IMG/VR virus record: IMGVR_UViG_3300046529_000616 | Coordinates: 3,216 to 67,215 of that record | Strand: one strand, 5' to 3' | DNA length: 64,000 nucleotides | DNA from: a virus | Lineage: Duplodnaviria > Caudoviricetes | In this document: positions 1 to 64,000 of the stretch, in pieces | How positions within the stretch are numbered: the first letter of the stretch is position 1 | Layout of the letters: each line of letters begins with the position of its first letter | Made by a program: the position numbers and the translations under genes | Notes under the pieces: model-generated | Seen by the model: the letters and a program-made list of their open reading frames with translations, nothing else | What the model was told of the DNA's origin: nothing | The model's database searches: none

Positions 1-2
1 CA

Positions 3-554
3 ATCGAAAATAACAAAGGTTCCCTTCGAGGGGAGAAAGACACAAGTGGGAAGAAGTGGCAAGTCAGAATGCCGGCCCCATATGGTTACATTCGCGGAAC
101 CGTGGGAGCGGACGGTGATTCGGTCGACGTCTACCTGGGCAAAAATCCCAATTCTGAAACAGTTTGGGTAATCGACCAAAGACGGGTTTCCAAAAAAGGC
201 AAGCCTAAGAAGTTCGACGAGCACAAGGTCTTCATCGGGTACAAGAAGCTCAAGACCGCGATGAAGGACTGGCTCAAGTCGCATTTCGACGACCACGGGC
301 ATGATCGAATTTCAGCGATTACTGAACTCTCGATGGACGAACTCAAGGCTTGGTTAAAGACCGGCGATTTGAAAGAACCTCTTTCTGACCAGAACGTTGG
401 GACTCCGGTAGATCTTCCCGACAGTTTGAAAAAGCTCGACACGGTTTCAACCGCGACCAATTTAATCTCAACTGGAAACAGACTCCCAAAGAAACGGAAG
501 AAAAAGAAGAAGCCTTCCCCTGGTGCGCGTTGGCTCGAACTCGGAGCAATATAA
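3..554 (+). CDS. 5'-truncated head-module protein with inorganic pyrophosphatase-like (InPase) domain and Lys-rich tail
   Basis: Frame is open from position 3 (IENNKGSLRGEKDTSGKKWQVRMPAPYGYIRGTVGADGDSVDVYLG...FDEHKVFIGY), matching the YGYI..T.GADGD.VDV / FDEHK signature of InPase domains of phage polyvalent proteins; ends KKRKKKKK. Confidence 0.75.
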   Translation: MENNKGSLRGEKDTSGKKWQVRMPAPYGYIRGTVGADGDSVDVYLGKNPNSETVWVIDQRRVSKKGKPKKFDEHKVFIGYKKLKTAMKDWLKSHFDDHGHDRISAITELSMDELKAWLKTGDLKEPLSDQNVGTPVDLPDSLKKLDTVSTATNLISTGNRLPKKRKKKKKPSPGARWLELGAI

Positions 555-1190
555 ATGGCCGTAGTCCCAGACGGAAGTTGGTATCGGACTCCTCAAGGCG
601 GTACAGTCCCGGCGAGTGCCCTCTTGGCGCCAACCGGAAATCTCGACTCCAACGGGCTACCCATCTATGGCCCGGTATCGTCTACAAATCCGGCGAACGT
701 AACTGGACAAGTCGGCGGCTTCGTTGCTCGGGTCTCGGCGAGCTTTACCCGACCCAACAATTCGACTCCCTATGTTGTTGGCCAATTAGTTGCCAACAAC
801 ACAGCAGCCGGCTCGGTCGTTCCAATGAGCTTTGCTATTTCCCGTCTCGCGGGAAAGGGCGGAATGATCCGACGAGTGCGGCTCCGAAAGAATGGAACTG
901 GAATTACCAACGCAAGTTTCCGGCTGCATTTATATTCTGTGGCGCCGACTCCTTCCAACGGTGATGGCGGAGCTTGGCTGACTGATCAAGCTGGAGCCTA
1001 CGTTGGCTCGATGGATGTGACCTGTGATCGGGCCTTCACTGACGGGGCGTCAGGAAATGGTGTTCCCAACACTGGAAGCGAAATCATCTTCACAGCGGAT
1101 ATCTATTACGGACTCCTGGAAGCCCGAGGCGCCTACACCCCAACGGCCCAGGAAATTCTGACTCTCTTGCTCGAAGTCGTGCAAAACTAA
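555..1190 (+). CDS. Hypothetical, probable virion-associated protein
   Basis: 211-aa Gly/Thr/Val-rich, beta-type ORF starting directly after the upstream stop; located in the head module. Confidence 0.6.
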   Translation: MAVVPDGSWYRTPQGGTVPASALLAPTGNLDSNGLPIYGPVSSTNPANVTGQVGGFVARVSASFTRPNNSTPYVVGQLVANNTAAGSVVPMSFAISRLAGKGGMIRRVRLRKNGTGITNASFRLHLYSVAPTPSNGDGGAWLTDQAGAYVGSMDVTCDRAFTDGASGNGVPNTGSEIIFTADIYYGLLEARGAYTPTAQEILTLLLEVVQN

Positions 1191-2488
1191 TGCTTGCTAC
1201 GGCTCCACAAGACCTGTCTCTGCTAACAGGGTATCCAGCACCTTTGCTCGACTTCGATTTCGTCAACGGCGTCTATCGGCAAGACGGGGTTGGCGCAAAC
1301 TCTGCAATCAGCAACTTCATCACCACTAGCCGAGCATCGGTTGGCTATGCCGACGATCAGTTGGGAAATTGGACAAGTTTCTCGGCGAACACAGCGCGAG
1401 CAGTTACTCCCGGTGGCAAGGGGCTTCTGGTCGAAGAAGCGCGTACCAACAGCATCCGCAACAATTCGATGCAGGGTGCAGTTGTTGGGACTCCAGGAAC
1501 TGCACCCCTAAACTGGCAAATAAACGCGGGTACAGGACTGACTTCATCTGTCACCCAACTTGGAACTGTTAACGGAATTGAGTTTATTGCCATTAGACTG
1601 GCGGGAACATCTGGCAGTACTTTTTCGTCTATCTACACAGAAGCAACTACTCAAATCGCTGCGAGTAACGGACAGACATGGACAGAAAGTTTGTTCATGG
1701 GGGTGGCGGCGGGCGCTACCAACGTAAATACTGTTTTCCCTGTGATCCAGCAGTATGCCGGCGGGGGTGGCTTTCTTTCAGCTTTGAACGGTCTTAATTT
1801 TCTGCCCTCTTTAGGACCGACTGCCACAACTAGGATCGTCAACACACAGACGACAAACAACGCCTCGACAGCCTTCGTCCGCGCGGGCATTCAGATCAAT
1901 TACAATTCTGGCGTTGCCGTTGACATTACCTTGCTGATTGGCTGGCCCCAGCTTGAACTTGGCGCATTCGCTACGAGTCCAATCCGCACTACCAATGCAG
2001 CAGCTACGAGAGCGGCCGATAAAGCGACACTAACCAACCCGTCAACAGTGACTAACGTACAAACGCTTGGTGCCCAATTCGTCAGCTTAACCAACAACGG
2101 TACTCCTGCAATTTTAGATGTTAGTGACGGTACAGCAAATAACCGAAACACATTATTGGTCAATAGTGCCTCTGGGCAGAATGCTTCGGGAGCCAGCGTT
2201 ATATCTGCGGGGGCACAAAATCCCCGCCTAGACGGTAGTGGCCCCTATATAGTAAATACTCTTGTAAAGGCTGCATATGCGTCGCAGCCAGGACAACGTG
2301 CATTTGCGTCAAACGGGGGCGTAGTTAGTTCCTCCATTAACATGGGAACTCTTACTGGACTTACAACCATAAGTATTGGCACTTTTGGAGCCGGAGTGGC
2401 GGGATTCGCAAATGCATATATTCGTCGAATTATGCTGTGGCCAACTACGTACTTGTCGAATATATCTTTACAAAGACTGACTCTGTAA
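1190..2488 (+). CDS. Putative virion fibre/spike protein with concanavalin A/LamG-like C-terminal domain
   Basis: 432 aa, T/A/G/N-rich; LDFDFVNGVY...GLLVEEARTN motif typical of phage fibre proteins, and a C-terminal beta-sandwich-like segment (NAYIRRIMLW). Confidence 0.6.
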   Translation: MLATAPQDLSLLTGYPAPLLDFDFVNGVYRQDGVGANSAISNFITTSRASVGYADDQLGNWTSFSANTARAVTPGGKGLLVEEARTNSIRNNSMQGAVVGTPGTAPLNWQINAGTGLTSSVTQLGTVNGIEFIAIRLAGTSGSTFSSIYTEATTQIAASNGQTWTESLFMGVAAGATNVNTVFPVIQQYAGGGGFLSALNGLNFLPSLGPTATTRIVNTQTTNNASTAFVRAGIQINYNSGVAVDITLLIGWPQLELGAFATSPIRTTNAAATRAADKATLTNPSTVTNVQTLGAQFVSLTNNGTPAILDVSDGTANNRNTLLVNSASGQNASGASVISAGAQNPRLDGSGPYIVNTLVKAAYASQPGQRAFASNGGVVSSSINMGTLTGLTTISIGTFGAGVAGFANAYIRRIMLWPTTYLSNISLQRLTL

Positions 2489-2907
2489 TGTCTCAGATCG
2501 ACGCCATGTTCAAATTCGCCTCGCTGGCCGCCGCCAAGGCCGATCCTGTCGTGCAGCATTACATGGCGTTGGACGACTCCCAGCAAGCGCAGTTCCAACT
2601 GAGCGTCATCATTCCAGGCGTTCAGGTTTGGAGAGCAAGTCAGGATGTCGCTGGCACCGATGGAGATGGAAACCCAACGGTGACTCATACCTTCCTGCCG
2701 GGCTACTTTATCTTCGTCTCAGCCGACCATGTAATCCCCGAGCTTCGCGACCATCCGGCCTTACAAGTCGCAGTTGACAGGGACAAGATGAACGCTCGGC
2801 AGGCAGGCATGGTGCTCAAGAGCACCATTACCAACAGTCTGCTGCAAGACCTCCGGTTTCAGCCAATCTACGCGGGAATGGACCCGCCATGGGGGAATTG
2901 GAGATGA
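2488..2907 (+). CDS. Hypothetical protein
   Basis: ATG at 2488 overlaps the upstream TAA; 139 aa. Confidence 0.6.
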   Translation: MSQIDAMFKFASLAAAKADPVVQHYMALDDSQQAQFQLSVIIPGVQVWRASQDVAGTDGDGNPTVTHTFLPGYFIFVSADHVIPELRDHPALQVAVDRDKMNARQAGMVLKSTITNSLLQDLRFQPIYAGMDPPWGNWR

Positions 2908-3629
2908 GAATCTTTGCTGGGGCATTGTTGCTGCTGTTTCTTAGTGCTTGCGGGCAAGGCGGAATTGGAACAGGTCCAGTAACAATCTCCGACCCAATGG
3001 CGTATCTGGCACAGTCGAAGAAGCCAGACGGAAATGTTTCGACTCCACTCTCAGGAACCGACGGAATGGTTTATCGTAGGTTCGACTTTGGACATGTCCA
3101 GGCCGAGGACAGCTTTCTAACCGGGCCAACAACGGCGATCACGGCCTGGAGCTATTCTCCCTGGGGTGAATTTGTCGACTCCAACGGTGACGGTGGGGAA
3201 GTCTATTCCCTCCAAGGAAACATAGTCCATATCACCAGCACCAAGCATCTGGGAGTACCGACAACACCGATCTCTTGGGTAGCGTTGAGGACCGACACGA
3301 TTGACTGTTCTCAAGGATGGACATCTTATTCGGTCCTGGAACGAGGTTGTAAGGCGACGGTTTCTTATCCCAACATCGGACCGATAGACACTATCATCAG
3401 CGAACACCTGAATCCGGTTGAACGGTTTGTCGAACGCATCTTCCTTGGCCGTGGTTGGGGACGTTTAGCCTGGCAAACGTTCCGGGCAACGGGCGCCCCA
3501 GCTCCCGACCGTTGTCCTTCGTTCGGCTGGAACGAATATCAGAACTGGATACTGACCGACTGTCGCTATGTTGTGAACATCGAACCGGCAAACGGAACAT
3601 TGTCTGGTTCGATGCTCTGGCATCCATAA
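2904..3629 (+). CDS. Predicted lipoprotein
   Basis: ATGA overlap; signal peptide MRIFAGALLLLF followed by lipobox LSAC. Confidence 0.65.
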   Translation: MRIFAGALLLLFLSACGQGGIGTGPVTISDPMAYLAQSKKPDGNVSTPLSGTDGMVYRRFDFGHVQAEDSFLTGPTTAITAWSYSPWGEFVDSNGDGGEVYSLQGNIVHITSTKHLGVPTTPISWVALRTDTIDCSQGWTSYSVLERGCKATVSYPNIGPIDTIISEHLNPVERFVERIFLGRGWGRLAWQTFRATGAPAPDRCPSFGWNEYQNWILTDCRYVVNIEPANGTLSGSMLWHP

Positions 3630-3664
3630 ACATGGCAAATACTCAAACCTAAAGGAGAAGGTAA

Positions 3665-4348
3665 ATGTCGACAGTGCAGTTGAATGCCGCCGCGATCGGC
3701 GGACTGATTCAAACCGGGTTTTCGGGAAATGTGCAAGTCCCGGCAGACGGCCTCATTACCGTCGACACCCGGGACGCGGCAAATTTGCTCGCGGCAGGAT
3801 GCAGCTACGTTCGAGCAACGACTCGGCAACAGACCATCACCACTCCCGCTGCCGGCGCGGTCGGGCAGTTGGTTGCGTCAACGGCGTTTTCTAACGGCAC
3901 CAAGACGATCGCCAACCAGCCGGATGTGGCCAGGTTAGCTTCCGTTCGAATTGACCCCGGGACCTCTGCCATCACGGCGGGAAATGTCGCAGTTTCCTAC
4001 ATTGCGCTCGATGGAACCACCACGGTCGACAATCTTTCGGCCGTGACTGCGGCGAGCACGGTTCTGAGTCAGAACATCTCCAAGGGCATCGTGAAGCTGA
4101 ATTCGCTTGTGGTTACTGCGGTCGCCGGCGGCGCCAGCCCAGGAATCCAGATGGACACGCTGAACCAGCTGGGCGTCATGGCCGACCCAGGCTATGTCGA
4201 TTTCTCGGTCCTGGATCTGAAGGTCGATGGCGTGGACTCGGGCGTTGCGAGCGTCGCAACTGCTGCAGCTTGCTTCACTCCGTCGACGGCGCCCAACGGC
4301 ACCCACACCTACAACGTCATCGCGAACTTCAATTCGCCGGTGACCTGA
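3665..4348 (+). CDS. Putative virion structural (decoration-type) protein
   Basis: Strong RBS (AAGGAGAAGG); 227-aa Ala/Thr/Val/Gly-rich beta protein. Confidence 0.55.
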   Translation: MSTVQLNAAAIGGLIQTGFSGNVQVPADGLITVDTRDAANLLAAGCSYVRATTRQQTITTPAAGAVGQLVASTAFSNGTKTIANQPDVARLASVRIDPGTSAITAGNVAVSYIALDGTTTVDNLSAVTAASTVLSQNISKGIVKLNSLVVTAVAGGASPGIQMDTLNQLGVMADPGYVDFSVLDLKVDGVDSGVASVATAAACFTPSTAPNGTHTYNVIANFNSPVT

Positions 4349-4363
4349 AGGGAGTCTGATCCG

Positions 4364-5734
4364 TTGCCCACCGCTGCTGCGCTAGTACAGACGGGAATCG
4401 AGTTTCAGAGTCAAGGAGATCTTGAGGCTGCTCGGCTTCATTATCTCGCAGCTCTGAAACTGGATTCGAACTGTGTCCAAGCCATCGCGAACCTGTGCGT
4501 CGTGTTGGCCGAGACTAACCGACTTGAAGGTGCAGCAGCATTAGCCTGGAAGCTCGTCGACCTGGTTCCTTTCAATGGAAACTTCTGGGAACTGTTGGGG
4601 AACTTTCTAACAAGGCTGGAGCGGTTGGACCTGGCCGAATATGCCTTCGATCAGGCGATAGGACTGAGTCCAGAGTCTCCGAGCATCCACCATAATCTGG
4701 CGTTGTGTCTGTTGAGGCAGAGAAAATATCAACAGTCGATCGCAGCGTTCGAGCGCGCAGAGAAGCTCGGATCAAGGGGTCACGGAATCAAGAACGACAA
4801 AGCCCATGCCTTTATGGCCCTGGGAAACCTGAAACAAGGTTGGGAATTGTATGAGTCCCGGTGGGATACCTTGGTTCACCTTCCACCGTGGGATTATCAC
4901 ATTCCCGAGTGGAAGGGAGAAAATCTGACAGCAACCCGAATCCTTATTCATGGCGAACAAGGTCTTGGCGACACGATCATGTGTTCAAGATTCTTTCGTG
5001 ACCTCGCCGACTGGGATTGGGCAGATGTGACTCTGGGAGTTCCCAGAACCCTTCAGAACTTGTTTTCTGCCCAGGATTGGAACCTGAACATCTTGCCGAT
5101 TGAGGACATGAACGAAGAAAACATGAAGGGCTTTGATTATCAGAGTCCAATGTATTCGGCAATGAGATATTTGGAAATTGACTCGCCAAAGGACGTTTCA
5201 TCAAAGGCTTATTTGAAGGTCCCGGAACCGAGAAAGTTCGAGTCTGATTTTAACATCGGACTCTGTTGGGCTTCTGGCCGCCGTGGAACCGAGATGGACG
5301 CTCGGCGAAGAGAAGCTGACTTGAAGCTGTTTCTCCCCCTGATCGAGAATCCGAAATTCAAAATCTGGTCACTTCAGAAAGGGACCAACGAAGAAGACAT
5401 TTCAAACCTGGGTCTTGAAGGTCTTGTTTCCGACGAAACCGGAATGTTCTCAGATTTCTACGAAACGGCGAAATTCATTTCAGGCTTGGATCTGGTTTTG
5501 ACAGTTGACACTGCGGTCGCCCATCTCTCGGGGGCGCTGGGCATACCGACTTTCATGCTAGCCCAATTCTCCAACTGCTGGAGATGGTGGAACATTGAGA
5601 ATGGATCGGGCGAGCCCTGGTACTCGGGAATGAGAATCTTCAGACAATCAGTTCCGGGCGATTGGAAAGGCCCAGTCACAGCGGCAATTAACCAGATCAA
5701 TCTGGGTCTGGTCCAGAGGAAGATTGCAGCGTGA
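4364..5734 (+). CDS. TPR-repeat glycosyltransferase (GT-B, GT9/heptosyltransferase-like C-terminus)
   Basis: N-terminal TPR helices; EQGLGDTI and LDLVLTVDTAVAHLSGALG motifs; CWRW near the C-terminus. TTG start with GGAG RBS. Confidence 0.85.
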   Translation: MPTAAALVQTGIEFQSQGDLEAARLHYLAALKLDSNCVQAIANLCVVLAETNRLEGAAALAWKLVDLVPFNGNFWELLGNFLTRLERLDLAEYAFDQAIGLSPESPSIHHNLALCLLRQRKYQQSIAAFERAEKLGSRGHGIKNDKAHAFMALGNLKQGWELYESRWDTLVHLPPWDYHIPEWKGENLTATRILIHGEQGLGDTIMCSRFFRDLADWDWADVTLGVPRTLQNLFSAQDWNLNILPIEDMNEENMKGFDYQSPMYSAMRYLEIDSPKDVSSKAYLKVPEPRKFESDFNIGLCWASGRRGTEMDARRREADLKLFLPLIENPKFKIWSLQKGTNEEDISNLGLEGLVSDETGMFSDFYETAKFISGLDLVLTVDTAVAHLSGALGIPTFMLAQFSNCWRWWNIENGSGEPWYSGMRIFRQSVPGDWKGPVTAAINQINLGLVQRKIAA

Positions 5735-6387
5735 TTTATACCATTTACCACCAAGCGCGCCCGCACGAGTCCACAGACGCTTGTCAGGCTATCTTTGTCG
5801 GCCGGCCAATCGGAAACAACATCGCGCATCTTGAAACCTTAGCTGAGATGCGGGCACACTTCTGGATCTGGAAGAACAAAAATCCTATGTTCTGGGTCGG
5901 CTTCCAGCATTATCGGAGATACTTGGACCTGAGAAACACTGACTCCAGGGCGAAGATTGAAGTCACAGAGCCCCAACCGCAGGAAGAAATTCCCGCTTGG
6001 GTTGAGGACTTCGACGTGATCGTCCCCAGGGCTTGGCAAATGAATCGGAATCTGACGGTCGGGGAACAATTCTGCGAGGCTCATGGAAACGAAGCCTGGA
6101 ACCAGATGTTGGCGCTTGTTCCTGACTTTGAAAGATATTCCAAACGAAACTCCTATCATGTTTGTAACATCTTTCTGACTCGGTGGGAGATTTTCGCCCG
6201 GTATATGGAATTTTGGTGGGATCTTTCCCAGAGCCTCCTGAGAACAGTTTCTGTGCCTGAGAACTCCTACCAACATCGGATTCTGGGCTTTCTGTCCGAA
6301 CGAATCTGGAGCTTCTGGTTAGATCGAGAACAAGAACGAACCGGAATCAAAATTTTCGAGGTCCCGCTGATGTTGGTGACTCCATGA
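5731..6387 (+). CDS. DUF4422-like putative glycosyltransferase
   Basis: VGFQHYRRYL, CNIF and GFLSERIW motifs characteristic of DUF4422. Confidence 0.7.
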   Translation: MIYTIYHQARPHESTDACQAIFVGRPIGNNIAHLETLAEMRAHFWIWKNKNPMFWVGFQHYRRYLDLRNTDSRAKIEVTEPQPQEEIPAWVEDFDVIVPRAWQMNRNLTVGEQFCEAHGNEAWNQMLALVPDFERYSKRNSYHVCNIFLTRWEIFARYMEFWWDLSQSLLRTVSVPENSYQHRILGFLSERIWSFWLDREQERTGIKIFEVPLMLVTP

Positions 6388-7079
6388 AGATCTCCCTTCC
6401 AGATGTGACGGTTGTGGTCATTGACACGGTTTGTCACAGCTTGGCCCTCGAAGCAATCAAGGACACAGTTCGTGAGATCGAGCCGGCGGAGATTCTGGTT
6501 TGGAGCGATCGGAAACAGTTTCCCTTCTGTGATGTGATTCCCACAGGGGCGAAATCTTTCGAAGAAGTTGGAAAAATCCTCTGGTACGATGTGCCGAAAA
6601 CAGTCAAGACCAGTCATTTCCTCGTCGTTCAATGGGACGGTTGGGTACTTGACGCAGGGAATTGGAACCCGAATTGGCTGGATCGAGATTACATCGGCGC
6701 TCCGTGGTGGCATCGGGACGGGCTCAACGTCGGAAACGGTGGATTTAGCCTTCGATCAACCGACTTGGCGAAATTCATTGCTAAGAACCAACAAATTTTT
6801 CCACTGGCGAACCCCGAAGACGTGGCGATTTGCCGGCACTATCGAAAGACCCTGGAACTCTTGGGCTTTAGCTTCGGCTTAGAGTCAGAAGCAAGAAAAT
6901 TCTCTTTCGAACGAACCGAACGGGTTTCAAGTTTCGGGTTTCATGGGATTTTCAACTGGGGAAAAGTCCTCTCCCCGGACAAACTTCTCTCCCGACTCGA
7001 ACTGGTGAACGACTATGTTCGTTCCAGGCCCGAGTGGGCGGAGTTCTGGACTCAGGCAAGGACTCTTATCAGTGCATGA
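6384..7079 (+). CDS. DUF5672-like putative glycosyltransferase
   Basis: LVVQWDGWV, DYIGAPW, VGNGGFSLRS and EDVAIC motifs. Confidence 0.75.
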   Translation: MKISLPDVTVVVIDTVCHSLALEAIKDTVREIEPAEILVWSDRKQFPFCDVIPTGAKSFEEVGKILWYDVPKTVKTSHFLVVQWDGWVLDAGNWNPNWLDRDYIGAPWWHRDGLNVGNGGFSLRSTDLAKFIAKNQQIFPLANPEDVAICRHYRKTLELLGFSFGLESEARKFSFERTERVSSFGFHGIFNWGKVLSPDKLLSRLELVNDYVRSRPEWAEFWTQARTLISA

Positions 7080-7644
7080 TACAGCCAGAGAGACGGGGAA
7101 GGCATTCTTCGAAACCTATGGGCCGGGGAAGAAGTCTGTCCTCGACGTGGGCTCGTTCGATGTCAATGGAACGTTAAAAGATTATGTTCCTGACGATATG
7201 AACTACTGCGGAACTGACATTTCTTCCGGCCCGAACGTGAACGTGGTTCTTGACGATCCGCATCGGTTTCCATTTGTTTGTGAGGAATTTGACCTCATCG
7301 TTTCGACTTCCTGTTTCGAACACGACGATATGTTTTGGCTCACCTTTTCCGAAATGTGTCGGATCGTAGCGCCCGGAGGATTTATTTACATTTCAGCTCC
7401 TGTTGCAGGAGCAGTCCATAATCATCCTATCGACGCCTGGAGGTTCTATCCCGACGCAGGGATAGCTCTCGCCCGTTGGGGTGAGAGAAATCTGGAGCCA
7501 ATTTCACTCATTGAGTCGTTTATTCGTCCACCTGGCTCAGAAGGCTGGTCGGACTTCGTTGCGGTTTTTGCCAAAAGACCGTTCGGAAGGCCAGTGAATC
7601 TTTTAGTTAGTCAGTTTCCAAACGCAATGCACGTAAGGACTTGA
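7072..7644 (+). CDS. Class I SAM-dependent methyltransferase
   Basis: GTG start (VHDTA...); VLDVGSFDVNG motif I, FDLIVSTSCFEH, and HNHPIDAWRFYPD. Confidence 0.85.
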   Translation: MHDTARETGKAFFETYGPGKKSVLDVGSFDVNGTLKDYVPDDMNYCGTDISSGPNVNVVLDDPHRFPFVCEEFDLIVSTSCFEHDDMFWLTFSEMCRIVAPGGFIYISAPVAGAVHNHPIDAWRFYPDAGIALARWGERNLEPISLIESFIRPPGSEGWSDFVAVFAKRPFGRPVNLLVSQFPNAMHVRT

Positions 7645-7673
7645 ATCGAGCCTAACCTTCAACAAAGGAGAGT

Positions 7674-7907
7674 ATGATGGCGACGGTAACGAAAGTGACT
7701 TCGGGAAGCACCACGACCTACACTGTCACAGACGCCCAGGGCAACGCGGCGACCTTGGCGGTTCTGGTCAATCCCGTGACCGGGAACGTGATTACTTACG
7801 GCGGTGCAGCCGTCCACAATGACGCGACGGCGATGATCAGTCAGCTATTGCTTCAGTTGCGAACGGGACTCCTGCCCGGCGCCGGCGCCCAGAATCTTCA
7901 GCCTTAG
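7674..7907 (+). CDS. Hypothetical protein
   Basis: Strong RBS AAGGAGAG; 77 aa. Confidence 0.65.
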   Translation: MMATVTKVTSGSTTTYTVTDAQGNAATLAVLVNPVTGNVITYGGAAVHNDATAMISQLLLQLRTGLLPGAGAQNLQP

Positions 7908-7945
7908 GGCGAACCAGCCAACTCGGAGAGAAAAGGGGGCCAAGA

Positions 7946-8110
7946 ATGATTATCGAGATCCTTTTTGTCGTGACCATGTTCCTCTGGTTCTTGGCCCTTC
8001 TGCCTTTCCAGCCGGTTGAACCCTACCGGCCCTATGCGACTACCTGGCTCGCGTTCGTGGCGATCCTGTTGCTGGGAGTCCATGTTTTCGCCGGATACCT
8101 GGTGAGATAA
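7946..8110 (+). CDS. Small two-TM membrane protein (54 aa, below the ORF-track cutoff)
   Basis: MIIEILFVVTMFLWFLALLPFQPVEPYRPYATTWLAFVAILLLGVHVFAGYLVR*; purine-rich RBS upstream. Confidence 0.65.
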   Translation: MIIEILFVVTMFLWFLALLPFQPVEPYRPYATTWLAFVAILLLGVHVFAGYLVR

Positions 8111-8149
8111 GGTTTCGGTCGTTGAAATTTGCGCTTCAGATACGCAGCG

Positions 8150-8388
8150 GTCTAGTGGGCCAAGTTTGCCGACTGAAAGAGGCGGCGGGCTGCGGCGATT
8201 TTTCGCCGGCTCAGGGACTCGATTGCGTTGACGGAACGGCCAGCCCGAGGTGGCGCGACTGGGCACGTGACGTAATCGCTTACGTGTCGGCCGAGGCTGC
8301 CCACCGACTCTGTCGACGGGTGCCGCTGGTGACAGCATACAGCCTAGCTGACTGGAGCCTTTCGCGGACTGGGTGGCCCAGACTAGAC
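8150..8388 (+). ncRNA. Candidate structured RNA (leader or ncRNA) upstream of the head protease gene
   Basis: Nested helices read by eye: 8150-8162/8374-8388 (13 bp, 2-nt bulge), 8194-8198/8203-8207, 8208-8212/8355-8359, 8220-8229/8269-8278, 8295-8299/8340-8344, and GCTG-GTGA-CAGC GNRA hairpin 8325-8336. Confidence 0.5.
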
Positions 8389-8426
8389 TCAAAGTCTTTT
8401 TTGGGCCAACACCCAGAATTTGTACC

Positions 8427-10637
8427 TTGAACAAAATTGGTCAAGACGCCGCTCGGTATGTTTCAAGATCTTCGACGTCGGAACATTGTTCGCTTTGTTC
8501 TATGTTTCGAGGTCCAAGCTCTTGCACCCTCGTTCAGGGGATTACTTCGCCGAACGGTTGGTGTCGATACTTCGATCGAAAACCTCTTGGGAAGGTAAGC
8601 GAAATGCCGGATGATTTCAAACTCTTCCTTCCGATTTCGAAGGTTGAGAAGCAGAACGACGGGTCGGTGACGATTTCGGGCTATGCGTCAACGCCGGCGT
8701 TGGATCTCGATGGCGAAATTGTCAGCCTTGATGCTGTCAAAAAAGCCCTTCCGGGTTATATGGCTTGGCGGAACATTCGCGAAATGCACCAGCCGCGAGC
8801 GGTCGGAGTCGCGAAAGAAGCCAACGTCGACGAAAAGGGACTGTTCCTTACTTCCAAGATCGTCGACAAGGCCGCGGTGGAGAAGGTTCTCGAAGGCGTT
8901 TACAAGGGCTATTCGATCGGTGGGCGGAAGCTCGCCAAAACCGGGAACACGATTACCGAGATCGACCTGGTCGAGATTTCGATTGTCGACCGGCCAGCGA
9001 ACCCGGAATGTCCGTTTTCAATTGCCAAGTCGGCGAAAGCCTTTACCGACTCGACTGTTGGTTATCTCGTCAAGACCGCTTCTCCGCCCCGGGACCCCAA
9101 AGCGCGTGCTCTCGGCCAGATGGCGAAAGCAGTTCGGACTCTCGCGAAGGCCCCACCGGCGGCTCACGATGGACTGTCACTTCCTGCTCCGATGAAATGC
9201 GCTGCACATGGGCTTCTCGACTGCAAGAAGTGCATGAAAGCCGCGAAGAAGGCGGAAAAAATCAAGAAACGTGAGGTTTCGGAACAGGAACGTTCTCGAC
9301 TCGCTGGGACTGGGGCTGCCCTTCCCGACGGTTCCTTTCCGATTGCCAACCGGTCTGATCTTGCCAATGCCCGGCAAGCTGTGGGTCGGGCGAAAGACCC
9401 TTCCAAGGCTCGGGCGCATATCAAAGCGCGGGCGGAAGCTCTCGGAGTCACACTTCCCGACAACTGGAAAAAGAAAGAAGCTTCGGCGTTGATCCAGTCC
9501 GCCGAAGACTCGCTTCTGAAACTTGACCCAAGTCCTGCGTCCGAGCTGTCCTTTCTGACCCTGGACGCCGGAGAGAAGCCTCGCCGCGATGGGGCTTCTT
9601 TGGGTAAGCGTCGATCTGGCCATGAGTCGATGCTTGAGGTCGACCTCGACCTTCAGAAAGGCGGCAATGGCGCGGACGAGGATTTTTTGGACTTGAAATT
9701 TGTGCAACCTTCTGAGGACAGAACGATGACAGTACAGGGTGACGCGTTGACGAAGTGGCTGATCGAGAACGGGATGGCGGATGTCGTCCAGAAGGCTCGG
9801 CAGGGTTCTCCGATGACTCGGGCGGCTCGCATGGCCGACGCCAGGGGGAACTTGAAGAAGGTCAAGAAGGCTCGCGGTGGCGCGGCTGCGGCGATCGAGG
9901 ACGCCCACAAGGTCTTGAAGGCGGCCTACTTGTCGAAACAAGCTCTCATCAAGGCCGGCAAGAAGCCGCCGATGGATGACGACGGCGACTTCGACATGGG
10001 CAAGGTCATGGGATCGCTTCAGAAAGCCTTCGGCGAGCTGACGACCATGAAGACCTTCATCAAGGCTGCCGATGGTCAGCTGAAGAAGGCTGCTTCTCGC
10101 GCCGGCCAGCGGGGCCAGGAAACCACCGACGGGAACGAGTTCTACCAGGTTCCTGCGGGAGTGAAGGATCTGAATCAGAGCGATCTTACGTCTGCCGGTC
10201 CGGGTTCGGGGCGTGGTTCGGAACCTCCGATGTATCCGGTCGACGGTGGCGTCTATCCCGGCAAGTCGGCAAAGAGCAAAGGCATGATTTCGGTCGACCA
10301 CGCTGAAGCGATCGCCAAGGCTGCTGCTGCCGAAGCCAAGGTCGAATTGCTGGAACGGGCGCCGATTGGTCCTTCCGGTCGCCGGCCCTATTCGTTCGAT
10401 GTGACGAAAGCCTTCTCCGGCAACGGAAAGAATGCTGCGTCAAACAACGAGGCGACGAAAACGCTGTTCGACGGCGTCGATCCTGCTGCCTTGATGTCCG
10501 GCGACGAGCACGCCCACACGGCTGCAACCGCGCGGGTGATCGGCAACATGCTGACTCATCCTTCCACCTTCGGCAAGAGCGTGCTGTTCGACCCCAACTT
10601 CAAGGGAGGGGCCGGCTTCAAGGCACAAAATTCCTAA
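8427..10637 (+). CDS. Prohead protease (HK97-type) / scaffold polyprotein with an in-frame N-terminal HiPIP-like domain
   Basis: One open frame from GTG 8373/TTG 8427; ATG with RBS at 8604 begins the protease domain (ISGYAS...DGEIV, NIREMH, YKGYSIGG, EISIVDRPANP); helical K/A-rich scaffold-like C-terminus; lies directly before the MCP. The start is uncertain. Confidence 0.8.
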   Translation: MNKIGQDAARYVSRSSTSEHCSLCSMFRGPSSCTLVQGITSPNGWCRYFDRKPLGKVSEMPDDFKLFLPISKVEKQNDGSVTISGYASTPALDLDGEIVSLDAVKKALPGYMAWRNIREMHQPRAVGVAKEANVDEKGLFLTSKIVDKAAVEKVLEGVYKGYSIGGRKLAKTGNTITEIDLVEISIVDRPANPECPFSIAKSAKAFTDSTVGYLVKTASPPRDPKARALGQMAKAVRTLAKAPPAAHDGLSLPAPMKCAAHGLLDCKKCMKAAKKAEKIKKREVSEQERSRLAGTGAALPDGSFPIANRSDLANARQAVGRAKDPSKARAHIKARAEALGVTLPDNWKKKEASALIQSAEDSLLKLDPSPASELSFLTLDAGEKPRRDGASLGKRRSGHESMLEVDLDLQKGGNGADEDFLDLKFVQPSEDRTMTVQGDALTKWLIENGMADVVQKARQGSPMTRAARMADARGNLKKVKKARGGAAAAIEDAHKVLKAAYLSKQALIKAGKKPPMDDDGDFDMGKVMGSLQKAFGELTTMKTFIKAADGQLKKAASRAGQRGQETTDGNEFYQVPAGVKDLNQSDLTSAGPGSGRGSEPPMYPVDGGVYPGKSAKSKGMISVDHAEAIAKAAAAEAKVELLERAPIGPSGRRPYSFDVTKAFSGNGKNAASNNEATKTLFDGVDPAALMSGDEHAHTAATARVIGNMLTHPSTFGKSVLFDPNFKGGAGFKAQNS

Positions 10638-10683
10638 GTCGGGCACGTTCGCCCACGTTTAACCCAATCCAAGGAGACTTTGA

Positions 10684-12339
10684 ATGCCCGACGGTAACAT
10701 GATGCAGGTTCCCTTCACGGGACCGAATGGTATCGGCAACGAATTTGTCGCCTCGTTGTTCGAGAATGAGAACTTCCAGGCGATGATCGACAAACGCTTT
10801 GGCGGGTTGGCTAAAGCCGATACGATCGCGCAAGCAACGAACCTTCTTTGGTACGACCTGCGCCCGGTCGTCCAGATGCTCTATCCCTATCGGGAATTGA
10901 TTCCGCGGATTTCACGGCTTCCGCGAGTCAGTGCCGATGGCGGCACCGCGTTCAACTGGAAGCGGATCACTGGAGTCAACGTCAACGGCGCGTCGAGCGG
11001 CGTGTCGGAAGGCAACCGCGGCGCCCGGATCGCGATTTCCGAACAGGACATGCTGTCGGCATTCCGAACCCTGGGTTTCGAAAGCTCGGTCACATTCGAA
11101 GCGCGGCTCGCGGGAAGGAATCTCTCCCCGGATACGTTGGGGCTTTCGGTCCAAAGTTCCCTACGATCCCTGATGATCGACGAGGAGAAAATCCTCATCA
11201 ATGGCAACGCAGGGCTTCCGCTGGGCACGACACCGACTCCGGCTCTCGTTGCTGGTGCGGTTTCGGGCGTTACCGGAACCATCAACGGGACGATTTACGT
11301 CGCGTGTGTTGCTCTCACCGGCATGGGGCAGTTGGGTTATTCGACCTACAACTCCACGACCGGTTTGGGTGGTGTGCTCGGGCAGGTCACCAAGACCAAC
11401 GCCGACGGTTCAACCGACACCTATGGCGGTGGCTCGGCGAAACCTTCGGCCGTTGCGTCGGCAGCTCCGACCGGCACCCAGGCCGTCACGGCGGCGGTTG
11501 CGGCAGTCACGGGCGCCTCTGCCTACGCTTGGTTCGCGGGAACCGCGGCGAATGCGCTCTACTATGCTGGACTTACTCCCAGCAACCAGGCGATCCTGTC
11601 GAAGTATCCGTCGACTTCCGGCCAGCCGATGACCAATCTTCAGGTCGCCGGGAACTATCAGGACAATTCGACCGATATCCTGATCCCGGACGGGGTTTTG
11701 ACCCAGATCGTTGGCTCGATCACTGGCGCGGCGCCCGGAACGGCGATGGCGACCAATCCCATTCTGCCTTCGGGGATTACGTTGTCGGCCAGCGGCTCGA
11801 TTATCTACACGATGGGTTCGGGCAACACTGGGGTCACGATCTCGGGGACGAATATCCTCGAATTCGATGCGATCTTGCGCGCCGCTTACGACCAGTACAA
11901 GCTCGGCTACGATCGGATCTTGGTGTCGTCGGTTGAGACCGCGGACATCTGGGGTGCGTTCCTGGCCCAAAGCGCCAACGCGTCGAGCTTCCGCATCTTG
12001 TTCGACGCCGACCAGGAAACCGGACGGATCGTTGCAGGTCGGAGAATCACCTCCTACCACAACAAATTCTTCGGCAACACGCTCGATGTCGAAGTGCATC
12101 CGTACGTTCCGCCCGGGACCGTGATCTTCTGGTCGGACAGGTCGCCCTACGAACTCTCGGGTGTGGCCAACTTGATCGAGGCGAAGGTTCGGCAGGACTA
12201 CTATCAGATCCAGTGGCCTTGGTCGACTCGGCGGTATGAATACGGCGTGTACGTCGACGAGACGTTCCCGATCTACTTCACGCCGAGCTTTGCGCTGCTG
12301 ACGAACAAGAACCCGAGCAGCGGCACGATGGTGTTCTAG
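10684..12339 (+). CDS. Major capsid protein with a central inserted domain
   Basis: RBS AAGGAG; follows protease/scaffold; WYDL..VQMLYP..LPRV N-terminus and YYQIQWP..RRYEYGVYVDE C-terminus typical of this MCP class. Confidence 0.85.
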   Translation: MPDGNMMQVPFTGPNGIGNEFVASLFENENFQAMIDKRFGGLAKADTIAQATNLLWYDLRPVVQMLYPYRELIPRISRLPRVSADGGTAFNWKRITGVNVNGASSGVSEGNRGARIAISEQDMLSAFRTLGFESSVTFEARLAGRNLSPDTLGLSVQSSLRSLMIDEEKILINGNAGLPLGTTPTPALVAGAVSGVTGTINGTIYVACVALTGMGQLGYSTYNSTTGLGGVLGQVTKTNADGSTDTYGGGSAKPSAVASAAPTGTQAVTAAVAAVTGASAYAWFAGTAANALYYAGLTPSNQAILSKYPSTSGQPMTNLQVAGNYQDNSTDILIPDGVLTQIVGSITGAAPGTAMATNPILPSGITLSASGSIIYTMGSGNTGVTISGTNILEFDAILRAAYDQYKLGYDRILVSSVETADIWGAFLAQSANASSFRILFDADQETGRIVAGRRITSYHNKFFGNTLDVEVHPYVPPGTVIFWSDRSPYELSGVANLIEAKVRQDYYQIQWPWSTRRYEYGVYVDETFPIYFTPSFALLTNKNPSSGTMVF

Positions 12340-12408
12340 ACTGGTTTCGCGGCTGGTCTTTCTAGGTCCTACTTCTCTTTCTGTTAATCATGGCCAAGGA
12401 GATTTTCG

Positions 12409-12849
12409 ATGTGGATGATGTTCCCAGAAGGTGTCACGGAAGTATCCGTTGAGCAGATGAACTTCGTTGCGGAGGTCCACGACGAAGAGAAGCACGGATA
12501 TTTTCGGGCACCGGACCATCTGGTTCCGAGTCTGATCGACTTGACGAAATGTGTTGTTCGGGTTCCTCCGGTCGATCATCCGGATGATTTGCCGCCGACG
12601 GCTCTGACCACAGCAACGTCCGATCTCGCGATTGCGAACGAGAACTTGCGGAATGAAAATTCCGACCTGCGAGGAAGCATTGCGGAGCTGAACGAGAGGG
12701 TTTCTGACCTGATGCTTCAGCTTCATGAAGCCAAGACGGAGCTGAACAACTTCAAGTTCGAGCAGGAGCAGAAGGGAACGGAAACATCGGAAGCCTCTTC
12801 CGAAACTCCCATGATCGGTGTTGAGACTTCTTCCCGCAAGAAAGGCTAA
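12409..12849 (+). CDS. Hypothetical protein with coiled-coil C-terminus
   Basis: RBS AAGGAG; heptad-rich LRNENSDLRGSIAELNERV segment. Confidence 0.7.
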   Translation: MWMMFPEGVTEVSVEQMNFVAEVHDEEKHGYFRAPDHLVPSLIDLTKCVVRVPPVDHPDDLPPTALTTATSDLAIANENLRNENSDLRGSIAELNERVSDLMLQLHEAKTELNNFKFEQEQKGTETSEASSETPMIGVETSSRKKG

Positions 12850-12855
12850 GTTTCC

Positions 12856-13719
12856 ATGACTCTGGCAAGCGGCGATTTGACAACTCTCTCAGCAGCGAGG
12901 CTTTGGGTTGACCCACTTCCGAGTGATGCTGTCTTAGCGCCGCTTATTACTCGGGCTTCGATGTCGATTCGGTCGATCTTGAACCGGACGAGCCTTTTAC
13001 CCCGAGCTTATTCCGAACAGTTCGACGGAACCGGAACGGCGCAACTCGTTCTTCCAAATTATCCGGTTCTGGGCCTACCGACTTTGTCTGTCTCTGGCCA
13101 GTCTATTTCTCAGGCGGCTCAGGAGGGAGACGGACCTGGCTTCTGTTTTGGCTTTCGCTATCAACCTTGGAATGGAATACCTCCTGGAAATCCGGCGGTT
13201 TTGGAATTGGTCGGAACAAGGTATTGGGGCGGAAGGCAGAACGTAGTTGTCAATTACTCTGCCGGGTATCAAATCACTGATGAACCTGGAACGGTTGATG
13301 CGACAACGTATCAAATCACGCCTTTAATTCCTCAGGGAAATTGGGCGAGCGATCAGGGAGTCGTTTATGCCGATACCGGGGTGGCGTTGGTTCCAGTGGC
13401 GGACTCGCCGACTGTTGGCCAATATGTTCCACCGAACCCGGAAGGGTTGATGCCGATTTTGTATTATCAATTTTCTGTTGACGATGCGAGCCAGAATCTA
13501 CTTCTTTCCTACGGATTTATCCCATACGACATCGAACAGGTTGCATTGGAAGTAATTGCAGACCGGGCAAGCTATCGGACTCGTGCCGGTGTCCGATCTA
13601 AGAGTCTTGCTGGACAGGAGACGATCGCCTATACCGACACCGCGCTGAATGACTATGTGAACAGAAGTCTCGGCGCGTATATTTCTGTTCTTCCTCCAGC
13701 AATAGGAGCGGCGGTGTAG
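12856..13719 (+). CDS. Head-tail adaptor (gp6/gp15-like) with inserted domain
   Basis: DLTTLSAAR...LITRAS N-terminus and YG.IPYDIEQVALE...KSLAGQETIAY C-terminus; position after the MCP. Confidence 0.7.
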   Translation: MTLASGDLTTLSAARLWVDPLPSDAVLAPLITRASMSIRSILNRTSLLPRAYSEQFDGTGTAQLVLPNYPVLGLPTLSVSGQSISQAAQEGDGPGFCFGFRYQPWNGIPPGNPAVLELVGTRYWGGRQNVVVNYSAGYQITDEPGTVDATTYQITPLIPQGNWASDQGVVYADTGVALVPVADSPTVGQYVPPNPEGLMPILYYQFSVDDASQNLLLSYGFIPYDIEQVALEVIADRASYRTRAGVRSKSLAGQETIAYTDTALNDYVNRSLGAYISVLPPAIGAAV

Positions 13720-13721
13720 TC

Positions 13722-14039
13722 ATGGCCAATGACACTAGCCCGGAACCTGTTCAGCTTCCTGGGAATATAGGAAAACTCATTCTCGATCCTCTTGAGCATT
13801 CGATCGCGGCGGGGGCGAGAGAGGCGCTGAAGGTTGGAGTTCCAACCCACAACGTGGTCGAGATGTTTCTGAACCATCTCGCTTCTGTGGTCGCAATGAT
13901 CGAGCCCGCTGGGGCAAGGGCAGCCACGGTCGAAGGACTCGTGAACAGCTTCGGAACTATGGTCCATAAACATGTTGAGGCCCAAAGAACCACAAAAAGC
14001 GGCCTTCTGGTTCCTCGGCCGGAATTAGTCAATGGCTGA
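13722..14039 (+). CDS. Hypothetical protein
   Basis: RBS GGAG; 105 aa, tightly packed with neighbours. Confidence 0.6.
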   Translation: MANDTSPEPVQLPGNIGKLILDPLEHSIAAGAREALKVGVPTHNVVEMFLNHLASVVAMIEPAGARAATVEGLVNSFGTMVHKHVEAQRTTKSGLLVPRPELVNG

Positions 14040-14517
14040 TTGCGGCGCGTGCAATCTCTGCTGCAAACTTCTCGCTGTCCCTGACATCGGCAAACCTGCT
14101 CGGATGCTGTGTTGGCACACGGGACTCCACGGCGGCTGTGCGGTTCATAGGGAAAAAGAAACCGACCCGAAACTCACCGCCTGCCATCAATGGAAGTGCG
14201 TTTGGCTCGCGTCTCAGGGACTTGAGGATGAAACCAAACGTGGCAGTCGGATGCTTCGGCCCGATATGTGCCATGTGGTTCTTGGGCCGTTTGATCGGGA
14301 CGATCCGCATTTGCTTTATGTCCAGGTCGATCCAGCATACCCTGCGGCGTGGAAAAACTCCCACGTTCAGGCGTACCTCTCCGAAGTCATTTCCAAAGGC
14401 GCCAGGATTGAAGTCATCATTGATGAAGTGAGGTTTCGTTGGGATGGGGAAAGGTGTATGCCTGTTGAAGAGGCTTCCGAGTATGCCCAAGCCCATGCCG
14501 AGCGAGAGATCGCCTGA
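14032..14517 (+). CDS. YkgJ/CxxCxxCC-family Zn/Fe-chelating protein
   Basis: CGACNLCC, then C...GC.VH...C..W.C.W and RPD motifs. Confidence 0.75.
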   Translation: MADCGACNLCCKLLAVPDIGKPARMLCWHTGLHGGCAVHREKETDPKLTACHQWKCVWLASQGLEDETKRGSRMLRPDMCHVVLGPFDRDDPHLLYVQVDPAYPAAWKNSHVQAYLSEVISKGARIEVIIDEVRFRWDGERCMPVEEASEYAQAHAEREIA

Positions 14518-15008
14518 TGCCCGGACTTCCAGTCGATCGGGCCGCCATAAAGAGCGCCTTGTTTACCCGACTCCAATCGGCTACGTTTTCGGTTCCGATC
14601 AACGGCTTTACGACTTGGGCGCAAACTTCGCGCCGGTTGAAGCTGTTTAACAATATTGATCCGAGCAACCAGCCGGCGATGTTTCTGGTTCAGCATCATG
14701 AGACTTATGAACAGTATGGAACGGGACGTTTGACCCGTCGATTTCTGAACATGGGTGTTTGGTGCTATGCGCCGACCGGAGAGGAATCTATTGTTGGCGA
14801 TGACCTTCTCGACTTGATGGAAACCGCCATTGAAACGGTTCTTCAACCTGACGATCCGTTTCGGAACGAGCTTACCTTGGGAGGTTTGTTGACTCCCAAT
14901 AACGGTTGGTGTCGCATCGACCGTAGAGATGGCATGTTCATTAGAGATCCTGGAGACATTGACAACCAGGCGCTTTTGATCATGCCGATTAGGATTCTAC
15001 TTCCATAA
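14517..15008 (+). CDS. Putative tail terminator/completion protein
   Basis: 163 aa between the neck and tail tube genes; R.AIKSALF..L N-terminus, TLGGL..WCRI C-terminal part. Confidence 0.6.
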   Translation: MPGLPVDRAAIKSALFTRLQSATFSVPINGFTTWAQTSRRLKLFNNIDPSNQPAMFLVQHHETYEQYGTGRLTRRFLNMGVWCYAPTGEESIVGDDLLDLMETAIETVLQPDDPFRNELTLGGLLTPNNGWCRIDRRDGMFIRDPGDIDNQALLIMPIRILLP

Positions 15009-15019
15009 AGGAGAATGAG

Positions 15020-15334
15020 ATGTCGGACGGAACAAACCCCGAGACTCGGATCATTCCAGACGATGGCACAACGCCGGGGCCGGGGCCAACGGATGTGACT
15101 CAGACAGAAACCACGACGGGATATGGCGAGGATGCGGCGCCGACAGAATCAGCCCCGGCGGCGCCGTCGGCACCTGACACGAATTCCGCCATCGAGGAGG
15201 CAATCAGAAAGTGGACCAGCGGCCACTTGTATAATTCTCCGTTGGCCCAGGCGACTGAAGCCTGGAACCACGTCATGGGCTCGCTCAATGCCCTGCGGAC
15301 GTATCTGAAGGAGGAACTGGGCAAGGTTCAGTAA
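15020..15334 (+). CDS. Hypothetical protein
   Basis: RBS AAGGAG; Pro/Thr-rich N-terminus. Confidence 0.6.
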   Translation: MSDGTNPETRIIPDDGTTPGPGPTDVTQTETTTGYGEDAAPTESAPAAPSAPDTNSAIEEAIRKWTSGHLYNSPLAQATEAWNHVMGSLNALRTYLKEELGKVQ

Positions 15335-15377
15335 CAGACACGGTTTCAATTTCGCAACCCCAACTTGGGAGACGACG

Positions 15378-16115
15378 ATGGAGTTCGGATTTGGTTCAGG
15401 CATCTTGACGGGGTCGCGAAATGACATCGCGAATCAGACCCCGGTTCGATTCGGTGCCCTTCAGAATATCGACTTGGAATTTGCCGGCGATATTAAGGAA
15501 CTGTTCGCGACGCAGCAGTTCCCGATCGACGTCGCGCGCGGCAAGACCAAGATCACGGGCAAGGCGAAGGTCGCCGAAATCAAGGGCTCGATGTATAACG
15601 AGATCTTTTTCGGTCAGACCCTCGCCACTGGGGCGCTGAAATACGCCTACAACGAGTCGGTCGCGGCGGGAACCTCGGGCTTCTCCTACACCGTGGCGAA
15701 CTCGGGCTCGACACCACTCGTCGACCAGGGAGCATTCTACCTCTCGGGCGGAAACCAGTTGAATTACGTTACCGGGGCGCCCGGCAGCGGACAATACAAC
15801 TGGAATCCTTCCACCGGGGTCTATGTCTTCGCCACCGCGGATGCTGGGTCTGCCTTCTGCGTGAACTACACATATCACGTTTCATCCGGGTTCAACATCG
15901 CGATCGGCAATCCGTTCATGGGGACAACTCCCCAGTTCGCTGCGACCTTGTTCCAGCAGTTCGAGGGGAATCAGGTCGTGTTGGTCCTGAACAAATGCGT
16001 TTCGAGCCGGCTCACGTTCCCGACTCGGATCGACGACTACGTGCTTCAGGACATCGACTTCTCGGCATTCGCAGACGCGAGCGGCAACGTCGGCACCTGG
16101 AACACCAGCAACTAA
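15378..16115 (+). CDS. Major tail (tube) protein
   Basis: FGALQNIDLEFAGDIKEL...FPIDVARGK.KITGKAK signature; precedes the chaperone and tape measure genes. Confidence 0.8.
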   Translation: MEFGFGSGILTGSRNDIANQTPVRFGALQNIDLEFAGDIKELFATQQFPIDVARGKTKITGKAKVAEIKGSMYNEIFFGQTLATGALKYAYNESVAAGTSGFSYTVANSGSTPLVDQGAFYLSGGNQLNYVTGAPGSGQYNWNPSTGVYVFATADAGSAFCVNYTYHVSSGFNIAIGNPFMGTTPQFAATLFQQFEGNQVVLVLNKCVSSRLTFPTRIDDYVLQDIDFSAFADASGNVGTWNTSN

Positions 16116-16149
16116 GTCTGAATCTGAAACCTTAACCGGAGCTTCTATC

Positions 16150-16623
16150 ATGGCCGATGGAAACGGAAACGGACACGACGATGGACAAACCGGCGCCACT
16201 CTTGGCGTTGGGGAATATGTTCCGTTCACGATTGGGGGCAGGGAAATTCGCGTTCCCGCCCTCAGTCTGTGGGACTTGGAACAATCGAGGGAAGATATTC
16301 GAGCCCTCAATTCCGATATGTATTGGACCGAATATGCCTCGACGGTCCTGAGAATCATAGCCCGGAAGATGGGGAATGTTGACAACTACCTTCCCATGTC
16401 CGAAGCATGGATGAAGTCCTGTACGGTCAAGGAAGCAAATGGAATTACGCCGGCATTTAACCAACTGCTGGCCCTCAGCGGGTTTGAGAACGCTGCTGCT
16501 ACCGACCCTTTAGCATCGGAGGAAGCCGGGGCGAGCCCTGGGACTGGGACATCGGACGAATCGCCGCCGAACTCGCCGTCGCTTTCCGAATTCCAGACCT
16601 CCGATACCTCAAGCGAACCGTAA
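16150..16623 (+). CDS. Tail assembly chaperone (G-like)
   Basis: Position between the tail tube and tape measure genes; contains a slippery site. Confidence 0.75.
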   Translation: MADGNGNGHDDGQTGATLGVGEYVPFTIGGREIRVPALSLWDLEQSREDIRALNSDMYWTEYASTVLRIIARKMGNVDNYLPMSEAWMKSCTVKEANGITPAFNQLLALSGFENAAATDPLASEEAGASPGTGTSDESPPNSPSLSEFQTSDTSSEP

Positions 16624-16802
16624 CGCTGAAGGACTACCAGCTTTTTCATAAGGCTTGGACAGATAATCCTCCAGGAGACTGGCTTCTTGCCGCACAGTTG
16701 GGGTATAAAGCTCCTGAAGCCAAGCATAAGGCTGCAGTCGAGAACACAAAAATGATGTTCGACATTATCAAAGGGTTTGAGGAAGCGGCGAAAAAGAAAT
16801 GA
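16506..16802 (+). other. Programmed -1 frameshift site (C CCT TTA, 16506-16512) and G-T extension
   Basis: Canonical X XXY YYZ heptamer in the chaperone frame; the -1 frame is open 16488-16802 (WDWDIGRIAAELA...WTDNPPGDWLLAAQLGYK...KKK*), and its TGA overlaps the next ATG. Confidence 0.8.
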
Positions 16803-17215
16803 TAACCGTTCGGGTCATTGCGGAAGAAGCTATTTTTCACCTGGACAAACTCCCAGCAGCTATTCGAAACGCACTCAAGAAAAAGTACGAGGATATTTTC
16901 GACCAGCTTCGAGCAGGGATGAAGGATCAGGTTCCGCTGAAGTTCCTTGATCCGAAACTGGTAACGTCTGGGGTGGAAGAAATCGGATCGACAGTTGTCG
17001 GTTTCATCGAAGCTGAAGACAAGCCTGGCGTTTATGCCATCTTTCCAACAAAAGCTAAAGTGCTTCGGTTTCTTTCCAAGTCCGGAGAGATTGTCTTCGC
17101 CCCGAAGGTGCTTAATCATCCTTTCCCCAAGGCCGCCCAGCATTTGAATCAGTATCTTCTTGACTCCAAGCCCTGGATCGTTGAGCAGTTGACCAACGCT
17201 GTGAAGGACGCCTGA
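16799..17215 (+). CDS. Putative tail completion protein (HK97 gp10-like)
   Basis: IFPTKAKVLRF...IVFAPKVLNHP resembles a motif common in gp10-like neck/tail proteins. Confidence 0.5.
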   Translation: MITVRVIAEEAIFHLDKLPAAIRNALKKKYEDIFDQLRAGMKDQVPLKFLDPKLVTSGVEEIGSTVVGFIEAEDKPGVYAIFPTKAKVLRFLSKSGEIVFAPKVLNHPFPKAAQHLNQYLLDSKPWIVEQLTNAVKDA

Positions 17216-17217
17216 TC

Positions 17218-20200
17218 GTGCCTGATAACGTGAGAATTGAACTTAGTGCCCAGGACGATGCGTCAAGTGTTGTTAGAAATTTATCGAATGAACTTCGAAA
17301 ATTTCAAGTGCAGCACGACTCCATTATTCGCAAGTATGGCGAACATGCAGGAGAGGTTTATTACCAACGGCAAACTACTGCAATTAGAGAACAGATTCGT
17401 GCAACGACTGAACTCGCGGCGGCGCAGGAACGCGTTCAGCGATATATGCAGGCACAGTCCAGTCTTTCTGCAAGTCGGGTAGAGGATCTTCTATTTCCAA
17501 AAAACGCTGCTGAAAACATCCACGGTTATGAAAGGAGTTTTAAGGAGTTAGTAGAAAATGTCGACCATGGCTCAAATCGTATGGGCCAAGGTATGCGGCA
17601 TGTTATTGCGCTGTTCGACGAGTTCCAGCGTGGCCAACGCGGGGCTATGACTGCGTCGGCAACGGCCTTCTTGCGAGACACAGGGCTGTTGCAGCAAGGC
17701 ATCAATGCTCTGATGACTCCGTGGGGCGCGGTTGCTGTTGCAGGTGTGGCAGCATTGGGTGCAATCGCCTATGCTGCTGAACAAGCCCATCAGCGCATAG
17801 CTTCAATTCGCGACACCGCTGCTGAGTTGGCCTTAAAAGGACTCGGCGCTGGTCCGCAAGTTCGAAGCGATATTGCAAAAGAGTTTGACGCAGCAAAGGC
17901 AGCAGGTAACGAATACGCCGGAACTATTAAAGACCTTCAGGTCGAACTTGCTACGAAACTCCCCGCTGCGACTCAGGAAACCCGGACAGAGATAATTTCC
18001 CTTGCACAGTCCTTAGCTGGACTGAAAAACGTTTCTGCTGAGAAAGCAATTGAGCCGTTTTTGAAGGCGTTAGAGCACGGTCCCGAAGCGGCGGCCAAGT
18101 TTGTTGAAGGCCAACGCGGACTAGAAGGCGTTATCCGTTCGAATGGAATGACGCTTTCTGAGACTGTTCGAACGATTACGAACGTGGCTCAGGCTTACCG
18201 ACTTGTTGTCTCCGAATTTGGCAAGGGCCAAATTATGGAGGCAGGAAGAGAGACGAATCTACTTAAAAATAGTTTTGTTGAGTTGTCCGGCGCGTTTATG
18301 GACGGCGGTACGGGGCTTGGTGGGACGTTTAATCCTGCCATGAATACCACCGCGGAAATGATTGCGAAGGCTCACGACGCAACGAAAGATCTGAACGAAT
18401 CTACTCGCCAGAACATCGGCGAGATGATGGCACAAGCGGACGCAATCAAGACGGGAAATAGAAGTCTTGACGATCGTGTAACGGCGCTGAATCGAATTAA
18501 GGACGCTCAGGCGGGGGTGTCTCGGCTTGCTGGCGAAGTTGGAGAGTATGGTGATCCGACTGCAGCGCAGCGGGCGGCCAATGCGGTAAAGAACTTAGAA
18601 GCCGACCAGAGGAAGCAGACTCAATCTGGTGAGGAGAACGAACATCAGCTCCGAATGAATCGGATCAATGCTGAGGCACAGGCGCAACATGCTAACCTAG
18701 CCATTCAAACCCAGGCAGCACAGAAACGGCTCGACGAAGCAAGGCGGATGTCGGAAATTCGCCTTCCTGGTGGCGATCCGAGTCAAGATCCAAGTGTTCA
18801 ACAGGCAAAGGCTGCGCTTCAAGAAGCGGAACGGAAACAGTCGGATGAGACTCGGCGGATAAAGATTGATAATGCACACGCGGTAGCGGCAGAAGAAGCC
18901 CGTGGGACACAAGCACGGATCAAGGCGGAAGAAGATGCGCTTGCAGAAATTAAAGCGGGCGTTGCTGCGGGTAGAACTGCTAAAGAGGAAATAGGTCGGC
19001 AAGAAATCAAACTGGCCAACCTGAGACGGGAACTCAACAATAAGAATTTCCAAGAAGCCAGGGACAATGCACGAGCGGAAGTAGAGTTAGCAAAAGGAAA
19101 TGTAGATCAAATTCTCGCAGCGTATGCGAGGTTGAGTCAAGCCGCTGTTCGCACCGGACAGGCTCCGGCCGTTAATGCTCAGATTGAGCGCGAAAAGGTT
19201 CGTGACTTAGAATCGGCCCAGTCCCAGGCGTTTACGAGAGTTACTGAGTTTAATTCCTCGATGGAGCGTCAGGACAACCTGCGCATCCAGGCAAACCATG
19301 CGGCGCTAGAGATTCAAGTTGCCCAGCACGCCATGTCGAAAGACCAGATGGCGGCGAAAGAGGCTGAATTTACCCAAACCGTCATGGCGGAAGAGGAGCG
19401 TCGGGTCGAGGCGGAGTTAAAAACAAACGGACTCACAGAAGCTCAAAAGGTCCGGCTCTACGATCACCTGGCGGAACTCTATCAGAAAGATGCTGAGAAA
19501 CAGCTTCAGGCACAAGAGAAACTGACTCAAGCCATCGAAGCCGAAAATACGAAGAAGCTCAAGTCGTTCCAGACGATGTTTGATTCCGTTGGAACGGCGA
19601 TGGAAAGACTCCTCGATGCAGGGATCACAAGGTCTCAGACTCGACAGCAAGCGTTCCAGGAATTTGGAAAAAGCATCGTCAAGTCGATAACAACGGAACT
19701 TGGCCATTTAGGATCACAGTACGCTGGGAAGGGACTTGCGAGTGTTCTTGGTGTCAAAACCGAGGGCATGACCGACACGGGCATCGGTGCGGTTCTGAGT
19801 CGGGCGATTGGCGACAAGCTCGGGTTGACGAAAGAGTCGACAGGTACGGAGGCGCTGAAAGGCGTTTCCGACAAGATGCAAAAGGCCGTCGACGCCCAGT
19901 CGAAAGCGTCGGAACTGTTTAAGAACTCTGTTCAGGAATTTGCCAAAGCCAGTTCGGCGTTGGTTGGGCTGGCAGATAAGCGGGGAGTTCCAGGCGGGTT
20001 TAGTCGAGGAGCAAGCAACGATAATCAACTGGGTTTAGATTCTCCAAGTTCCCAAGCCTCTGCGGCGGTCAGCGAAGCTCTGACTCATACGGGCGAGAAG
20101 CTCAAGAACTATTGTGCGATTTTAGTCAATCAAGCGTTGGAGAAGGCTGGAGTCCAAGGTTCCGGTTCAGGACTTGCTTCGAGCTTCAAGAATTACGGAT

Positions 20201-21348
20201 CTCCGGTTTCTCCGGATGATGTCAGAAAAGGGGATGTTTTCTATGCTCCGCCGAGTGGCTGGGGCGATACAGGTCACGTAGGGTTCGCCACTGGCCCAGT
20301 TTCTGGCGGGCGGGTTCCGGTTATGTCCTCCCACATGCAGGGAGCAGCAAGTAACCCTGCCGGGGAAGAGACTCGGGACATTTCCAACCTCACGTTCCGG
20401 CGGCCGAACTATACGGACACGGTTAAGGTCGATCCGAGTTCGGTGGCCCAAGGAGTTGAGCAAGGAAACAAGGAAGCGTACTCTGTCGGCCAGGTCGCCA
20501 TTCAAGAAGGTGTCACTCAAGGAAATTCGGACGTAGTTTCTACCAATCAGCAACTTAGCGATAAGGTTGCAACGCTTCAGCAGACCTCCGACCAGCAGAA
20601 ACAAGCTATTACTCAGAATACGCAAGCCCTCAGTCAGAACACCCAGAAACAAGGCTCAGGGACAGGAACGGCTTCTACTACGTCTTCCATGACGAGTAAT
20701 TTAGGGCTCTTGACTCAAGGTCTCGGCATCGCCGCCTCGGCGGCTTCGATCTTTGGTCGGCAACTTTCGCCAACTGCTCGGGCGGCTCTGGGAGCAGTTG
20801 GAGTTATTACCCAGCTTACGAGCTTTGTCAGAACCGCAGGATCTTCGCTCGGCCTGTTTGGCGATGCGGCGAAAGCAACGTCGAGCGTGACAACGTTGTT
20901 GCAAGGGGCAAATACCGCGAACACGGTTGCAACGACTCTGAATACAACTGCCACCACAGCGAACTCAACCGCGCAATCGTCTGCTGCGGTGGGAAGTGGG
21001 ATTGGAGGAATTTTCAAATCTATTCCGCTGATTGGAATGTTGTTTGAACAGGGCGGAATTGTACCTTCCGCTGCTGGTGGGATGATTTCGGGTGGTGGAC
21101 TCTCGATCCTTCATCCAAAGGAAATGGTACTTCCGGCGCACTTGTCGACTGGGCTTCAGAACATGATTAGCCGGCAGCAGTATACGAATAATAACCAACC
21201 TGGTGCGGTGCTGAACTACAACGCTAACGTGACGGGGTATCATCCTTACGCATCCCGAAGCGCATTTGATGCCCTGCTTCGCCAGCATGGGAATGCCCTG
21301 ATGGGCCACGTTGAGAATGCAGTCCGTAATGGTTGGCGGGCGGCGTAA
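17218..21348 (+). CDS. Tape measure protein with CHAP/NlpC-P60-like peptidoglycan hydrolase domain
   Basis: 1376-aa helical Ala/Gln-rich protein; YCAILVNQAL (Cys 20113) ... GDVF...GHVGF (His 20275); FEQGGIVP...LHPKEMVLP C-terminal TMP motif. Confidence 0.9.
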   Translation: MPDNVRIELSAQDDASSVVRNLSNELRKFQVQHDSIIRKYGEHAGEVYYQRQTTAIREQIRATTELAAAQERVQRYMQAQSSLSASRVEDLLFPKNAAENIHGYERSFKELVENVDHGSNRMGQGMRHVIALFDEFQRGQRGAMTASATAFLRDTGLLQQGINALMTPWGAVAVAGVAALGAIAYAAEQAHQRIASIRDTAAELALKGLGAGPQVRSDIAKEFDAAKAAGNEYAGTIKDLQVELATKLPAATQETRTEIISLAQSLAGLKNVSAEKAIEPFLKALEHGPEAAAKFVEGQRGLEGVIRSNGMTLSETVRTITNVAQAYRLVVSEFGKGQIMEAGRETNLLKNSFVELSGAFMDGGTGLGGTFNPAMNTTAEMIAKAHDATKDLNESTRQNIGEMMAQADAIKTGNRSLDDRVTALNRIKDAQAGVSRLAGEVGEYGDPTAAQRAANAVKNLEADQRKQTQSGEENEHQLRMNRINAEAQAQHANLAIQTQAAQKRLDEARRMSEIRLPGGDPSQDPSVQQAKAALQEAERKQSDETRRIKIDNAHAVAAEEARGTQARIKAEEDALAEIKAGVAAGRTAKEEIGRQEIKLANLRRELNNKNFQEARDNARAEVELAKGNVDQILAAYARLSQAAVRTGQAPAVNAQIEREKVRDLESAQSQAFTRVTEFNSSMERQDNLRIQANHAALEIQVAQHAMSKDQMAAKEAEFTQTVMAEEERRVEAELKTNGLTEAQKVRLYDHLAELYQKDAEKQLQAQEKLTQAIEAENTKKLKSFQTMFDSVGTAMERLLDAGITRSQTRQQAFQEFGKSIVKSITTELGHLGSQYAGKGLASVLGVKTEGMTDTGIGAVLSRAIGDKLGLTKESTGTEALKGVSDKMQKAVDAQSKASELFKNSVQEFAKASSALVGLADKRGVPGGFSRGASNDNQLGLDSPSSQASAAVSEALTHTGEKLKNYCAILVNQALEKAGVQGSGSGLASSFKNYGSPVSPDDVRKGDVFYAPPSGWGDTGHVGFATGPVSGGRVPVMSSHMQGAASNPAGEETRDISNLTFRRPNYTDTVKVDPSSVAQGVEQGNKEAYSVGQVAIQEGVTQGNSDVVSTNQQLSDKVATLQQTSDQQKQAITQNTQALSQNTQKQGSGTGTASTTSSMTSNLGLLTQGLGIAASAASIFGRQLSPTARAALGAVGVITQLTSFVRTAGSSLGLFGDAAKATSSVTTLLQGANTANTVATTLNTTATTANSTAQSSAAVGSGIGGIFKSIPLIGMLFEQGGIVPSAAGGMISGGGLSILHPKEMVLPAHLSTGLQNMISRQQYTNNNQPGAVLNYNANVTGYHPYASRSAFDALLRQHGNALMGHVENAVRNGWRAA

Positions 21349-21351
21349 AAG

Positions 21352-22803
21352 ATGACCTTTCCGGTCATGCCAGCGTTGAACGGATTTTCAATCCATAAGC
21401 GGCCAACGTTTGCGACTACAGTACAAACCCCCAAATCTGGGCGAGAAGTAACGAACTTTCAACAGTATCTTCCCGTTTGGGAGTTTGAACTGGTTTATGA
21501 GATTCTTCGGGATCAGACCCAGAACACGATTCCCTTCAGCTATTTCTCTGGAAAGACCGACGTTCAACAACTCATGGGGCTTTTTGCGGCCTGTTCAGGG
21601 GAGTATGGGTTCTTTTACTTTACTGATACAAGTGATGCAAGTCGGACGAAACAGCCCCTGGGCCTAGGCGATGGGTCGACGCAGAACTTTCGGCTTCTTC
21701 GAACCATTACGCTTAACTCTCTTACATATACCGAACCAGTTGGGGGAATTAACCTTGGAGAGTCTGTAACGGTTTTCGTCAACGATGTGGCGGTTCCTGA
21801 GTCTGGAAACTGGACCATCAGTGCCGATTTAACCACGTTAGAGTTTACAACCCCACCGGCAAATGGAGCGACAGTCACAATTTCGTTTTCCTATTACTAC
21901 CTCTGTCGGTTCATTACGAACGACGCAGAGTTTGAAGAATTTATGTATGGTCGCTGGCTTCAACAGGGACTCAGATTCCGCTCGATACTTCTCCATGCTG
22001 CCGGTCAGGGATCGCTTCCGCCTTGGACTAATCCTCTTGATCCGCCGATTCCAGTGACTCCACCGGGAGTTCTGCCTCCTGGGAAGTATTACTGGGAGAT
22101 GACGGTCGATACTGCTGGTCGGGACGGTACGGCGGGATATGGAGTTCTGTGCGGGGTTTGTTTGGCCTCGACTCCGCTCACTGGAACCGTGGCAACAGCG
22201 ATCAACATTGCTCAGGGGCCAGGCGGAGCGTTTATAACTGCTCGGGCTGGAGACTCAACGGAAACCTGTCCGGGTTGGGGAAGTCCTACTCGAATGGGTG
22301 GCATTCCTCAAGGCTGCCCGGCAGCGGTAGGGGAGGTTTTCGGCTTTGCATTAGATACGATCAATCATAAACTTTGGGTTCGAAATGTGACTCGAACCGT
22401 TCCCGCCCCTGGCTGGGCAGGGGATATTGCAGGAAACTTAAACGGAAACCCGGTTACAAACGCCTTCGGAGCCGATTTGGCAGTAATGGGACTGGTGGGA
22501 AACTTGTTCATGATCTGTGGGGCGTCTCATGGAGCTGGGATGAGTGCTGGAGTCGGAACGGTAAACCTCGGCCAAAGTGCTTTTGTTAATCCGAGTTTAA
22601 CCGGGTTTGTTTCGATCTATTCCGCCTACAATGCTGCGGCGTTAAACGCTGGGGACAACAGTAACCTTGTCCTTACCAATGCGGGAAAGACATTCAACGG
22701 AACAAATGTCCCGGTTACTTTCGCCCCGCCGATTGCAGGGTTTTCAACTAACGTTGGCTATAGTAACGCTGTTAGAAGCAACTTCTCGATCCAGCAGATG
22801 TAA
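21352..22803 (+). CDS. DUF2460-family distal tail protein with C-terminal SPRY/lectin-like extension
   Basis: KRPTFATTVQTPKSGREV, GDGSTQNF.L and F..PPANGATVT motifs; ~270-aa extension with KYYWE.TV and FGFALD...KLW (SPRY-like). Confidence 0.75.
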   Translation: MTFPVMPALNGFSIHKRPTFATTVQTPKSGREVTNFQQYLPVWEFELVYEILRDQTQNTIPFSYFSGKTDVQQLMGLFAACSGEYGFFYFTDTSDASRTKQPLGLGDGSTQNFRLLRTITLNSLTYTEPVGGINLGESVTVFVNDVAVPESGNWTISADLTTLEFTTPPANGATVTISFSYYYLCRFITNDAEFEEFMYGRWLQQGLRFRSILLHAAGQGSLPPWTNPLDPPIPVTPPGVLPPGKYYWEMTVDTAGRDGTAGYGVLCGVCLASTPLTGTVATAINIAQGPGGAFITARAGDSTETCPGWGSPTRMGGIPQGCPAAVGEVFGFALDTINHKLWVRNVTRTVPAPGWAGDIAGNLNGNPVTNAFGADLAVMGLVGNLFMICGASHGAGMSAGVGTVNLGQSAFVNPSLTGFVSIYSAYNAAALNAGDNSNLVLTNAGKTFNGTNVPVTFAPPIAGFSTNVGYSNAVRSNFSIQQM

Positions 22804-22808
22804 CTCCA

Positions 22809-23489
22809 ATGCCAATGTTCCTTGCCACAGTTCCAGTCCTTCCGACCCTGAATGGGTTTTCGGTTAGGAAAAAGCCTACGTTCGGAGCAGCAGTTGCGCA
22901 GTCAGTAAGTGGACGGGAGATTACTTCGGTTAAGCAGGCATTTCCGCTTTGGGAATTTGAGTTGACGTACGAGGCGTTGTTGACCCAGACGGAGAATCAG
23001 GTCATTTACAATCAACATAAAGATTATCTACAATTGGAAGAGATTCAGACCGTTTTTCTAGCCTGTTCTGGGCAATACAGCCGGTTCTATTACGACGATC
23101 CAACAGACAATTCCCGCACGGCGCAAGTAATTGCGACTGCGGATGGAGTCAGTCCTACGTTTCAGATCATTCGAACTCTTGGGGGTGGGTCATCGAGCTT
23201 GTCCGAACCTGTTGGCGGGCTTAATGCGACGAAACCATATCAATTCTATGTCAATGGCTCGCCCACCGCTGTTACTCTTGCCAACTTCAATCGAACGATT
23301 ACGTTTGCGTCAGCTCCAACGGCGGGAGCCTTAATCACTGGGGATTTCTACTTCTTCTATCTCTGTCGGTTCCTGACCGATATGAATGATTTTGAGCAGT
23401 TCTTAACCAATCTTTGGACTTTACGATCATTGAAATTCCGGTCGGTTAAGGATTTCGATGGTGGAATTGCGGGGATGCCGCCAACATGA
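22809..23489 (+). CDS. Second DUF2460-family distal tail protein
   Basis: Clear paralogue of the N-terminal part of 21352-22803 (KKPTFG..SVSGREI, WEFELTYE, YLCRF). Confidence 0.75.
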   Translation: MPMFLATVPVLPTLNGFSVRKKPTFGAAVAQSVSGREITSVKQAFPLWEFELTYEALLTQTENQVIYNQHKDYLQLEEIQTVFLACSGQYSRFYYDDPTDNSRTAQVIATADGVSPTFQIIRTLGGGSSSLSEPVGGLNATKPYQFYVNGSPTAVTLANFNRTITFASAPTAGALITGDFYFFYLCRFLTDMNDFEQFLTNLWTLRSLKFRSVKDFDGGIAGMPPT

Positions 23490-24385
23490 AGCCAGTTTCT
23501 TCGACGTTTGTGAGCTTCATCGCCTCGTCCCAACAGATGCCATTTTGTGAGCTTTATACGTTCGAGTTTGCAGATGGGAGTTTTGCATATTATACCGACT
23601 TGGACAAAACAATTTTCTATGGGGGAAATACGTTCCTTGGAAGTTCGCTGAGGATTGAAGGATTAAGATACAAACTAACCAATACGTTTGAGGTTGATGA
23701 ACAAGAGGTGCGGATCAGTGCGTTTCCCGACGAAACTCTGGGCTCGGCGGCGTTTTTCACAGCGGTCGGGGGCGGGTTATTGGACAATGCGAAACTCACC
23801 CGACAGAGAGCGTTCTGGGATCCAAGTTCGGATCAGAGACCGTTCATTGTATTTCAAAATGCCCCGTTGGAAGTGGTGACGTTGTTCACAGGGTTTGTTT
23901 CTACGATTACGAAGCTGGGACAGACACACGTTGAGTTCAAAGTCAAGAGTCCGCTTAGACTTTTCGACATGGATATGCCCAGAAACAGTTTCTCGCCGGG
24001 ATGTTTGTGGACTCTATTCGATGCGGGCTGCACTTTGAACAAGGCATCGTTTACAACGAGTTTTGTAGTAGCAAGTGCGAACCAGGTTACTGTTATTCCA
24101 ACAACTTCCTTCACTCAAACCGGGGCGGACGGAATACCGAACTATTATCAGGGGAGGTTGCACTTTCTTTCCGGAGTCAATGCTGGGCTTCAGGTTGTTA
24201 TTGCCAACAACGATGCAACACAGTTTAATCTTCAATATCCGCTTTATGCAATTCCAAACCCCGGCGATACGTTTGAAGCGAGCGTTGGGTGTTCGAAATT
24301 GGACTCGACATGTTCCGCGAAATTCTCAAACCTGGCTAATTTCCGAGGGTTTCCGCGAGTGCCTCCGGTGGTGGTGAGCATCTGA
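23486..24385 (+). CDS. DUF2163 / BR0599-family baseplate hub protein
   Basis: C.WTLFDAGC.L, GDTF...GCSK...C..KFSN..NFRGFP C-terminal motifs. Confidence 0.85.
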   Translation: MKPVSSTFVSFIASSQQMPFCELYTFEFADGSFAYYTDLDKTIFYGGNTFLGSSLRIEGLRYKLTNTFEVDEQEVRISAFPDETLGSAAFFTAVGGGLLDNAKLTRQRAFWDPSSDQRPFIVFQNAPLEVVTLFTGFVSTITKLGQTHVEFKVKSPLRLFDMDMPRNSFSPGCLWTLFDAGCTLNKASFTTSFVVASANQVTVIPTTSFTQTGADGIPNYYQGRLHFLSGVNAGLQVVIANNDATQFNLQYPLYAIPNPGDTFEASVGCSKLDSTCSAKFSNLANFRGFPRVPPVVVSI

Positions 24386-24834
24386 TGACTGAAGATGAAG
24401 AAAGAGCCCTGGTTGTCAAGGAAGCTCAGTCTTGGCTTGGGACTCCATACATTTCTAATGGTGCGGTCAAGGGAGCTGGAGTCGACTGCGGGATGCTTCT
24501 GGTTCGGGTTTATGTGGATGCAGGATTGATAGAGGACTTTGACCCGAGACCTTACCCCGCTCAGTGGGCGCTTCATCAATCGGCGGAAAGATACCTTGAA
24601 ATTGTCCAGTCCTATGCTCATGAGATTGACGGACCTCCCCTTCCTGGCGACCTGGCCTTGTTCCGTTTTGGCAAATGCTGGGCACACGGGGCGATCGTTA
24701 CTGACTGGCCCAATATCATCCATGCCAATCCAACGATAAATTCCCAAGCACCCTGTCGGGTTGACAGTTGGGAACGGAACTCGGACCTAAATCGAAGAAA
24801 GCCCAGATTCTTTTCTATTTGGCCAAGGGTCTGA
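24385..24834 (+). CDS. NlpC/P60 tail-associated peptidase
   Basis: AQSWLGTPY, GVDCGML, PGDLALF and AHGAIV motifs. Confidence 0.9.
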   Translation: MTEDEERALVVKEAQSWLGTPYISNGAVKGAGVDCGMLLVRVYVDAGLIEDFDPRPYPAQWALHQSAERYLEIVQSYAHEIDGPPLPGDLALFRFGKCWAHGAIVTDWPNIIHANPTINSQAPCRVDSWERNSDLNRRKPRFFSIWPRV

Positions 24835-24838
24835 CTCT

Positions 24839-27091
24839 ATGGGATTCCTCTTCGCAAGAAGTAAGAAAACTGTTCCGGAACTAACCGGGCTCCAGATCCA
24901 GACTGCTGTCAACGTGATGCCCATTCCGATTGTGTATGGGTGTCCAAGAATCCCGATGAATATAATTTATGTCAACGGGTTCAAGGCCGTTGCACAGAAA
25001 GCCTCGGGAGGAAAAGGACTTCTTTCTGGAGGAAAGGGCCAGACAACCGGGTATAAATACTACGCAACTTTCATCGGGGCGTTGTGTGAAGGGACGGGAG
25101 GAAATATCCTAGTTGTCTTTGACGACCAACAGACCTATACCACCACTACCGCTCCTGATGGAAAGATTTTTCAGAGTTTTGATGGAAGCCCGACGCAATT
25201 ACCCTGGACTGTTGTGTCAGGATCGTGGCCCGCTGATGCCTTTGGATATAAGGACACGGCGTACATTGGATTTGGCCCCGATTGGCCGTTGGACTCGTCG
25301 GCGACTATTCCCCAGTTGAATTTCGTGTTTCAGGGCGTTCTCTACGACTCCTGTCCGTTGAATTTGTTTACCGCGCCGAACGGAAGTCAATACTTTCTTG
25401 ACGCCGATCCGGGAACGGTTATTTATGACTTTCTGCTCAATGCAACTTATGGAGTCAATTTCCCGATTGGGATGTTGGATACGGCAACTCTTCTGACCTC
25501 TACCGATGGGTTTAATCCTTCCATTGGCGATGCAGCGATTTCAACGTATTGCCAGGCTGTAGGGCTTGGCTGGGCGGTGGCGCTCAACAATGCCGAGCCT
25601 GCGGCGAGCATTCTGGAAAGATGGTGCAAGAATCTCGTAGTTGCTCCAGTTTGGACAGGGAGTCAATTGAGATTTGTGCCGTACTATGACACAGCTGCCT
25701 CGGCGAATCCAGGTTGGGATTCTGGCGCTGGGATTGCAAAGAAGTATTATACCCCGGAAATTCCGACCTTGTTTGATTTAACCATTGATGATTTCATTCA
25801 AGCGGAACAACAAGACGACCCGGTTACGGCGTCGAGAGTAGACATTATCGACATTAAGAATGTCGTTCGATTAGATTTTCGGGACAGGTATAATCTGTTT
25901 AATAACAATGTCGCCGAGGCAAAGGACGAGGCGTTGGTTGAACTAGTCGGTCCAAGGGTCGATCGAATTGGAGTCGCGGACGAGTTTTCCCTTCTGACTT
26001 ATGCTGCTACTAGTGTCCAGATGCAGCTTCAACGAAACGCTGCGATCAGGAACATTTTCACTTTCCGTCTGGGTTGGCAGTATTGCATTCTCGATCCGAT
26101 GGACATTGTGACGATCACGGAACCGGTTTTGGGTCTGAATCAGTTTCCGGTGAGGATTAAGTCCATCGAGGAAGATGAGAAAGGTATCCTTACGATTGTT
26201 GCTGAGGAATTTCGCCTTGGCGCCGGTTCGCCAACTGTCCTTGCTCATGCGGATAATCTGCCTCCGACTCAGTTGCAGTTTAATGTTCCCGCGCCGAGTG
26301 TCAATGAGCCGGTTATTTTTGAACCGACAGCTCCTATGCGAACGGCCTTCGGCCTGGCAGTTCCGAGTGTGATGATTGGACTCTCCGGTGGCCCGAGTGG
26401 AACCTTTGATCCAAATTGGGGTGGGGCAAACGTTTGGCTGAGTACGGACAACGTTACCTACATTGAACAGCCACCGCCAGTTGTGGGTCCGTCGAGGATG
26501 GGAGTCACGACAGCTATCCTCGCTGCGTATGGAGGGGTCAATCCTGATCCTGGGCCATTGAGAGTTGATGTTAGTGAAAGTAATGCGGTTCTTGAGTCGG
26601 TAACTTCGGCCCAGGCTAGTGTGGGATTTTCGCTTTGTGCGGTCGTAGAACCTGGTGGGGATTATGAGCTGTTATCTTATACGACAGCTACATTGACCGG
26701 TCCTGGAGCATACGATTTAACTGATCTTTATCGTGGACTGTTCGGCACAACTGCTTGTGCTCATCCCTCGGGCTCGAAGTTCATTCGAATTGATCCATCG
26801 ACGTTTTCGGTTGCACTTCCGACTTCCACGATCGGAGCGATCGTTTATGCTAAGTTTCCCAGTTTCAATATCTATGGCCTTGAGACTCAGGATCTTTCCT
26901 CCTGCACCGTTTATACTTATGTTCCGTTGGGAGCAGGATTTACTGTTGCAAACAATCAGATTGTAATTATGCTTCTGGCTGGAATCCCTGTTGACCTGAT
27001 GACGGTGGTGGCCGATCCATTGGACTTGAACCTTGGCGGCGGTGGAGCCTGTTCGGTTGCGAGTATCGCTATAGACTTGGAGGCTTTGTAA
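24839..27091 (+). CDS. Host-specificity / central tail tip protein (GTA gp15-like)
   Basis: PIPIVYG N-terminus, RLGW...LDPMDIVT, WGGANVWLS and RG.FGT motifs. Confidence 0.8.
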   Translation: MGFLFARSKKTVPELTGLQIQTAVNVMPIPIVYGCPRIPMNIIYVNGFKAVAQKASGGKGLLSGGKGQTTGYKYYATFIGALCEGTGGNILVVFDDQQTYTTTTAPDGKIFQSFDGSPTQLPWTVVSGSWPADAFGYKDTAYIGFGPDWPLDSSATIPQLNFVFQGVLYDSCPLNLFTAPNGSQYFLDADPGTVIYDFLLNATYGVNFPIGMLDTATLLTSTDGFNPSIGDAAISTYCQAVGLGWAVALNNAEPAASILERWCKNLVVAPVWTGSQLRFVPYYDTAASANPGWDSGAGIAKKYYTPEIPTLFDLTIDDFIQAEQQDDPVTASRVDIIDIKNVVRLDFRDRYNLFNNNVAEAKDEALVELVGPRVDRIGVADEFSLLTYAATSVQMQLQRNAAIRNIFTFRLGWQYCILDPMDIVTITEPVLGLNQFPVRIKSIEEDEKGILTIVAEEFRLGAGSPTVLAHADNLPPTQLQFNVPAPSVNEPVIFEPTAPMRTAFGLAVPSVMIGLSGGPSGTFDPNWGGANVWLSTDNVTYIEQPPPVVGPSRMGVTTAILAAYGGVNPDPGPLRVDVSESNAVLESVTSAQASVGFSLCAVVEPGGDYELLSYTTATLTGPGAYDLTDLYRGLFGTTACAHPSGSKFIRIDPSTFSVALPTSTIGAIVYAKFPSFNIYGLETQDLSSCTVYTYVPLGAGFTVANNQIVIMLLAGIPVDLMTVVADPLDLNLGGGGACSVASIAIDLEAL

Positions 27092-27574
27092 ATGGCCGTT
27101 GTCTTTCAGCTCCGTCGGGGAAGTACCGCAACCAGGTTGGCCTATACTCCTTTGGTTTCGGAATTGTTTTTCGACACAGACACAAACCGACTTTACATTG
27201 GCGATGGAACAACTGCCGGCGGAGTTCTTGTCGGCGGGACTTCTATTCCACTTTCTGTTATAAATAAAACTGCTAACTTCTCGGCTGCGACCGGCGAAAG
27301 CGGAACTCGATATACTAATTCTGGTGCTGGGGGAACTGTAATTGGTTCTCTTCCGGCTGCGACGATAGGATTGGCTTTTGCCCTTTCTGTAATCACGGCT
27401 CAGATTCTCCGCTTCGCCGCGAACGGAACGGACGTGATAACCTGGGCTGGGACTGATAGTGCGGCAGGGGGTACTATCGAAGGAAATGTCAAAGGATGGT
27501 TCCTGTTGCTTGAGTGCCATGCAACAGGTTTATGGACCGTAACGCAATCCCAAGGCGGGTGGACAATAACATGA
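27092..27574 (+). CDS. Putative tail fibre protein
   Basis: QLRRG...ELFFDTDTNRLYIGDG (major-tropism-determinant-like N-terminus). Confidence 0.65.
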   Translation: MAVVFQLRRGSTATRLAYTPLVSELFFDTDTNRLYIGDGTTAGGVLVGGTSIPLSVINKTANFSAATGESGTRYTNSGAGGTVIGSLPAATIGLAFALSVITAQILRFAANGTDVITWAGTDSAAGGTIEGNVKGWFLLLECHATGLWTVTQSQGGWTIT

Positions 27575-28164
27575 GAAAGCAGCTTCGCGTTATCGTACTT
27601 GCGGGACTATTGTCTGTCGGCCTTGTAGGGGTATTGCTAGCTCAGGTCACCAAAGTAAGCCCGGTTTTGGTGTTTACTTGCTCGGCGGGAAGTTTTGCGT
27701 CGGCCCTTGCGAACACGGGAATCTTTACCTGTTCTGCGGGGGTGACGGGAACCGGAACGTCCGGGACTGTTCCTCGATGGACCGGGACTTCAGCTCTTGG
27801 AAATTCGTCGTTTACCGATAATGGAACGACGACTACGTTTACTTCCGTGTTGGGAACGATTGTTACGGAAACAACGACTTCTCGAACCCTGGGTTCAACG
27901 GATTGTGGGAAATTGATTCGATATACAAACGGCTCGGCGATTGCGGTTACGGTTCCGAACTCACTTCCTGCTGGGTGTACGATTGCGGGAATGCAGATCG
28001 GGGCGGGACAGATAACTGTCAGCGCTGGGTCCGGCGCGACTTTTCTTGCTAATCCTCATGCTTATACGAAATCCTTTGGAGTCAATGCTGTTTTCGGGAT
28101 AAGCGTGGATACTAATTCTGGCGGGTCGGCTGCCACATTTACCTTCGTAGGAGATGGAGCATGA
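27571..28164 (+). CDS. Putative tail fibre/virion protein
   Basis: ATGA overlap; hydrophobic N-terminus; DCGKLIRYTN.SAIAVTVP...GAGQITV motif seen in phage fibre proteins. Confidence 0.55.
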   Translation: MRKQLRVIVLAGLLSVGLVGVLLAQVTKVSPVLVFTCSAGSFASALANTGIFTCSAGVTGTGTSGTVPRWTGTSALGNSSFTDNGTTTTFTSVLGTIVTETTTSRTLGSTDCGKLIRYTNGSAIAVTVPNSLPAGCTIAGMQIGAGQITVSAGSGATFLANPHAYTKSFGVNAVFGISVDTNSGGSAATFTFVGDGA

Positions 28165-29264
28165 GAAAGTTTCTGACGGTTCTGTTCGCCGGGCTCTTGT
28201 TGTTTGGAGTCGGCTCTGCCCAAGCAACGGTTCTGTTCGCCGGGAGCGAGGATATTGACTTTGTTCCCGCTGCCTCGTGTGGAGGGAACTGCTTTACTAC
28301 AACTGCCGGCGGAACTTTTCGGACTGCATATGCTCGGGGAGGCTTGGAGAATAACAGCTCCAGCGGCTCCGATCCGAACCCAATCCGCTGGGTGTCGCCG
28401 GTTTGGAACAGCACAACCGGAACTGCTTGGATACATGGGCAGTATTATTCCCAAACGACTACGTCTGTCTCCAGCGGCCAGTGGTTGATTGTTTATGCTT
28501 CCGATGGAAACCCGGCGATTATTGTCCGTGGAACTGGAACTGCGGGAACGGTCAAGATTTCAAAACGGTCTGTAGCTGGTTCGTTTACTGACTTGGTTAC
28601 TTGCTCGGCCACGATGCCGTCGAACAATTCGCTTCAGCAAATCGACTTGAATATTGTTTATGCTGTTTCGGGAAGCGTAACACTTTATAAAAACAGCGTT
28701 TCGATTTGCACTTTCAGCGGCGACGTAACAACCGACAGTCGAACTTTACTGAATCAGTTCGCTTTTGGAGCCCTGACGAATTCGGTTGATGTTTGGTCGG
28801 AATTAATCGTTGCCGATTCCGACACCCGAGCGATGAGCCTAGTCACTATGGAGCCCGCTGCCGCGGGAAATTCGAATGCTTGGACTGGTACGAATCCCTG
28901 TACCGCGATTGTTAATGTGTTTACAAACAACGATGCGAGCTTTATCAGCACAACGTCGAACAACGTGCTGAATCAATGTACGGTTAAGTTCGGCAACGCG
29001 AACACTTCCTTTCCGAGTGGAAGTTTCACGCTCAATGCTGTTGTGACTTCGCTTCGTGCGTTGCGGGGGTCGTCTGGGCCGCAACATATTGAACACAATT
29101 TGCGAACCGGAGGTGTCGACTCCAATACATCAGATGTCACGTTGACAACCAGTTTCGCCAATTACTATAACATTTGGGCGACAAATCCAAATGGTGGTGG
29201 CGCTTGGGCTGTGTCGGATGTGACCGCGGCTGGGTTCAACATTGGTGTGAAGAGCACTCCATGA
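28161..29264 (+). CDS. Putative virion/adhesin protein with signal-like N-terminus
   Basis: 367 aa, S/T/N/G-rich; ATGA overlap. Confidence 0.55.
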   Translation: MRKFLTVLFAGLLLFGVGSAQATVLFAGSEDIDFVPAASCGGNCFTTTAGGTFRTAYARGGLENNSSSGSDPNPIRWVSPVWNSTTGTAWIHGQYYSQTTTSVSSGQWLIVYASDGNPAIIVRGTGTAGTVKISKRSVAGSFTDLVTCSATMPSNNSLQQIDLNIVYAVSGSVTLYKNSVSICTFSGDVTTDSRTLLNQFAFGALTNSVDVWSELIVADSDTRAMSLVTMEPAAAGNSNAWTGTNPCTAIVNVFTNNDASFISTTSNNVLNQCTVKFGNANTSFPSGSFTLNAVVTSLRALRGSSGPQHIEHNLRTGGVDSNTSDVTLTTSFANYYNIWATNPNGGGAWAVSDVTAAGFNIGVKSTP

Positions 29265-29515
29265 AACTGTTTCTTCTGGCTCTTGTTGTAGTGATTGTGG
29301 CTGCAACACCTTCTTTGGCACAGACGCAAGTTGAGGTCACGAAGGAGAATGGCCTTGGAGTTGTGGAGAATGTTGACGCTAGAAATAGTAAAATGAGTTC
29401 TTCAGGTGTTGTTGAAAATGTGGCTGGCAATGCAACCAAGCACATTGGGTATGCAGTCATCACAACTGCTACCCCCTCCGGGAACGTGTTTGTTCCGCCG
29501 TTTACGCATCCGTAA
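29261..29515 (+). CDS. Hypothetical protein with signal-like N-terminus
   Basis: ATGA overlap; MKLFLLALVVVIVAA start. Confidence 0.55.
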   Translation: MKLFLLALVVVIVAATPSLAQTQVEVTKENGLGVVENVDARNSKMSSSGVVENVAGNATKHIGYAVITTATPSGNVFVPPFTHP

Positions 29516-29535
29516 GAAGGAAAGGAGTCTGAATC

Positions 29536-30246
29536 ATGGCCGATATGACCCTTGTTGACGTGAGTCACTGGCAGTTGGAGCTTGATCCTTCCCGGCCGGA
29601 TCATCGGTTGATGGACTGGGACAAGGCGGTTCAAGCCGGGCTTGTTGGAGCGATTGTCAAATATACTCAGGGAACCAATGGGCGGGACGCCCTGGCTTAC
29701 AAGCATTCCTGGGCGGCGTATCAGGCGAAAGTTCCGCTTCTCGGCTGTTACCATTTCGGCTCTGGTTCCGACGGCGAGATCCAAGCCAACAATTTCCTGG
29801 ACTATGTCCACGGCGACTATGGGCCGGATCTGACTGGACTCATGCTCATGCTCGATGCAGAACAGAATCCAGGCAATCAGATGACGGTCAAAATTGCCGA
29901 ACGGTTCGTGTTTGCTATTCATGAGGCAGAAGGTCGGTGGCCCTGGATTTACATGGGTAAGGATGGTCCCGAAGGTAACGGCAACGGGCTACCGAGTGAG
30001 ATACTGAGTCAGTGCCCGCTTTTGGTCGCGGCATATGGTCCCCACGATAACGACTTGGGAAAATACATGCCCCGGGGATTCTCGATGCCGACGGATACAG
30101 TTGTCCGCGCTGGGGTTTGTCGAGCTTGGCAGTTTACCGATGGAACGCATCATGGCGGCCCGTTTCCGGGACTCGGGCGAGTCGATCAGAGCAAATTCAT
30201 CGGGATTGAGACTCTTGACCAGGCCCGAGCGATTTGGGCGAGTTGA
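29536..30246 (+). CDS. Endolysin, glycoside hydrolase family 25
   Basis: VDVSHWQ, GCYHF, LDAE and AWQFTDG...VDQS GH25 motifs. Confidence 0.9.
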   Translation: MADMTLVDVSHWQLELDPSRPDHRLMDWDKAVQAGLVGAIVKYTQGTNGRDALAYKHSWAAYQAKVPLLGCYHFGSGSDGEIQANNFLDYVHGDYGPDLTGLMLMLDAEQNPGNQMTVKIAERFVFAIHEAEGRWPWIYMGKDGPEGNGNGLPSEILSQCPLLVAAYGPHDNDLGKYMPRGFSMPTDTVVRAGVCRAWQFTDGTHHGGPFPGLGRVDQSKFIGIETLDQARAIWAS

Positions 30247-30270
30247 ACTCCAGAAAAAGGAATCACGTTC

Positions 30271-30672
30271 ATGGCACCGGCAAAACTTTCCTTTGTTAGC
30301 AATCTCCTAACCAGTAAGATTTTTCTAACCCAACTTGTTACTCTTGTTGCGATGATCGCAAGCGCGGCAGGGTATCATGTTATCGACTCTCCAGGTGTTC
30401 AGGAACAGATTATTACGTTCTTGGACATTGCGTTTACGATTCTTTTCCGACTCTATTCCTCTGGCCCTGTGGCAGTTTTTGGCCCGTTCTCGACTCCAAC
30501 TCAACAAGATGTCCCTGCTGGAGCCAGTGTGGTTTCTGTGCCGGCGCCAAAGGATCAGACTCAAACAACTAATGTCCAGCAACTTCCGTTGGGGATTTCG
30601 GAGGTTGAAGTCCATGAGCCTCCGCCTCATGCGAGAACTGATGCGGTTCCTGCTTCGGTTACGATCCACTAA
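30271..30672 (+). CDS. Holin candidate
   Basis: Two N-terminal TM segments, immediately downstream of the endolysin. Confidence 0.5.
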   Translation: MAPAKLSFVSNLLTSKIFLTQLVTLVAMIASAAGYHVIDSPGVQEQIITFLDIAFTILFRLYSSGPVAVFGPFSTPTQQDVPAGASVVSVPAPKDQTQTTNVQQLPLGISEVEVHEPPPHARTDAVPASVTIH

Positions 30673-31079
30673 TGGACGGCCAGCCTGGAAAAATAAATTG
30701 GATCTCGCTGATTGGAACTGGAGCTGTTATCCTTGCCCAGCTTCTAGCAGTCGTGGTTTGGCTGGTCAGCGAACACAGTGCGCGGGTTGAGCTGGAACAT
30801 CGCTTCAATACATACCAGTCGGATGAGTCGGAGCGCCTTACAGCTATCATGCGGACGTTTGACCAAAAGCAGGAAAATCAAGACGCTATAACAACCAGGC
30901 TGGAGGCTTGGGTTAGCCGACTTGATAGTCAAGGTGGGCGTCAGCTTGGGATCGTGACAGAGAAGCAGAATTTGATTCTGGAAATCATCAAACGGTTGCA
31001 AGGCGATGTTGATGATTTGCGGAAGCGGGAGAAACAAGGCGGAGACTTTGACAAGTTTCATGAGGTATTAAACAAGTAG
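30672..31079 (+). CDS. Membrane-anchored coiled-coil protein (lysis region)
   Basis: One N-terminal TM followed by a heptad-rich segment. Confidence 0.55.
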   Translation: MDGQPGKINWISLIGTGAVILAQLLAVVVWLVSEHSARVELEHRFNTYQSDESERLTAIMRTFDQKQENQDAITTRLEAWVSRLDSQGGRQLGIVTEKQNLILEIIKRLQGDVDDLRKREKQGGDFDKFHEVLNK

Positions 31080-31101
31080 TTACTTGAGCGGGGCTGTTCT
31101 A

Positions 31102-31362
31102 ATGGACTGGCAATCTCTCCTTGCTGTGGGGGCGCTTGTTGTAGCGGTCTTCACAGCTTTGTCGAGAAGTCTCGACAAGTCGCTTTCGATCCGGGAACAC
31201 GAAGAGTTCCGAAACTCGATTAAGGGGGACATTGCCCAGGTCCGAGAAGATTACCACCGTGACGATGCGAGGATCGAGGCGAGGATAGTGTTAATCGAAC
31301 AGACTCGACCGACAACGGGTGAGTTGGAAGCGCGCATCGACTCGAGAAAGGACAGAGGCTAA
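31102..31362 (+). CDS. Small membrane-anchored protein (lysis region)
   Basis: MDWQSLLAVGALVVAVF TM followed by a charged tail. Confidence 0.55.
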   Translation: MDWQSLLAVGALVVAVFTALSRSLDKSLSIREHEEFRNSIKGDIAQVREDYHRDDARIEARIVLIEQTRPTTGELEARIDSRKDRG

Positions 31363-31514
31363 TGGATATTATCTTAATCGTTTTGGTCTTGGTTTTGCTG
31401 TTTGGCGGAGGTTTCGGCTTTCGCCAATGGGGAACAGGAGGCGGAATTGGAATTGGAGGCTTGTTGCTTCTGGTTCTGATTCTTTACCTTCTGTTCGGTC
31501 ACGGAAGGCTCTAG
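31362..31514 (+). CDS. DUF3309-like small membrane protein (50 aa)
   Basis: MDIILIVLVLVLLFGGGFGFRQWGTGGGIGIGGLLLLVLILYLLFGHGRL*; ATG overlaps the upstream TAA. Confidence 0.7.
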   Translation: MDIILIVLVLVLLFGGGFGFRQWGTGGGIGIGGLLLLVLILYLLFGHGRL

Positions 31515-31523
31515 GGAAAGGAA

Positions 31524-31898
31524 ATGGTTATGAAAAAGGAAATGAGAATTGTTGCCGTAACAACCCTGCTTGGACTCTCTGCTTGTCAGAATCTGGGTTC
31601 TGCTCCTAGCTCGCAGGGTGCTCAGGAGGCGATCAGCTCCAATCCTGTTGTTTCGTCAACGGTCCTGGGAGCGGAGCAAACGTTGACTCTGCTCGAACGT
31701 GCTGCGGACGTTTATGTCAAACTTCCTCGGTGTGGGTCTGGAGCATCCCTTTGTTCTGACTCAGGAATCGTGAAGAAGATCCGGGAACTGGACATTAAGG
31801 CTTATGATGCTGTGATGGCAGCGAGAAACAATGAAGCCCTTGCTGGGATGGCCTGGGCGGCGGTAAACGCCTTCAAAGCCGTTGTTCCAGGAGCCTAA
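31524..31898 (+). CDS. Lipoprotein (o-spanin candidate)
   Basis: Signal peptide with lipobox LSAC; two further Cys. Confidence 0.6.
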   Translation: MVMKKEMRIVAVTTLLGLSACQNLGSAPSSQGAQEAISSNPVVSSTVLGAEQTLTLLERAADVYVKLPRCGSGASLCSDSGIVKKIRELDIKAYDAVMAARNNEALAGMAWAAVNAFKAVVPGA

Positions 31899-31936
31899 AA
31901 GAACCTTTCATCTAAAACTCTATCTGGAGACTCAAC

Positions 31937-32155
31937 ATGGGTGCCATTGCAACGGTCCTGCCTCTGGTCCTTGAGGCATTGAAGCTCGCTCCGACTCTGG
32001 TCTCTACCGGCCAACAGGTCTATGACGGGGCGAAGGCGATCTGGGACGGGGTCTCGGCGCAGGAAGTTCCGACTCCCGAGCAACAGGCTCAGGTCGATGC
32101 GGCCCTGGCCGAGTCACATGCGGCTCTGATGGCCGACAGTTCCGACCAGGCTTGA
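31937..32155 (+). CDS. Hypothetical protein
   Basis: RBS GGAG; amphipathic N-terminus. Confidence 0.6.
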   Translation: MGAIATVLPLVLEALKLAPTLVSTGQQVYDGAKAIWDGVSAQEVPTPEQQAQVDAALAESHAALMADSSDQA

Positions 32156-32169
32156 TCTGAAACGATTCA

Positions 32170-32622
32170 ATGTCAGATCAAGCAAGAAACGAGCGCCGGG
32201 CGGAAGCAACAACTCAGAGTGAAATGGACACGAAAGAACGTTTGGTCCGCCTGGAAGCCGGCAGCAAATATACCATAGTTGAGGTAGAAAGGGTAAGAGA
32301 TCGGGTCCACGAACTTGTCGAGACGTTGGCGCCCCTGGTTCTTTTGGCCGAAGAGGCTAAAGAGACTCGGGACATGATGACGAAGAATCTTGAGAAGATA
32401 ATGGGGAAGATCGGCCCGATTCCGGTCGATCATGCGAAGTTGGCGATCACGGTCGCGGCGCATGTTGAGCAATGCACTCGCGATAAGGCCCAGACTACTG
32501 AAGCAATTACCGAGTTGAAAAAGACGGTGGAGGTAATTTCCAAGACCGTCTGGAAGGCTATGGGGGCCGCGACGGCGTTTTGGTTGGTGATTACCATAGC
32601 GATCGCAATTTGGAAACGGTAG
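32170..32622 (+). CDS. Coiled-coil protein with C-terminal TM
   Basis: Heptad-rich body ending WKAMGAATAFWLVITIAIAIWKR. Confidence 0.6.
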   Translation: MSDQARNERRAEATTQSEMDTKERLVRLEAGSKYTIVEVERVRDRVHELVETLAPLVLLAEEAKETRDMMTKNLEKIMGKIGPIPVDHAKLAITVAAHVEQCTRDKAQTTEAITELKKTVEVISKTVWKAMGAATAFWLVITIAIAIWKR

Positions 32623-32625
32623 GGA

Positions 32626-32668
32626 GAAGGGGAAGGAAACAGACTCCTTTCCCTTCCTCTCTTTCTTT
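32626..32668 (+). terminator. Intrinsic terminator between convergent gene blocks
   Basis: 12-bp stem GAAGGGGAAGGA/TCCTTTCCCTTC followed by CTCTCTTTCTTT. Confidence 0.7.
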
Positions 32669-33974
32669 ATACTATTCCGGGCGAATATGGATCGGACGTG
32701 GCGGCAATTAGAGTCCCCAGGACGGTCCAGACGGTAGAAAATGTGCCCGAGGTTCCGAGTTTTGGAACTATTACAGTCTGTTGTGGAAGCCCCAGGGTGA
32801 AAGAATCTATATCACCCGAGCAGTAAATCTGCGGTGGGGTTCCGAGTGCCAACCAACCTGTACCACCGATTCTAACTGCGCTGCCGTCAAGGTAGCTGAA
32901 GTTGGACAGAGCCGCTGGGAAGTTTGCCGGATAGCTTCCGGGGCTCACCAGAAGATATAGTTCCGCCAAAGCTCCGGGGACTCCAGCTCCCACAATCGGA
33001 TCTGCTCCGACCCAGGCTTGACAACCTGTGTAGTCGGTATTAAACGGAATGGGCAAATAGCCCGCGTCATAGTTGGCAATTATTGCATATTGCGACGCGG
33101 AAATGTTGGTATAGTTGATTCCAGGAGAATTATTTACCTGGTAAGTTGGAAGTCCTGCGGTGAAGCCGATTTGCCGCGGAACTGCGTTGCCGGAGAAAAT
33201 AGAAATTTGTCCCCCGCCGCCAACTGTTTGGGAATAGACCTTGCCCGCCACAGTTGCTGACTCAGTGACCGTCGCCCCTCCGGCCAAGCCGAACGTTGTG
33301 GACAGGGACATATTGTAGCTTTTGATCTTTCCTCCATTGTGGGTTGTTGGGAAGGTATAACTTCCGTTGGAATAGCCGACTTCGGGATCGTGAACCTCAT
33401 TGAACAGATACGCTTGGGGATAGACTGATTGGGAGTCTCCAGGAACATGGGGAAGTGATCCAGACAACGGAGCGTTGGGTGATGAAAAGAAGGAATAGTT
33501 CCCACCCAGACCAGTTGGAACTCCATACGGACCCCATTGGAAATTGACTGGTCCGGGATTTGGTGGTGGGTTCATGGGAGGATTGACTAGTTGAGTCCGA
33601 TCGACCCAGGCTTTGACGACTGGACTGCCGCCGGAAGTGTCCCAGACTATTTGAACTTCGTGCCAGAGATTGTCGACTGGAAGTGGATTGTTGACCCAGG
33701 TAATTGCCAACAAGCCCCCGGTAAAGTTTCCGGGAGTTTGGTAAGTTGTGAAGGCGAGATACCAAGCCGAGCCGCGCTTGGTCAGGACAATCACGGTTGC
33801 GTAGTCTGTTCCTTTCCACAGACTCATAACCGGAGCATAAACCGCGCTTCCGACGGAGAACAGGTTAAAGAAAAAGGACGCACAACCTTGGGCGGAATTG
33901 GCCGGGAGTCCGAAAGCGGTTCCCAGGGCAAGGGACTTGAGTCCGCCAGTGTGAAAGTCTACTGCATCAGACAT
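32667..33974 (-). CDS. LamG/lectin-like putative adhesin (paralogue 1)
   Basis: ATG 33974 with RBS GAAAGG; WHEVQIVWD, ALAELYL...PPQIYCSG...TSDP motifs; G/T/S/P-rich. Confidence 0.55.
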   Translation of the reverse strand: MSDAVDFHTGGLKSLALGTAFGLPANSAQGCASFFFNLFSVGSAVYAPVMSLWKGTDYATVIVLTKRGSAWYLAFTTYQTPGNFTGGLLAITWVNNPLPVDNLWHEVQIVWDTSGGSPVVKAWVDRTQLVNPPMNPPPNPGPVNFQWGPYGVPTGLGGNYSFFSSPNAPLSGSLPHVPGDSQSVYPQAYLFNEVHDPEVGYSNGSYTFPTTHNGGKIKSYNMSLSTTFGLAGGATVTESATVAGKVYSQTVGGGGQISIFSGNAVPRQIGFTAGLPTYQVNNSPGINYTNISASQYAIIANYDAGYLPIPFNTDYTGCQAWVGADPIVGAGVPGALAELYLLVSPGSYPANFPAALSNFSYLDGSAVRIGGTGWLALGTPPQIYCSGDIDSFTLGLPQQTVIVPKLGTSGTFSTVWTVLGTLIAATSDPYSPGIV

Positions 33975-33987
33975 GGAACTTGACCTT

Positions 33988-34971
33988 TCAGATGAATAGC
34001 GGATCGCCGTCGCCAGAACCGAGCACGCCGCCGGTTCCGTAACGGAGGAATTTGGATGAGGGAATTGGCCCTGGACCACCACCTGGACCGAAGCCCATCA
34101 GGGAATGATTTGGGTCGGAATGGTTGGCGGCGAAAGCATCTGGATTTCCGCCCTTGAGATAAACGGGCGGAATGCCCCAGGCAGGGAGGCCGATGACTCC
34201 AGAGTTTGGATATCGGATTGGTTGGCCCGGAGGAAATGGGCCGTTGCCGTCGAAGCCGACCCTTCCTGCGGCGAGTTGGTTTCCGGCAAGGACTTGTAAA
34301 TAGGCCGAAGCCATGAGTCCGAAAGGTACAACAACCCCTGAAGTCGTACCATCGTCGCCCGGCCCTTGGTGGACTCGGAACTGGAATGGAGTGAACCAGA
34401 GTTCGCTGAGGTTTCCCTTCATCGGAAGCATTTCGGTTGGGTTGGGTGTGAAGATATCTTGTCCGACAGCGAAGGCGGTGTTTCGCCAGAGGATGCCGCC
34501 GCCGGCGATTATTGACCCAGAGACATAGGCCAATTCGACCGGAGTTAGATTGTGGGTGACTTCGATCGCGCTGTTGAAGTTACCGGAATTGATCCCACTG
34601 AAAATGTTGGTGGATACTTGGACCGCGTTCCAGGTGTCGGTATGGTTGAGGATTCCCGTCGTACTTTGAACAATGGCCGCCGGGCCGGTGCCGTCGCCAA
34701 CAGAAATGTTCAACTTTGGATGAAGCCCGGTTAGATCGTGCCAGACCTTGATGATTAAGTCTCGCCCGGTTAGGAGAGAGCTTCGGACCACGAAGACGGT
34801 TCCGCCCCGCCCGATTGGGAAAGCACGGATTCTATACCAATACGACAAAACCGTGTTGGTATAGTTTCCTGCTGGTGGCGGTCCAACCGGTGGAAGAATA
34901 GAAGTAAGTCCACCATCATTGTAAAGCGCGGTCCAGCTTCCATCTGGTGCGTCGCCGAAGAACACACTCAT
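33988..34971 (-). CDS. LamG/lectin-like putative adhesin (paralogue 2)
   Basis: WNAVQVS, NLSELWF...PPVYLKGG...GDP motifs parallel those of paralogue 1. Confidence 0.55.
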   Translation of the reverse strand: MSVFFGDAPDGSWTALYNDGGLTSILPPVGPPPAGNYTNTVLSYWYRIRAFPIGRGGTVFVVRSSLLTGRDLIIKVWHDLTGLHPKLNISVGDGTGPAAIVQSTTGILNHTDTWNAVQVSTNIFSGINSGNFNSAIEVTHNLTPVELAYVSGSIIAGGGILWRNTAFAVGQDIFTPNPTEMLPMKGNLSELWFTPFQFRVHQGPGDDGTTSGVVVPFGLMASAYLQVLAGNQLAAGRVGFDGNGPFPPGQPIRYPNSGVIGLPAWGIPPVYLKGGNPDAFAANHSDPNHSLMGFGPGGGPGPIPSSKFLRYGTGGVLGSGDGDPLFI

Positions 34972-35399
34972 GACTCGTTGTCCTTTTTCGAGAAGGAAGA
35001 ATAATCGGGGTTTGGCGGGGCTTTTGAGTCCCAGGAAACGGAAGGTTGAGTCCACCAGTCGCCAAGTTGGCGCCCCGAGGGAGGTTTTTCCTTTGGAGAG
35101 TCGGCAAGGTTGGAGGATGGTAGAGTTCCTTCGTTCTTGAGCCAGTGGTAGGTTTCAAGAAGTTCCTTGGTCGATTTACTTAGCCAGAACTTTTGGGCGG
35201 CTTCGTTCAGTTTATCGACTCGAAGGATGTAGATGATCGGGGATTGTTCCATCGGAACACCCTTCTGATCCCGGGCCACTTTTCGAGTCAGATGAGGTTC
35301 GAGGAGGTCGTAATAGATTCCTGCGACCTCTTTTCCCCCAGCTCCACGTTCGATGACGAAGAAGATTTTTTCTCCAGTAGGCGCAACTGGCTCGGTCAT
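34968..35399 (-). CDS. Hypothetical protein
   Basis: ATGA overlaps at both ends. Confidence 0.6.
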   Translation of the reverse strand: MTEPVAPTGEKIFFVIERGAGGKEVAGIYYDLLEPHLTRKVARDQKGVPMEQSPIIYILRVDKLNEAAQKFWLSKSTKELLETYHWLKNEGTLPSSNLADSPKEKPPSGRQLGDWWTQPSVSWDSKAPPNPDYSSFSKKDNES

Positions 35400-35638
35400 T
35401 GGCCTTCCTTCCATCTTTGTAAGTCTTCTCGAGTCATACACTGAGGCCCAAGGATTTTGCCAATGAGGCGAAACTCTCTAGTGGTTGGAGTCCAGAATAT
35501 TCGCCCACAATGGCAGCGGAACTTTTTGGTATTGGGGCGAAACAGGTCCAGAATCAGGAAATCACTTGCACAGCGGTTGCAAGTTACCAAGGGCATCTCT
35601 TCCCAATTTCGGATAATTGGTGGTGGGTCTTGTTTCAT
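35396..35638 (-). CDS. Zn-ribbon hypothetical protein
   Basis: CNRC...CHC; ATG 35638 overlaps the upstream TGA. Confidence 0.6.
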   Translation of the reverse strand: MKQDPPPIIRNWEEMPLVTCNRCASDFLILDLFRPNTKKFRCHCGRIFWTPTTREFRLIGKILGPQCMTREDLQRWKEGQ

Positions 35639-35838
35639 TCTGCGTGGCGGATACAGCAGAAGACTTGGGCGCCGAGGGAATTGGACCAACAACGGCACCG
35701 TTGCCAAGGTGGAATTAGCATCCCGTCGGTTTGCCTAGGACAAAGGAGCCCGTCGAAAGGAAGAGTCAGGTTCATGTTCAGAACTTCCTTCATATCGCCG
35801 TCTTTAGAACAGCGTAGCCCGTCGAGAATTGTTCGCAT
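35635..35838 (-). CDS. Cys-rich hypothetical protein
   Basis: AGGAG RBS before ATG 35838; 67 aa. Confidence 0.55.
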   Translation of the reverse strand: MRTILDGLRCSKDGDMKEVLNMNLTLPFDGLLCPRQTDGMLIPPWQRCRCWSNSLGAQVFCCIRHAE

Positions 35839-35848
35839 CAACTGACTC

Positions 35849-37033
35849 CTAAAGCGGATTGGGAATCCATTCACCGGGGAGAAGGCTTCGTCGGATTCGT
35901 CCAGTTTTCTCCATAGCGGTTATCAAACTGCTAATCTTATCATGGGGGCATTTGTCTTCAAAAACCTTCCAGAGTTCCCGGTCGGAAATAGGTTTGCGTT
36001 GCTTTTCGTCGATGTTGTTGTATTTGACATAGATTGTGTGGTGTGCGTCTTGAAGTAATTGGGTGTCGGATTTCTGCGCCATCGCACGAAACACGTCGGG
36101 CATGGTTTCTTCAGCTTCGAAAAGCCATTTCTGGGCTCTTCGAAAGTCGAACTCGGTTACGATTTGTCCGTGACCACCCGCAGCAGCGGAGATCATGGCG
36201 AGTTTCATAATATGGACATCTCTCCGGCCCTTGTAATTTACCAGTCTTCCGTAGGTTGGCACTGGCGCCATCTTTTCGATGTTGAACCAGGTTTCCATTG
36301 CGGTCTGGGCTGGCGGTTCCCATTCGACTTCACCGTGAAGTTCGTCGTACATTTCTTTGAGACCGATTTCGAGGCTGGAAACATCTACGTTCTTTCGCTT
36401 TTTGAAAATGTGTCGGGTTTGCTCTGGAGCAGTACCATAGATAAAGACGAGTCGGGAAGTGAAGCCCTGGCCCCAAGCTGACTCGGGAATGATGTCGCCT
36501 ATGGCATCGGGGGTGGCGGCGGCCAGGATGTTAACTGTGGGGGCTTCGACATTAATTGATTTGGACACTCTTCTTGGCGCGTCGAAGGTATCGGGATTGT
36601 CGTAAAGAGTGGTTAGGTTTGCAACGAAATCTTTGTCGTATTTGGAAATAAGAACTCCGAGTTCCATGCACATAACAGACATGGCAGAGTACATGTCCAT
36701 GCCCATTCCATTGATGGACATTTTGGTTGATTTTTCCAAATAGTCGAGAAAAGCTGCCGGAGAGGGATTGTCGGGACCGAGAAAAATTCCCACCGGCCCG
36801 GCAAGTTTAGCGAGGAGTCGTTTGGCAAACGTGACCATGAGGGTTTTTCCCGACGCCGGACCACCAGATAAAATCGTATACATGTTGGGATAAAGTCGGT
36901 CCTGATCTGTTTCGATCCAGACCCTTCGTTCCAGGACCGAGGAAATTGTAGTTATGGCTGTCCATAACCGAAACGATTCGGGCGAGCGGATGCCCTCAGT
37001 TAACGACATGAACTCGTCGATCCAGTCGGTCAA
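35849..37033 (-). CDS. DUF3987-family P-loop ATPase (putative replicative helicase)
   Basis: SPESFRLWTAI...RRVW, LYPNMY and Walker A GGPASGKT; GQGFTSRLVF. Confidence 0.75.
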   Translation of the reverse strand: MTDWIDEFMSLTEGIRSPESFRLWTAITTISSVLERRVWIETDQDRLYPNMYTILSGGPASGKTLMVTFAKRLLAKLAGPVGIFLGPDNPSPAAFLDYLEKSTKMSINGMGMDMYSAMSVMCMELGVLISKYDKDFVANLTTLYDNPDTFDAPRRVSKSINVEAPTVNILAAATPDAIGDIIPESAWGQGFTSRLVFIYGTAPEQTRHIFKKRKNVDVSSLEIGLKEMYDELHGEVEWEPPAQTAMETWFNIEKMAPVPTYGRLVNYKGRRDVHIMKLAMISAAAGGHGQIVTEFDFRRAQKWLFEAEETMPDVFRAMAQKSDTQLLQDAHHTIYVKYNNIDEKQRKPISDRELWKVFEDKCPHDKISSLITAMEKTGRIRRSLLPGEWIPNPL

Positions 37034-37057
37034 AGTTCGGAACCTTTATTTGTCTTG

Positions 37058-37252
37058 TTAGTAGCGGTAAGGTCTTCCTTCAGAATGGTATTTTCGAAGC
37101 CGTTCAGCGTGGCAGGTTCGGCATCTGATTCTTACTCCCCCGGTTCTGTAGTCGACTTCAACAATACCGTTCTTTCGGCTGTGGCCTCGATGACATTTTC
37201 GGTTCTTGAGTCGAGCAGCTCTACTGGAAAGGGATTCGGATTTCTTTATCAT
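37058..37252 (-). CDS. Small Zn-finger protein
   Basis: CHRGH...RCRTC motif of the type often attached to HNH nucleases. Confidence 0.5.
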   Translation of the reverse strand: MIKKSESLSSRAARLKNRKCHRGHSRKNGIVEVDYRTGGVRIRCRTCHAERLRKYHSEGRPYRY

Positions 37253-37791
37253 TTCCAATACTCCATGATCGAACCAAGGTTCGTTAGCATTTGCTCCGGG
37301 GTTGAGTCGTTAACGATCGCCCCGTCGTAAGAGATTTCGAGATATTCTTTCTCTGAAGCGTGGGTTCCGGGGCCGGTGCCGGGACGGGTTATCAGAATCA
37401 CTTTTCCATTGAAGTTCCGTACTGCTCTTGCTTCGTGAAGAAAGCGAAGATCGTCGACGAGAATCTTGGTCCCGGAAGGATAAGATCTGATGTTCCTTTT
37501 CCAGGCTTCGGTCCAAAGTTCCTTGTCGACAAGATTGCGCCATTCGGTGCCGAGAGTCTGCATCGCCCAGCGGGGTGTTTGGCCGCAGAGAAATTCGGTT
37601 CGGGTTTCTTTCAGATCGCCGTTGAGCATTTGGTCGACGGAATGATTGTCGGCGCCCTGGTAGAGAAGCAAGGTTCGCATCATCGACTTGATTGGTTGGG
37701 CGAAGCCGGTGCGTTTCCAACCGACATTAACAAGCAAATTGGCAAGGGTGGACTTGCCTGAGCCTTTCGGGCCGGCTATTCCGAGGATCAT
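37249..37791 (-). CDS. Deoxynucleoside monophosphate kinase
   Basis: ILGIAGPKGSGKST, FAQPIK, TPRWAMQTLGTEW and VDDLRF motifs; true start ATG 37791. Confidence 0.9.
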   Translation of the reverse strand: MILGIAGPKGSGKSTLANLLVNVGWKRTGFAQPIKSMMRTLLLYQGADNHSVDQMLNGDLKETRTEFLCGQTPRWAMQTLGTEWRNLVDKELWTEAWKRNIRSYPSGTKILVDDLRFLHEARAVRNFNGKVILITRPGTGPGTHASEKEYLEISYDGAIVNDSTPEQMLTNLGSIMEYWK

Positions 37792-37802
37792 GGAACTGAC
37801 TC

Positions 37803-38132
37803 CTATTCTGGATTCTTGCCGATCCGGCGATACTCCACTGGGATTTTCGACTTGTTTGCCCTGTCGATTCCGGTTTGCATTCCGTCGGAGACGCCGTAGT
37901 CGACATAAGCGACTGTGAGTTCCGCTACCTCCATCCAAGCGAATCCGGCGTTCATTCCTTTCAATCGTTCCTTTGGCTTGGAATCGTTGAGAACTTGGGT
38001 GTATAACAGATGTGATGCACTGGGGGCTTCGCCCCGAGACAGTGAGTCGGCAAGGGCTCGCCGAGCGTAGAGGGTGTTGCGTTCGATGTCGCCGGAATAG
38101 GGCGACTCGATGATGACTCGAAGTAGTTTCAT
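37803..38132 (-). CDS. Nucleoside 2-deoxyribosyltransferase-like fold protein (DUF4406/DUF7768-like)
   Basis: VIIESPYSG...GEAP.ASHLLY...SDGMQ motif common in phage proteins. Confidence 0.55.
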   Translation of the reverse strand: MKLLRVIIESPYSGDIERNTLYARRALADSLSRGEAPSASHLLYTQVLNDSKPKERLKGMNAGFAWMEVAELTVAYVDYGVSDGMQTGIDRANKSKIPVEYRRIGKNPE

Positions 38133-38521
38133 AGCCCTTCCACTTTCTCCAGAATGGTTTCGATGGCGTCGAGTCCGATAAGTTCGCCGAGCCAGGGTTC
38201 GGAACCGAGTCTCCGGTCGTCGTTTTCCCAGAGCCAGAAGACTCTCTTTCCCCTGATCCTGGCCCAGCGGAGTTCTCGGGAAGAAGATTCTCCCAGATAT
38301 CCGTTGACGTTGAGCATGACGACCCCGACCGAATCTTCGATCTTGGCGAAATGCAACAGGTCAAGGGTCCATTTCTGGTCGTCTGTGTACCAGGTCTTTT
38401 CGCCTTCGATGGATGGATAGGTCATCAAGGCAAAGGAATGATGTCCTGCGAGTCCGAGTTGTTTGTTGGTTTCGTGCCAGATTTTCTCGAACCTGGCCGA
38501 GCCGCAGAGAGTAAGAATCAT
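38129..38521 (-). CDS. Second NDT-like fold protein
   Basis: ILTLCGSARF...LHFAKI...NVNGYLGES..REL..A motif. Confidence 0.55.
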   Translation of the reverse strand: MILTLCGSARFEKIWHETNKQLGLAGHHSFALMTYPSIEGEKTWYTDDQKWTLDLLHFAKIEDSVGVVMLNVNGYLGESSSRELRWARIRGKRVFWLWENDDRRLGSEPWLGELIGLDAIETILEKVEGL

Positions 38522-38853
38522 TAGTCTTCTCCGATTTGTAGGTGAGGGGCACCCTTTCGTAAACAGACTTTGTTATATGAACCAATGGTAGCTCCTTCGG
38601 CACTGATGTTTAGATTTTCAGCAAGAAGAAGAAAATAGGCTATTGAGTCGCCAACTTCTTCGACCATCGCAGCATGATAGTCCCGGCTTGGCTCGCGGTT
38701 CTTTTTCTTGATGATGTTGGCGAGTTCGCCGATTTCGCCAACAAGGGCTGTGAGCCAATCGGAACGGGTCCAATTCTGGCATTCGGGAAACAGTTCCCGA
38801 CTTCTCGCTGCCATCTTGATTTGAAGATCGTCGAGAGACATAACTGGTCGCAT
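38521..38853 (-). CDS. mazG: MazG-like nucleotide pyrophosphohydrolase
   Basis: LVGEIGELANIIKK...EEVGD EXXE motifs. Confidence 0.8.
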   Translation of the reverse strand: MRPVMSLDDLQIKMAARSRELFPECQNWTRSDWLTALVGEIGELANIIKKKNREPSRDYHAAMVEEVGDSIAYFLLLAENLNISAEGATIGSYNKVCLRKGAPHLQIGED

Positions 38854-38856
38854 GAG

Positions 38857-39045
38857 TCAGATCCTTCCGTTTGCCACTAGGGCATGGAGAAAGTTCGTCA
38901 ATTCTTGCTCATACACCCGGCGAAATTCGGGGTATGAGTCGTCAACGATCGGGGGTAAAGAAACAAAGGCTTTGTTGAGTCTTCTCAACGCCGCGAACTC
39001 GTTGCGTTGGGCTTCCATTCTGGGATCAACAGGTTGAACGCTCAT
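38857..39045 (-). CDS. Hypothetical protein
   Basis: AAGGAG RBS; 62 aa. Confidence 0.55.
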   Translation of the reverse strand: MSVQPVDPRMEAQRNEFAALRRLNKAFVSLPPIVDDSYPEFRRVYEQELTNFLHALVANGRI

Positions 39046-39057
39046 GTTGGAGTCTCC

Positions 39058-39555
39058 TTAAAACAGATCTTCCAGAATAGCTTCCACAACAACTTTGTAT
39101 GTTGGGAATTTGGCTTTTAGTTTAGCCAAATGTTCGCTGTGTCTGTAATTCTCCAAATACACTGTCAATCTTTTCTCGCGAACGTCTTTCAAGAATTCTT
39201 CCGTTAGAATCCAGGTTTTGGTTAGGGGGTCATAGGCGACTCGGCATATGCCCACGTCGAAGTGACTAAGAACTTCAAGAACATCGTTTCTGTCGAATCT
39301 GTGTTGTATTATTTGAAATTTTGCGTCGTTTTCTATAACATCCTTACAACGAAATCCAGTTTTGTATTCCTGGAATCCTTCAGATTCTGAATTGGACTCT
39401 GAGTCAAGATTGAATCCTGGAATGAAGATGTCTACGTCGGCTATAGGAAGCCCTAGAATAAGGTCTCTACACGCACCACCAGCAATAATTCCGCCGACTT
39501 CTAGCGCTTTATCACACCAGTTGGTTGGGAGAGTAGTAGGGATCATGAGAGTCAT
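39058..39555 (-). CDS. Nucleotidyltransferase (CCA/poly(A) polymerase head-like)
   Basis: IAGGACRDL...ADVDIF and FDVGIC motifs; no body/tail domain. Confidence 0.75.
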   Translation of the reverse strand: MTLMIPTTLPTNWCDKALEVGGIIAGGACRDLILGLPIADVDIFIPGFNLDSESNSESEGFQEYKTGFRCKDVIENDAKFQIIQHRFDRNDVLEVLSHFDVGICRVAYDPLTKTWILTEEFLKDVREKRLTVYLENYRHSEHLAKLKAKFPTYKVVVEAILEDLF

Positions 39556-39568
39556 TGAGAGAGTTCCT

Positions 39569-41080
39569 TTAGTTGATTCTGATTCCTTGGAGTCCTTTGG
39601 GGTTCCAATCTTCTCGACTACCATCCTCAAGTAAGCGAAACCTGTGAGCCCAGTTGTACCCGGCTACGGCTTCGCCGGGAATGGTCATGGAACGGTTGGC
39701 GAACTTCTGGGTGACTTGGATGCAGTCGAGAGCTTGTCGGAGCCAGTCCTGTTCCTCGGTTTCGTTGGTTTCCGGCATCTGGAAATACACGGCGTCATGT
39801 AGCTGACTCAGAATTTGGACCGGGCCTGTGCCCATCTTTTTCCAGAGACGGTAGAGTCCGAGGTTGAGACAGTCGCCCGTGGCGGACTGGAACAAGTACG
39901 CTATTCCGCCCTTTAGTGTGTCTGGGTCGTTCGGCCTGTCGAAGAAGTCTCGCTTTCTTCCAAAGGAATTGACCAAGAATCTTTCCCGCTGAAGTTGTTG
40001 CGCTACCCATTCGTGCATCCGACGAATACATGGAAATGCTGTGAAGTATCTTTCCTGAAATTCCTCGACTAAGTTCTGTGGGATTCGAGTTTGTCGAGAG
40101 ATTTCTCTAGGTGAGCCATAATAATTAGTAGCGTGACCGAGCCGTTTCGAAGCATCACGGAACGTAAATAGCCGATAGAACCGCCTTTCGGCAATTTGGC
40201 GATCCTTTTTAAGATCGCCCGTCCAATCCCAATCTGGGTACAATAGACGCGTAACCGCAGTATGCAAATCTCCAGACTCACACGCGTCCAGATAGCTCCA
40301 ATCACCAAACATAATGCCACAGAACCAGCCCACATCGCGCGCTTCAGATTGCGCTTTGTCGATCCCGTAGAGTTTGAATCCGAGGTCGGGAATAAAGACA
40401 CGGCGAAGCTCCTCGGTTATGTTTTGGAAGTTGTTTCCGGTCTGTTTCCAGGCTTGGGACTCTTCGACGAAGGCCATGAAGGGGGATTTTGACGAAGAGA
40501 ACCGGCCTGTAGTCGTTCCACCGATGTTGTAGGAACACCTCCATCGCCAGTCGGGGTCGATTTGAGTTTCAAGAACCTGAAGGGATTTCTTTAGATCTCG
40601 GTCGAGAAGAATTGCGTTGATGATGGGTTCGGCAAACTGGTCGGAAAGGGACAACTTTTCTAAAGTTTCCCGGTTCATGGGGCGTTTAACTTCGCCGTCG
40701 AGAACTCGCTCAATCGGTTTGAGTCCCATTCGGGAATAGAAAAGCTCTTGGAGTTGTTTCGGCGAGTTGGAAAGTTTGTTGGTATAGGATGCTCCAGTGG
40801 CGCTGACGAAGGCGGAAAGAATCCGTTCAAGGGAGTCTTGTTTTTCTTTCAGAATGATGATTGCGTTTTCTCTTTCGTGCATGTCAACCCGGAAACCACG
40901 ACCCATCATTTCGAGGACCGGGCCTTGCATGGCGCGTTCGAGGTCATAGATCAGCGTGTCGTTTTCCCTTAACGCTTCGCGAGCCTGATCTATCTCGAAC
41001 GTGAGAGCACAGTCGTAACCATTATAGACAGCCTGATTGCCAGCGTCGATAGGTAGGTCGTGTGCCTGTATAACTGGCAT
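39569..41080 (-). CDS. polA: Family A DNA polymerase, polymerase subunit (includes ExoIII only)
   Basis: TTGRFSS, motif A DKAQSEAR, motif B RDASKRLGHATNYYG, motif C QLHDAV; N-terminal YNGYD. Confidence 0.9.
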   Translation of the reverse strand: MPVIQAHDLPIDAGNQAVYNGYDCALTFEIDQAREALRENDTLIYDLERAMQGPVLEMMGRGFRVDMHERENAIIILKEKQDSLERILSAFVSATGASYTNKLSNSPKQLQELFYSRMGLKPIERVLDGEVKRPMNRETLEKLSLSDQFAEPIINAILLDRDLKKSLQVLETQIDPDWRWRCSYNIGGTTTGRFSSSKSPFMAFVEESQAWKQTGNNFQNITEELRRVFIPDLGFKLYGIDKAQSEARDVGWFCGIMFGDWSYLDACESGDLHTAVTRLLYPDWDWTGDLKKDRQIAERRFYRLFTFRDASKRLGHATNYYGSPREISRQTRIPQNLVEEFQERYFTAFPCIRRMHEWVAQQLQRERFLVNSFGRKRDFFDRPNDPDTLKGGIAYLFQSATGDCLNLGLYRLWKKMGTGPVQILSQLHDAVYFQMPETNETEEQDWLRQALDCIQVTQKFANRSMTIPGEAVAGYNWAHRFRLLEDGSREDWNPKGLQGIRIN

Positions 41081-41147
41081 CAAATGCTCTCATTCAAGAG
41101 TTGTTGAGCCTCCCATTGCGACTTCCTGTACCCTAAGTACCGTCGCA

Positions 41148-41666
41148 TCAGGGAATCCCGAGTTCGATTTTGAAGGCCCGGACGAGGAATGTCTTACATG
41201 CAAGAAAGATTCCCGGATTGGTGCGTTCTCTGTTTCCAGCGACGTTTAAGGTGTCCCAGTCTTCGTACTGATTCAACCAGACTCGAAACGGTTCGGTTGC
41301 TGAGAACCAGTCGTCGTCGGTAATTGGTATGGCTTGGCGCGGCACCCAGGGAACGAAGAAATGGTCCTTGCCATGTTTGAAACAGAGACGTTGAGTCAGT
41401 TTCGTTCCAGGAGAATGCAAGTTGCCAAAGAGAAAGGTCGCCCCGGAAATTTGGACGTTGAGTTCTGTCCTGGGAGGGTAGGAAAAGCTTTCATGCTCTT
41501 TCATGTTGTAGAGTTGTTTGAAGTCGAGTCTTGCGCCGTCGTCGGTACGGAAACCTTTTGGCATCCAACCGCCAGTTTCAAGGCCAAGTTCTTTTCCGGC
41601 TGCGAGTCCGGCTTGGTCGGCCCCCGTTTGTCCGCCAGAGATGATTTTGGTAACATGAAACGGCAT
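41148..41666 (-). CDS. SLOG-superfamily (cpYpsA / 'putative molybdenum carrier') protein
   Basis: KIISGGQTGADQAGL...GGWMPKG, YPPRTELNV and LNVAGNRE motifs. Confidence 0.8.
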   Translation of the reverse strand: MPFHVTKIISGGQTGADQAGLAAGKELGLETGGWMPKGFRTDDGARLDFKQLYNMKEHESFSYPPRTELNVQISGATFLFGNLHSPGTKLTQRLCFKHGKDHFFVPWVPRQAIPITDDDWFSATEPFRVWLNQYEDWDTLNVAGNRERTNPGIFLACKTFLVRAFKIELGIP

Positions 41667-41731
41667 TCGGAGTTCCTTGTTAGATTTCAAATCTAAGAAA
41701 CTTGTCTTCGTTGAGATGGCGAAATTTTTCA

Positions 41732-41935
41732 CTAGATGAGTCCCTTATCTTTCGCCAACCATTCAGGCATGGTCATGGTTCCAGAGAATGGTTTGCGATC
41801 GCTCTCATCCCATTCGACTTGAGATTTTGGCAGCCAGACGGTAGTTGTTCCGTCATAGAAGCGGAACGCCTTTTCGGTTTCGTAGGGAGTTACGAGTTCG
41901 CCGGCAATGTCGACAAGGGAGGAAGACATTTTCAA
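41732..41935 (-). CDS. Conserved phage hypothetical protein
   Basis: ETEKA...VWLPKSQV...MPEWLAKDKGLI, a recurrent phage motif. Confidence 0.65.
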   Translation of the reverse strand: MKMSSSLVDIAGELVTPYETEKAFRFYDGTTTVWLPKSQVEWDESDRKPFSGTMTMPEWLAKDKGLI

Positions 41936-41940
41936 AGCTC

Positions 41941-42141
41941 CTAAACTGCAAGTTTGAAAAGCTGACGAAGTTTCTCATAGCTCTCGGGAGTTAAAGCAGA
42001 AATGGTTGTTTTGAGTTCTGCGTCGGAGCGGAAGTGGAATGTTGCTGTGTCGTGAGATAAAACAACGATTGCCACTTCGTCGAGGTTGACGTAGGTCTTG
42101 GTTGTAGATGTTCCGGTGCTTAGTTCGAGAAACCTGGCCAT
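41941..42141 (-). CDS. Hypothetical protein
   Basis: GGAG RBS; YVNLDEVAIV. Confidence 0.6.
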   Translation of the reverse strand: MARFLELSTGTSTTKTYVNLDEVAIVVLSHDTATFHFRSDAELKTTISALTPESYEKLRQLFKLAV

Positions 42142-42150
42142 TGGAGTCTC

Positions 42151-43452
42151 CTATTCGTCTCGTTTCAGATTGTCGGCACGGCTCATTTGTTTCCAGGCGA
42201 TGTCGTTGGCGTAGATAGAGCCCAGGTATCCGAGAGTCTTTGGAAGCTCTGGATATCTCGAATGATGCCAGAGCATTGTGTCGTGAGCAGCGTTTCGAGG
42301 ATGGATGCCCATTCGGATGAAATGACTCATGTCATAAACGCCATTTTGGAAAATTTTTTCACAGTCCGACTCTTCGATTTCCTGAACCAGTTTCCAGGCT
42401 TGGAACTCTAGGTTCTCGTTCTGCCAGAAGTTGATCCCGTTTTCTGGAAAGCCTATCGAGGCAGCTATCCGTCCGATGTCGATGATTTTTCCGTCTTTGG
42501 TATGAGCATCACGGAAAGGAATGACCAAGGCGTTGGAAGGACTTGAGGCAAAGCCAACGATGGAAATTTGACCTCTAAGGGTTTCAATATCGTTTGCAAG
42601 TTTCCGATGACGATTAGAGTCGATCCAGGCTCGTATTTTATGGAGACCGTCCTGAGTTGGAGCGGGAATGGTTATGAAACGAAAGGGGCGTCGGATCTCC
42701 GGAAAGTTCCGCTCCCGAGAAGCCTTTTGGAAGTCGGCAATGGAAGTAACGCGGAGCTTGTTGTTTCTGAGAACTGCGGCGGGATGAAAACTGGGGAGAA
42801 CTTTAAAGTCCAATCCAGTTAATTCTGTGTTGGTCCTGGAAACTGTGCCTCGAAGAGTGGTGATCTTTGTCTGACCTAAAAGCGCCCAACAGGCAGCATT
42901 TCCCAAGGCTACGATCAACGTTGGGTTTAAGTCCCCAAGTCTCGCCCAGAGGGGTTTGACGTGTTTCTGGTAAAATTCATCCTTCACGTGAGTTCCGCGG
43001 GAATGTTGACTCGCTTTCCACGGCGGCATTGGAGTCTCTTTTTCGGTTGAAAAGAACCAGCCGAGATCGTTGGATCGAATACTTTTTGATTTACAGTCCT
43101 TGCAGCTTGGCTTTCCGAAGAGGTTGATATTGTGACTTCCGCAGTTGTTACAAACTTCCGGTGGATGTTCGTTGAAGACGTTGGTAACGAACAAATCCTG
43201 CGTCTGTTGCATCACTTTCCAATGATGAACCAGGTTGAGTTCATTTGGCCAAGTGTATTCGTGGCAGAAGGTACACCTTCCGTCGAGGAACTCTGTCTCT
43301 CTCTTACATTCCCGACAAAGAAGTTTCATGTACGGGGCGAAGTTGGCCGCACCGAGTTGGAGAGTGAGTTCCCTTCCTGTTGGACCGACAAGGGCGTGTT
43401 GAAGCTGGGCTTCTCTTCTTCCCCACGCCTCACCGACGAATACAGTCCTCAC
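42151..43452 (-). CDS. Uracil-DNA glycosylase (family 4-like, with Zn-ribbon insertions) fused to the N-terminal part of the PolA 3'-5' exonuclease
   Basis: FVGEAWG...E, VALGNAA and FHPAAVLR (UDG); then NDIET (ExoI), QNGVYD (ExoII) and HDTM. Confidence 0.8.
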   Translation of the reverse strand: MRTVFVGEAWGRREAQLQHALVGPTGRELTLQLGAANFAPYMKLLCRECKRETEFLDGRCTFCHEYTWPNELNLVHHWKVMQQTQDLFVTNVFNEHPPEVCNNCGSHNINLFGKPSCKDCKSKSIRSNDLGWFFSTEKETPMPPWKASQHSRGTHVKDEFYQKHVKPLWARLGDLNPTLIVALGNAACWALLGQTKITTLRGTVSRTNTELTGLDFKVLPSFHPAAVLRNNKLRVTSIADFQKASRERNFPEIRRPFRFITIPAPTQDGLHKIRAWIDSNRHRKLANDIETLRGQISIVGFASSPSNALVIPFRDAHTKDGKIIDIGRIAASIGFPENGINFWQNENLEFQAWKLVQEIEESDCEKIFQNGVYDMSHFIRMGIHPRNAAHDTMLWHHSRYPELPKTLGYLGSIYANDIAWKQMSRADNLKRDE

Positions 43453-44894
43453 AACTTGATCCTTCGAAGAATCCGGGCTTGATTTATCGAGGAGTTGGCC
43501 CGTTCAACGTAGTCTTTGTTGGTGTCGAGGCCGAGGATCTTTCTACAGCCGAGTTCTTCTGCTGCTCTCAAGGCAGCGCCAGAGCCACAGGTCGGATCGA
43601 AGACGTCCGTTGTTTCGTCGATGAGCATTCCGAAAAAGTGCTTCAGCATGGGCTCTGATTTCTGACTTGGGTGGATGGCATTATTCGGCAAAGGCGATGG
43701 ATAACAATTCGCCAGGCTTCTGACTAAAGGCCGCCTCCCTCTGGAACACAAAAGGGCAGTTTCATAAACTCGCCGAGGATACTGGTTGTCCCGACCGGGA
43801 ATGATACCAGCGTTGTCGGACTTGAACCAGATGAGAGGATGCCGATGGACAAATAAGCCCACCGAATCAAGTTTGGTTCGGGTAGCCTCATAAAATTCCA
43901 TCGAAAACCAAAACATGATGTGAGCTGAATAGGAAGCAAAGCGGTCGAGATTATGAATGAATCCATCGAGGAGTTCCCAGTAGTTTTTGGATTCGTAGTC
44001 TTCTTCGGTGCTAGAAATACTTTCCGCATAGGCTTTGTATTCAACGTTGTAGGGAAAATCGACATGGATTAGGTTGAACTTCGGGCCGGAATAGGAAGAA
44101 ATCCAGTCGAGAAAATCGGCTTGGATCACGGGGTTCTGAGGCTCTTTTGGAGCTTCAGGAGCCGGCTGGATAGGCGAAACAGGAACATGCTCATGATTTT
44201 TCGGGCTAGGAATAGGGTTAGTTTCTGAGTCAGGAACAAGGCCGGGAGTAAGAAGAATTTCCCCAATTTGTTCAGCTTCTGGACTCGATGCAGGTATAGG
44301 CGTTGGTTCTGGAACTGGTTCTGTTCCGGTTTCGCTAAAAATCTGCTTCCCAGCATTGATGATGTCTCCGAGAATTTGTCCGGTTTTGCGTTCAGCAGCG
44401 AGTTGGAGAAGGTTGTACGCTTGGGAAATGCTTCCGGCATCTTTTAAAATGGGGGAGTCGAGATTCTTTCGGACCATCAGGCAAATTCGAATCCAACGTT
44501 CGGAAGTTGAGATTGCTTCGGCGGTTTTGCTCAAGTCCCAAGTTGGTTCTTCGGCCCGCTTGGTTTCGTGGATTTCGGCAATGCCGAGAATATGGTCCCG
44601 CCACGGGAGTTCGGATCTTTTGATGTTCTCTTCGAGTTCGGCGACTCGGGCTTCGGTTGGGGATAGGTTTTCGATGAAGCGGAAGTGGACATTTTCAATC
44701 AACGGGTTTGTTTCTAGGGCTGTGAGGGCGGCCAGTCGCCGCCCTCCAACGACAAGATGGATTTCGTCGTTTTCTTTTCTCACCACGATCGGTTGAATCA
44801 GTCGGCGCTTTACCGAACTGATGAAATGTTCGTCGATGTCGACAGATTTTCTCTGTCGATTTTTGACGATGATGGAGGAGGGATCGAGGTTCAT
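43449..44894 (-). CDS. ParB-like N-terminal domain fused to an N4/N6 DNA methyltransferase
   Basis: LIQPIVV...LVVGGRRL..., ELEENIKR (ParB); VDFPY, HPSQK and VFDPTCGSG (MTase). Confidence 0.8.
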   Translation of the reverse strand: MNLDPSSIIVKNRQRKSVDIDEHFISSVKRRLIQPIVVRKENDEIHLVVGGRRLAALTALETNPLIENVHFRFIENLSPTEARVAELEENIKRSELPWRDHILGIAEIHETKRAEEPTWDLSKTAEAISTSERWIRICLMVRKNLDSPILKDAGSISQAYNLLQLAAERKTGQILGDIINAGKQIFSETGTEPVPEPTPIPASSPEAEQIGEILLTPGLVPDSETNPIPSPKNHEHVPVSPIQPAPEAPKEPQNPVIQADFLDWISSYSGPKFNLIHVDFPYNVEYKAYAESISSTEEDYESKNYWELLDGFIHNLDRFASYSAHIMFWFSMEFYEATRTKLDSVGLFVHRHPLIWFKSDNAGIIPGRDNQYPRRVYETALLCSRGRRPLVRSLANCYPSPLPNNAIHPSQKSEPMLKHFFGMLIDETTDVFDPTCGSGAALRAAEELGCRKILGLDTNKDYVERANSSINQARILRRIKL

Positions 44895-45577
44895 GATTTT
44901 TTTCCAATTCCTTGAACAAAGAGTCCAGCGATTCGATAGGCAGTTGAGGTCGAGGTTCCAAATAATTCACAAGTTCCTACTACCCATTCAGCAATTCGCT
45001 TATCGGAACTTAGTTCGTTGATTGGCTGAAAGTCAGCAATGTTGGCCGTTTCGCGAAGGACTTCGTTTTCTTCTAAAAGAAGCTCATAGTCTTCTCGAAG
45101 GTTTATATAAACTTGACAGTCCTGTTCGCAGATTCCGACCCTGCTCGCAGGTTGCTCGGGAAGGGCGACAGAACCGGGGCCTGATTTAGAGTCGGGAAGT
45201 ATTTCCCGCTGTAGCATTTCGCCAAGTTTATTGATTGCTTCGTGATAGCCAAGTTTGTCGGAAGTTTTGAGATAGTTAAAAATGTCGCCGCTTGCGCCAC
45301 AACCGAAACAGTGAAATCTTGCCCTACCTGACTTCGCCATGAATAGATGAAAACTTGGAGTCTTTTCTTCATGAAAAGGGCAAAGGCCGAAGTCGGAGTC
45401 GTTGAGAGATACTTTCTCTGCCACTACTATACGGAGAAGATCAAGACTCTTTGTCAACCTTTCTGTTCCAACTGCTTCGCGAAGTACCGGCGGAGATTTT
45501 CCAAACACGTTACTTTCTCCTGAGCGACCTGCGAGAAGGTGTCTGAAACAGGAAGGGACCTCTGGTCCCCACGTCAA
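44891..45577 (-). CDS. Protein with stand-alone DnaG-type CHC2 zinc finger
   Basis: GLCPFHEEKTPSF...FHCFGCGASGDIF; no TOPRIM domain follows. The start is uncertain. Confidence 0.7.
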   Translation of the reverse strand: MTWGPEVPSCFRHLLAGRSGESNVFGKSPPVLREAVGTERLTKSLDLLRIVVAEKVSLNDSDFGLCPFHEEKTPSFHLFMAKSGRARFHCFGCGASGDIFNYLKTSDKLGYHEAINKLGEMLQREILPDSKSGPGSVALPEQPASRVGICEQDCQVYINLREDYELLLEENEVLRETANIADFQPINELSSDKRIAEWVVGTCELFGTSTSTAYRIAGLFVQGIGKKS

Positions 45578-45659
45578 GCCTGGTTACGATCACGGGTCCG
45601 CGGCTTTCCGTTGCCGACTCAGGAACTGTCCCCCGGCAGCTCCGAGTAGGGTAGTGACT

Positions 45660-46187
45660 CTAGGACGGGGTTGGCGACCCCTCCGACTTCTTCACTACGC
45701 CTGCCATCGAGTCGACGTTCTGGAGGTAGACCTTCCCGTTGTCGGCCGCTTCCGGAGTCCGGATGATCACGTCCCGGTCACGGAAGACTTCCTGGGTCTC
45801 GGCGGTTGGGTTACCGTCGGTGTCGATCTTCATGTTGGTTCGGACCGACACGGCGGGGGAAAAGCCCAGGGTTTCCAGAAACCGACGCAAAATCTTCATT
45901 GCGTTCGGAGTCAGGTAGAAGTTCGCCGATGCCTCGTAGTCGGAAAGAGCGAAGCCCTGCGATTTCAAGTCTTCGATGACCTTCGCCGGCACGTCGGCGC
46001 CGGGGTCGGTCAACTTCGCCGTGAACCGATACAGTGGCGTTTCCTTTCGGGAACTCCGGTCGGCGTAGACCCCGGTGATCTTGCCGTAGAAGGTCTTCTT
46101 TGGGGGCAGGTCTGGTAAGTCGAGGAACTCCCCCATCGGCTTGTCGAGAAGGCCAGCGAGATCGACGGGTTCGGTAGGATCGGACAT
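45660..46187 (-). CDS. Putative single-stranded DNA-binding protein (DUF669-like)
   Basis: AAGGA RBS; LPPKKTFYGKITG...F.LT.NA...L..F pattern; in the replication/recombination block. Confidence 0.5.
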   Translation of the reverse strand: MSDPTEPVDLAGLLDKPMGEFLDLPDLPPKKTFYGKITGVYADRSSRKETPLYRFTAKLTDPGADVPAKVIEDLKSQGFALSDYEASANFYLTPNAMKILRRFLETLGFSPAVSVRTNMKIDTDGNPTAETQEVFRDRDVIIRTPEAADNGKVYLQNVDSMAGVVKKSEGSPTPS

Positions 46188-46231
46188 GAGATTGTTTCCT
46201 TGTTGAAGTTGAAAAAACGTCTGTGTCGGAA

Positions 46232-46813
46232 TTAGGAAGAGGGTTCAGATTTTGATTCTGGTCCTCCTTCCGTTTCCGTTTCGGGTTTTGGATTCAGCAA
46301 CTCGTTGGCGAGCTGGGTTTTCGCTTCGATCTCGTCTCTGAGTTGGAGAATGGCGCGGGGGTAGTTTTCGACTTCGAGGGTTCCGTAGCCCCGAGTGGTT
46401 TTGATTTGGAGTCGTTTGAGCAAGTCTTCAGCTTCGAGCCACGCCTTGCGGAGTTCAGCGGTTCGGGCGATCAAGGCTCGGGTCTGAATGGTATTGGGAT
46501 AGATATGGTCGCCTACTTCGGCGCCGGTGATGGAATTGGAGCGGCGGTTGATGCGGTCGATTTCGATGATGTGGCCATTGGAGTTCACAACCCGTGCTGA
46601 GAATTTAAGATTCTTCATTTCGAGTTGGCGGGTCTCGTTGGCTCGCTTCTCGACTTCTTGGCAGGCGGCCCTGAAGGAATCGCAAACCAGATACTTCCCG
46701 TCGAACTCAGGGCCGTCGACGTTCCAGGCCAGATCGTCTCGAAGGGTTATGGTATGTCCCATAAACCTGCGGACATAAAACGGCATCTTTTCGATTTGTT
46801 CGGAATCAGGCAT
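46232..46813 (-). CDS. Hypothetical protein
   Basis: 193 aa; AAAGG RBS. Confidence 0.6.
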   Translation of the reverse strand: MPDSEQIEKMPFYVRRFMGHTITLRDDLAWNVDGPEFDGKYLVCDSFRAACQEVEKRANETRQLEMKNLKFSARVVNSNGHIIEIDRINRRSNSITGAEVGDHIYPNTIQTRALIARTAELRKAWLEAEDLLKRLQIKTTRGYGTLEVENYPRAILQLRDEIEAKTQLANELLNPKPETETEGGPESKSEPSS

Positions 46814-46852
46814 GGAAAGAGTCCCTTTCTGGAGTCGGAGGATACAAAAGCC

Positions 46853-47494
46853 CTATCTTTTTCCGAAACCCTGCGGGGCTTTGACGCCGGATTTCTTGCC
46901 GTCGGTATCTTCGCCCTCGCGGACGATGTTCAACAGCATTTCGGCGGTATATCTCTTCCCGTAGGAAAGCGTTGATCCCATTGCCTGGTTTGTGTTTCTG
47001 CCCGGGCCGGAATCGAGCTGAAGGGTCATTGACGCTGAACGAGAATGCCCGTCTTTGTGGGACAGGATTCCGGTGACTCGAATTCCGGTATTGGTGTCCA
47101 TGCTGTCGAAGCCCAAGACAAAGCCGAACTCGGCCATGAGTGGTCGGATGATCTTGTCCATGTCTTCCCATTTGGCAAAAGGATAACTTCCCTTTCCTTC
47201 CCCCAGGGAAACTCGCCCGTTCTTTGGAATCTGGGGCATCTTGGCGGCCAACTGGGCTAGATCCCGACTGAATGAAATCTCTCCCTGTCGAACCTCCATT
47301 TTGTGTTGCATGTCCAAGAGAACTTGAAGTTTCTGGATGTCTAGGGAATCGTCCCGGGCCATCGACAGAATTACTGCCAGAACTTTCTCTGGGTTAGATT
47401 CAGATACAGCTCCTGATTCAGATACTGTTGGTAGGCTCTGGGGCGAGGATTCTGAGTCGGTAATCTTCGCTGGGAGGTTCTCGGTTTCAGGCAT
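46853..47494 (-). CDS. erf: ERF-family ssDNA annealing protein
   Basis: YPFAKWEDM..IIRP, GSTLSYGKRY...NI and EDTDG motifs. Confidence 0.8.
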   Translation of the reverse strand: MPETENLPAKITDSESSPQSLPTVSESGAVSESNPEKVLAVILSMARDDSLDIQKLQVLLDMQHKMEVRQGEISFSRDLAQLAAKMPQIPKNGRVSLGEGKGSYPFAKWEDMDKIIRPLMAEFGFVLGFDSMDTNTGIRVTGILSHKDGHSRSASMTLQLDSGPGRNTNQAMGSTLSYGKRYTAEMLLNIVREGEDTDGKKSGVKAPQGFGKR

Positions 47495-47672
47495 TGGGGT
47501 CGTCCTTGGGAATCTCACCAGCGAGATTTTTTATGTGCTCTCCGTAGCCTCGCAGACAGCTCGCAACGGCTCGCGGCAAGGCGGCCAAGTCCTTTGCGTG
47601 CCAATAATGTCCGCGGGGGTCGTGGACCTGGATTTTGTTTTCTTTGTCGATGATGATTTCAAGACGTATCAT
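47487..47672 (-). CDS. Hypothetical protein
   Basis: ATGA overlap; 61 aa. Confidence 0.55.
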   Translation of the reverse strand: MIRLEIIIDKENKIQVHDPRGHYWHAKDLAALPRAVASCLRGYGEHIKNLAGEIPKDDPNA

Positions 47673-47857
47673 GGGGAGGAGTCCTTCTCCGTTTCTAACT
47701 CAAATTCCATAAACTCCCAGACTTCTTGGAGTGCTCTTAACTCTCCGCAAGCATATCCGTTGCCGTAGGAGCCTTGAGCGACTCGTTGGGAAGTCTGTTG
47801 GTCGTCGCGGGCTTGGACGATCTTGTCCTCTAGCCAGGATTGGAGGTCTTTAGACAT
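47669..47857 (-). CDS. Hypothetical protein
   Basis: Likely start 47857 coupled to the upstream stop. Confidence 0.5.
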   Translation of the reverse strand: MSKDLQSWLEDKIVQARDDQQTSQRVAQGSYGNGYACGELRALQEVWEFMEFELETEKDSSP

Positions 47858-48173
47858 TTTCACTACCCCACCAGGCGTCGGATCGGGCTTCTGTCCAACC
47901 CAGGTTGTGGACATGGTGCCATTTCAGTAAAGTTTTAATCGGAACTTTGTCGTAGATGGCGCGCATGATTGGGTGGATATAGGTATGTTTCCTGTTGGGA
48001 GCCCAATCGTCGTAGTTGGATGGTTTTAAGTCGGATAAGTCTTCGGGCCAATTCCAGAAATTAAATGTGTTCCACCAACGACAGAGGGTTTCTTCCGACT
48101 GGTCGAGGTCGATTGCCCAGAGGTCGAGGATTTTCATGTCGAGGACTTTCGTTTCAGCCATCGTATTTCTCAT
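47850..48173 (-). CDS. Trp-rich hypothetical protein
   Basis: 107 aa, packed in the operon. Confidence 0.55.
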   Translation of the reverse strand: MRNTMAETKVLDMKILDLWAIDLDQSEETLCRWWNTFNFWNWPEDLSDLKPSNYDDWAPNRKHTYIHPIMRAIYDKVPIKTLLKWHHVHNLGWTEARSDAWWGSENV

Positions 48174-48372
48174 AGGTTTGAGACCTGGCTGCTAGATTGA
48201 GTCGGTTAAGCCAACTCATTAGCTCGTTTTGGTCGAGAAAATGAATGGTCAGTTGGTCGTTGTCTTGGATGTCGATTTCGATTCGAACCGCATTGGTTGT
48301 GTCACGACGAACTACCCGAACCGCTCCGGATACTCCAGGATGGATGTCGCCAATTTCAATTTCGATCTTCAT
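48154..48372 (-). CDS. Hypothetical protein
   Basis: AAGGA RBS; 72 aa. Confidence 0.55.
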   Translation of the reverse strand: MKIEIEIGDIHPGVSGAVRVVRRDTTNAVRIEIDIQDNDQLTIHFLDQNELMSWLNRLNLAARSQTYEKYDG

Positions 48373-48385
48373 TGGAGTTGGATCC

Positions 48386-49483
48386 TTATCGAGGGATTAA
48401 GGGGTCCCAGATTCTCTTTGGATAGAAGTTTTCTAGGATTTCGGGCCGAGAAGCTGGGTCAGCAGAGCACACGGGGCGAAATTGGCATTGCATGTAGCCG
48501 AAGCCGCAGCTGGTTTCTCGCATGGGCCAGTCATTTAATCTGACATTCTCTTCCAGTTCGGAGATGTATCGTTTGAAGCCCTTGAGAAATTCTTCGAAGT
48601 GTTCAGGAACACGTAATGCCTCGCGTCTTCGAAATCTGGTTCCGTTTACAAGAACCTGACATCCGTCGACAATTATGCCTCCGACTTCGTCCGGGAAAAT
48701 TACTTGGGCCGCGAGAGAATAGAGCGTCATTTGAATGTCGGGGGAGTATTGATCGAAATAATTGTCATCGAGGGCGTATTTGGTTGTCTTTTTGTCGAGG
48801 ACGTAGATTAAACTCCCGATCCTGACGACTCGGTCCATATGACCGCAAAGAAGATACTCTTCCCCGCTGGGGGCAAGGAAGTCTTCGTCTTCGAGAAGGT
48901 CGTTGAGTGGGAAGCGGAAAGATAATTCAACTGCTGGCTTGCCGTTTTCGAGAGTTAGGGTTTCTAGCTTTTCGTCCTTGAAATAGTCGAGATACCAGAT
49001 GGTTGTTCGGAGAAGGGTTTTCAGAGACTTTGTTGGTTCGGTACTGATCCAGGGGGACTTGTTCTTATGGTCGAAGGAATAGTAGAGTAGCCACCTGACA
49101 ACTACTAAGATCGCATCGTCGTGGCCGATGCCGGACCTGATGCTTCGGAGGAATTTTTCTTCGAGACCAGTCTTTCGAAGTTGACGATACAGCTTCCAGT
49201 CCCAATTTCCAATTACCAACTTTGTGTAAAGTTCTGTTCCAGCGTGGAATAAGGTTCCGAAAAATAAATGCGGATTTAGTCCTGTTCCGGAAAGGCTATG
49301 ACCCAAGACGATGGAGTAGTAGTAGTTCCGCCAGCACTTTTTTCCGGCTTTGATGGAAGTGGAGTCATGGGCGATCTGGAGATGGGGAATGGTTGCTGAG
49401 AAGCTGGAATTGAGACTGACACCGAGGAGTATTTCGGTTTCATGTTCAACCGCTTCTACTGTGTCGAGGAGGTTTACGAGCAT
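48386..49483 (-). CDS. PD-(D/E)xK (RecB/Cas4-like) exonuclease
   Basis: C at KKCWR, GHMDRV...VLDKKTT, QMTLY and C..C.F..VC C-terminal Cys cluster. Confidence 0.8.
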   Translation of the reverse strand: MLVNLLDTVEAVEHETEILLGVSLNSSFSATIPHLQIAHDSTSIKAGKKCWRNYYYSIVLGHSLSGTGLNPHLFFGTLFHAGTELYTKLVIGNWDWKLYRQLRKTGLEEKFLRSIRSGIGHDDAILVVVRWLLYYSFDHKNKSPWISTEPTKSLKTLLRTTIWYLDYFKDEKLETLTLENGKPAVELSFRFPLNDLLEDEDFLAPSGEEYLLCGHMDRVVRIGSLIYVLDKKTTKYALDDNYFDQYSPDIQMTLYSLAAQVIFPDEVGGIIVDGCQVLVNGTRFRRREALRVPEHFEEFLKGFKRYISELEENVRLNDWPMRETSCGFGYMQCQFRPVCSADPASRPEILENFYPKRIWDPLIPR

Positions 49484-49677
49484 TTTCTGTCTCGTAGCAT
49501 TTGGTATATTTTATCTCTCATAACGCGAACTTTTTCTTGTTGAGAGTTTGTATACCATTGAGGTTCGCGCGCTAGCATATTATCGAATGCTAGTTTGATT
49601 TCCTCCATTTCGTTTTGAGTGATGTTCAAGCTAAATGTTCTTTGTTGCGGAGGAGGGGTTGTCTCTTTGATGTCCAT
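49474..49677 (-). CDS. Hypothetical protein
   Basis: AAGGA RBS before ATG 49677. Confidence 0.55.
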   Translation of the reverse strand: MDIKETTPPPQQRTFSLNITQNEMEEIKLAFDNMLAREPQWYTNSQQEKVRVMRDKIYQMLRDRKCS

Positions 49678-49690
49678 TGTGATTGGTTCC

Positions 49691-49774
49691 TTACCTTCGC
49701 CGGGTCCAAGTGGCGATGCCGACAACGGCAAGGCCGAGAAGAAGGATGTAATGAATCAGCATCAGGTCGCGCAT
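49691..49774 (-). CDS. 27-aa membrane peptide
   Basis: MRDLMLIHYILLLGLAVVGIATWTRRR*; GAGGA RBS; fills the intergenic gap. Confidence 0.5.
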   Translation of the reverse strand: MRDLMLIHYILLLGLAVVGIATWTRRR

Positions 49775-49783
49775 AGAGTCCTC

Positions 49784-50068
49784 CTACAGTTCGATGTCGA
49801 CAGCTTGGGAGTGGGTTTTTCGTTCCCGAACTTTCGGGGTTTTGTTCTGGTCTTCTTGGGTCCAACGATAGGCTTGCGCCCGGACCATGTTGACGAAAGA
49901 GGTTAAGTCCTTGTCGGTAATTCGACCTGGAAGCCCAGCGACAAGGTTCTGGTTGATCCGATCCAGAAGTTCATCGACCGCTTTTGGATCTGCTTCGGAG
50001 AGGGGCGAGTCTCCGTCGAGAAGGTCGAGAGCACCGCGAAGGGCAGCGGTCAGGTTGGGATCAGCCAT
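49784..50068 (-). CDS. Early hypothetical protein ending in the AVDIEL tag
   Basis: 94 aa; C-terminus SQAVDIEL*. Confidence 0.65.
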   Translation of the reverse strand: MADPNLTAALRGALDLLDGDSPLSEADPKAVDELLDRINQNLVAGLPGRITDKDLTSFVNMVRAQAYRWTQEDQNKTPKVRERKTHSQAVDIEL

Positions 50069-50273
50069 TGGATGGTTTTCCTGGAGCTACGAAACGCCAC
50101 TTGGTTTGGATACGGACGCCGTCCAGTTCGATAGTTACGTCGCCGTCTTGGAAGACTTCGATGACTTGACAGGGACGTGGACGGGCGGCAACTTGGTCGT
50201 AATAGAGTCCGGGCATGTCTCCAGTGACTCTGCCCATGCCCAGGTCGTAGCCAGCGCGTTCGATGGAAGGCAT
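50061..50273 (-). CDS. Hypothetical protein (SH3/Tudor-like)
   Basis: RPCQVIEVFQDGDVTIELDG beta pattern. Confidence 0.5.
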   Translation of the reverse strand: MPSIERAGYDLGMGRVTGDMPGLYYDQVAARPRPCQVIEVFQDGDVTIELDGVRIQTKWRFVAPGKPSNG

Positions 50274-50277
50274 TTGG

Positions 50278-50508
50278 TTATGCTCCGGGAATAGTGTCTT
50301 GGCCGAGACCTTTGAGTTCTACGTTTTTCCAGTAGTCAAGAATCACGAGAAGCTCTTGTCGGACTCGGGCAATTCGCGCGGCTTCAGAAGCGTTCGGACG
50401 GATCTGTTTTAGGGACTGATCCAGATGGTCAAGTCTTCGTTGGATGTCGGAGAGGAATTCGTCCTTGAGTTCGGAGATGGTTCTGGCGTGGGAGACGTAT
50501 TGGGCCAT
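50278..50508 (-). CDS. Hypothetical coiled-coil protein
   Basis: AAGGA RBS; 76 aa. Confidence 0.6.
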   Translation of the reverse strand: MAQYVSHARTISELKDEFLSDIQRRLDHLDQSLKQIRPNASEAARIARVRQELLVILDYWKNVELKGLGQDTIPGA

Positions 50509-50521
50509 GGAGGGAGTCCTT

Positions 50522-50719
50522 TCAGCTTTCTATCTTGTCCAAGGCTTCGCGCTGCTTTGCTTTCATCTGAAGCACAACGGAATGGACCATCTGTCGGATG
50601 ATGGCATTTTCGCCCGATCCGCCGGAGCTGGCGATTTCTCGGATGAATTCCAAGTCGTCTTCCCAAAGCCTATGACAGACTCGGACTTTGGGTACATCGC
50701 GGTCGGAAGAAGCGGGCAT
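50522..50719 (-). CDS. Possible ribbon-helix-helix DNA-binding protein
   Basis: KVRVCHRL beta strand followed by two helices (EDDLEFIREIA; ENAIIRQMV). Confidence 0.45.
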   Translation of the reverse strand: MPASSDRDVPKVRVCHRLWEDDLEFIREIASSGGSGENAIIRQMVHSVVLQMKAKQREALDKIES

Positions 50720-50907
50720 CAGGAGTTCCTTTTGGAGTCGAAGTCACCGGAACGGATTCTGTGCATAAATTTTAGAATGGCGTTTTCGGTTAGATTATAT
50801 GGCGGATCATGGTTGAGCAAAAGATGTTCCAATGCTTCTGGAGTCATGCCTGTTGGAGCATAACCAAACCATAACAATGCCCATTCAAGTAATAGAGCGT
50901 AACTCAA
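50719..50907 (-). CDS. Hypothetical protein
   Basis: ATGA overlap; 62 aa. Confidence 0.55.
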   Translation of the reverse strand: MSYALLLEWALLWFGYAPTGMTPEALEHLLLNHDPPYNLTENAILKFMHRIRSGDFDSKRNS

Positions 50908-51209
50908 AGGTCGATCTCCACTTCGTCTTTTTCGGGGTTTTCGTCCGGGTCGTCTGGCATAGGGACGTTGGGAGTGTTGATGACCCAGATTTTGTTTTCG
51001 GGTTCAGTGGGATGTAACCGGACTTGAATGTGTTGCCAGTCTCGATTTTCTTTCTTAAACCGATACAATATCTGTTTTGCTCTAAGGGCTGGGGAGGGAA
51101 GGTCGCCGACGACTTCGACCTTGACTTCGAGTCCGATGTCAGACATCGCGGCCCGAGTCAGAATCTGTCGAGCGTTTTGGGCGAGGAGTGAGTTGTTGTC
51201 GGAAGGCAT
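50904..51209 (-). CDS. Early hypothetical protein ending in the EVEIDL tag
   Basis: 101 aa; C-terminus KDEVEIDL*. Confidence 0.65.
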   Translation of the reverse strand: MPSDNNSLLAQNARQILTRAAMSDIGLEVKVEVVGDLPSPALRAKQILYRFKKENRDWQHIQVRLHPTEPENKIWVINTPNVPMPDDPDENPEKDEVEIDL

Positions 51210-51212
51210 GGT

Positions 51213-51473
51213 TCAGATGCTCCACTCTGGCGCTTTGATAACGACCAGTCCTGTTGGATCATCGAGGAGTCCGAGGCCGATTAGTCTATCACCACAAATG
51301 GAATTGAAATCTTGTTGAAGGATTATTGTCGGTTCGAGTTCGGAGACCCAATGCTGGAGCATTTGGTAGATCATAAACTCTCGCCGAAGATTTATCGACC
51401 GAGCGAGACGATTGGTATGCTGACTCAGGAGGTCTGAGTCTACCATTGGTGGAAGGGGTTTAAGACTGAACAT
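51213..51473 (-). CDS. Hypothetical protein
   Basis: AAGGA RBS; 86 aa. Confidence 0.55.
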   Translation of the reverse strand: MFSLKPLPPMVDSDLLSQHTNRLARSINLRREFMIYQMLQHWVSELEPTIILQQDFNSICGDRLIGLGLLDDPTGLVVIKAPEWSI

Positions 51474-51480
51474 AAGAGTC

Positions 51481-51774
51481 TTATCCCAGTTCGATGTCGA
51501 TGGCGTTGGAATATTCGAGTCGGAGTTCTAGGCCGATCGCCGCGAGGGATTGGGAATAGGCGTCGACTTTTGCTTCGACGCGGGTCTTGGCTCGTTCGAT
51601 GATGGAGGGGTCGATGGAAAGCAGCTGGTCGATGTGGATTTCTAGGGCTGAGTCCTTGGGAAGCGGGAGTGGCGGGTCGAGCTTGGATAATTTATCCTCG
51701 ATGATTGCGGTCGCTAACGCCCGAGCTTCGCGGGAGATTAGGTCTTCGAGACTTGCTTTTTTGGTATTGGCCAT
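51481..51774 (-). CDS. Early hypothetical protein ending in the AIDIELG tag
   Basis: 97 aa; C-terminus SNAIDIELG*. Confidence 0.65.
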   Translation of the reverse strand: MANTKKASLEDLISREARALATAIIEDKLSKLDPPLPLPKDSALEIHIDQLLSIDPSIIERAKTRVEAKVDAYSQSLAAIGLELRLEYSNAIDIELG

Positions 51775-51783
51775 TTTTTATTC

Positions 51784-52191
51784 CTAGAGAAGAGAATCCA
51801 GGTCGATGTCGATAGCTTGGTTTTTTCTTTTTGGTTTTTTATCGGCGGCCCGTAGGTCTCGAACTTGGTCTTCGATGCTTGGTTCGCCGAAGAAGATTCC
51901 GGCCTCGCGCTGTTTGACTTGCCAGGAAAGGCTGACAGAAAAGGAAAGAGACAAGGCTCGAATCTCGTCGGAACTTGGCGGTTCGTCGAGGATGATGTGG
52001 AGGTTGTATCCCCGATCGAGGATGGCGAATCTTCCGGACTTGAGGGGAATTACAAGAACCGCGACGTTGGAATACTTTAGCGACAGGGCTTCTTGAGCAT
52101 CTGGGTTTGTGACCGGGTCGAGGTCAGGATTAAGTTCCTGATCCTCTACCAGTTCGAGTTGGAGTTCCTCTGAGTCGGTAATGTTGGCCAT
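51784..52191 (-). CDS. Early hypothetical protein ending in the AIDIDLDSLL tag
   Basis: 135 aa; first gene after the predicted promoter at 52201-52229. Confidence 0.65.
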   Translation of the reverse strand: MANITDSEELQLELVEDQELNPDLDPVTNPDAQEALSLKYSNVAVLVIPLKSGRFAILDRGYNLHIILDEPPSSDEIRALSLSFSVSLSWQVKQREAGIFFGEPSIEDQVRDLRAADKKPKRKNQAIDIDLDSLL

Positions 52192-52200
52192 CTGTCGGTT

Positions 52201-52229
52201 AGCCTATCATGGGGAGGGGAGGTAGGCAA
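52201..52229 (-). promoter_or_regulatory. Putative sigma70-type promoter (TTGCCT-N17-TAGGCT) with two upstream AGGCATAC boxes
   Basis: Spacing read directly; boxes at 52242-52249 and 52267-52274. Confidence 0.45.
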
Positions 52230-52276
52230 GGGGAAGGAAAGAGGCATACATGGAAGGGGCTTCAGTAGGCATACAT

Positions 52277-52507
52277 TTATTTTACGACTCTTAACTTTGG
52301 TTTCTTCTCTAGGTCACGCCAAGGTGTGATAGGTTTGCTTACACGAACGTCACGGAGAGAGTCGAACAACAAGTCTTCTGGAGGACGATTGCCGCCAAAA
52401 GTTTCTAGATTGGTTATGATACAGTTTCGGATTTCGGCGAAGTCGACTCCTGTTGGTACTTTGAATTCCAAGAGAACTTGGATTGTTTTCAATCGTTCTT
52501 TTCTCAT
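52277..52507 (-). CDS. Hypothetical protein with C-terminal LRVVK
   Basis: 76 aa ending KKPKLRVVK*. Confidence 0.6.
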   Translation of the reverse strand: MRKERLKTIQVLLEFKVPTGVDFAEIRNCIITNLETFGGNRPPEDLLFDSLRDVRVSKPITPWRDLEKKPKLRVVK

Positions 52508-52575
52508 TTCTTTTTCTCCGGGAGAGCTTTAAGGGCGGCGTCTATTGGACGACGGAAAATTCCTTGGCCATTGCA

Positions 52576-52920
52576 TCAAAGGTCCAGGTCGATGTCGATT
52601 GCTGAGGAATGTTTTTCTTTTTGTTTTTCTTTTCGGGGCTTGGATCCAGAGCCAGACTCAGACACAGACACAGACACAGATTCAGATTTATGCACTGGGG
52701 AGGGATTTTCTTTCGGGTCGGATAGCTTTCGCCCCGTCTTGGGTTCGGTGATGTTGGCGAAACGAGTCGCCAGTTCTTTGATTTCGTGAAGGTAGGCTGT
52801 TACTTTCATCTCCGCCCGGTCTCGTTGGTCGCGGAGACTCTCGGCGAGTGAAATTACGGCTTCGATGTTGCCGGCGTCGAGAAGGGCTCGAATGGCTGAG
52901 TTAAGCGAGGGTTCAGACAT
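52576..52920 (-). CDS. Early coiled-coil protein ending in the AIDIDLDL tag
   Basis: GGAG RBS before ATG 52920; SV repeat, then HSSAIDIDLDL*. Confidence 0.65.
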   Translation of the reverse strand: MSEPSLNSAIRALLDAGNIEAVISLAESLRDQRDRAEMKVTAYLHEIKELATRFANITEPKTGRKLSDPKENPSPVHKSESVSVSVSESGSGSKPRKEKQKEKHSSAIDIDLDL

Positions 52921-53140
52921 TGTTCTTCTCCAGAATTTGGCGCGATTTCTGGGCGGCTTCAATGTAGCCTTTGTGATCGGTGTCGATCAGAAGCTGAAGC
53001 AGGTCGTTAGCAAGGAAGAAGTCGAGGTCGAGATGGTTTTTGTTGAAGATGTCGAGGAGCTTTTCGAGGCGCTCTCGGTTTCTTGGCTCAGAGTAGGATT
53101 CGATGCGTTCGGGAGTCATGATGATGCTGGGTTGAGACAT
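52913..53140 (-). CDS. Hypothetical protein
   Basis: 75 aa, packed in the operon. Confidence 0.55.
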   Translation of the reverse strand: MSQPSIIMTPERIESYSEPRNRERLEKLLDIFNKNHLDLDFFLANDLLQLLIDTDHKGYIEAAQKSRQILEKNNV

Positions 53141-53145
53141 TGGAA

Positions 53146-53232
53146 TTAAAACTCCGCAAAGAGGGCAAAGAGGGCGGCAATGAGAACGACTCCCGCCAGG
53201 AAGTTGATGACGTTGTTGAAGAGATTGGTCAT
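53146..53232 (-). CDS. 28-aa membrane peptide
   Basis: MTNLFNNVINFLAGVVLIAALFALFAEF*; ATGA overlap with upstream gene. Confidence 0.5.
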   Translation of the reverse strand: MTNLFNNVINFLAGVVLIAALFALFAEF

Positions 53233-53417
53233 TGAAGTTCCTTTAGAATTGCGTCGCGAATTCGATAGAAGCGGATTTTGAGGTCTGTTGGCACCTCGGC
53301 TTCGTTGACTTCGACGTCGAAGTTGGAGATTTTCCGCCAACGTCCACCAACATCGCGGGAGCTGGCACGGAAGTTCCAGTCATTCGATCGAAGATCGAGA
53401 CCAAAAAGCTCTTTCAT
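53229..53417 (-). CDS. Hypothetical protein
   Basis: ATGA overlaps; AAGGA RBS. Confidence 0.55.
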   Translation of the reverse strand: MKELFGLDLRSNDWNFRASSRDVGGRWRKISNFDVEVNEAEVPTDLKIRFYRIRDAILKELQ

Positions 53418-54031
53418 GAGTCCTTTTCCTTTCTCTCAAAGGTTCCGAGAAGTCTGTCATAGAGGAAGAATTTCAATCCTTCGTAGTTTCCTTTTTCTAC
53501 GTCGGCAAGTTTGCCCGAGCGGATTTCGCCGTTGAGGAAATAGATTACGTTTTTGGTTTCGTAGGAAATGACTCGAATGTCCATGAAACCGAGTTCGACC
53601 AAGGCGTCGAGGACGGCGCGGAGATTGCCAACGATAGTTGTTCCGGCCTTCGTCGGGTCGATGATGATTATTGTAACCGCGAGATTCTGTATCCCGACTT
53701 GTTCTTCAGGCTTTTTTAAATTTATTTCTGAGGGATAATAGGCTACCATGAGTCCGGACAAATCTGGTCTCATGAAGTCTTCGCCCAGGCCGGATTTCCA
53801 GGCACAAGCGAAGGTAGAGCAGGCGACAGGTCTACTTTCGTAGATCGAGCATCGTTTGCACGGATCGGTTCCGTCGAGCTTGGAACAAGATTGGTTTGGG
53901 TATTTTTTCAAGGCTTCAATGCCGACAACGACACAACAGGCATAGCATTCCCCGCAAGGACGGAGGTTCAACCCAGATTCAGACACAGATACAGATTCAG
54001 ATTCAGGCACTGGGGCTTCAGTTTCAGACAT
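53414..54031 (-). CDS. Second YkgJ/CxxCxxCC-family protein
   Basis: CGECYACC...CSIYESRPVACSTFAC.W...RPD. Confidence 0.75.
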   Translation of the reverse strand: MSETEAPVPESESVSVSESGLNLRPCGECYACCVVVGIEALKKYPNQSCSKLDGTDPCKRCSIYESRPVACSTFACAWKSGLGEDFMRPDLSGLMVAYYPSEINLKKPEEQVGIQNLAVTIIIIDPTKAGTTIVGNLRAVLDALVELGFMDIRVISYETKNVIYFLNGEIRSGKLADVEKGNYEGLKFFLYDRLLGTFERKEKDS

Positions 54032-54035
54032 GGCT

Positions 54036-54323
54036 TCAGTTTCCTTGAAAGATCAGAAGGAGAATTGTTGCTTGGATTTTGTTGAAGATTTCTGGGACTT
54101 CTTCCATGTCCGATCGGCCGTGGATTGAGAGAACTTTTCCGAGCAGGTTGGAGAGAAGTTCGCAGATTTCGTGAGCGGTTCGGATGTCGTGTTTTTCGAG
54201 GATTTCGACGATTTCGATTCCGACTGTTCCGATCCGATTTATTCTAGCGGCTTCTTCATCCGTACGTCCGGTTTCTTCGGCCCGGGAAATTAGGGTTTTG
54301 AGTTCGTCGATTCGGGTGGTCAT
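54036..54323 (-). CDS. Hypothetical protein
   Basis: ATGA overlap; 95 aa. Confidence 0.6.
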   Translation of the reverse strand: MTTRIDELKTLISRAEETGRTDEEAARINRIGTVGIEIVEILEKHDIRTAHEICELLSNLLGKVLSIHGRSDMEEVPEIFNKIQATILLLIFQGN

Positions 54324-55648
54324 GGAGTCTGTCTTTCCATTCTGAGGGATTTGAGAAGAGATTCTGCTGCAACTTCGACGGCGAGGTTGGCGGATTCTGG
54401 GGTTTCGGAACCCTTACTTCCGGGGACGAAAATCGTGTTGGGATTGGTGTCGTTGCGGTCATGGACTGGGATGCCGTACCAGCCTTTGAGGTCTGATTCA
54501 AGTTCTTTCGTTTGTTCCAACAGAGCAAAAGCGAGTCTTCGCATCGACGCTGGATGGGCAATGGCAAATGCTGCCCGGTCGATGTCGAGATATTCGCCGG
54601 CCTTTTTATACACGATAGAATAGCGCCAAGTTTTGCTGCCTGACCTGGTGTTCCCGATGATTCGGAGTTCGGTTGAGATGCCTTGGGCTTCGAGTCGAGA
54701 AGCGAGGCTCAAGACCGCTGCGCCCCGAAGCATCATGTCATTCACGGTAACGTAGGCGCTGATCCAGTGGTTGTAGTCAATTCGAACGATTGGCTTGGAG
54801 GTTCGATGGTCCGCTCCAGGATCAACAGCCATACAGCTTGGATCACCGGAACAATAGACTGGAACGATTGGGTATCCTCCAGCAACGGAGAATTCGATGG
54901 TTGGATAATAGGTTGGCCGAGGAGATACGCGGGCGAAACTGTCAGTCAGTAGTTTTCGCCCCTCGGGCCAGCCGGTTGAAACGGCCATAGTCACCGCTTC
55001 GTCGAAGGTTTTGGTTCCGAACCAAGATTCATCTTTCCTTTCATGGCTGGTACAGTTTTCTTTTTTCCAGGTTCGTAAACTCTGGTCCAAGACGCATTTG
55101 ACGAAATTGCTCCAGGAATCAAATTCCCTATGAACACAGGTAGAATTTCGTTCCGAATAGGTCCAGCTCCAGTCGTCAGGGTTTGGGTCCTGGCCTCCCG
55201 AGATTTTTCCTTCAGGTTCAGATACAGATTCAGAGTCAGATTCTGTTGGTATGCACTGGGAATCTAGATCTTCTTCAGAATCGGTTTCAGACTCTGAGTC
55301 AGGGTCGAACTCATCGCCGTTGGGGAGGTCGCCATCATCTGGGTCTGAGCCGGCTTCTGAATCAGAATCTTCGTCAGATTCCTCTCCTTCTTCTGGCCCC
55401 ACTTCCTGACCTTCGGCATCGCCGCTCTCTCCCGCATCTCGTGCTTCCGAGTCATCTTCGTTCTCCTCTGAATCTTGGTCTTGATCCTGACCTGAACCTC
55501 CGCCCGAGTTAGGCGGTTCTGGCCAGCCAAATAGGGCGAACCAGGCAGCGGCGGAAGTTAGGTCAGAAAAAGCCCCGATCGTCTTGTGTGCCCAGCGTGG
55601 GTCTGGATCGGAGGAAATTGGTTCTGGTTTGTTGTCTAGGGGCATCAA
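54320..55648 (-). CDS. VWA-like (CobT/DUF7192-type) partner of the AAA+ ATPase, with acidic low-complexity N-terminus
   Basis: WFGTKTFDEA, VAGG.P.VP, RGAAVLSLASRLEAQG and AHPASMRRL; D/E/S-rich segment; overlaps the AAA gene. Confidence 0.65.
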   Translation of the reverse strand: MMPLDNKPEPISSDPDPRWAHKTIGAFSDLTSAAAWFALFGWPEPPNSGGGSGQDQDQDSEENEDDSEARDAGESGDAEGQEVGPEEGEESDEDSDSEAGSDPDDGDLPNGDEFDPDSESETDSEEDLDSQCIPTESDSESVSEPEGKISGGQDPNPDDWSWTYSERNSTCVHREFDSWSNFVKCVLDQSLRTWKKENCTSHERKDESWFGTKTFDEAVTMAVSTGWPEGRKLLTDSFARVSPRPTYYPTIEFSVAGGYPIVPVYCSGDPSCMAVDPGADHRTSKPIVRIDYNHWISAYVTVNDMMLRGAAVLSLASRLEAQGISTELRIIGNTRSGSKTWRYSIVYKKAGEYLDIDRAAFAIAHPASMRRLAFALLEQTKELESDLKGWYGIPVHDRNDTNPNTIFVPGSKGSETPESANLAVEVAAESLLKSLRMERQTP

Positions 55649-57153
55649 TTTACTCCCTCCAACTCCAGCTCCTGATCCTGGGTCCTGTTCTCAGGTTGCT
55701 CAGGAGGAAGAAGTAACTCAAATTTCCCAGCAATGTTAACTATGCGGGAAACTGTGTCGGGATCGAGGCCGCGCCAGAGTTGGGCTTTACAGACTTCGTC
55801 GGCCCCGTCACCGTCACGGATGTCTTGGAGTCCGCGAGCAGAAGCGCGCATGGAGACGATATGATCCAGTCTTAACTGAGCTATGGCTCCGCGAACTTTC
55901 TGGACGTACTTTATCCAGGGATGATTTCCATAGATTTGGATTTCGAGAGCCGGATCATAGTCCACGACCTCATAGGCAAACCGGTCCAGGCTCGCTGCGT
56001 CGAGTGGGTTTCGCCCCTGGTATTGCATGGTGGCGCCGTGTCCGTAAGTGTTGGCGGCGACAATACATCTGAACCGAGGGTGAACTTTCAGGATTCCGTT
56101 GGGGAATGCGCCGAAGTCGTTGGCGAGGATGGAATTTAGTGCTCCAAGGGCAGCGGCGGCCCACATGTCGGCTTCGTCAATACATAACAGTCCGCCGTCT
56201 CGAACACACTCGTAAACTAGAGTTTCGATGTATTCTCCGGTTGGCGACTTGAAGCCTTTTACGTCGTACTTGGTCAGGGCTTGATCTATTGGGAAGAATT
56301 CGGTTTCGAGGTTATAGCCTGCTCCGACACAAACCTGTTTGAACAAATGGGTCTTGCCGGTTCCTGCGCCGCCGACCATGTAGACGTGCTGTCCGCGAAG
56401 GATCCGCTTCAGAATCCGTGGAAACGCTTCATGCCTTGGTTCTGCGTCGAGATTTATGATTTCTTTATTATTGATTTTTATTTCTAGCCGCCTCGGCAGG
56501 TTCTTGTTGATGATGTCTTCTGCAACTGCGTGGGCAACTTCTGCTCCTGCATCGCTCGCGAGTCCAACGATCTTGGATTTCATATCCTCGGACAAGGTCA
56601 GCACCGCTTCGCGCAACTTCGAACTCAGCTGAGAATCGACCTGGAGTCGAAGGTCTTGGGTTGCTTTGTTGAGTCGGGGAACGATGACCGCCTCGGCTGC
56701 GCGGGCGATGGCGCGCTCGTCGATGACCAGATTTCGCTTCTGATTCTGGTCCTGATTCTGCTCCGTGTTGGGAGGCTCAGGAAACTGGTCTTTAAATGGA
56801 CTCGGAACTTCGCTTCCCTCGTCTAAAAGACCGTTGATCTCGTCGTCCAGGTCGATGTTAATGTCCTGACTTTTTCGCCGTTTTGGCACGTTTCCAAAAC
56901 GCTTGTTCAAGTCTTCGTTGACGATGTTGTTGGTCACCCAGGCTCTTCCGGCCCTGAGAGCCCTGACTGCTCCTTCATTCGACATGGAAATGGTTTTGCG
57001 CTCGGAAACGCCGAGAGTCTGGAGCCATTCGTTGATGAGGAAGCGGGTATTTTCTGTCAGAGCTGGAATTGGTTTCCACGAAGGATCGCCTGGAGAGAGC
57101 GAAACCAGTTTCAAGCTGTCTTCGAGGGATTTGAGGCGTTCTAGGTCGGCCAT
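55645..57153 (-). CDS. MoxR/CobS-like AAA+ ATPase
   Basis: Walker A GGAGTGKT, Walker B LCIDEAD, AANTYG.G...Y.GRN.LDAASLDRF and SMRAS. Confidence 0.85.
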   Translation of the reverse strand: MADLERLKSLEDSLKLVSLSPGDPSWKPIPALTENTRFLINEWLQTLGVSERKTISMSNEGAVRALRAGRAWVTNNIVNEDLNKRFGNVPKRRKSQDINIDLDDEINGLLDEGSEVPSPFKDQFPEPPNTEQNQDQNQKRNLVIDERAIARAAEAVIVPRLNKATQDLRLQVDSQLSSKLREAVLTLSEDMKSKIVGLASDAGAEVAHAVAEDIINKNLPRRLEIKINNKEIINLDAEPRHEAFPRILKRILRGQHVYMVGGAGTGKTHLFKQVCVGAGYNLETEFFPIDQALTKYDVKGFKSPTGEYIETLVYECVRDGGLLCIDEADMWAAAALGALNSILANDFGAFPNGILKVHPRFRCIVAANTYGHGATMQYQGRNPLDAASLDRFAYEVVDYDPALEIQIYGNHPWIKYVQKVRGAIAQLRLDHIVSMRASARGLQDIRDGDGADEVCKAQLWRGLDPDTVSRIVNIAGKFELLLPPEQPENRTQDQELELEGVN

Positions 57154-57168
57154 TGCACGTACCTTTGT

Positions 57169-57423
57169 TTAAGAGTTGTAGGGGCAGGAACTCAGATCAT
57201 GGGAATTGGAGTCAGAACAAAGCACGTTGTGAATGAACAGTTCCCGGTGGAAGTTGGGTTCGTGGTCGGACAGGTCTTTCGCAAAGTCTTTGACAAATTC
57301 GATAAAGTTGGGGAGCACGTCTTCGTACGGTCCCCAGGAGTAAGTCGAGTTTTTGGCCCGAACTAGACCTTTTTGCAAGATCTTTGTCAGGGTTTCGTAA
57401 TCTCTTTTGGAGAAATGGGACAT
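57169..57423 (-). CDS. Hypothetical protein
   Basis: MSHFSKRDYETL...FA..L...PNFHRELF, a pattern common in small phage proteins. Confidence 0.55.
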   Translation of the reverse strand: MSHFSKRDYETLTKILQKGLVRAKNSTYSWGPYEDVLPNFIEFVKDFAKDLSDHEPNFHRELFIHNVLCSDSNSHDLSSCPYNS

Positions 57424-57428
57424 GGAAT

Positions 57429-57668
57429 CTATAGCTCGATGTCGATGACGGAGTTTCTGGAAACTTGTCTTGCCGTGTGGCGTTTCAGATTCAGAGTCAG
57501 TGTCTTGTTGTCGATGAAGAGGTTTCTTCGCGACATTGCGGCTTCTGGAAAGGCTTCTAAAGCCGCCTTTCTCGACTCGAAGGCCCATTTCCAAGTTCCG
57601 AAACGAGGATGGAATATGGTCCAGAGCCCTGGAATTGGCTGTTTGATTTTGAGTTCGGTGAGATTCAC
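57429..57668 (-). CDS. Early hypothetical protein ending in the VIDIEL tag
   Basis: GTG overlaps the upstream TGA; C-terminus NSVIDIEL*. Confidence 0.55.
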   Translation of the reverse strand: MNLTELKIKQPIPGLWTIFHPRFGTWKWAFESRKAALEAFPEAAMSRRNLFIDNKTLTLNLKRHTARQVSRNSVIDIEL

Positions 57669-57841
57669 GACTTGAGTATCCGCTTATAGGCTTCCATGAG
57701 TCTGTCAAACTCAGCAGCGCACCGCATGATGTTGGCAGCTTTCCGGACCTCCTCTTGAAGATAGAGGCCGTCGTGATAGCATTGGAACAAGAATGCAGCT
57801 GTTGTTCGTGGCGACGGCGGCTTTACAGATTTGGTTTTCAT
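57665..57841 (-). CDS. Hypothetical protein
   Basis: AAGGA RBS before ATG 57841. Confidence 0.55.
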   Translation of the reverse strand: MKTKSVKPPSPRTTAAFLFQCYHDGLYLQEEVRKAANIMRCAAEFDRLMEAYKRILKS

Positions 57842-57854
57842 GGTTTGGAGTCCT

Positions 57855-58478
57855 TTAGAGGTCAATCTCGATGGCGTCATCGAACGAGCCAGAAGTTGGG
57901 ATCTTTCCGCCGATCTTTTTGGGAGCTTTTGAATTAGTTTCTTTTTGTGGATTGTAACTGACTGAAACACCGTTCGCCATGACTTCGATCCGACGCGGGC
58001 GGCGAGCGGCGGGAATTACTTTGTTGGCTAGGGTTATGTCTTTGTGGTCAGAGACGATGCCCCGCCAAATATCCTGAGAACGTCTTAGTTCTGCCTGCTC
58101 GCGACGTTCGAGCATCTTTTGCTTTTCGTCTTCGCTGGCATTGTCGAATTTCTTTTGCCAGTCGCTAATGTGGGCGGCCCTGGCTTCAGCAATTCGCTGT
58201 TCTCTAACAACTTGTGGGTCGAGACGTTCTGTTGTGGTCGGGGCGGGTTTCGCCGCCTTGGCTTTTGATAAAAGTTCGACCAGAGCGGCTTGAATCCCTG
58301 CGGGGAGATCGTTGAAGGAAATTCCTTCGATCTTGTCCCGAGCTGCTCCGCCTTGGCCCGGCGCTTCACAGATGACTTGAGTTCCATCCCAAGCGATGAT
58401 TAGTTGGGCTGTTGGGGCGAAGGTTCTGGAACGGATTTGGTCGGAGAATTTAACTTCTGGGTTCTTTGGATCGGCCAT
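57855..58478 (-). CDS. Early protein ending in the AIEIDL tag
   Basis: 207 aa; first gene after the predicted promoter at 58539-58567. Confidence 0.7.
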   Translation of the reverse strand: MADPKNPEVKFSDQIRSRTFAPTAQLIIAWDGTQVICEAPGQGGAARDKIEGISFNDLPAGIQAALVELLSKAKAAKPAPTTTERLDPQVVREQRIAEARAAHISDWQKKFDNASEDEKQKMLERREQAELRRSQDIWRGIVSDHKDITLANKVIPAARRPRRIEVMANGVSVSYNPQKETNSKAPKKIGGKIPTSGSFDDAIEIDL

Positions 58479-58538
58479 TGCGCGTATCCTGAGTCAGATG
58501 CAGGAACAAGCCAGGCAAGGGAGCGCCCGGCAATGCCG

Positions 58539-58567
58539 ATTATGGCAGATAGGCATACACTTGGCAA
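58539..58567 (-). promoter_or_regulatory. Putative sigma70 promoter TTGCCA-N17-CATAAT with an AGGCATAC box in the spacer
   Basis: Minus-strand -35 at 58562-58567, -10 at 58539-58544 preceded by TGC; box at 58551-58558. Confidence 0.6.
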
Positions 58568-58680
58568 GGGGCATGTAAGCCTTTGAAAGCAAAGGGCTTT
58601 TTGCCTTTTGTTACAATGTAACAGCCCTTTGCCCTCTAAGCCGGCTTACCTTGGAGTCAGCAGGGTTTCGCCCCGTTAGT

Positions 58681-58911
58681 TTAGCTTTTTGGGAGATATA
58701 TCAGGGGTTCTAGAAGCTCGATCATGCGCTTTGCGAGGATGACTCGATCTTCTTCGAAGCATTCTTTGACCAAGGCTCCGTAGGCTATGGTGAACATTAA
58801 CATTGCGACATTGGGGGGAGTGAATTCGTTGAGGACAGCTTCCATGTTAGGAAGTTTTTGTTTCAGGATTTCGAGGGAACCTACTTGCGGCTCGATCATT
58901 TCTTTTGGCAT
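58681..58911 (-). CDS. Hypothetical protein
   Basis: AAGGA RBS; TGC-CATAAT -10-like element at 58956-58964. Confidence 0.6.
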   Translation of the reverse strand: MPKEMIEPQVGSLEILKQKLPNMEAVLNEFTPPNVAMLMFTIAYGALVKECFEEDRVILAKRMIELLEPLIYLPKS

Positions 58912-59018
58912 TTGTTGTCCATTCCTTCTGTTTGGCCCGGTCTGGGCACGGGAGTATTATGGCATGGGAGGGCTTTTGATACCAGAGAAAAATGCCTTTT
59001 GAATCAGGAATCTAGACT

Positions 59019-59741
59019 CTATCGCTTTTTTAACTGGACTATTGCTGAGGTCAAGAGGCCGCCTTGTTCTGGATTGGGCTCTGTTCCTTCTTCTTTCGAA
59101 GTCACAATGTATTCGCCGTTGAATTCACCAGGTTTTGTTATTCCGCGCTCGATTAATAAGTCCAATAAAGCATTCCATTGATCTGGTTCATTGGATAAAC
59201 TAAACGAGAGGGCTAGATGCACAACATCTGACGAGCGTACTATCATATATGGAAGATATTTCTTTCGAAGTTCTGAGACGAAACGTGTGCAGTCAACAAC
59301 AGTTTCAGCTCGCATTTGCGCATGAGTTTGTTTTGGAGTTTCAACTGGAATTGGAGTTGGTGTTGGAACTGGAATCTGTTCCCGCTTTGGTGAATAGATC
59401 TCATTGAGTTCGATGTCGACGTAGCTCAATCCAGAATCGACTTTGGCTTTTAGTCTTGCCCTTCGCATTGCATCTCGGGTGTTGTCATTTCTTCGAGCGT
59501 TGATTGCGAAATGAGTCCGTTCGGAAATGACGCTTTCTCGGAGTTCATCTTCTTCTACTGCTTTGTGTCTGGCTCTCATGTAAAGAGTGTCAAAGGCGGC
59601 GATCAATCTCTCTGGATCATCGCCTGCGTTTGCTTTCATGACCTGTGCTTGTTCGGCTACCGCTCGAATCATGTCCAGTTCTCGGGCTAAGTAGGTTGCG
59701 GCTTTGATCAGAGTCAGCATTCGGATTTGTGTGATTGCCAT
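59019..59741 (-). CDS. Hypothetical early protein
   Basis: Likely start ATG 59741 (MAITQIRML); internal YVDIEL. Confidence 0.6.
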   Translation of the reverse strand: MAITQIRMLTLIKAATYLARELDMIRAVAEQAQVMKANAGDDPERLIAAFDTLYMRARHKAVEEDELRESVISERTHFAINARRNDNTRDAMRRARLKAKVDSGLSYVDIELNEIYSPKREQIPVPTPTPIPVETPKQTHAQMRAETVVDCTRFVSELRKKYLPYMIVRSSDVVHLALSFSLSNEPDQWNALLDLLIERGITKPGEFNGEYIVTSKEEGTEPNPEQGGLLTSAIVQLKKR

Positions 59742-59885
59742 TGGAGTTCGAGTCCGTAAAGTTGGCCCAGGATGTGAGGTAGTATGAGGGGTGGAATGAT
59801 GGATAGGAAGTGAAATCGGTATGTGTGGATGGGTGGGAGGGTCGAGGGGCTCATAGGTATGCCTACTGCCTTCCTGACTGGGTTC

Positions 59886-59920
<35 letters not shown>

Positions 59921-60008
59921 AGTCAGAAGCAGAGTCCAGCTCAGAGTCCACCTCCCAGTCCGCTACCAACCGCAAGGGGAGATACATAACCCGACTTCAC
60001 ATCGGTAT

Positions 60009-60264
60009 CTACAAATGGACTAACAAAAGTACAAACAAACAAGTCCAATTCGAGTTCGATCTTGAACATACAAGTCGAATTGGAGTTTGACTTAGTACCT
60101 GCGCCGGAACTTGAGTCGGGAACAAATAGGCATACATGGAAGGGTCTTCAACGTATGCACAAAACTACAAACCAGGGGCCTGAACTACAAGTCCGTTAGC
60201 TACAAACCTCGAGCGCGACTACAAACTCGAGGTACAATTCCGAGTCGGAAGGGAATAACTACAA
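60009..60264. repeat. Iteron-like TACAA[A/G] repeats
   Basis: CTACAA at 60009, 60165, 60185, 60200, 60219, 60259; GTACAA at 60029, 60232; ATACAA at 60068. Confidence 0.7.
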
Positions 60265-60317
60265 GTCGGGAGGCAGAAAAAATCGCTTGGATTCGATCAA
60301 AAAGGCTTCGCCGGGGC

Positions 60318-60346
60318 TTGCGCTTTCTGGCTGGAAATGCCATATT
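60318..60346 (+). promoter_or_regulatory. Putative sigma70 promoter TTGCGC-N17-CATATT
   Basis: Same TGC-CATA(A/T)T extended -10 as the 58539 promoter; faces the 60608 gene. Confidence 0.55.
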
Positions 60347-60352
60347 TCACTT

Positions 60353-60587
60353 GCGGTTGGTTTACGGGGCTTCGGCCCGCGCCGCTCCCGGTGAGGGATA
60401 GCTTCCCTCGCTCATAGGTTCCCGGGAATGGTAGGCATCTTGCATGTGCAATCTCTGCCTACTGGGCCGCAAGTAGCCATTGCCGCCCTCCCGCAAGCGC
60501 CGCAAGGCGTGAATAAGCGGGGCTTCAAAATCTGTTCTGTTAAGACCGCGCTGCAACGGACTTGCAGCATTCTCGGCCAAGACGGCC
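60353..60587 (+). ncRNA. Candidate structured 5' leader or ncRNA
   Basis: Consecutive hairpins: GGGC-TTCG-GCCC (60367-60378), GAGGGA/TCCCTC (60393-60409), GTAGGCA/TGCCTAC (60431-60462), CGCC-GCAA-GGCG (60498-60509), GCTGCAA/TTGCAGC (60550-60568). Confidence 0.45.
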
Positions 60588-60607
60588 AAACTCAAGGACT
60601 CTATCAC

Positions 60608-61174
60608 ATGGCACAAGGCAATAACAATTCCGCGACGCTTTGGAGTGAGTCGGCTTCGCGGTGCAAGTATGCAGTTCATGGCGGCGCGCCAATGATCGGC
60701 GTTAGCGGCGATACTGGCGACGGCTTCATCGTCCCGGTTCCGGCGCCAGCGTGGTTCGCGGCAATCGAAGACGAAGGCACGCGCGATAACGTGTTTCGGG
60801 CACTCAGTTCCCATGCACTTCGCGTTGGGCAGGCGAAGCTCAAGGCGGCCGATACGCCGACTCGCGAGATTGCGGTTGCGGGCGTAGCTTCTGCCCTCAA
60901 CGGCGGTTACAAGCCTGGCCGCGAGACGGTGAACGACATCGTCGAAAGCGAGACGGCAACCCGGTTCGCGACTCACGTTCGCGGGCTGGTGCTCAAGGCG
61001 AAACCGGATGCGAGCGAGAAGGCGATTGTCGATACCATCGGTAAACAGGCCGCGAGCGAAAAGGGCAAAACCCTACTCGCCAAGATTCGCGGTGAGGTGT
61101 TGGCTTCGATGACTTACACCGTTTCGCGCAAGGGCAAGGGCGCCGACACCGGCGTGGTTGAGATTGAACTGTAA
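60608..61174 (+). CDS. Early protein ending in the VVEIEL tag
   Basis: AAGGA RBS before ATG 60608; C-terminus DTGVVEIEL*. Confidence 0.7.
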   Translation: MAQGNNNSATLWSESASRCKYAVHGGAPMIGVSGDTGDGFIVPVPAPAWFAAIEDEGTRDNVFRALSSHALRVGQAKLKAADTPTREIAVAGVASALNGGYKPGRETVNDIVESETATRFATHVRGLVLKAKPDASEKAIVDTIGKQAASEKGKTLLAKIRGEVLASMTYTVSRKGKGADTGVVEIEL

Positions 61175-61195
61175 CCCTCAACACTGACTCAGGGA

Positions 61196-61219
61196 ACGGG
61201 CCGCAGCAATGCGGCCCGT
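61196..61219 (+). other. Perfect 10-bp hairpin with GCAA tetraloop
   Basis: ACGGGCCGCA-GCAA-TGCGGCCCGT; no U-tract follows. Confidence 0.7.
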
Positions 61220-61226
61220 ATCTGCA

Positions 61227-61415
61227 ATGAACGACTCCAAGATGTTAGACACAATCCGCGAAATTCTGGCGAGTGATTACGGACTGCGCAACTTGCCGCC
61301 AGATTGGTTAGATCACGTGGTCTGGAAATACGCTAAGCGTTGGCCGAATGCTCGGATTGCGTTCCTGATCGCGAATGATTGGCAACGCGGGTTGACGACT
61401 CTACCCGACGCCTAA
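61227..61415 (+). CDS. Hypothetical protein
   Basis: ATG just after the hairpin; 62 aa. Confidence 0.5.
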   Translation: MNDSKMLDTIREILASDYGLRNLPPDWLDHVVWKYAKRWPNARIAFLIANDWQRGLTTLPDA

Positions 61416-61433
61416 TCCTGTTCGGAGGCTATA

Positions 61434-61586
61434 ATGGACTCACTACCTTACGTTGAAGTTCTCCGCCGACTCTGCGCCGAATGGCGAACCCACAAACCCG
61501 CGCCGCGGTATCGGACTCGGGGTTATTTACCCAACGGAACGGCACGCGCAACGCTGTACCTCGGCAGCTATGCGTTGCGGGTCTGA
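61434..61586 (+). CDS. Hypothetical protein (50 aa)
   Basis: GGAGG RBS; MDSLPYVEVLRRLCAEW...ALRV*. Confidence 0.5.
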   Translation: MDSLPYVEVLRRLCAEWRTHKPAPRYRTRGYLPNGTARATLYLGSYALRV

Positions 61587-61789
61587 ACAGAAAGGAATCT
61601 ATGCGGCATACCAATCGCGCATAGCAGGTTCTCGGACTCGGGGGTTGACAAAGGCCCCCGACTCCACCCTCCCCCGGCACTGAGGTCTCCACCAAGTCCT
61701 CGGCAAGTAAAACCCGTACCCATGACTCCCAGGTAAAAGTCAAATTTTGAGTGAGCATACGTTAGGTTTCCAAATCAAGGTGAGTCACC

Positions 61790-62407
61790 ATGCTACCAAA
61801 ACGCGGAAGGCCGGGGGCGGCCATTTTGATGACTGTGGAAAGAGAATTAGTAGCGAGCGATATTTTCCGACTCGCAATGGGTCAAGGACCAAACGGAGAC
61901 CCCGCGCCCCGGAAGGCGCCCCCGATGCTTCAGCGACTCAAGGCCAGTCACCACACCGCGGCCCGACTTCTCGCTGCGGGGCTCACGGTCAAGGAAGTTG
62001 CGGCGCGAGTAGGCAGAACCCCCCAACGAATTGGCGACATGGAACGGACTGATCCGGCGTTTCAGAACCTAATCGGTTACTACCGGGCGATGATTACCGA
62101 GACCGAAGTTGAAGACGCTCGCGAAATGCAAGGCATGTTCCGCGGTATCGGACTCGACGCGCTGGATGAAATCCGAGAGAGACTCGACGATCCGGTGAAA
62201 CGAGCTGAAATTCCGATTGGCGAACTTCGCCAGCTCGCTTCAACAGCCGCCGACCGTACCGACGCACCGAACAAAGTAGCGCAACAGGGAATTGTTACCC
62301 CGGCAAAGATCACCATCAAGCTCGGACCTAGAGATCTTCGTCCGAAAGAACCTGATCTTAAACTTATCGACCAGGAGGGAAACCAATTGGTTGAAACCGA
62401 GGAGTAA
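61790..62407 (+). CDS. HTH protein, probable terminase small subunit
   Basis: AAGGTGA RBS; HTH LAAGLTVKEVAARVGRTPQRI, then helical core; upstream of TerL. Confidence 0.55.
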   Translation: MLPKRGRPGAAILMTVERELVASDIFRLAMGQGPNGDPAPRKAPPMLQRLKASHHTAARLLAAGLTVKEVAARVGRTPQRIGDMERTDPAFQNLIGYYRAMITETEVEDAREMQGMFRGIGLDALDEIRERLDDPVKRAEIPIGELRQLASTAADRTDAPNKVAQQGIVTPAKITIKLGPRDLRPKEPDLKLIDQEGNQLVETEE

Positions 62408-62633
62408 GTGTCGTGTTTACGAAAACTGTGACTTCGAACCGGATGGCATTTCGCCGCCCGTTGGTCTGGACCACTCCCGAGCCCCCAGCGGCCCAAAATG
62501 TCTGGTCGGTAGTGCGGTTGGAGCGGAAGTCGGTAGTTACCACTTCCAACCAGAACCACTCCCGCGAGACCGTCTCCCAAGCAGGGACAGACAAAGCCTC
62601 TGTCCCTGTTTATGGCACCTTGAGGCTGGCAGC

Positions 62634-63095
62634 ATGATTCTCGCAGCTAACCGGACTACAAGCCGCAACCTCCCCAAACCTAAGACTGCTGTTGCTCGAT
62701 CCGGACTCAGCTTTGAGAAGAATTTGTTTGAGTCGATCTCGAAGTCCGCGCCTGCGAAGGTTTCCGTCGAACGAAACCCATGGTTCGTTTATCGCGACTC
62801 CAGAAGCTCCGATGCACTCCAATGCCAACTGGACATTCTGATCCACGACCATGAGTTTGAGTTCTATGTCGTTGTAGAAGTTAAAAGAACCTGGACTCCC
62901 CTCGCAATGCAGAAGCTGAAAACAGTTTATTGTCCGGTAGTGGCTCGCGCCCTCGGCGAGCCAGCGAAACCGCTGGTAATTTGTCAGAACCTGACTCCAT
63001 CTTCCCCCATGCCAAAGTCAACAGTTCCGTTTGCACTTTTGTCCGACGAGCCCCTCATGCAATGGTTGGGAAGAGGAAGCATAAGATGGGAATAG
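62634..63095 (+). CDS. PD-(D/E)xK nuclease-like protein
   Basis: CQLDILI...VVEVKRT motif. Confidence 0.6.
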   Translation: MILAANRTTSRNLPKPKTAVARSGLSFEKNLFESISKSAPAKVSVERNPWFVYRDSRSSDALQCQLDILIHDHEFEFYVVVEVKRTWTPLAMQKLKTVYCPVVARALGEPAKPLVICQNLTPSSPMPKSTVPFALLSDEPLMQWLGRGSIRWE

Positions 63096-63595
63096 GGACG
63101 AAGCTTCCGAGTCCAATCATCAACTCCTGGCTCGAATGGGCAGGAGCCAGACTCATCGCGCTCCCAGGCCATAGGACCGGCCCTGCGGACATCCGAGTAA
63201 TCTGGCCCGAATACGATCAGGAGAAGTTCCAAGTCCTAGAATTTAGACGCGGCCTTGTTGCTCGGTCTCTCGGACCCACCAATGCCGAAATGCCCTTTGT
63301 AGAAGAAATCCTCAGACTGCCGAACCTTTGTTCCGACGTAAACGTTCGCCGAGTCCTACACAAACGGGCGCTGATTCATCCGACTCGGGGAACCCACATC
63401 TATCGTTGGGATAGAATAGCAAAAGATCTTGGTGACGTTAAGCTCTACACCGTCAAACGCTGGCACAAGATGGGCCTGATCGAGGTCGGAGAGAAGATAA
63501 ATCTCGACCTAACTAATAGACTTATGAATTTCTTTGATGAGCTGGGAGCAACTGGGTATGCCCAAATGCGGGCTTTAGAACTCTCCCGCCAATAA
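63086..63595 (+). CDS. Putative late transcription regulator (antiterminator/DUF6362-like)
   Basis: WLEWAGARLIALP...WPEY N-terminus and C-terminal HTH-like RWDRIAKDLG..LYTVKRWH. Confidence 0.45.
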   Translation: MGIGTKLPSPIINSWLEWAGARLIALPGHRTGPADIRVIWPEYDQEKFQVLEFRRGLVARSLGPTNAEMPFVEEILRLPNLCSDVNVRRVLHKRALIHPTRGTHIYRWDRIAKDLGDVKLYTVKRWHKMGLIEVGEKINLDLTNRLMNFFDELGATGYAQMRALELSRQ

Positions 63596-63722
63596 CCGCT
63601 TGCACTTCCCAAGGATTTAGCCCACCTTCATTGTACGGTTTCGCGCGCTCGTTCGCTGCGGTCCGTACCAGATCGGTGGTATTGGAGTCCCGCTGGTCTG
63701 TCGATGGTCGAGGGAGAACTAA

Positions 63723-63763
63723 AGGGCGGGCAGGGTTTTCGGACCTTTCCCGCCCTCTTTTTT
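63723..63763 (+). terminator. Intrinsic terminator-like hairpin before TerL
   Basis: AGGGCGGG...CCCGCCCT stem followed by C and a T6 run. Confidence 0.55.
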
Positions 63764-63774
63764 AGGGACGGGCG

Positions 63775-64000
63775 TTGATAGAATATACCCGGCCATATCT
63801 GTATCCGAAACAAGAACAAGCCATCTTCACAGGGAAACGCTGGGCGCTCGTCGAAGCCAGCACGAAGTCAGGAAAGACCGTCGGAGCTGAAGCCTGGATT
63901 CTCGAAGGGGCGTTTGGTGACTCCTACGGGGACAATTCCTGGTGGGTAGCGCCTGTTTCTGACCAAGCCCGGATCGCTTTCACCCGAATTAAGCAGAATC
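63775..64000 (+). CDS. terL: Terminase large subunit (3'-truncated)
   Basis: TTG start; YLYPKQEQAI (Q motif), Walker A-like ASTKSGKT, WWVAPVSDQA; open to the window end. Confidence 0.85.
   Translation, partial: MIEYTRPYLYPKQEQAIFTGKRWALVEASTKSGKTVGAEAWILEGAFGDSYGDNSWWVAPVSDQARIAFTRIKQN

Follow-up and report, generated by a model that had tools for sequence, protein, structure and literature searches.

The nut sites of phage lambda and the put sites of HK022 act in cis, on the RNA of which they form part. A nut site has boxA a few nucleotides before the boxB hairpin, and put has two stem-loops just past a promoter, which make RNA polymerase resistant to terminators. Hammerhead, twister and HDV-like ribozymes cut late transcripts in other phages, and placement at variable intergenic positions of late operons is typical of such phage-borne ribozymes. 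For the tailed phages of soil bacteria, the RNA level is almost unstudied. A survey of the intergenic regions in IMG/VR predicted 10,006 candidate structured RNAs, some of which are catalogued as lying ahead of terminase and capsid genes (PMC10690425). The element described here lies upstream of the head maturation protease gene in a 64,000-nucleotide stretch of phage DNA, the whole of which we refer to as the window. The original prediction had placed a non-coding structured RNA at this site, and the homologs bear it out in that they keep the base pairs and not the reading frame. Covariation among them firmly supports the prediction of a new structured RNA family of about 200-260 nt that is uncurated in terms of Rfam 15.

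Relatives of the protease were gathered from IMG/VR, JGI metagenomes and assemblies. The first relative to reveal the element was the metagenome contig L045, found through a weak nhmmer match; its protease is 61-66% identical to that of the window, and its copy carries the shared motifs on differing stems. The next matches were in L047, L054/L055 and L053. A two-motif pattern scan of IMG/VR led to phages of higher G+C content, namely L059, L064, L066/L069 and L068. The covariance model R1 matches the window at 8155-8323 with 135.8 bits (E ~1e-29) and scores L068, L053, L064, L054, L045, L059 and L066 at 86-102 bits. When 46 related viral records were searched with the model over the full length of their contigs, this added L088 (60 bits), L089 (35 bits) and a weak match in L090; a domain-2 pattern scan returned 18 loci with one further member, L101. 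The carriers amount to about ten independent uncultured soil phages.

Beyond these phages the searches returned little. Exact-motif scans of IMG/VR with the Hc region (Table 1) yielded nothing but the lineage of the window itself and chance matches in coding sequence. The two-motif pattern occurs at 12 loci in 185,579 species-representative genomes, all of them chance occurrences scoring 17 bits or less with the model, so that by this pattern the species representatives yielded no prophage copy. No cultured phage was matched by blastn. Comparison of the major capsid protein places Brevundimonas phages closest among the cultured relatives, at 38% identity, and Polewnik, the nearest cultured phage, has no match to the R1 model. 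Within the window, a 5′-domain-like hairpin at 51448-51585 (GACUGAAC...GAGUC) was picked up weakly (E 2.6) and was set aside as a probable chance match. DNA of the window is present in many soil and rhizosphere metagenomes; no RNA run is listed among the sequencing runs that carry it. Four DNA runs from soil and rhizosphere have contigs over 8000-8700; inside the element these show no variant and therefore add no covariation.

The window reads, on the + strand upstream of the element, through TPR/glycosyltransferase-like (GT9-like), DUF4422, DUF5672 and SAM-methyltransferase genes (4364-7644), with two small ORFs (7674-7907 and 7946-8110) between this cluster and the RNA. The cluster is kept in L048, L054 and L056, where it is located between the portal and protease genes, and it looks like a phage-borne glycan or modification module within the structural region. 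The portal proteins of L048 (2430-4826) and L056 (2813-6352) have an extra PF18823 (InPase) domain, the fusion in L056 reaching 1179 aa. The second small ORF, directly upstream of the RNA, encodes a strongly hydrophobic product of 54 aa that is 63% identical in L001, compared with about 97% for the neighboring proteins. Homologs of this ORF are found elsewhere in relatives (L056 19101-19241, L048 18253-18387) and at most 0.5-1 kb from the RNA in L068 and L088; the ORF may travel with the RNA.

Downstream of the element, the protease ORF is open from 8373, and the original prediction had proposed the GTG at this position as the start. However, the homology of the Cys-rich N-terminus with L045 begins at TTG 8427. 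This TTG, 10 nt past the terminal hairpin, is likely the start codon of the protease gene, and because the N-terminal homology begins there, we take the non-coding gap to be 8111-8426. The Cys4 module at 8427-8603 has the arrangement C-x2-C-x9-C-x13-C together with a GWC motif and is without a HiPIP match in Pfam. It is also kept in L045 (2276-2460); a ChaB-like N-terminal module replaces it in L053 and L054, and the proteases of L047 and L048 have neither of the two. A 551-aa protein that is also encoded downstream matches a PHROG family without known function and is probably the major head protein.

Table 1. Features of the RNA element and its immediate surroundings in the window
Feature	Position	Strand	Sequence, pairing and basis
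TTG-containing motif	8121..8137	+	GTTGAAATTTGCGCTTC; possible promoter element, by inference
Whole RNA element	8157..8416	+	runs from the 5′ domain through linker, 3′ domain and connector to the terminal hairpin; limits set by conservation in the family
5′ domain	8157..8212	+	three-way junction P1/P2/P3; covariation in all three helices
P1	8157-8161 with 8208-8212	+	GGGCC with GGCUC; covaries
P2	8163-8171 with 8183-8191	+	9 bp; changes on both sides in 9 of 9 pairs
Apical loop/tip of P2	8171..8183	+	GACUGAAnGAGGC; invariant alignment columns
P3	8194-8198 with 8203-8207	+	GGCGA with UCGCC; both-side changes in 5 of 5 pairs
Linker between the domains	8213..8242	+	length and sequence vary among members
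3′ domain	8243..8321	+	three-way junction Ha/Hb/Hc; helices 92-98% paired
Ha	8243-8247 with 8317-8321	+	GCCCG with CGGGU, then unpaired A8248; compensatory variants
Hb	8249-8254 with 8296-8301	+	GGUGGC with GCUGCC, then CAC 8302-8304; U-G/G-U tandem kept
Insert inside Hb	8255..8295	+	41 nt, lineage-specific; hairpin CACGUGA 8264-8270 / UUACGUG 8280-8286, loop CGUAAUCGC
Hc	8305-8308 with 8312-8315	+	CGAC, UCU, GUCG, then unpaired A8316; 3′ domain hairpin
Connector	8322..8368	+	recurrent CAGCA motif (8333-8337)
Terminal hairpin	8369..8416	+	outer stem CUGGGUG / CACCCAG; inner stem GGCCCAGA / UUUUGGGCC; RNAfold
Downstream gene	8427..10637	+	Cys4 'HiPIP-like' N-terminal module in-frame with S78 head maturation protease; Pfam and PHROG matches

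Comparison of the members establishes a predicted fold of two independent three-way-junction domains followed by a terminal hairpin (Table 1). This differs in several respects from the original drawing, which enclosed the whole structure in a 13-bp helix. The inverted repeat behind that helix is present in the window (8150-8162 / 8374-8388; 7 bp, a 2-nt bulge and 5 bp), but it is not conserved: in the IMG/VR phage L001, which is 97% identical, the 5′ arm carries T8153>C and G8155>A and the 3′ arm is unchanged, with the uncompensated loss of two pairs, and the distant members have no such helix. The window and L001 are strongly diverged up to about 8110 and almost identical from about 8156 onward; since their near-identity starts there, the 5′ arm belongs to the flank and is located outside the conserved element. 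The alternative AGAC/GTCT pairing that had been proposed depends on this non-conserved helix and has to be given up with it. The GGCTC/GAGCC pairing is replaced as well, as GGCUC (8208-8212) pairs throughout the family with GGGCC (8157-8161) to form P1. The 10-bp helix drawn at 8220-8229/8269-8278 is wrong or at best lineage-specific, and in place of a GGCTG/CAGCC three-way junction the covariation backs Ha/Hb/Hc (8243-8321). Other parts of the drawing survive. The hairpin GGCGA-TTTT-TCGCC (8194-8207) is P3, and both it and the hairpin at 8163-8191 that was implicit in the drawing are conserved and covary; the small hairpin CGAC-TCT-GTCG (8305-8315) is Hc; and AGACT-CAA-AGTCT with the T-run behind it (8385-8402) is found inside the terminal hairpin, where its RNA form, AGACU-CAA-AGUCU followed by U6, makes up the tip.

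The P2 tip GACUGAAnGAGGC varies only at its middle n (A, U or C), and it is carried on differing stems in L045, L053, L054, L059, L064, L066, L068 and L048. P3 retains a U-G pair in L001 after the change C8196>U. The core of the 3′ domain is almost invariant (CCCGAGGUGGC...GCYGCCCAC-hairpin-ACGGG), and its helix Ha is found as GCCCG/CGGGU, as GCGCG/CGUGC in L045, as GUCUG/CAGAC in L047 and as GCCUG/CAGGC in L048. The interior of Hb is a different stem with the same CGUAAUCGC loop in L047, and a tetraloop (L066 and L068) or short loop in L059, L066 and L068. Most members have nCAGCA 10-20 nt past Ha; the connector in which it lies (8322-8368 in the window) shows no consistent pairing across members. 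A strong hairpin closes the element in every member, with the outer stem UGGGUG...CA(A/G)CACCCA common to the window, L054 and L066 and with inner stems that differ.

The pairing was assessed in two alignments. The model-fitted alignment of 13 sequences has 90.5% of its cells paired, compared with 67.0 ± 1.7% after shuffling (none of 500 shuffles reaches 90.5%) and 37-49% when the pairs are slid, and it has changes on both sides in 27 of its 34 pairs. The sequence-only MAFFT alignment of 9 sequences has 85% paired, against 69% when shuffled and about 37-46% when slid, with both-side changes in 22 of 34 pairs. Seven helices covary across about ten lineages, which is the number of independent members known, with some of the alignments fitted to the model. 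Because many of the conserved pairs are G-U, which would be A-C on the other strand, the RNA is assigned to the + strand, and the conserved U-G/G-U tandem of Hb fits this assignment.

A protein-coding reading of the element was considered and is ruled out by the varying frames of the conserved motifs and by an indel in L001. The spacing of the two invariant motifs is 0, 1 or 2 modulo 3 among the members, so that no reading frame is conserved, and the 2-nt indel in L001 breaks the minus-strand ORF (7904-8434). Two of the six changes in L001 fall on third positions of the + frame, and neither this minus-strand ORF nor the one on the + strand (8122-8430) has a Pfam or PHROG match.

A further explanation is that a G+C-rich spacer folds by chance, or that the element works at the level of DNA, for instance as a packaging site, as an origin or as a miniature inverted-repeat transposon with the 13-bp inverted repeat at its ends. 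The folding energy leaves some room for this. Minimum-free-energy folding of 8150-8402 gives -111 kcal/mol compared with -101.1 ± 4.8 for shuffled sequences; with z = -2.05 and 7 of 200 shuffles folding as well, the energy by itself gives only modest support. The inverted repeat that flanks the element in the window and the different positions of the element in different genomes could also be read in favor of a DNA element. Against this, covariation is seen in seven helices over about ten lineages, many of the pairs being G-U; the inverted repeat has decayed in L001 and is missing from all other members; and a pattern scan finds no repeated copies within the window. We regard a chance or DNA-level origin as highly improbable, and as largely refuted, being effectively excluded by the covariation.

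No Rfam family matches the element, to which the original prediction could assign none by eye. A cmscan of window positions 7000-9600 against Rfam 15 at E ≤10 returned only a chance mir-379 match outside the element, and a scan of eight other members at E ≤5 returned nothing over the element; the classes covered by Rfam 15 include riboswitches, leaders, ribozymes, pRNA, 6S, SRP, RNase P and ROOL/GOLLD/HEARO, among others. Over the full length of the window, ARAGORN detected neither tRNA nor tmRNA genes. Likenesses to the cores of cobalamin, SAH, ZTP and T-box RNAs, to the SRL and GAC of rRNA and to K-turns or K-loops were discarded: no model matches, and the similar stretches fall in non-conserved inserts.

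The compactness of the junctions (about 55-80 nt), their highly conserved core nucleotides, and the scatter of the modules, alone or as neighbors, over differing intergenic sites in late operons are what one would expect if one or both junctions were small self-cleaving ribozymes, or RNase-processing signals, that cut the polycistronic late transcript. However, no Rfam ribozyme model matches even at E ≤10, including those for hammerhead, twister, twister-sister, hatchet, pistol and HDV-like ribozymes, and the conserved nucleotides are mostly located in helices and not in the junction strands. We therefore consider self-cleavage or processing to be quite improbable.

The disjunct distribution of the element bears on its function. 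One copy is present in the window and one in the 99%-complete genome G041, and every copy lies on the strand of the flanking late genes, with five or more different positions represented among the carriers. The element precedes the protease gene in the window and in L054, is located between the DUF5672 and methyltransferase genes in L045, in the tail-chaperone region of L047 and L089, directly upstream of terL in L059 and L066, past the head-tail genes in L053, and past a virion structural gene in L064 and L068; the copy in L088 is found among genes of the early-late junction, near homologs of window 61790-63595. At the tail-chaperone place, the window has a 176-nt gap without an R1 match. In L002 and L056, a 75-77-aa gene and the protease gene are separated by about 45-50 nt, and no RNA lies between the two. 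In G008, G015, G022 and G030, all of them complete or nearly complete genomes of relatives, the model detects no copy at E ≤0.01. The two domains also occur apart: L047 and L101 have the 3′ domain only, and L048 has a 5′-domain-only copy in its tail region and a 3′-domain-only copy past the portal-region genes. The core is higher in G+C than its flanks in 10 of 10 members (0.66 compared with 0.54 in the window). The varied positions, the absences and the separable domains therefore point to an accessory, movable RNA module and not to a switch dedicated to the head protease. The role first proposed for the RNA, as a switch for head genes or for a 'HiPIP isoform' of the protease, does not agree with the finding of the same RNA at terL, methyltransferase and tail genes and with its absence from several complete relatives.

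One feature of L047 was observed in passing. Upstream of the tape-measure region, the frame at 8990-9217 stays open for about 230 nt past the annotated stop of a 137-aa gene, perhaps as the frameshifted extension that is usual for tail chaperones. The 3′-domain copy of the RNA starts right after this open frame.

The sequences around the element offer some hints as to how the RNA is made. In 8 of 11 members TTGA stands ahead of P1, at a distance of 29-50 nt, compared with 16% expected in random windows, and the motif GTTGAAATTTGCGCTTC is unique within the window. A TTG motif (e.g., CACATTG or TTGCGC), about 30-47 nt ahead of P1, is also seen in the flanks of L045, L053, L054, L064, L066, L068 and L088. 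The upstream TTG motif may be a promoter element or part of an RNA leader. No convincing -10 box was found upstream of the element, and a scan for consensus promoters and terminators returned nothing at the element.

An alternative explanation, which we hold to be possible but tentative, is that the element works in cis on the late mRNA, as a leader or as an intercistronic regulator. The 3′ three-way junction, alone or together with the 5′ domain, would then be the binding site for a ligand, for RNA polymerase or for a protein of the phage. Binding would determine whether the terminal hairpin forms and hence either read-through, as in a riboswitch, an attenuator or put/nut-like antitermination, or translation of the next gene. 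The invariable agreement in strand with the flanking late genes is consistent with such a role, as is the short distance to the next gene: the next ORF is co-oriented in all members, and its start codon follows the hairpin after 0-25 nt, with the 3′ arm of the hairpin abutting the terL AUG in L066. The hairpins of the window and L045 have U-runs, the sequences of the junction are nearly invariant and in this look like an aptamer or a site bound by protein, and the P2 tip recalls the lambda boxB pentaloop hairpin. Strand exchange would also be permitted by the sequence past Ha, which is similar to the 5′ arm of the hairpin in four members (the window, L045, L054 and L066), though not in L064, L068 and L088. 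The post-Ha sequence CGGGUGC reads CGUGCG in L045, where it has changed along with the 5′ arm of the hairpin. This hints at a switch in which the pairing of the Ha 3′ strand and the terminal hairpin could be mutually exclusive.

However, the element is followed by unrelated genes (protease, methyltransferase, terL, tail genes), and it is absent from complete relatives whose late operon is the same, which implies that it is not needed for late expression. The Shine-Dalgarno sequence of the next gene is located outside the hairpin in L045, L064 and L048. Only some of the terminal hairpins have a U-tract, and because most have none, these hairpins may not terminate transcription. The occurrence of the two domains apart from each other and the failure of any Rfam riboswitch or leader model to match likewise speak against a cis-acting leader. 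The same applies to boxA: 9 of 10 members have no boxA-like sequence (CGCUCUUA-like, searched for as YGCTCTT from -120 to +150 nt), the single match being located after the copy in L068.

The explanation to which we give an even chance is that the element is a self-contained accessory RNA module residing in the late regions (packaging, head, tail) of a clade of uncultured tailed phages from soil and rhizosphere. Transcription would follow the late-gene strand, as part of the late transcript or from a promoter belonging to the element, and the terminal hairpin would define or protect the 3′ end of the RNA. Recognition by a partner is suggested because the P2 tip and the 3′ core are invariant; the invariant loop and junction nucleotides would bind this partner, which would most likely be a protein or the transcription or translation machinery. 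The element would then be a movable 'RNA moron' rather than a switch devoted to the head protease. We rank a discrete partner-binding RNA first, a cis-acting leader second, self-cleavage or processing third, and a chance or DNA-level element last. A bolder and rather unlikely proposal is that the two junction domains represent two new RNA classes, with the 3′ core a new aptamer for a ligand or protein, or a new small ribozyme, and the 5′ tip a new signal recruiting a protein or polymerase, which the phages would shuffle as cassettes. If this were the case, the cassettes would tune late-gene expression or counter a host system.

The family presents a new RNA fold that has a near-invariant core, moves among syntenic late operons and splits into domains that are used separately. 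This suggests a portable RNA function, for example in regulation, processing or host interference, of a type missed entirely by annotation pipelines. The R1 covariance model and the list of members make the family searchable, and the invariant tip and core provide targets for mutagenesis, probing and pull-downs. The comparison also corrected a fold that was plausible when drawn by hand, and it removed the link to a 'HiPIP isoform' of the protease.

Among known systems, a riboswitch with a three-way-junction aptamer and a terminator platform resembles the element in its conserved junction core, its covarying stems and the hairpin before a gene. However, the element has no consistent downstream gene, being followed by protease, methyltransferase, terL, tail and function-unassigned genes; its U-tract is inconsistent, its domains are separable, and no riboswitch in Rfam matches it. 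With lambda nut and HK022 put the element shares the character of a phage RNA made up of separate small folded modules. The P2 tip CU-GAAnG-AG bears a resemblance, as we take it, to the lambda boxB stem with its GAAAA or GAAGA pentaloop, in which the fourth base is variable, but the fifth base of the loop is G and not A, giving GAAnG in place of GAARA. Moreover, nut and put are located just downstream of early promoters and are essential to their operon, whereas the element occupies variable late positions and is dispensable, and neither a sequence nor a model match connects them. A miniature inverted-repeat transposon differs from the element, which has an inverted repeat in the window lineage only and a single copy per genome. 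RNA C and RNA D of phage T4 and the IMG/VR candidates are comparable in that they too are unannotated, conserved, folded RNAs from phage intergenic regions; the two T4 RNAs differ from the element, which has no tRNA genes nearby. Phage morons, which are accessory transcription units set between the late genes of phages that are syntenic in other respects, behave in a similar way. The element likewise separates genes that are neighbors in relatives, runs in the direction of the late genes and differs from its flanks in G+C content; some close relatives have it and others do not, and it is bounded by what may be a promoter motif and by a hairpin. The classical payload of a moron is a protein, whereas the payload here is a structured RNA.
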